Positions 1 through 22,478 of a stretch of 22,478 nt of DNA are shown piece by piece. Origin of the DNA: a virus (lineage: Duplodnaviria; Heunggongvirae; Uroviricota; Caudoviricetes); the IMG/VR virus record IMGVR_UViG_3300021400_000025, positions 1-22,478 of that record. One strand, written 5' to 3'. Numbering within the stretch: position 1 is the stretch's first letter; each line of letters starts with the position of its first letter. The translations under genes were made by a program, and so were the position numbers. The notes under the pieces are model-generated. The model was not told the DNA's origin and did not search any database. It saw nothing but the letters and a program-made list of their open reading frames with translations.

Positions 1-7
1 TAGTCAT
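1..7 (-). CDS. Start (ATG ACT A...) of a minus-strand gene running off the left edge; possibly a relative of the endonuclease at 4084..5496
   Basis: ATG at 7..5 with AAGGAG upstream (18-23). The upstream 90 nt align with the leader of the 4084..5496 gene, which also begins ATGACTA. Confidence 0.5.
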
Positions 8-37
8 GTTCAATAGTCTCCTTATTGGATGTGATTA

Positions 38-94
38 GAGGTTGATTGAAAGTAACGATTTCTTTCAACCTCGTTTCTATTTACAATTATACAT
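38..94 (-). promoter_or_regulatory. Endonuclease-type leader, copy A: TATAAT/GTAAATA promoter block plus hairpin
   Basis: The 21-nt block tttctatttacaattatacat at 74-94 is identical to 5559-5579. Inverted repeat GAGGTTGA...TCAACCTC at 38-72 with a 7-nt loop. Confidence 0.65.
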
Positions 95-134
95 CAAAAA
101 ACAGAATAGGGGTTTGGTTTTCATTTCGGTTTGT

Positions 135-141
135 GTAAATA
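135..141 (+). promoter_or_regulatory. Putative late promoter GTAAATA for the tail sheath gene
   Basis: The motif recurs in the correct orientation upstream of eight genes in the window and resembles the T4 late promoter TATAAATA. Confidence 0.65.
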
Positions 142-220
142 TAGATGAACTACAAAGTTTTGGACTAGTGTTCATTATAGAGTAGTCAAACAACTATAAC
201 TAACAAAAAAGAGGTAAAAA

Positions 221-3200
221 ATGGCAAATCGTACAATTTCCAGCCCTGGGGTTGAGATAATCGAACATGACTTGTCTGGTTATACGACCACCAATCTGGG
301 AACCAACTGCCTCGTCACTGGTTTTGCTCAGAAGGGCGAAGACCTTGAGCCTATTCACATCACGAACCGCTCAAGTTGGCTTCTGAACTTCGGTGCGCCA
401 ACCAATGAGGCCGAGGAATACTTCTACAATGCTGGCATGGAGGTCTTGAATCAACAGGGCTTTCTCTATGCTGCGAAGATTCCCTATTCAAACGACATCG
501 CTGGCATCTATGCTGCGGCGAAATACACAATCAGTTCTCCACGCGATTTGTATGAACTTGATGAAGAGGAGGGGTTGTATTATTCTTGGACGACCAATGA
601 ACTTGGAGAGCCAGTGAAGAAGTACAGAGATGCTGAGGACGAGCTTCCTGGACATCCACTTGGGCGTTTCTACAAGAACTACCGTGGACTCAAGGATCTT
701 GGCGTAAACAGTCTTCAGTTGATTGCTCCTACTGGACAGGACTTCATTTCCAAGGATTTGGTTGAGGAGTATGAGACAGGTGAATCCGCTCCAGGCTCCA
801 ACGTCATCTATCTCGTTGACAAGACAAGGGCTGTGTACACTCGCGCCCCCGAGATTGCAGACAAGCAGAGCAACCGCGATTCAAGGTATTGCATTGGCAT
901 TGTGCCTGTGATAACCACCCTCTGCAACACTGCATGGTTCCAGAAGAACATAACGGGGCTTGAGTCTGATGTGGATGAACTCTATCAGCCGGTGCGTTCT
1001 TTGAGGACGATTGAGTTCCCAGCAGGAGCTGCTTCCGCAGCGGAGTACAAGCCAACTAAGTTCGTTGCTGACGATCTCCACACCCAGTTGCTCAAGGGGC
1101 AGGGCGTGTTCCAGGCATCCCTTTCAGAGCAGGCCGCGACGATTGCGCAGTCATGCCTCTCCAATGGAAACCTTGTTGATGGCAAGTTCAAGCCATTCGT
1201 CTGCAACGATGTGTGCGTTGTTGTGTTCAAGGCGTTCGTCTCCACTGAGGATGGTAAGATTGACTTCACCCCTGTTGAGACTTGGGTTGGCTCTCTTGAT
1301 CCAAATGGACGCAACGAGAAGGGTCTGACAACGTTCATCGACACCATCATCAACAACAACTCCGAGTACATCTACTGCTTCTCCAACCTTCAGGATCCAC
1401 AGAAGGTTCTGAATCCAGACCATGGCTTCGTGGCTGGCTCCGATGTGGAGTATGAGACTGCGAAGGAGGATCATCAGAACGACACCGAGTATCAGGCGGC
1501 GACATTGTTCTCCGCCTACGCGGCTGCGATGCTTGGCTTCAACAAGGGCGAGAGCAACAATGAATTGCCATCGCTTGCCGCGCCAAGGGACTTCACCGAC
1601 GAGGTCTATGGTGAATCCTGGCCTGACGGAGACTTGGACGAGAATCAGGAGAAGATGAAGGAATTGTCCATCAAGACGATGGGCAACCTCCGCAAGTTCT
1701 ACAACGAAGACGCCAAGCAGCCAATCTGCACATTGGATCCTCTTGTGATGGGCAATAAGTTCTCGTTCGATGATCTCAAGGACATCGTTGAAGAGGCTAC
1801 TGACGATGGCGTTGACAGCACAGGCGTCAAGCCAAACAATCCAAACTACCTTGATGGATATGCGGGCGATTATCTGAATGGACTCAGCGATCAGTTCAAG
1901 GAGTATCTGGATGTCTCCGACAAGTTCATCACCAAGTTGCCATCAATCACCTACAAGATCACCAGAAAGGGGACTGAGTACAAGGATGGAGAAGAGGTGC
2001 CTGTGGATGAGGAGAATGGTGAAATCGTATTTGACCTGCATAGGGCGGAGAATGTGGAGAATCCTGAGAACTTTGAACTGGACTCCTATGACTACACATT
2101 CACCATGGGATCTTCCTCTGTGGATGAGAATGGAAACGGCGGCCAGGTGGACTACTACAAGAAAGACAACATGGGCAACAAGATTGCCGAGATGAAGTTG
2201 TCTGAATTGTCCATCTTCAACTCCACCGACTACTTGAGGGCAATCTACGACTTCGATGAGCTGGTGATACCGCAGACGCTCATGGGCAGCAATGAGGTTG
2301 ACTTCGACAGCGTTGAGTGGGCGCAAGTCCGCCAGGCGGCAATCCAGGCGTTGATTATCAACTCAATCCAGAAGTCTGGCAGGTTCAAGGCGAAGCTCCG
2401 CTACCTCAAGAAGGCGAAAATCAACCTTGACAGACTTGACATGAACTTCGATTGGGCTTGCATTGACGTTCCACAGACAAGCGAGCAGAAGGCGAACAAA
2501 GCAGTGGGCAAGAAGTACATTGAGGACATCTTCAAGTCCTACAACGATGTTGGTCTGCTTGGTGGAATCCAGTTCGTGGCCATTCCAGAGGAATCCTCAA
2601 CGGACTCAACCAGCAAGAACTCCGACCTTCTCTCCAAGAAGGATGCCCTTGAGGCGAAACTTGACGCAATCGTGAACATCGACACCTCCAAGAAGGAGAA
2701 GATGAAGCCAAGACAGGGGACGCAGGATCCAAAGAAGAAGTCTGAGGAATTGATCTTCGCGGAGAAGTATCTCAGGGTTCGCCAGTATCTCCAGTCCCAG
2801 TACTACGCAAAGTTGGCCGACATGCTCAAGACAATCGCCAAGATAATGGAGGATTGCACATATGCCCAGCAGCGCTATGTTGAGTCCCAGAGGAACATCG
2901 ACGACTCCAACATCATGCTTGGCTTCTATCCCGAGATGGCAGAGCCAATCATCACCTACACCACAATCGCGCAGTCCTTGAACAAGATTCTGGACAGCAT
3001 GAACAACATCAACGAGTGCGATGTGGATGTGGTGTGCGATGCAGGCATCTCCAACATCGCCCAGTTCGTGAAGCAGGTCTACGACCCAAGCGCAGACGAT
3101 GGCGAGGATGTTGGTGGTCTCTACCAGCCTGTCAAGTACAGCGCCTACTTCAAGTTCAACAAGAACACCGACTTGGCGTATTGGAAGACAATCGTGTACA

Positions 3201-4003
3201 AGTTCGATACCTTCTGCAAGTATCGTGGAGATTGCATGTTCTGCACCGAGGGTCCGCGTGGCATGGTTCTGATTGGCAACAAGCAGGTCGTGCGCAAGAC
3301 CAAGAAGGACACGAGCGTGGATCTCAACATCCTGCCATACCTCAACAAGATCACTGGATTCAACACATCCTATGGCGCAGGCTACCTCAACTGGTACCGC
3401 ACAATCAGCGACTACACGGGAGACACCCTCTGGGTTCCTCCGTCAATCAAGGCAATGGGCACATACATCCTCACCGACAAGCAGTACAACTGGTGGGATG
3501 CCCCCGCTGGAATGCGCCGTGGCGTGATCAACATGGTGGAGACCTCCTTCAATCCAAACAAGGATCAGGCAGGAGACATCTACGATGCCAACTGGAACTA
3601 CGCAATACACTATCTCAACGATGGCATCATCCAGGAAGGGCAGAAGACCTTCCAGACGAGGCAGAGTGCGCTTGACCGCGTGAATGTCCGCCGTCTGATT
3701 GGCCGCATCAAGAGGTATGTGTATCATGCGTCAAGGCAGTTCCTCTACGAGCCACATACGCAGGCAGTCCGCGAGAAGTACGTGAAGACAATCACGCCAT
3801 TCTTCCAGGATCTGATGAACAGAGGTGGCTTGTATGGATACAAGATTATCTGCGACAGCACCAACAATGGGCCGGAAGTCATTGACAGAAATGAACTCAG
3901 AGTGAAGATAGGGATTAAGCCCTGCAAGACCATCGAGTTCATCATCATCGACCTCTGTGTTCTCAACACTGGTGCATCCTGGACTGAAATGGATAGCATC
4001 TGA
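221..4003 (+). CDS. Tail sheath protein (T4 gp18-like), 1260 aa with a large central insertion
   Basis: N-terminal SPGVEIIEHDLS; C-terminal WWDAPAGMRRG, GQKTFQ...SALDRVNVRRL, ICDSTNNGPEVIDRNEL...IKPCKTIEFI; GAGG RBS at 211-214; TGA stop. Confidence 0.95.
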   Translation: MANRTISSPGVEIIEHDLSGYTTTNLGTNCLVTGFAQKGEDLEPIHITNRSSWLLNFGAPTNEAEEYFYNAGMEVLNQQGFLYAAKIPYSNDIAGIYAAAKYTISSPRDLYELDEEEGLYYSWTTNELGEPVKKYRDAEDELPGHPLGRFYKNYRGLKDLGVNSLQLIAPTGQDFISKDLVEEYETGESAPGSNVIYLVDKTRAVYTRAPEIADKQSNRDSRYCIGIVPVITTLCNTAWFQKNITGLESDVDELYQPVRSLRTIEFPAGAASAAEYKPTKFVADDLHTQLLKGQGVFQASLSEQAATIAQSCLSNGNLVDGKFKPFVCNDVCVVVFKAFVSTEDGKIDFTPVETWVGSLDPNGRNEKGLTTFIDTIINNNSEYIYCFSNLQDPQKVLNPDHGFVAGSDVEYETAKEDHQNDTEYQAATLFSAYAAAMLGFNKGESNNELPSLAAPRDFTDEVYGESWPDGDLDENQEKMKELSIKTMGNLRKFYNEDAKQPICTLDPLVMGNKFSFDDLKDIVEEATDDGVDSTGVKPNNPNYLDGYAGDYLNGLSDQFKEYLDVSDKFITKLPSITYKITRKGTEYKDGEEVPVDEENGEIVFDLHRAENVENPENFELDSYDYTFTMGSSSVDENGNGGQVDYYKKDNMGNKIAEMKLSELSIFNSTDYLRAIYDFDELVIPQTLMGSNEVDFDSVEWAQVRQAAIQALIINSIQKSGRFKAKLRYLKKAKINLDRLDMNFDWACIDVPQTSEQKANKAVGKKYIEDIFKSYNDVGLLGGIQFVAIPEESSTDSTSKNSDLLSKKDALEAKLDAIVNIDTSKKEKMKPRQGTQDPKKKSEELIFAEKYLRVRQYLQSQYYAKLADMLKTIAKIMEDCTYAQQRYVESQRNIDDSNIMLGFYPEMAEPIITYTTIAQSLNKILDSMNNINECDVDVVCDAGISNIAQFVKQVYDPSADDGEDVGGLYQPVKYSAYFKFNKNTDLAYWKTIVYKFDTFCKYRGDCMFCTEGPRGMVLIGNKQVVRKTKKDTSVDLNILPYLNKITGFNTSYGAGYLNWYRTISDYTGDTLWVPPSIKAMGTYILTDKQYNWWDAPAGMRRGVINMVETSFNPNKDQAGDIYDANWNYAIHYLNDGIIQEGQKTFQTRQSALDRVNVRRLIGRIKRYVYHASRQFLYEPHTQAVREKYVKTITPFFQDLMNRGGLYGYKIICDSTNNGPEVIDRNELRVKIGIKPCKTIEFIIIDLCVLNTGASWTEMDSI

Positions 4004-4022
4004 CATAAAGATCATTGAAGTC

Positions 4023-4064
4023 AAAAACAAAACTCCCACTCACAAGAGTGGGAGTTTTGTTTTT
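4023..4064. terminator. Bidirectional intrinsic terminator between convergent genes
   Basis: Perfect 19-bp inverted repeat AAAAACAAAACTCCCACTC-acaa-GAGTGGGAGTTTTGTTTTT with T tails on both strands. Confidence 0.9.
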
Positions 4065-4083
4065 ATGTGATTTTATTATTGTG

Positions 4084-5496
4084 TTAGAAGAACATATCAA
4101 TTGAAAGATCCTCAACTTCTTGTTTTCTGAATATATTCACATTATTGGCAAGCATGCATTGGTGCTTGGCTTCGTAGAGACCGCACATCCAATCATACTT
4201 CTCGTCAGACCATTCTGGTTCCCGATATGGGCAATACATTTCTTCCTTTCCTGAACTTTCGTTTATTCTGAAGAAGTGTTCTCCCTTGACTTCGTAGATT
4301 CTGCCATTCACCAAAAAGTCAGGATGGTATGTGTGTTCTGCGCCATCATACATATATTGAAAGCATATTTCTGGTTGATACTCAAAGTCGATGTGATTCT
4401 CCAACAGGAAGTCATAGACCAGAAATTCCCAAGAAGAACCAAATGTCATATCGGGGTACTTGGGATTTGTGTATCGCTTGTGTGCCTTTTTGTGGTATTC
4501 TGAAGTTTGAGCATAATTGTCATATCCATATGTGTTTCGCATTGTTTGTCGTAGTTTTTCTTTCACAACTTCACTTTGCATTGGATTATCTGTTCCATAA
4601 TTCTTCCTGCTAGTCTCTCTTACTTTTATTCTCCATTCTTCTGTTCTGGAATACTCCTCGTCTCCATATCTTTCCTTGCTAGTGGCATGTGATTTCAGTT
4701 TCTTGTCCTCTGAACTGAAATATGTTGGGGCATTGAACTTCTTTATACATGTTTCCCTAACTTTGTCTTTGACTTCTTGTGCTTGGGATGGATTGGTTAT
4801 TCCCTTTCCATAGTGTTTCTCCCATTTTTCAATAGATTTTCTCTTCATTTCATCCCATTCTTCTTGGGTGCGCTTGGATATGGTCTCTCTGTACTTGTTC
4901 TTGGTTTCCTCCAACGACGACGAATGGATACCACCATGTCTTCTTTTGTTGGAGTCTATTGCTCGTTGTATCAATTCTTGTTTCTCGTTTTCTGAAAGGG
5001 AAGTCCATCTATCAGAAATCAACTTTCGACCTTCTTTTGTTTGGTTGAATAACACACCTCCATGATTTCTCCTGTCGGTTTCTTGTATCTTGTCTCTGAA
5101 CTCCTTCACTTGCATAGGATTTGTAATTCCCTTGCCATATCTTGATTCCATGGTGGTTTTATGCTTGTCCTTGTATTCTTTCGTGAGATGGGCGCATGAT
5201 GGACAACAAGTGGTATATATCTTTGCGTGGTTGCCGTGGATTTGCTTCATTACGATGTTTCCACACACTTCACAACAAACAGGTTCATTGAACTCACGGA
5301 GTATGTATTGTATTCTCGTATTGTAGTCGAAGAATTCAGGTAAAAACGATGTATTGACCATTATCAAGGTATGCATGTACTTGTCGTTTTTTATCTTGCG
5401 TAGGAAGCAATTTGAGTTCTTGTTTACGAACTTTTCAACAATATCCCTAACAGGATTTCTTTCGTCGTCAATTTCATGTATAATTTCATTAGTCAT
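4084..5496 (-). CDS. Putative free-standing homing endonuclease: Zn finger, repeated (K/R/H/N)YGxxNPxQ helical units, C-terminal PD-(D/E)XK domain
   Basis: CEVCG...CCPSC; repeats RYGKGITNPMQ, HYGKGITNPSQ, NYGTDNPMQ, TYGYDNYAQ; nuclease motif YHPDFLVNGRIYEVKG; visibly AT-richer than the sheath gene; TAA stop. Confidence 0.75.
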   Translation of the reverse strand: MTNEIIHEIDDERNPVRDIVEKFVNKNSNCFLRKIKNDKYMHTLIMVNTSFLPEFFDYNTRIQYILREFNEPVCCEVCGNIVMKQIHGNHAKIYTTCCPSCAHLTKEYKDKHKTTMESRYGKGITNPMQVKEFRDKIQETDRRNHGGVLFNQTKEGRKLISDRWTSLSENEKQELIQRAIDSNKRRHGGIHSSSLEETKNKYRETISKRTQEEWDEMKRKSIEKWEKHYGKGITNPSQAQEVKDKVRETCIKKFNAPTYFSSEDKKLKSHATSKERYGDEEYSRTEEWRIKVRETSRKNYGTDNPMQSEVVKEKLRQTMRNTYGYDNYAQTSEYHKKAHKRYTNPKYPDMTFGSSWEFLVYDFLLENHIDFEYQPEICFQYMYDGAEHTYHPDFLVNGRIYEVKGEHFFRINESSGKEEMYCPYREPEWSDEKYDWMCGLYEAKHQCMLANNVNIFRKQEVEDLSIDMFF

Positions 5497-5526
5497 TTGT
5501 GATACCTCTCATATCATAAGTGATTT

Positions 5527-5579
5527 GGTTGGTTGGGAATTGCAGTCTCAATCAACCTTTTCTATTTACAATTATACAT
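5527..5579 (-). promoter_or_regulatory. Endonuclease leader, copy B: GTAAATA (5563-5569) overlapped by TATAAT, plus hairpin
   Basis: Homologous to 38-94. Hairpin GGTTGGTTGGGA-attgcag-TCTCAATCAACC at 5527-5557; GAGG RBS downstream. Confidence 0.65.
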
Positions 5580-5591
5580 ATAATAACGAGA

Positions 5592-5621
5592 AACACCACC
5601 TTGTCTTGCGAGGGTGGTGTT
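5592..5621. terminator. Probable intrinsic terminator at the end of the minus-strand NAD/small-ORF cluster
   Basis: Stem AACACCACC...GGTGGTGTT with T-rich flanks, 70 nt downstream of the stop at 5692. Confidence 0.6.
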
Positions 5622-5666
5622 CTTGTCTTTGGACAAGGGTTCTTGTCTTTGGACAAGGGTTCTTGT
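5621..5666. repeat. Tandem 20-nt repeat (about 2.3 copies), each unit a mini-hairpin
   Basis: tcttgtctttggacaagggt at 5621-5640 and 5641-5660, partial tcttgt at 5661-5666; internal palindrome CTTGTC-tttg-GACAAG. Confidence 0.9.
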
Positions 5667-5691
5667 ATTCCCATGATTCTTGTTTGTTGGA

Positions 5692-6192
5692 TTACGCCCC
5701 AAGCATTTCCTCAACCACTTCGGGTGGGTATTTGCGTTCGCAATCCCTGTCCTTCAGAATCTCATATGCGAAATAGACTTCCTGGAATGTGATTGGTTTG
5801 TCGTAGGAGAGATAGCCTGTCTCCTCAACATTGCCTCTATCCCAATCCCCAAGATCTGGATCGTCCTTCAACTCCTGCTTCGCAACTGCCTTGAGTTTCT
5901 CGGCCATCCACATCTTGATTGCCTTTTCGTCAAAGTTAACCTTTGCAAACCAGTTGTCCGCGCCATAGTTCCTTCTCCATGGCTCCGTACTCACGGCGAA
6001 ATGCACCCTCTGGCCCTTCATTTCAACATCTATGAACGGCCAATAATGCTCCATCTTAGGCGAGTTCTCCCACATACCATCTGACATCTGACCAATCACC
6101 GAGTCAAGGATGTCCTTGGCTTTGTCACCCACGAGTCCAGTGTCAATCAACTTGACTGACTCGTCTGATTCATTGTAGACTTTCTTCCACAT
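5692..6192 (-). CDS. Hypothetical phage protein (166 aa, start MWKKVYNES)
   Basis: ATG at 6192 with GGAGG at 6202-6206; codon bias like neighbouring genes; TAA stop. Confidence 0.8.
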   Translation of the reverse strand: MWKKVYNESDESVKLIDTGLVGDKAKDILDSVIGQMSDGMWENSPKMEHYWPFIDVEMKGQRVHFAVSTEPWRRNYGADNWFAKVNFDEKAIKMWMAEKLKAVAKQELKDDPDLGDWDRGNVEETGYLSYDKPITFQEVYFAYEILKDRDCERKYPPEVVEEMLGA

Positions 6193-6194
6193 TG

Positions 6195-6563
6195 TCAAAT
6201 TCCTCCACCCCACAACACCTGGTTCGTCGTCCAGTTGTTGGTATAGGTATTTACCAATTCAACGCCTATGTTTGGGAACTGGATGTCCTGGTTCTGTTCA
6301 ATGACGAACACCATCCTCTTGTTGAGGCATGGACATTTGGGAGAATGAGTCAATCCACTTCTGTGGCATCCTGTCATCAATAGATATTCATGTCCATCAA
6401 CCATGATGTACCGGAATGTCCATTCTCCGGTTCCTGGGCACAGAACCATATTGAATTCGTTTGTTCCACTTCTTTCGGCAACATGTCTGCCACTTTCGTC
6501 AACTAGGGATTCAGAACATCCAATGAGAAGGATGCTCATTCCCAATGCAAGCAGTTTCTTCAT
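6195..6563 (-). CDS. Putative lipoprotein
   Basis: MKKLLALGMSILLIG|C signal peptide II/lipobox; C-terminal HSPKCPC; AGGAG RBS. Confidence 0.7.
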   Translation of the reverse strand: MKKLLALGMSILLIGCSESLVDESGRHVAERSGTNEFNMVLCPGTGEWTFRYIMVDGHEYLLMTGCHRSGLTHSPKCPCLNKRMVFVIEQNQDIQFPNIGVELVNTYTNNWTTNQVLWGGGI

Positions 6564-6577
6564 GGTTGTTCTCTCCT

Positions 6578-7399
6578 TTAGTTGAGTTCTATTAGCTGAG
6601 ATTCTGTAAACTCAATGTTTCTGAAAACCTCGATTGGGTTAGGTTTGGTCTTGAACCTCACAGCATCCAGCCTTTCTTGAATCTTTTTCAGTGTCTCTAC
6701 AGGAAGCACATCAAGCGGATTGGGGCATCCCTTGACATTTCCCCGAAGCAATGTGTCCAGAGCATCATAGCTGAACCCAATCTTGTCCTCGTCTGTCTTT
6801 CCAGTCAATCCATCAGATGGAGCCTTTTCCACAAGGTCGCGTGGAATCTCGTCCATCGTCAGACCAATGGCAACCACCTCGTTTTTGGTGAGATCTATAA
6901 GGGGCTTGAGGTCTCCACATTCGTCTCCCCAACGAGTGAAATAGCCAGTGATGTATTCGGACAGATTGCTGGTGTTGATAACCCTTCCACCAACCGTCTG
7001 GCTCACTGCATACAATGTGGTCATGCGAAGTCGTGGAGCAAGGTTGATGAGTGTCTGTTCGGACAGCTCAACCACCATGTCACCCAATGCGTCAATCGCT
7101 GCATTTCCAATTGCGTCATACGCGCCCTTGATGTTCACTGTGACGTTGGGGATGCCAAGGGCTTCGCATACTCTGATGGAGTCCGAGATGTCCTTCTGCT
7201 CACCATTCGGCATGAGAACGCCAAGAACTCTGTCTGTTCCCAACGCCCTTGCGCAAAGCGCGGCAACAATCGTGGAGTCCTTTCCTCCAGAAATTCCCAG
7301 GACAGCCTTGCTTGTGGGACCGTTCTTCTCAAACCAGTCCCTAATCCACTGAACGAGATTGTCTCTCGTCTTCTCTGCGTTGAAATATGTCATGTCCAT
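6578..7399 (-). CDS. nadE: NH3-dependent NAD+ synthetase
   Basis: ISGGKDS PP-loop, NLAPRLRMTTLY, GYFTRWGD, KAPSDGL...TDED; 273 aa with no glutaminase domain. Confidence 0.95.
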   Translation of the reverse strand: MDMTYFNAEKTRDNLVQWIRDWFEKNGPTSKAVLGISGGKDSTIVAALCARALGTDRVLGVLMPNGEQKDISDSIRVCEALGIPNVTVNIKGAYDAIGNAAIDALGDMVVELSEQTLINLAPRLRMTTLYAVSQTVGGRVINTSNLSEYITGYFTRWGDECGDLKPLIDLTKNEVVAIGLTMDEIPRDLVEKAPSDGLTGKTDEDKIGFSYDALDTLLRGNVKGCPNPLDVLPVETLKKIQERLDAVRFKTKPNPIEVFRNIEFTESQLIELN

Positions 7400-7416
7400 T
7401 TTAGTTTTTCCTTTGC

Positions 7417-7722
7417 TTAGATTTCCTTGATATGAACCACAAACTCGAATTCCTCGCCGACATGGAGGAAATACTTGTCACGGTTCTCTTGGGTTTCTCT
7501 CCTATAGGTTGTGAATGGGATGTCCTTGTCTCCCAAGAACACGAGTTGGATGTAGTATTCGCCCATCTTGAACTCGTACAATCCATCCGTATCGTATTCC
7601 AAAGCCTCCTTGGGGAAGGTCTCGTCCATCTTCACCAATTCAGCATGGATTAACCTCCCACTTCTCTGACCATGCATCTTGGAAAAGTCGTGCCTGAACA
7701 TCACTACGTGGTCGTCGTTCAT
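7417..7722 (-). CDS. Hypothetical protein (101 aa)
   Basis: ORF tightly packed in the operon; AGGAG RBS; TAA stop. Confidence 0.75.
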   Translation of the reverse strand: MNDDHVVMFRHDFSKMHGQRSGRLIHAELVKMDETFPKEALEYDTDGLYEFKMGEYYIQLVFLGDKDIPFTTYRRETQENRDKYFLHVGEEFEFVVHIKEI

Positions 7723-7723
7723 T

Positions 7724-7936
7724 TCAATTTCTCCTTCTTCTTTCTACTGGTGCTTCCATTTTCCTTCCACATCCAGGGCAATACCTGTAGGTTTCATGGA
7801 AGGTCTTGATTTTCTCCTTCGCCTCGTTGGTGGAATTCCAATCCGCGTATTCCATGAACCCGCAATTGGAGCAGGTGGCATACTCGTATTCAAGGACATA
7901 CCAATGCGCTGTTAGGGTGTAGTTGTCGTTGTCCAT
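7724..7936 (-). CDS. Small zinc-ribbon protein
   Basis: CSNCG...YCPGCGRKM double CxxC; packed in the operon. Confidence 0.75.
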   Translation of the reverse strand: MDNDNYTLTAHWYVLEYEYATCSNCGFMEYADWNSTNEAKEKIKTFHETYRYCPGCGRKMEAPVERRRRN

Positions 7937-7951
7937 TTCAGTTCCCCTTCC

Positions 7952-8095
7952 TCAGTCAAACTCACCAGAAACGCCATCAAAGCAAGTGCTAAATGTGCAG
8001 TCTTTGCGTGAATGGCAATCGCATGGGCAATCTGTGTACCTGCACACCTCTTCCCCATATTCGTTTTCATGTAGGTTTGGACATTTGAATTCCAT
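7952..8095 (-). CDS. Small Cys-rich protein (47 aa), absent from the ORF track
   Basis: Manual translation MEFKCPNLHENEYGEEVCRYTDCPCDCHSRKDCTFSTCFDGVSGEFD*; AGGAG at 8106-8110; fills a gap in the operon. Confidence 0.65.
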   Translation of the reverse strand: MEFKCPNLHENEYGEEVCRYTDCPCDCHSRKDCTFSTCFDGVSGEFD

Positions 8096-8116
8096 TATTT
8101 CAGCTCTCCTTATCAA

Positions 8117-8278
8117 TCACAGATAGAAATCCGATGATGAAATTTGCTTGTTTTTCAAATACAACTTAACCGTGATGCGTTTGTCGTCGCAGCAATAGTC
8201 ATCAACTACAGATATACTGAGGTTTTCCTTGATGTAGTTTTCAATGAACTTCTTCAATTCCTTTTCCGTCTTTGGCAT
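8117..8278 (-). CDS. Small hypothetical protein (53 aa), absent from the ORF track
   Basis: Manual translation MPKTEKELKKFIENYIKENLSISVVDDYCCDDKRITVKLYLKNKQISSSDFYL*; starts 1 nt after the upstream stop; GGAGG RBS. Confidence 0.7.
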   Translation of the reverse strand: MPKTEKELKKFIENYIKENLSISVVDDYCCDDKRITVKLYLKNKQISSSDFYL

Positions 8279-8279
8279 G

Positions 8280-9752
8280 TCAATTGCCCTCCTTGTTGAT
8301 TCTGTCCCTGATTTCAGCGAACGTGGTCTTGTTGAGCATCACGCCATCCTTGAACACGGTCTTGAGTTCCGAGGCGTTCTCGTTGAGCATGGTGTCATGT
8401 TCATCCGTCTCAAAGAGGTTGCCATCGCTGTCCCTCTGAACCCAGACGATTCCCTTGTGGCTCTTCTTCAACTTGCCGGTGTCCGTCTTCGGATCCTTGT
8501 AGATGAAGTGGAACTTGCCATTCACCACGCCAGCGCAGGACTTCATGGCCAATCCAAATGTGTCTCGCGTGTTCACAATCAGCTTTTCGTTGTCAAAGAT
8601 TCCCGTGAAGCAGAAGGCCCCCACGCCCAGAACCAAATTGTTTGCAGCATACTTGTGTTCTTCCATCCATTCCCAGATTCTGCGCACTGTGAACAATGTG
8701 CATCCATCTCCAAGGATGATTCGGATGTGATCGTTGAGGACACTATATCCCTTCGCGTTGTCATATCCACCAAAGGTTGCCCAAAGGTGATCCAACGTCT
8801 TGGTCACGGTCTCAAACTGGTCTCCAGAATCAGGGCGGATTAGCAAAGTCCCATTGTGCTTGAGGATTTCACCCTTGAGCGAAGGGATGATGTTGTCCAC
8901 CAGATTCCAATAGTCATAGGTGTCGCTCACCATGCTGAACGAGGTGTTGGGGTAGATTTCCGTCAGCATCCTCTTGATGAAGGTCACTTCGTCGCCGTCA
9001 ATGGCGTAGTTGCTTGCCATCACACTGTGTTCGGTGCTTACTGCGCCAACACCAATCTTGGTGTTGGAGACATCTGCATCATAATACTTGTCAATGTAGG
9101 GAAGGGCAGGGATTGTGCTTGTCTTGTTGAAGCAGGTGAGCCATGCAGCGGAGCATCTTGCCGCTTCGTTCGTGCAGCTCATTCCACGCATTCCAAAGTC
9201 CGACATTGCGTTCTTGGGGTCGCCATTGTCCACGGTCTTGTCGTAGAACTCCTTTGCCAGTTCCAGATACATCTTGGAGATTGTGGCATGGTTGCAGGTC
9301 TTCCAAAGTTCAGCCTGAAGGATGCATTCAATCCACTGGACGAGCCAAGCGAAGTTGTCGTTGGTGTTCGTGACCTCAATGCAGGGGATGCCCATGTTCA
9401 CCGAAGTGCCCTCTGGGATTGCGCGAATCTGAAGGGGAAGGTATCCAAGCCTGTGAAGGTCAATCACGCCCGACACGTCATACCCTCCTTGGGGCAACTG
9501 AACCTTCATGTACTTCTCGTACTCCTTCACCACATCGTTGATTTCGCGGTCAAAGAAGTTCTTCTTGAAGTAGTCAACAAGGAATTCCTGGATGAAAGCC
9601 TGAAGCCCAAAGAACACCATCTTGTCGCAGGTCTTCAACATGGACTTTCTCGGAGTCCAATACGAATAGAGTTTGGTCAATCCAGCGTTGTACTGGAGCC
9701 TGTGCGTTTGCTTATACGTGTCGCACAACAACATTGCGTTTGTGTCTATCAT
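8280..9752 (-). CDS. NAMPT/NadV-fold phosphoribosyltransferase (Namat-like), probably nicotinate-preferring
   Basis: DTYK, DFGMRG, STEHSVM (phospho-His site), VSDTYD, IRPDSGD, KDPKTD..KKSHKG motifs. FNKTSTIPA aligns to human NAMPT [9 protein letters not shown] with D219 replaced by Ser212. Confidence 0.92.
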   Translation of the reverse strand: MIDTNAMLLCDTYKQTHRLQYNAGLTKLYSYWTPRKSMLKTCDKMVFFGLQAFIQEFLVDYFKKNFFDREINDVVKEYEKYMKVQLPQGGYDVSGVIDLHRLGYLPLQIRAIPEGTSVNMGIPCIEVTNTNDNFAWLVQWIECILQAELWKTCNHATISKMYLELAKEFYDKTVDNGDPKNAMSDFGMRGMSCTNEAARCSAAWLTCFNKTSTIPALPYIDKYYDADVSNTKIGVGAVSTEHSVMASNYAIDGDEVTFIKRMLTEIYPNTSFSMVSDTYDYWNLVDNIIPSLKGEILKHNGTLLIRPDSGDQFETVTKTLDHLWATFGGYDNAKGYSVLNDHIRIILGDGCTLFTVRRIWEWMEEHKYAANNLVLGVGAFCFTGIFDNEKLIVNTRDTFGLAMKSCAGVVNGKFHFIYKDPKTDTGKLKKSHKGIVWVQRDSDGNLFETDEHDTMLNENASELKTVFKDGVMLNKTTFAEIRDRINKEGN

Positions 9753-9800
9753 GATTTTCCTCTCTTGCCAATTCCGGCTAGGTTTAGGGTTTAGTGTTTT

Positions 9801-9822
9801 CCACCAAGAATCCCCTTGGTGG
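9801..9822 (-). promoter_or_regulatory. 5' leader hairpin CCACCAAG-GGGATT-CTTGGTGG
   Basis: 8-bp perfect stem 10 nt downstream of TATAAT; same loop as 12332..12353. Confidence 0.7.
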
Positions 9823-9832
9823 CAACAATTTA

Positions 9833-9861
9833 ATTATACCATATTTGGTGTTGGATGTAAA
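9833..9861 (-). promoter_or_regulatory. sigma70-type (early) promoter for the NAMPT-like gene to nadE run
   Basis: TTTACA (9861-9856), 17 nt, TATAAT (9838-9833) with extended TG. Confidence 0.85.
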
Positions 9862-9880
9862 GGGGGTCTGATGAGTTTCC

Positions 9881-10360
9881 TCAATTCCCAATGGCGGAAA
9901 CAATGTCCTTCTTCATCTTCGCCACATCAAAGACGTATCTGGTATCGTCCTTGTCTCCATACACAGGGTCGCCCTCGTTGTTTCCATAGGCAGCTTTCTC
10001 TTCGTGGTTGTAGGCGTTGCCATCTTCTGGAACATGGGCGTGGATTTCTCCATCCTCCCCAATGTAGAGGACGAACACAAGTGGCAGCTCCCAATCTCCT
10101 CCAGCAGCAACCCAAAGCACAGGGAACGCAGAATCCCCTTCTCCCCCAAGCATCTCATATCCGTCAAGTTCCTCAAGTCCAGGAAGGTGGTTGAAGGAAT
10201 CTTCTGTGCCAAACTCCTCCAGGTTCTCGGTGTCAAATCTCACAACGGAAATATCATCGTCAGCAGGTGTCTCATACACTGCATAATAGATGTCATCATG
10301 CTTGCCAATGGCATTCTTCAAGTCCTCAATCGTCAAGTTCTTCTTCGCTTTCATGTTCAT
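9881..10360 (-). CDS. Acidic hypothetical protein (about 159 aa; start 10360 or 10354)
   Basis: AGGAGG RBS overlapping the upstream stop; core AGGDWELPLVFVLYIG...HVPEDGNAYN. Confidence 0.8.
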   Translation of the reverse strand: MNMKAKKNLTIEDLKNAIGKHDDIYYAVYETPADDDISVVRFDTENLEEFGTEDSFNHLPGLEELDGYEMLGGEGDSAFPVLWVAAGGDWELPLVFVLYIGEDGEIHAHVPEDGNAYNHEEKAAYGNNEGDPVYGDKDDTRYVFDVAKMKKDIVSAIGN

Positions 10361-10367
10361 GCCCTCC

Positions 10368-11207
10368 TTAGAATTCGTGGATGATCTTGATTTTCTCGTT
10401 TGCCTCTCCACGGAAGATGGAGTTGGTGGTATAGATGGTCTTGATGAGATCTCCCTGAATCAGCTTGCCCTTCTCCTTGTCAAGAACCGAGTTCTCAAGG
10501 TGGGTGACATAGCAGTTAATGTCGTTTGCCCCCTTGTCCTTCAACGCGCAGGCCGAGTGGTAGAATGTTCCACCATAGGCGCAAATGTCGTCAATCATCA
10601 TAACGTTCTTGCCCTTGAGGTCGTCGTAGCCGGCGATGTCGATTCCCAGAATCTTTCCGGTCTTCCAATCGCGCTTCTTGATGCCAAATGCAACCGGAAG
10701 TCCCAATGGGGCGAGGAGGTCGCTGTACCTCTTGCAAGCACCTTCGTCAGGGAAGTAGAGAACCACATCCCTATCAGTTGCAGCGAAGTGAAGAGCCATC
10801 TGGACATCCTCGGCCACGCAGTTGAAGTCCACATCTACGCGGTCGAACAACGCCTCGCTTACAGTGCTGTGGGGGTTGCAAATGGTGACGCCCTCGAATC
10901 CAAGCCAGTTGATTGTGTCAGCGAATGCCTTGAGGGTGAATACCTCGTCCGAGTTCTTCACCCTGTCCATTCGTGCGTTGGGGACATAGGGAAGGTTCAG
11001 CCAAATTCTGCACCTTGCCTTGCTCTTGAGGTGCTTTACGAGCGCGATGAGCTGAAACAACTCGGCGTCGTTGTCGTATAGCCAGGTGATTCTGTATGCC
11101 CCATCCACGAAAGTGGGGTTGTACTTGATGAGCTTCGTGCCATCAGGGAACATTGTGGGGGTGATTTCCACGGTGTTCTGGTTGTTCAAGTCTTCTACTT
11201 TAATCAT
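10368..11207 (-). CDS. Ribose-phosphate pyrophosphokinase-family protein, Adps (ADPR-PP synthase)-like
   Basis: FPDG, LPYVPNARMDRV, NPHS, FPDEGACKRY, KKRDWKTGKI, IDDICAYGGTF (non-canonical PRPP loop), YVTH; adjacent to the NAMPT-like gene. Confidence 0.9.
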   Translation of the reverse strand: MIKVEDLNNQNTVEITPTMFPDGTKLIKYNPTFVDGAYRITWLYDNDAELFQLIALVKHLKSKARCRIWLNLPYVPNARMDRVKNSDEVFTLKAFADTINWLGFEGVTICNPHSTVSEALFDRVDVDFNCVAEDVQMALHFAATDRDVVLYFPDEGACKRYSDLLAPLGLPVAFGIKKRDWKTGKILGIDIAGYDDLKGKNVMMIDDICAYGGTFYHSACALKDKGANDINCYVTHLENSVLDKEKGKLIQGDLIKTIYTTNSIFRGEANEKIKIIHEF

Positions 11208-11238
11208 AGAGATTTCCTCGTTTCATTGATTTGCCTAT

Positions 11239-11268
11239 ATTATATCATATTTTGGTTGATGTTGTCAA
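11239..11268 (-). promoter_or_regulatory. sigma70-type promoter for the Prs/Adps-like gene
   Basis: TTGACA (11268-11263), 18 nt, TATAAT (11244-11239) with extended TG. Confidence 0.85.
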
Positions 11269-11718
11269 TGTGGTTCGTTGGTTTTTATCACAATGGTTTT
11301 GAACGAACTAGAATATGGTGGTTATTGCATCGTCCGTGATGTTTGTTGTATGATCGTTGTCCTTTTGTACCACAAAATTTAATGTTTGGTTTAGTGTATT
11401 GAGTTTTGTGATGCGACAGCCATTGTCCATCAAATCCTGCAACACTTCAAATACCAATCCCGCATCAGTGGTTCCTTTTTGGTATATGACGAATTTGACG
11501 CAGAAGTTTTTTGTTATTCTGTTCACGCACATGTATTCACACCCCTTGAAATGCCTTTTGAATTTTTTAATCATTTTGGGCATGTCAAAGCCGCAATCCT
11601 CGTAGTCTTCAGGATACAACCAAAACTCCTTGCTAGTATCTATGTCAATCTCATTGGGATTTGTGAATTTTGGCAAGAAGTCAGTATACCAGTTCATGGT
11701 TTGTGCTACAGAAGTCAT
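11245..11718 (-). CDS. AT-rich hypothetical protein; ends at TAG 11308 (136 aa) or, if TAG is read, at TGA 11245 (157 aa)
   Basis: ATG at 11718 with AGGA upstream; first stop is TAG at 11310-11308; the frame then stays open for 20 codons to TGA. Confidence 0.65.
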
Positions 11719-11740
11719 GTTGCATTTCCTTTCTGTTAGT

Positions 11741-12295
11741 TCAAACCACTTCAATCTGGCACATACCCATCGTCTTTAATGCGGCTTCGTGGGTCTCTGG
11801 CGTGACCCCGGCAGTGCAATCCCTCAATACCTTGATGGTGCTGTTGGGGAAATGGGCGCGTAGCATGAGCGCGTTGCTGACCACGCAAATGTCCGTGCAA
11901 AAGCCAACAATCGTGAATTCGTAGTCGGTCTCAAAGGTTGTTATGCCATTCCATCTCAGGGTTGCAGCAAGGTGGTTCACCATCCAAGTCGAACCAAATG
12001 TGGGTTTTTCGTAGATTTCGGCATTCTGGATTGCCTTTGTTTTGCTCACCTCTTCAGGCATGTGCCATCCCCAAGTTCCCCTTATGCAGTGTTCAACAGG
12101 AAGTTTGCTCCCCTCAAGGGTATTCAGGTAGTTCTTATCGTGGGTGTCCATGGTCACATGGATTTCGTCATACTTTTCATTCTTGAGCAGTTTGACGATG
12201 TTGGGCAATGCCTTGATTGCCTCTTCGTTGCGCAACGCGCCTGTGATGAAGTCGTTCTGGACATCAATCACAATCAGTATCTTTTTCGTAGCCAT
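11741..12295 (-). CDS. pncA: Nicotinamidase (isochorismatase-family cysteine hydrolase)
   Basis: IVIDVQNDF, DTH, HCIRGTWGW, EKPTFGS, GFCTDICV (Asp-Lys-Cys triad and metal ligands); GGAGG RBS; NAD gene context. Confidence 0.88.
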   Translation of the reverse strand: MATKKILIVIDVQNDFITGALRNEEAIKALPNIVKLLKNEKYDEIHVTMDTHDKNYLNTLEGSKLPVEHCIRGTWGWHMPEEVSKTKAIQNAEIYEKPTFGSTWMVNHLAATLRWNGITTFETDYEFTIVGFCTDICVVSNALMLRAHFPNSTIKVLRDCTAGVTPETHEAALKTMGMCQIEVV

Positions 12296-12331
12296 TTTGG
12301 AAATTCCTCCAATGTTCTGGTTTTGCAGTTT

Positions 12332-12353
12332 CCCACCACAATCCCATGGTGGG
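12332..12353 (-). promoter_or_regulatory. 5' leader hairpin CCCACCAT-GGGATT-GTGGTGGG
   Basis: 8-bp stem with a closing U-G wobble that only pairs on the transcribed strand; same loop as 9801..9822. Confidence 0.7.
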
Positions 12354-12365
12354 CGTTTACAGATA

Positions 12366-12394
12366 ATTATACAACATCTTGGTGGAAATGTAAA
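12366..12394 (-). promoter_or_regulatory. sigma70-type promoter for pncA
   Basis: TTTACA (12394-12389), 17 nt, TATAAT (12371-12366); 13-nt ACCCCCTTTACAT identical to the promoter region at 9855-9867. Confidence 0.85.
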
Positions 12395-12560
12395 GGGGGT
12401 TTTCCATTCAACTACTTAACGGCTGAAGACCGTTGAGATTGAGGGTGATTAAGTTTTCCTCAAATTTTCTTGCTTCAATGTCGATGGTTTCATCTTGGAT
12501 GTTTGACATTCAAAATCAGAGCCTTCAACTCCACAAGCGTTAATTCCCGATGTTGCATCG
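12390..12560 (-). ncRNA. Predicted TnpB omegaRNA (scaffold overlapping the tnpB 3' end, guide about 12407-12390); boundaries approximate
   Basis: After the stop: AACGG-TCTTCAG-CCGTT hairpin then AAGTAGTTGA, resembling the hairpin plus GTAGTTCA-type right end of tnpB elements. The low-conservation C-terminal tail of TnpB fits scaffold overlap. Confidence 0.6.
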
Positions 12561-13708
12561 GTACTCAAAGTCTTGATGATGTCTCGTAGAGCGAAAGACT
12601 TGATGTTCTTCGCCGCATTGACATCTCTATCCAAAGTCATCCCACATTCAGGACATGCATATGTTCTATCGGTCAACTTCATATGTTGCCTATGACCACA
12701 ATTGGAGCAAATTTGCGTAGAGGGTTGGAATCGACCTATCTTCAATAGTCGTTTTCCTCTTCTTTTCAACTTGTAGCCCAACATGGACGTGAATGTGTAG
12801 TATGACAGGTCTGACACTTTCCTTCCCCATCGCTTCATCATTGCCTTTAAGTTCAAATCCTCTATGCAAATCGCCTTGACTTGGCTCTCGTCAGACAATT
12901 TGGTGGAGAGATTGTGCAGGAAATTATTGCGTTGGTTGGAAATGTGGTTGTGGCATTTCGCCACTTTCAGTCTTTGCTTTCCTCTATTATTGCTTCCTTT
13001 TTGCTTTCTTGAAAGTTTTCGTTGTTCCTTTGCAAGTTTGTCCAATGCCTACTTGAAATATTCTGGCGAGTCTATTTGTGTTCCATTGTCTAATGTCAAG
13101 AAGTGCTTCAAACCGAAATCAATGCCAATGGAGTTGTTTCTTGATATTTCAGAATCAGATACTATTGGCTTTTCAACTTCTGAAGTATGGACGATGAAAC
13201 TGACGAAATATTGACCACAGGCGTTCTTGGAAATGGTTGCTGTTCCAATTTTGCCCTGTTTCACTTTCCTTGAAAAGACGCATTTCAACCTGTTGTCTTC
13301 GTTCTTCTTGTTGAGGAACTTGGGTATTTGAATCTTCTTGTGCTTGAAGTCCAATTTCAATCCAGATGGAACTTCAAAAGATTGCTGATTATCATATTTT
13401 GACTTATATTTTGGGAATCCACCTTGATGTCTGAAGAACTTCTGATATGCCTTGTCAAGATGCCCAATTGTATTCTGTAACGTAGTTGCTCCAACTTCAT
13501 ACAGCCAAGGATTGTCCAACTTGAGCTGCTTGAAGTCATTTGAAGATGCTATGGACATCCAACCAAGATGTTTCTTGGATTGAGCATATTGTCTGGTGTT
13601 GTAGTCCAAAGCCCAGTTATAGACGAAACGTACAGAACCAAAGTGCTTTGCAAGAAGCACTTTTTGTTCTTCGTTTGGATATAATCTGAACTTGTAACTC
13701 TCAATCAT
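12449..13708 (-). CDS. tnpB: RNA-guided endonuclease TnpB, 419 aa with one in-frame TAG (13051-13049)
   Basis: YKFRLYPN...GSVRFVYNWAL HTH, GFPKYKSK, RuvC-I GIDFG, RuvC-II IEDL, CSNCG/CPECG, RuvC-III DRDVNAAKNI. The two track ORFs are in frame: SPEYFK-TAG-ALDKLAKEQRKLSRK. Confidence 0.93.
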
Positions 13709-13716
13709 GATAATAT

Positions 13717-13723
13717 TATTTAC
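13717..13723 (-). promoter_or_regulatory. Putative late promoter GTAAATA 8 nt upstream of the tnpB ATG
   Basis: Minus strand TGTGTAAATA-ATATTATC-ATG; the same TGTGTAAATA precedes the sheath gene. Confidence 0.65.
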
Positions 13724-13760
13724 ACAATTTCATAAGAAAATTTTGCTCTTATGAGAATAT

Positions 13761-13789
13761 TTTACAAAAATATTTTCAAGTGGTATAAT
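13761..13789 (+). promoter_or_regulatory. sigma70-type promoter pointing away from tnpB
   Basis: TTTACA (13761-13766), 17 nt, TATAAT (13784-13789) with extended TG; same class as the NAD gene promoters. Confidence 0.75.
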
Positions 13790-13795
13790 TACTTT

Positions 13796-13893
13796 GAAAG
13801 GAGATGGCGAATTCATCGCAAGGGCTAAAAAGAACCTTGCGTTTCCTTCGCCAAATATATATGAAAAACGACCACCAATCACTTGGTGGTCGT
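13796..13893 (+). ncRNA. Candidate structured small RNA
   Basis: Directly behind the promoter: TGGCGAA/TTCGCCA and CGCAAGG/CCTTGCG nested stems (13805-13853), then an 11-bp hairpin; no convincing CDS. Confidence 0.45.
13864..13893 (-). terminator. Intrinsic terminator for the gene ending at 13922
   Basis: Stem ACGACCACCAA-tcac-TTGGTGGTCGT running into TTTTT on the minus strand. Confidence 0.75.
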
Positions 13894-13921
13894 CTCTGGA
13901 TTCAGTCTGTCCTGGCAATCG

Positions 13922-14989
13922 TCAGACCAGCTATGTGTTGATCTTCAAGAATTGCTTGACATTCTGCTGGAAGTTGTTGTTCATCAAGGTCACATTGGAG
14001 TATGTGTTGGTTGCGTAGTCCTCATATGATGGTTCGTATTGATCCACGTCATCCTTGTTGAAATCCACCCATGACTCGGATGGGCAGTCCACATCATCGT
14101 TGAACAAATCATCTTCCTCGATTGGGTCGTCATCGAACAAGTCTGGAGACAGGGTTTCCGGCCTTATGGGTCTCCCTGGGTGGCATCCACAATCACAGTC
14201 TGGTCTGAGGAATGGGGGCATGACATTGTTGTGGGAGTAGTCGTCAATCGCGGTGGAACTTGGAAGTGCCACGAACATCGCTTTTTCCTCAGGGTTGTCA
14301 ATCTTCCTGAAGCATGGCATGTTGATTGTGAGAATCCTTGTGGGCGAACCATCTATCTGTGGAATGGAAATCGTGTCCAAGTGGTTTCCACTTTCGTCAA
14401 GCACCTCCAGATCGACAATTCTCCTTGTCCTTGGGCACTTCACGAGGATTGGACGATCCGCAGCCAGAACCTCCTTGCCATCAGCGGAGCAGAGCCTTGG
14501 ACATTCAATGTCTTCAAGAACGTCAGTCTCGTTGCTCTCGAATGGGATGAAGTTGAGGTATGTTTCATATGGGGTGAGTCCGATGAAGTTGCGCATGATG
14601 TTGGCGTCTGGGAACCTATACACATACTTGAGGGGCGAGAGGTCTCCTGGATACAGGAACACATCCCTGAAGTCGTAGTCTACATCCAGAATCCCATTTT
14701 TCAAGGTTATCACCGCTGGTCGGCAGTCATCGTCAAGCAGTATGAACCTATGGGCGTACAGATCGTTCGTCTCCAATTCGCTTGTCTTGACCCTTCCAGA
14801 GTTGATGGAGCCAGCAACCTTCAGTTGCTCGGTGGCGAAGAACCTCGTCCAGTCCCAGAACCTCTTGAGGACGTTCACCACCCAAGATTGCGTTGCCACG
14901 ACATTTGAAGAACTGCATGCTGTGGCAGATGAAGTTCCGCTTCCACCCTCGTCTTGGGTGGCAAGTCTTTTCTGTGCTTTGAATGCCAT
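13922..14989 (-). CDS. Hypothetical late/virion-associated protein (355 aa with TAG at 13933-13931 read; 352 aa otherwise)
   Basis: GAGG RBS; GTAAATA upstream; VATQSWV fibre-like motif; acidic tail; TAG-CTG-GTC-TGA at the end. Confidence 0.75.
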
Positions 14990-15030
14990 TGTATTTTCCT
15001 CTTTGCTTAAGGATTGTGCGTTTCACATTG

Positions 15031-15062
15031 TATTTACCAAGAAGAGATGAGAAAGGTAAATA
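15031..15062. promoter_or_regulatory. Back-to-back divergent late promoters
   Basis: TATTTAC (15031-15037), 18 nt, GTAAATA (15056-15062) between divergent genes. Confidence 0.7.
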
Positions 15063-15071
15063 CCCAATGTC

Positions 15072-15593
15072 ATGAAGAAGCCTGTTGAAATGGTGGGAAA
15101 ATGGGAGCTGGCAAAGGCGAAGAATGTCCTTGCCAGAACACTCTACATGGAGGCAAGGGGTGAAGGTTCAACTGGATTGAACATGGTGATGACCGTGATT
15201 TGGAACAGAGCAGGAAAGGGAATCATAGACCAGTTGGTTCCAGAATGCCTCATGCCATCGCAGTTTTCGTGCTGGAACGACAAGAAGGCTGTGGAGAAGA
15301 ATCCCGCCACGTATCAGATACAGTTTCCAGATTGCGTACAAGTGGGCAAGGGGGCTGACTTCAAGATGTGGAACGAGTGCGTCAGAATCGCAGAAAGCGC
15401 GTTCAATGGGACGTTCAAGCCAGTGAACGACAATTGGAACGCATACTACAACCCGAAGAAGTGCAGCCCATCATGGGCAAGCAAGTTGATTGGCGCGGAG
15501 ATCGTTGGGCATCACATAGTTGGCAGACTGAAGGATAGAACCCAACATGCGCTCAATCTTCTCCAAAAACAACAATAGAAGATTCCTGTTTGA
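15072..15593 (+). CDS. SleB/CwlJ-type cell wall hydrolase (Hydrolase_2 family); 173 aa with TAG 15576-15578 read
   Basis: LARTLYMEARGE (catalytic Glu), VIWNR, QFSCWN, YYNP...PSWA...GHH. Readthrough gives KQQ(Q)KIPV-TGA, ending 2 nt from the convergent gene. Confidence 0.85.
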
Positions 15594-15595
15594 AC

Positions 15596-17191
15596 TCATT
15601 TGATTCCATTTTCATTCTTGGGTGGATGATTTGGCGGCTCTGGTATCACGCTTGGTGTTTTTGGGGGTTCTGGCTTTGCATTGTTGGGCTTATTGTTCCC
15701 ATTTTCCAGTTCCGAACCACTTGGATCCACCTCTGGTTTTGGCGGTTTTGGTGGTGGCTTCACAGGAACTGGTGGAGGTTCAGGTGGCACGACTATTGGA
15801 GGTGGTGGCATTGGACGCAGTGGCATTCTCTGTGGGTAGAGGTGGTTCGGCTTCACATCAATTGGAATCTGCCCCTTTGGTGGCTTTGGTGGCTTTTCAT
15901 CGTCATCCACGTTCTCCAGCGAGTCCAGAGACTTGTTCAACTCGTCAATCTCGTATTCCAGAAAGTCCTTCTTGTCCTTCTTGAACCTGTTCTTGACAAT
16001 CTGGCCAATCGCCCCATTCGGCTTTCTCTCTACCTTGATTCCCAGATAGGCGCATATCTTGAGAACCTTGCCAATGCCGAGGTTCAGAATGTCCACGGTC
16101 TTGCCCAACGACTCCTTCAACTTGGGGTCGTCGATCTTCACCGCGACAAGGGGCAGAACCCTTGTGAGCGAGGTCATCATGTCCAACATGCCCTGGACAA
16201 GTCCAGTGACCTTTGGCATCTTGGCGAAAAACGCTATTATCTTGTTCATTTCCTTTTCGTCCTCCTCGAAGTCCAATGTTGAATCCAGCATTCCAATGCC
16301 AGTGCTGTCAATATCGAAATCGTCGTCGCCATCAAGGTCCGAGTCCGAGGATATTATCTCAGTGTCCTCATCGTCCTCGGTCTCCTTTGGCTCGAATATC
16401 TTGAAGTAGAATTCCCTTGCAGTCTTCGCGTACAAGTCCTTTTTGTCTTCTGGGTACTTCGACACATCCACCTGCTCTGGGTAGAACACGCATTCGTCCA
16501 TGAGGTAGTATTTCTTGCACAGGAAGTTCAAATCGTCCTGGAACCACAATGTCCTTCGGCAAAGGTCTATTCCACCTTCCGGTGGAATATCTGGATTCAA
16601 CTTGTCGGTGTTCCATGATGTTTCAGGCAACGTGTTTCCCTCTGGCGAAGCAGGCAACCTTGGAAATTGCGCCCCAACCGGGGGAAGTATCACCTTTGGT
16701 GGGACATGGATTCTGTCTTCCCCCTTCAGCGCAGACAGGTCAACATCCCACAGCATGTTGTAGAGCTGCTGCGTTCCACCATCTATGGGGTTCTCTATGT
16801 GGAACCGCTTCTCCACAAGAAGCATTATCCTCTCCCCCTTCTTCAGGCACATGTCAAGGCACTTGAAGAAGTATTGGTGTATGGTGTCCATCCAGTTCCT
16901 GAGATGCAACCTGTCGCGGTAGAACATGCATGTTGGAGAGACTGGGATGGCGAAGTGTGGCAGCTTGTGCTGGCGGGTGAACTTGTAGCAATTGATGAGG
17001 AACGGAAGGAAGTAGAACTTCGCCCTGTCCTACATTATGTCACTTGGCGTAAGGGTGTCCACACAGGGTCTTTCGGCGAAGGTCTTCTTCTTGCGCTTGA
17101 CCTCCTTCTCCCAAATCTCGCGGTCTTTCTTGGAAAGTTTCGGCTCCCCCTCGAAGAACTCGTTGTAGTATATGTCGGTGATGTCTGCCAT
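15596..17191 (-). CDS. Hypothetical 531-aa protein with acidic patch and Pro-rich C-terminus; in-frame TAG at 17032-17030
   Basis: MADITDIYY... (ATG 17191) continues through TAG as DRAKFYFLPFLINCYKFTRQHKLPHFAIPVSPTC into track ORF 15596..16927 without another stop. Confidence 0.8.
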
Positions 17192-17199
17192 GTTGATGC

Positions 17200-17232
17200 T
17201 ATTTACCATAATGCGCGTGGATTTTGTAAATA
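17200..17232. promoter_or_regulatory. Back-to-back divergent late promoters
   Basis: TATTTAC (17200-17206), 19 nt, GTAAATA (17226-17232) between divergent genes. Confidence 0.7.
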
Positions 17233-17275
17233 GATATATCATTTCCATATATTGAACATGGAGGTTAAAACAATC

Positions 17276-17701
17276 ATGGCAGACACTTCTCAAGCGAAGA
17301 AATACATTTCAAACGCCGACCAGTATGTTGATACTGTGGTGCTTAATGGAGCGGATGGCAGCAAGATAACATCAGAATACGACAACCACACCGCCAATTT
17401 GACATTGGAGGAACTGGAGGTTGGCGACTTCCAAGTGGACAAGTTGAATGTAGGCGGCAGAGACGTGTGGAAGCTTCTATGTGGTCTGGACAAGATATTC
17501 ATTGATTTGCAGGGGGGTCTGGATGTGGAGAACCATCAATTCGATATCCAAGAGGTTGCAGTCAGGCTTGAGAAGTTGATACAGGTTCTCAAGAATGCGA
17601 TATTGTACTCCATGCAAGCAGACGATGAAGAATCTTCGGGTGAAGGATCTTCTGGCGAAGATGTTGCAGATGAAGAGGAAGACGCCTCCATTTCGGATTG
17701 A
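17276..17701 (+). CDS. Small acidic late protein (141 aa), possibly fibre-associated
   Basis: GGAGG at 17260-17264, ATG 17276; LNVGGRDVWKLL resembles the neck motif in downstream genes. Confidence 0.75.
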   Translation: MADTSQAKKYISNADQYVDTVVLNGADGSKITSEYDNHTANLTLEELEVGDFQVDKLNVGGRDVWKLLCGLDKIFIDLQGGLDVENHQFDIQEVAVRLEKLIQVLKNAILYSMQADDEESSGEGSSGEDVADEEEDASISD

Positions 17702-17744
17702 GAAGATTGAACCAGAGCAAGGCAAACAACATGGAGGCACAACA

Positions 17745-19397
17745 ATGAGATTGAATGATATATTTTCAACCACGATGGCGATGATCACCCTTTTCGGCGT
17801 TATGTGTGCACATGGGCAGTCGGCCCCATTGTGGAAAATCGTCGCAAGTGAAAACGTGGTGACTAACGAAGTGGATCCCACATTCAGAACCTGGACGAAT
17901 GGCAATGAGGTCGTGTTCAACGCCGGCCCCAACAATTTCATCATTGGTGGCAAGTCCATGTCCCAGCTTCTTTCAGATCGCGTGGACGAAGTGGATCCAG
18001 TGTTCTCTGCTTTCAAGAATTCCAAGTACAACATATCAATTGGCCATGGAGCTTCAGCATCGTATTCACAGGGTCTTGCAATTGGCATGCCATCAATAAT
18101 CAACAGAGGGGAAAATGGGATGACGATTCTATATGCCAAAGATGGAACACGTTCATATTGGAGAAACGACTACATTGGGGATGTGTATGCCGACAGAGAG
18201 TCTGTTGCGATTGGCGACTCGGCCTTTGCTGGAAATCCAGTGACGGTGGCGATTGGCGACCAGGCAAGGGTTGGAACCCTTCATACTGACTCTGGAAACA
18301 TGTTTGGCATTTCCTTTGACAAGATGGAAGTGACAACCACCATTTCGGGAGAAACAACAACAGTCACAACCAACATCATCAAAAACGCCTACACCAATCA
18401 CTACGACATCGCCAAGTATGAAAGGCTTCCTGTCGGTGGCGGTTGGAAGAAAATTGCTTCTGGAGCTCCAATAGTGGGAGGTGGAACAACGAACATCACT
18501 GATGTCTATGAGCAAAAGGAATCTGGAGCATTGCAAGACATTTCCTATGTTGCCCCTGAGGACTGGAGCATGTATAATAGAATCATCAGTGGTGGACAAG
18601 GTGATGTTCCTCTCACCATCGCCTACTATGGCGTTGCTGTTGGCTCACGCTCATATGTGTTTGGCTATCATGGGACTGCCTTCGGGCACTATTCGCACGT
18701 TTCAAGACCTTGGGGCATGGCGATGGGATCTGAATCGCATGTCTATTCAGAGGGTGGACATGGATTTGGATATGACACCGACATCGCATCTGGTTCGCCA
18801 TATTCAATGGCTGTTGGACCGAACTGCACCATTCCTTCCGGCATGACGAACGCAATTGTGGTTGGCGTCCCCCGCGTGGTGGATTTCACGAACATGGCTT
18901 ATCGTTCCTCCGAGGGCATGATAAGGGACAGACCCACGGCCATGAAGTCAAACTCCATCAACTTCGTGTTCCATGGGGATGGCTTGAAGGACTTCTTCGT
19001 GGATGGGGTCTCCATCAAGGACAGACTTTCAAGCGAGGCCAATGTGATAGGAAATGGAAAACTCCATGTGTCCGAAGAAAGCGTGAAGGACGCGCTTGGG
19101 ATAACCGGCGACAACATCGTGTTCGCGTCAGGTGATGGAAAGATTATGCTTTTCACGAAGTCCTACATTGAGGAACAGGACGACAGCAACATCCATCTTG
19201 ACGAGATTGTGATCAACAACAAGCCACTTTCCCAGATTCTCGCCGAACAGGCTCCATCTGGTGGGGCAGACACAGAGTTCAGGGCGAAGGTTCAGAACGC
19301 GGCGGATGTTGCCCAGAACGAACTGGCAACCAATGCAACAACCATGGTGCAGGTCAAGGCAATCCTGACGAACTTCTTCAACAGCATCAAACAATAA
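17745..19397 (+). CDS. Fibre/adhesin-like protein with YadA-head (Hep/Hag)-like repeats and signal-peptide-like N-terminus (550 aa)
   Basis: GGAGG at 17733-17737; about 14-residue repeats SVAIGDSAFA, TVAIGDQARV, GVAVGSRSYV, GTAFGHYSHV, GMAMGSESHV, SMAVGPNCTI; EVDPTF/EVDPVF repeats; helical C-terminus. Confidence 0.7.
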   Translation: MRLNDIFSTTMAMITLFGVMCAHGQSAPLWKIVASENVVTNEVDPTFRTWTNGNEVVFNAGPNNFIIGGKSMSQLLSDRVDEVDPVFSAFKNSKYNISIGHGASASYSQGLAIGMPSIINRGENGMTILYAKDGTRSYWRNDYIGDVYADRESVAIGDSAFAGNPVTVAIGDQARVGTLHTDSGNMFGISFDKMEVTTTISGETTTVTTNIIKNAYTNHYDIAKYERLPVGGGWKKIASGAPIVGGGTTNITDVYEQKESGALQDISYVAPEDWSMYNRIISGGQGDVPLTIAYYGVAVGSRSYVFGYHGTAFGHYSHVSRPWGMAMGSESHVYSEGGHGFGYDTDIASGSPYSMAVGPNCTIPSGMTNAIVVGVPRVVDFTNMAYRSSEGMIRDRPTAMKSNSINFVFHGDGLKDFFVDGVSIKDRLSSEANVIGNGKLHVSEESVKDALGITGDNIVFASGDGKIMLFTKSYIEEQDDSNIHLDEIVINNKPLSQILAEQAPSGGADTEFRAKVQNAADVAQNELATNATTMVQVKAILTNFFNSIKQ

Positions 19398-19408
19398 CGA
19401 GGAAAACA

Positions 19409-20431
19409 ATGAAATCAATCAAGACAGCAATGGCGGCAATCGCAACGATGGCAACCACCATGGGGTTTGGTGGGGGACTGTACATAGTGTCTGGTGGGGA
19501 CTTCAGAAGATGTGACGCATACTGGAAAGTTGTCACGACATAGGACAACCAGACAGTGTACGCCACGCCTAAGTTCAACTAGCAGATGAGAGCGAGCATA
19601 TACGATTACTCCGCGTCAATCAAGATAGACAACTCGGTTGAGTTTCAACTTGGCAAGGAGGAGTTGCCTCGCGACAACTCTTCCATCATACAGCGCATGC
19701 AATACACATTTCCCAAGGCTGGCATACACACCATAAAGCTCTACGACCCAAATACCACCGTGAAACGCCTTATCATAGGGGAATCCCAAAGCGACCCACA
19801 GGAGACAACAATCAAGGAGTTGAAGTTCTTGGGATATTCAGTGAAGGGAGCAACCACCAACACCATAGAGAACTACACATGCTTCAACCATGTGGCTTTG
19901 GAGAAGATTGTCATCCCAGAGGGCGTGATGGGGATTGGATATCTGGCGTTTGGAAGATGCACAGGTTTGACGAAAGTGCATCTTCCCGATTCAATACGCA
20001 CCATCGGCACCGCGTTCTGGAACTGCTCCAACTTGCAGGAGATAAACATTCCATTGGGAACGACCTCTATTTCGGGCTATTTCTGCCAGGGGGCTGCAAT
20101 CAAGGAGATTGAGTTCCATTCAGAATTCACCAACCTCACGGGTGGTGCGTTCACGGGTTGCTCCAGCCTCAAGAAGGTGACTTTCTTGAACAAGAACATC
20201 TATGTCCAACCCTTGACAGGAAGTGTTGCTGCGTTCAAGAACTGCCCCAACATAGAGGTGATAAACTACGCAGGTACATTGTCTGACTGGAACGCCAACG
20301 AGTCCCTGGTGGGAAGATTCGGGGAAGCAACGCAGATAGCAGGAGACGACACGGCGTCCATACCAGCGAAAGGTGGAACATCTGGAGATCAAGGCGTCCA
20401 GAAGATTCTGCATTTCAGCTATGTCAAATGA
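19409..20431 (+). CDS. BspA/TpLRR-type leucine-rich repeat protein, paralog 1 (340 aa; in-frame TAG at 19541 and 19580)
   Basis: GAGG RBS and ATG 19409 in frame with track ORF 19586..20431; the N-terminus GGLYIVSGGDFRRCDAYWKVVTT matches paralog 2; repeats LEKIVIPEGVMGIGYLAFGRCTGLTKVHLPDSIRTIG. Confidence 0.88.
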
Positions 20432-20458
20432 CTTTTCAGATGAGAGGAGAAGGATACA

Positions 20459-21442
20459 ATGGATACAACAACCAAAAAGACATTCTTGGCAACCTTGACA
20501 GCAACCATGGCGTTATTGACGTGGGCTGTCCCCCTTCAATTGTTCAACTTGCAGCAGGAAATCAACACCAACGGAATCCAGGTGGTGAACAACAAGATGG
20601 TGTACGATGACACCAACGATGTGATCATCATACATTCAGGCAAGGACGCGGGAATAAACCTACCCACCAATGGCATAACCTTCCTCACTGACGAAAGCAT
20701 CAAGATGGGCGCAGGAAAGACCATAGAGTTGTTCACTGACGAGTTCGACACAGATTGCGAACACATCTACATCAATGGAAAGGCTCTTGACCAGATAATT
20801 GCTGAAAGGGCAACAACTGCATCGATTAACGCATTGAACCAAGCCAATCCTTTGTGGGGCAAGAAACTCGCAGTGGTGGGGGACAGCGAAGCCCAACCCA
20901 GCACCAGCTATCCTGAACGCCTCGCCGCAAGGAACAACATGGTTCTGGTCAACAAGGCAAAGGGAGGAAGTGGTCTTGTGGGAGGGCCAGAAAGCGAAAC
21001 TGCCCTTCTTCCAAACCACCTTGATTGGATTCCCAAGGATTCTGACTACATCATAGTACACATTGGCTACAACGATGGTTGGGACGCTTCAGTTGACGAC
21101 GACTCCACGGCCACCAACACGTTCAAGGGCGCGTGGAACACATTTCTTGGCAGTATCAAGGTCAACTACCCCCTTGCGAAGAAGCTCATAATGATCCCCT
21201 ATCATTGGAATCCCACACGGGAGGAAAGGGCAATTTGGATGATGTCAAGATGCGACAAATACAGTCTAGAGTACTTCGACGGAACCGTTGAATATGGTTT
21301 CAACCCAACCAACAACCCGCACTACTTCGGCAAGGAAAGTGGAGATGTGACAAGCCTTGTCCACTTCTCGGGTCTTGGACATGAGCGGGCTTCATACGAT
21401 GTGGAGCGCATGCTCAAGACAAGAGCGCAATTCTCAAAATGA
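20459..21442 (+). CDS. SGNH/GDSL-family esterase with N-terminal signal-like segment and fibre-like stalk
   Basis: Block I VVGDS, block II NKAKGGS, block III IGYND, block V SLVHFSGLGH. Confidence 0.8.
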   Translation: MDTTTKKTFLATLTATMALLTWAVPLQLFNLQQEINTNGIQVVNNKMVYDDTNDVIIIHSGKDAGINLPTNGITFLTDESIKMGAGKTIELFTDEFDTDCEHIYINGKALDQIIAERATTASINALNQANPLWGKKLAVVGDSEAQPSTSYPERLAARNNMVLVNKAKGGSGLVGGPESETALLPNHLDWIPKDSDYIIVHIGYNDGWDASVDDDSTATNTFKGAWNTFLGSIKVNYPLAKKLIMIPYHWNPTREERAIWMMSRCDKYSLEYFDGTVEYGFNPTNNPHYFGKESGDVTSLVHFSGLGHERASYDVERMLKTRAQFSK

Positions 21443-21461
21443 TCAATGAGGTAAAACAACA

Positions 21462-22433
21462 ATGAAAACAATAATGACAATGGCAATGACCATGATTGCT
21501 CTGGCAATGAACGCCGGAGGCCTGTACTTCGTCTCTGGGGGCGACTTCAGAAAGTGTGATTCATATTGGAAGATTCTCACTACGGTGGACAACCAGTTGG
21601 TGGTTTCAGCAATTCCCCAAATGACACAAGGATACAAATACAGGGACGACGGAAAGGCTAACAAGGCATCCATCAAGATTGAGCCAAATGTGGAGATTCC
21701 ACTTGGCTACAGCATAGTCACAAACGTTGGAAACAACAACTACTAGATAAACTCCACCAACTATGTGTTCGCCAAAGCCGGCATACACACCATAAAGCTC
21801 TACGACCCGAACAAAACAGTGCATTAGATGCGTTTTGCAGGCGACAACAACATAGTTGCATCTTCAAACCTGGTGGAGTACAAGATGCTATCGTACACAT
21901 ATATTCAAGCAAACAGTTGCTACAACTGTCCATTGCTCGAAAAGGTGATAATCCCAGAAGGAGTTGAAAAAGTCAACTATGGCGTTTTGTGCAAATGCCC
22001 GAAATTGGTGGAGGTGACGCTTCCTGACTCAATCACCAACATGGATGGCACTGTGTTGTGGCAATGCACTGGCTTGAAGAGCGTGAACATCCCCAACAAG
22101 CTGAAAAGCATTGGATAGAATTTTTGCCATAATACGGCAGTGACCAATGTTGTGTTTCCAGCAGCATGTGAAAACATCTTGGGCTTTGGTTCTTGCCGCA
22201 ACTTGACTGAAATCACATTGCTGAACAAGAATGTGCAAGTGAATGCAAGCTGGGGCTTCAAGGACGCAACGCGCCTGAGGGTCATCAACTACGCTGGCAC
22301 TCTGGAAGAGTGGAACGCCAACGAATCTCTTGTGACTAGATGGGGTGAAGGAACAGACACAGAAGTTGAGAATCGCGCCACGATTGGCAGTGGTTCATCC
22401 GCAATCACATTGAACTACAACTACACGAGGTAA
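21462..22433 (+). CDS. BspA/TpLRR-type leucine-rich repeat protein, paralog 2 (323 aa; in-frame TAG at 21744, 21825, 22116)
   Basis: Three track ORFs lie in one frame separated only by TAG; collinear with paralog 1 (KAGIHTIKLYDPN, EKVIIPEGV, LPDSI, LNKN, INYAGTL..WNANESLV); TAA stop. Confidence 0.88.
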
Positions 22434-22440
22434 AACAACA

Positions 22441-22478
22441 ATGAAAACGATAAAGAACACAATAATGGCAAGTGTGGT
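22441..22478 (+). CDS. Start of the next gene of the same cluster (MKTIKNTIMASV...), truncated by the window edge
   Basis: The 22-nt RBS/start block gaggtaaaacaacaatgaaaac (22427-22448) is identical to 21448-21469. Confidence 0.7.
   Translation, partial: MKTIKNTIMASV

Follow-up and report, generated by a model that had tools for sequence, protein, structure and literature searches.

The window analysed here, a stretch of 22,478 nucleotides (positions 1 to 22,478 of the virus record), is the start of a complete phage genome of 418,068 bp, referred to as G000. Between the genes of this stretch lies an element of the IS200/IS605 type, which carries tnpB as its only gene, like the TnpB-only subgroup known as IS1341. 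The features of the locus, together with a second occurrence of its promoter motif at the tail sheath gene, are the following:

12407-13860: complete TnpB-only IS200/IS605 element of 1,454 bp, with matching guide and cleavage tetramers
12449..13708, minus strand: tnpB, predicted IS200/IS605-type RNA-guided nuclease, 419 aa with code 15
13118..13120, minus strand: RuvC-I residue D197, D in 162/162 aligned sequences covering the position
12860..12862, minus strand: RuvC-II residue E283, E in 161/161 aligned sequences covering the position
12623..12625, minus strand: RuvC-III residue D362, D in 159/159 aligned sequences covering the position
12644..12709, minus strand: zinc finger C334/C337/C352/C355, from the alignment
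13049-13051, minus strand: the one in-frame TAG of tnpB (codon 220), decoded as Gln and differing between closely related copies
13717-13726, minus strand: TGTGTAAATA with the core GTAAATA, a predicted late promoter of the gp55 type that lies within the element, 8 nt from the tnpB ATG
132-141, plus strand: TGTGTAAATA, 79 nt before the ATG of the tail sheath gene (221-4003)
13805..13860, minus strand: left end, hairpin with inner stem 13817-13841 and guide tetramer GAAA (13842-13845) at its foot
13861..13864, minus strand: TCAT, the site of left-end cleavage and predicted TAM, not part of the element and 19 nt from the hairpin foot
12407..12441, minus strand: right end, guide CAAT 12438-12441, hairpin 12415-12437, cleavage tetramer TGAA 12407-12410
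12407..12563, minus strand: predicted omegaRNA scaffold, overlapping the 3' end of tnpB
12391..12406, minus strand: predicted guide (3' flank), overlapping the -35 box of a sigma70-like promoter of a nicotinamidase-like gene
13761..13789, plus strand: outward sigma70-like promoter inside the left end, 11/12 consensus match
13864..13897, minus strand: terminator-like hairpin of the upstream gene, in the left flank of the element

The tnpB gene starts with an ATG at 13708 and its TAA stop ends at 12449; no Shine-Dalgarno sequence is visible before it. Its product contains the Pfam domains HTH_OrfB, OrfB_IS605 and TNB, passes the model NF040570 (323 bits, cut-off 100) and matches the solved TnpB 8bf8 at E 2e-48, while the IS200/IS605 TnpB model NF038281 is the best-scoring one with 343 bits, yet stays under its cut-off of 425. 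In an alignment of 176 homologous sequences, fragments among them, D197, E283, D362 and the four zinc-finger cysteines correspond to near-invariant residues, which confirms the intact RuvC triad and zinc finger reported in the initial annotation. As the triad is intact, a TldR, a nuclease-dead TnpB repressor defined in the consulted part of PMC13565253 by an inactivated RuvC, was ruled out.

The element ends were assessed with the base-by-base guide/cleavage pairing rule of IS608-type elements. The left-end hairpin is stable as single-stranded DNA (z -4.4, with 0/200 shuffles equally stable), and the left rule is satisfied by 18/19 elements of the family, the fits including five different guide tetramers, as opposed to a mean of 4.3 and a maximum of 11 in 2000 rounds with shuffled guides; in this count L047 has no left hairpin and L004 is the miss. 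On the right side the rule holds by eye for 22/23 ends, wrong hairpins (L039, L059) having been dropped beforehand and L045 being the miss. Both the guide principle and the left spacing of 19 nt are described for IS608 in the part of PMC3201880 that we consulted. The predicted omegaRNA scaffold has a consensus fold across 12 members in which 19/32 pairs show two-sided change (covariation); the single-sequence fold reaches a z of only -1.5. In the own genome, no TCAT-plus-guide target was found for the guides of the three elements present there (see below), the best site having 5 mismatches in 16. Two other classes of element were considered and rejected. An IS607 element was ruled out because the genome contains no PF00239, the predicted TAM is TCAT (those of IS607 are G-rich) and the IS607 model scores 185 as against 343 bits, and an IStron, which would contain a group I intron and interrupt a gene, because Rfam gave no match within the element, only 152 nt separate the left end from the ATG and the site is intergenic.

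Searches of the 418-kb genome revealed neither a Y1 transposase (PF01797) nor a serine resolvase (PF00239). The absence of a transposase, noted from the window at the outset, therefore applies to the element and its genome but not to the family, which has tnpA-bearing members: L042 encodes a divergent tnpA of 133 aa with one TAG, and L176 a broken tnpA adjoining a tnpB2-type gene. Since L042 carries tnpA, the element in the window is a non-autonomous derivative. The outward sigma70-like promoter of the left end occurs in all three G000 elements and points to the side on which tnpA sits in L042 and L176. As a separate observation, these two tnpA-bearing elements have a second, nested left end (L042:3150-3870 and L176:2300-3000), and the TAG of the L042 tnpA sits just before the HUH motif. 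In at least three elements of the TCAT type (tnpB3, L173, L038), an ORF in the opposite orientation begins with the reverse complement of TCAT, so that the element may re-supply the promoter of that gene; outward left-end promoters or such ORFs were seen at 13761-13789 of the window, near position 822 of L003, and in L038 and L173.

The coding of tnpB has to be seen in the context of the whole genome. G000 contains 33 tRNAs including a CUA tRNA, plus a tmRNA, and in-frame TAGs occur in 57/123 genes of at least 300 aa according to simple gene calls made here; a release factor was not found in it. G000 is, judged by its own sequence, a code-15 phage in which TAG is read as Gln, and the recoding assumed in the initial annotation is thus upheld. 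PHROGs scans of 226 ORF segments from 235 called genes of at least 170 aa yielded T4-like capsid, portal, sheath, tube and replication genes as well as a gp55-like late sigma (phrog_234, E 1e-19). TAG is enriched in the structural genes, where it accounts for 20/340 Gln codons as opposed to 4/368 (p=0.0006).

Read with code 11, tnpB is split by the TAG at codon 220 and leaves an ORF of 219 aa that ends before RuvC-II, as had been stated from the window. The explanation that tnpB is a decaying pseudogene with a nonsense mutation could also point to broken copies within the family, namely L043 with an in-frame TAA and L005 with a frameshift. (A recoding of TAA, prompted by L043, was rejected, as the tnpB of L043 contains just one TAA and the genes next to it fit code 15.) We nevertheless regard decay as extremely improbable, given the genome-wide recoding with its CUA tRNA, the position of the TAG in a Gln column, with Gln at position 220 in homologues 93% and 85% identical, the intact element ends, and a dN/dS of 0.05 for the part of tnpB 3' of the TAG in comparison with L037, dS being saturated in 8/10 tnpB comparisons. 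These sequence comparisons indicate that tnpB is not a pseudogene and is under purifying selection, in agreement with the initial annotation, which had named a recent nonsense mutation in a non-recoding genome as the finding that would speak against it.

It had further been proposed that this TAG is a selected second lock after RuvC-I, which limits the nuclease to recoding infections. The truncation before RuvC-II under code 11 is compatible with such a lock, as is the TAG retained in a contig of another study that is about 98% alike, and 19/23 aligned members have some TAG before D362, so that most members are code-dependent in practice. However, the TAGs of the 23 members spread over 31 columns and column 220 has a TAG only in the window copy (1/23). 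Five contigs cover codon 220: the 96%-alike one has CAG, two more distant ones have CAA, the 98%-alike one has TAG and one short piece is ambiguous. The TAG share of Gln codons in the three tnpB genes of G000 (6/70) equals that in other motif-led genes (146/1704; both 8.6%, p=1.0), and for genes with 24 Gln codons this background rate predicts at least one TAG in 89%, roughly as observed in 19/23 members. Moreover, tnpB3 and its relative in G001 have no TAG at all, while the gp55-like sigma gene already has one: located at G000 323001-323642 (L157:3001-3642, minus strand), it contains a TAG at codon 25, after an ATG led by a Shine-Dalgarno sequence. Late transcription therefore likely needs read-through itself, and the two gates would stand in series and be redundant, likely amounting to one. 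The second lock, which is largely refuted at codon 220, is thus unlikely; codon 220 is probably an ordinary variable Gln codon with no special switch, a synonymous variant, and a new translational switch is not demonstrated by the TAG. As an observation on the sigma genes themselves, the gp55-like gene of G002 has several TAGs, and the late programme of these phages may depend on the code switch.

Altogether three tnpB genes are present in G000, the other two (tnpB2, tnpB3) being 27-29% identical to that of the window (tnpB1) at the protein level; the TAG counts of the three are 1, 5 and 0. The other two are carried by further complete TnpB-only elements (263633-265002 and 126012-127457, ends approximate), which also have the late motif, and in all three tnpBs TGTGTAAATA lies 8-9 nt before the start. 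A left-end cassette is common to the G000 elements (78% and 73% identity at the nucleotide level), and the left ends of tnpB1 and tnpB3 are 78% identical despite a protein identity of 27%.

That the same 10-mer precedes the sheath gene and tnpB was the basis for proposing a late promoter. The observation itself holds, but the window alone is no evidence for it, as three sites with at most one mismatch compare with 1.06 expected and this number was reached by 15/100 shuffles. Support for the motif is therefore drawn from genome-wide and family-wide counts. In G000, 93/117 GTAAATA sites have a gene on the same strand starting no more than 150 nt downstream, compared with 44 for the reverse complement, and control words gave 5/14, 1/9, 2/11 and 10/54 in the same test. 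Within 200 nt upstream, the motif is found at 6/13 structural and at 2/30 replication or metabolic genes (p=0.006); the remaining 7/13 structural genes, including the major capsid gene, have no motif within this distance. In-frame TAGs occur in 52/89 genes preceded by the motif only and in 3/46 genes preceded by a sigma70-like promoter only. The motif is located at most 22 nt from the ATG in twenty called genes, three of which are tnpB, so that the short spacing is a native class, and 3/5 other endonuclease genes of G000 also have it; an ORF at L151:12110, an HNH gene by PHROGs, is of the vWA type by Pfam and was excluded from this endonuclease count.

The motif of G000 is NGTAAATA and not the TATAAATA of T4, of which there is one site in the genome. 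According to the consulted part of PMC3014915, the T4 late promoter TATAAATA depends on gp55, and G000 shows both marks of a promoter of this type, a single -10-like octamer before late genes and a late sigma. GTAAATA is accordingly likely to be the late promoter of G000, a view based on the enrichment and on the analogy to TATAAATA. The alternative that it is some other AT-rich signal, in which case the timing would be wrong, could draw on the upstream DNA with just 20% GC and on the two early-type genes of 30 that also have GTAAATA. However, the enrichment is specific for strand and position, is tied to structural genes and to the use of TAG, and a gp55-like gene is present in G000, G002, G003 and G006, which together make this alternative very unlikely.

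Relatives of tnpB were gathered from viral and metagenome contigs with an alignment as the query, a scan of the viral contigs with the single protein having matched nothing. Relatives with at least 50% identity came from these contigs; the best of 25 loci found in GTDB genomes reached 41%. After removal of duplicates, and among loci whose start is visible, 17/19 family members (at least 50% identity) have GTAAATA no more than 50 nt from the start as opposed to 0/68 distant TnpBs, with a shuffle rate of 3%, and one further member has GTAAGTA; as the members are related, the 17/19 are not independent events. In-frame TAGs were found in 16/19 family members and 3/68 distant TnpBs. A survey of tnpB genes, which had been suggested as a check, thus bears out the promoter part of the initial annotation, in that the motif behaves like a gp55-type late promoter and is part of the element across the family, but not the TAG as a positioned second gate.

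The form of the motif varies between phages. T/G variants make up 106/117 sites in G000, whose three tnpBs carry TGTAAATA, whereas G002 has the A variant AGTAAATA at 15/21 sites and all three of its divergent tnpBs carry AGTAAATA. As read from these sites, the variant of the promoter goes with the carrier phage rather than with the family of the TnpB, in counts that are not phylogenetically independent. In the partial records G007 and G008, where gp55 was not found, the tnpB2 and tnpB3 homologues (55-63% identity) have no motif near the start; in G003 gp55 is present, yet its tnpB copy is frameshifted and has no motif. The tnpBs of Lak-B2 contain 8-12 TAGs, with TATAAATA near the start in 1/4 only. 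In Campylobacter phage CC_R7 (L170, L181, L185, L188, L192), TATAAATA lies upstream of tnpB in the four loci shown, which share one left end in DNA of 25-28% GC. CC_R7 encodes gp55, and its loci are a hint that late wiring may not depend on recoding, in DNA that is, however, very AT-rich.

We therefore propose, with a probability of roughly 0.7, that the locus is a transposase-less IS200/IS605 element of a family found here in DNA of TAG-recoding jumbo phages, with tnpB behind a likely gp55-type late promoter, and that its nuclease is made only late in infection, where it keeps or spreads the element. The late sigma would start a nearly leaderless tnpB transcript that runs through the right end and would yield the omegaRNA, and suppression of TAG, expected from the code of the genome and modelled for late genes in the accessible part of bioRxiv 10.1101/2021.08.26.457843, would give the full-length TnpB. 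By analogy to known TnpBs, TnpB with its omegaRNA would cut sites of TCAT plus guide in sister genomes from which the element was excised or in a near-identical co-infecting phage, and recombination would then copy the element back into the cut site; this mechanism of retention and homing is summarised in the portions of PMC10690162 and PMC13565253 that we consulted. Homing against co-infecting relatives, as initially suggested, is plausible. Moves to new sites would need a Y1 TnpA in trans, as encoded by relatives such as L042. Codon 220 would be one of the Gln codons of late genes that drift to TAG; outside a recoding infection its TAG would cut the protein short, yet it would add little, as the late sigma needs read-through too. 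More tentatively, and with somewhat less than even odds, a lineage of IS200/IS605 elements may have become an obligate parasite of recoded T4-like jumbo phages, in which unrelated TnpBs share and exchange the left-end cassette, the late promoter is tuned to each gp55 variant, and homing occurs only late and is silent in the host.

The insertion site allows a further explanation to be weighed, namely that tnpB has been domesticated as a weapon, is fixed at this position and targets a site conserved in competing phages. There is a promoter -35 box within reach of the guide, which overlaps it, tnpB is under strong purifying selection, and a second study (run X2, record 10) shows the same insertion junction with one difference in 399 bases, all of which would suit such a role. 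However, guides and flanks differ among the family members, the ends appear still competent for transposition, copies at unrelated sites with unrelated guides were partly seen, and in run X3 a contig joins this right end to a different flank from 12406 on. A related phage without the insertion, as sought in the initial annotation, does exist: in L162, whose neighbouring gene is 65% identical, the genes follow in the same order and the element is absent. Between these genes, however, the sequence of L162 is diverged, and the TCAT-plus-guide target is not kept. An exact search of the viral contigs for the predicted empty junction gave 0 matches. We consider domestication about as improbable as the second lock and prefer a mobile element that is expressed late.

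In comparison with known systems, the element has the domain set and catalytic triad of IS200/IS605 TnpB elements (ISDra2 TnpB, PDB 8bf8) as well as subterminal hairpins with guide tetramers, a structured 3' end and an AT-rich TAM (the latter features predicted here), and the 19 nt between left cleavage site and hairpin foot match IS608 as given in the available part of PMC3201880. Unlike these, it has a phage late-type promoter in the left end and a coding sequence in which TAG is Gln. IS200/IS605 elements in virulent T4-like phages are known from ISCaje1-4 of the gp55-encoding Campylobacter phages CP220 and CPt10, which, as far as the main text of PMC2853527 goes, comprise TnpB-only and TnpA+TnpB elements at varied sites whose activity is stated there as unknown; the term 'late promoter' does not occur in that text. 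The tnpBs of CC_R7, which is related to CP220 and CPt10, differ from that of the window in having no in-frame TAG. A selfish nuclease tied to a phage late promoter resembles the T4-family homing endonucleases I-TevI and mobE, although, according to the portion of PMC3014915 consulted, these have targets specified by protein and hairpins sequestering the RBS, whereas here an RNA-guided nuclease sits in a transposon. The suppressor tRNA and the enrichment of TAG in structural genes are shared with code-15 gut phages (Borges et al., bioRxiv 10.1101/2021.08.26.457843), a study whose main text does not contain the word 'transposase', while here mobile tnpB and tnpA genes follow the TAG pattern.

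The components are thus known already, namely T4-like phages with TnpB-only elements, phage homing endonucleases that are expressed late, and late genes recoded for TAG. In the main texts of the open literature we found no description of TnpB elements with a late promoter, nor anything on TnpB combined with lytic phages and co-infection; the nearest work on TnpB and phage late promoters describes a middle-expressed Cas12r. What is added here is evidence that a family of TnpB transposons is wired into the phage late programme, with a promoter variant that tracks the carrier phage. If confirmed, this would show how RNA-guided selfish elements persist in lytic phages. Annotation with code 11 splits many such nucleases into fragments, and predicted TAMs can be read from the element ends (TCAT, TTAT, TTAG, TTAC, ATAC, TTAA).

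Several other genes were observed alongside. A homing-endonuclease-like DUF7487 gene lies behind a late motif beside the sheath gene (window 4084-5496, minus strand), with a paralogue on the other side of the sheath gene at 417057-417968. An ORF of 661 aa at G000 331379-333364 (plus strand), with no match in Pfam, PHROGs or NCBIfam, is led by two late motifs, one of them at a tnpB-like spacing. At 6578-12295 of the window (minus strand), genes for NAD synthase and for NAPRTase/NAMPT-like, PRPP-synthetase-like and nicotinamidase-like proteins form an NAD salvage cluster with sigma70-like promoters and no TAG in any of its genes; such a cluster may restore NAD against NAD-depleting defences. A GDSL-like gene is flanked by the genes of two BspA-type LRR paralogues (window 19409-20431 and 21462-22433, plus strand), each with a hydrophobic N-terminus and 2-3 TAGs. 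Finally, the tail of an ORF at L003:2347-2979 (minus strand) consists of VPEP, a hydrophobic and a basic segment and resembles a PEP-CTERM sorting signal, which is a possible hint to the host group.
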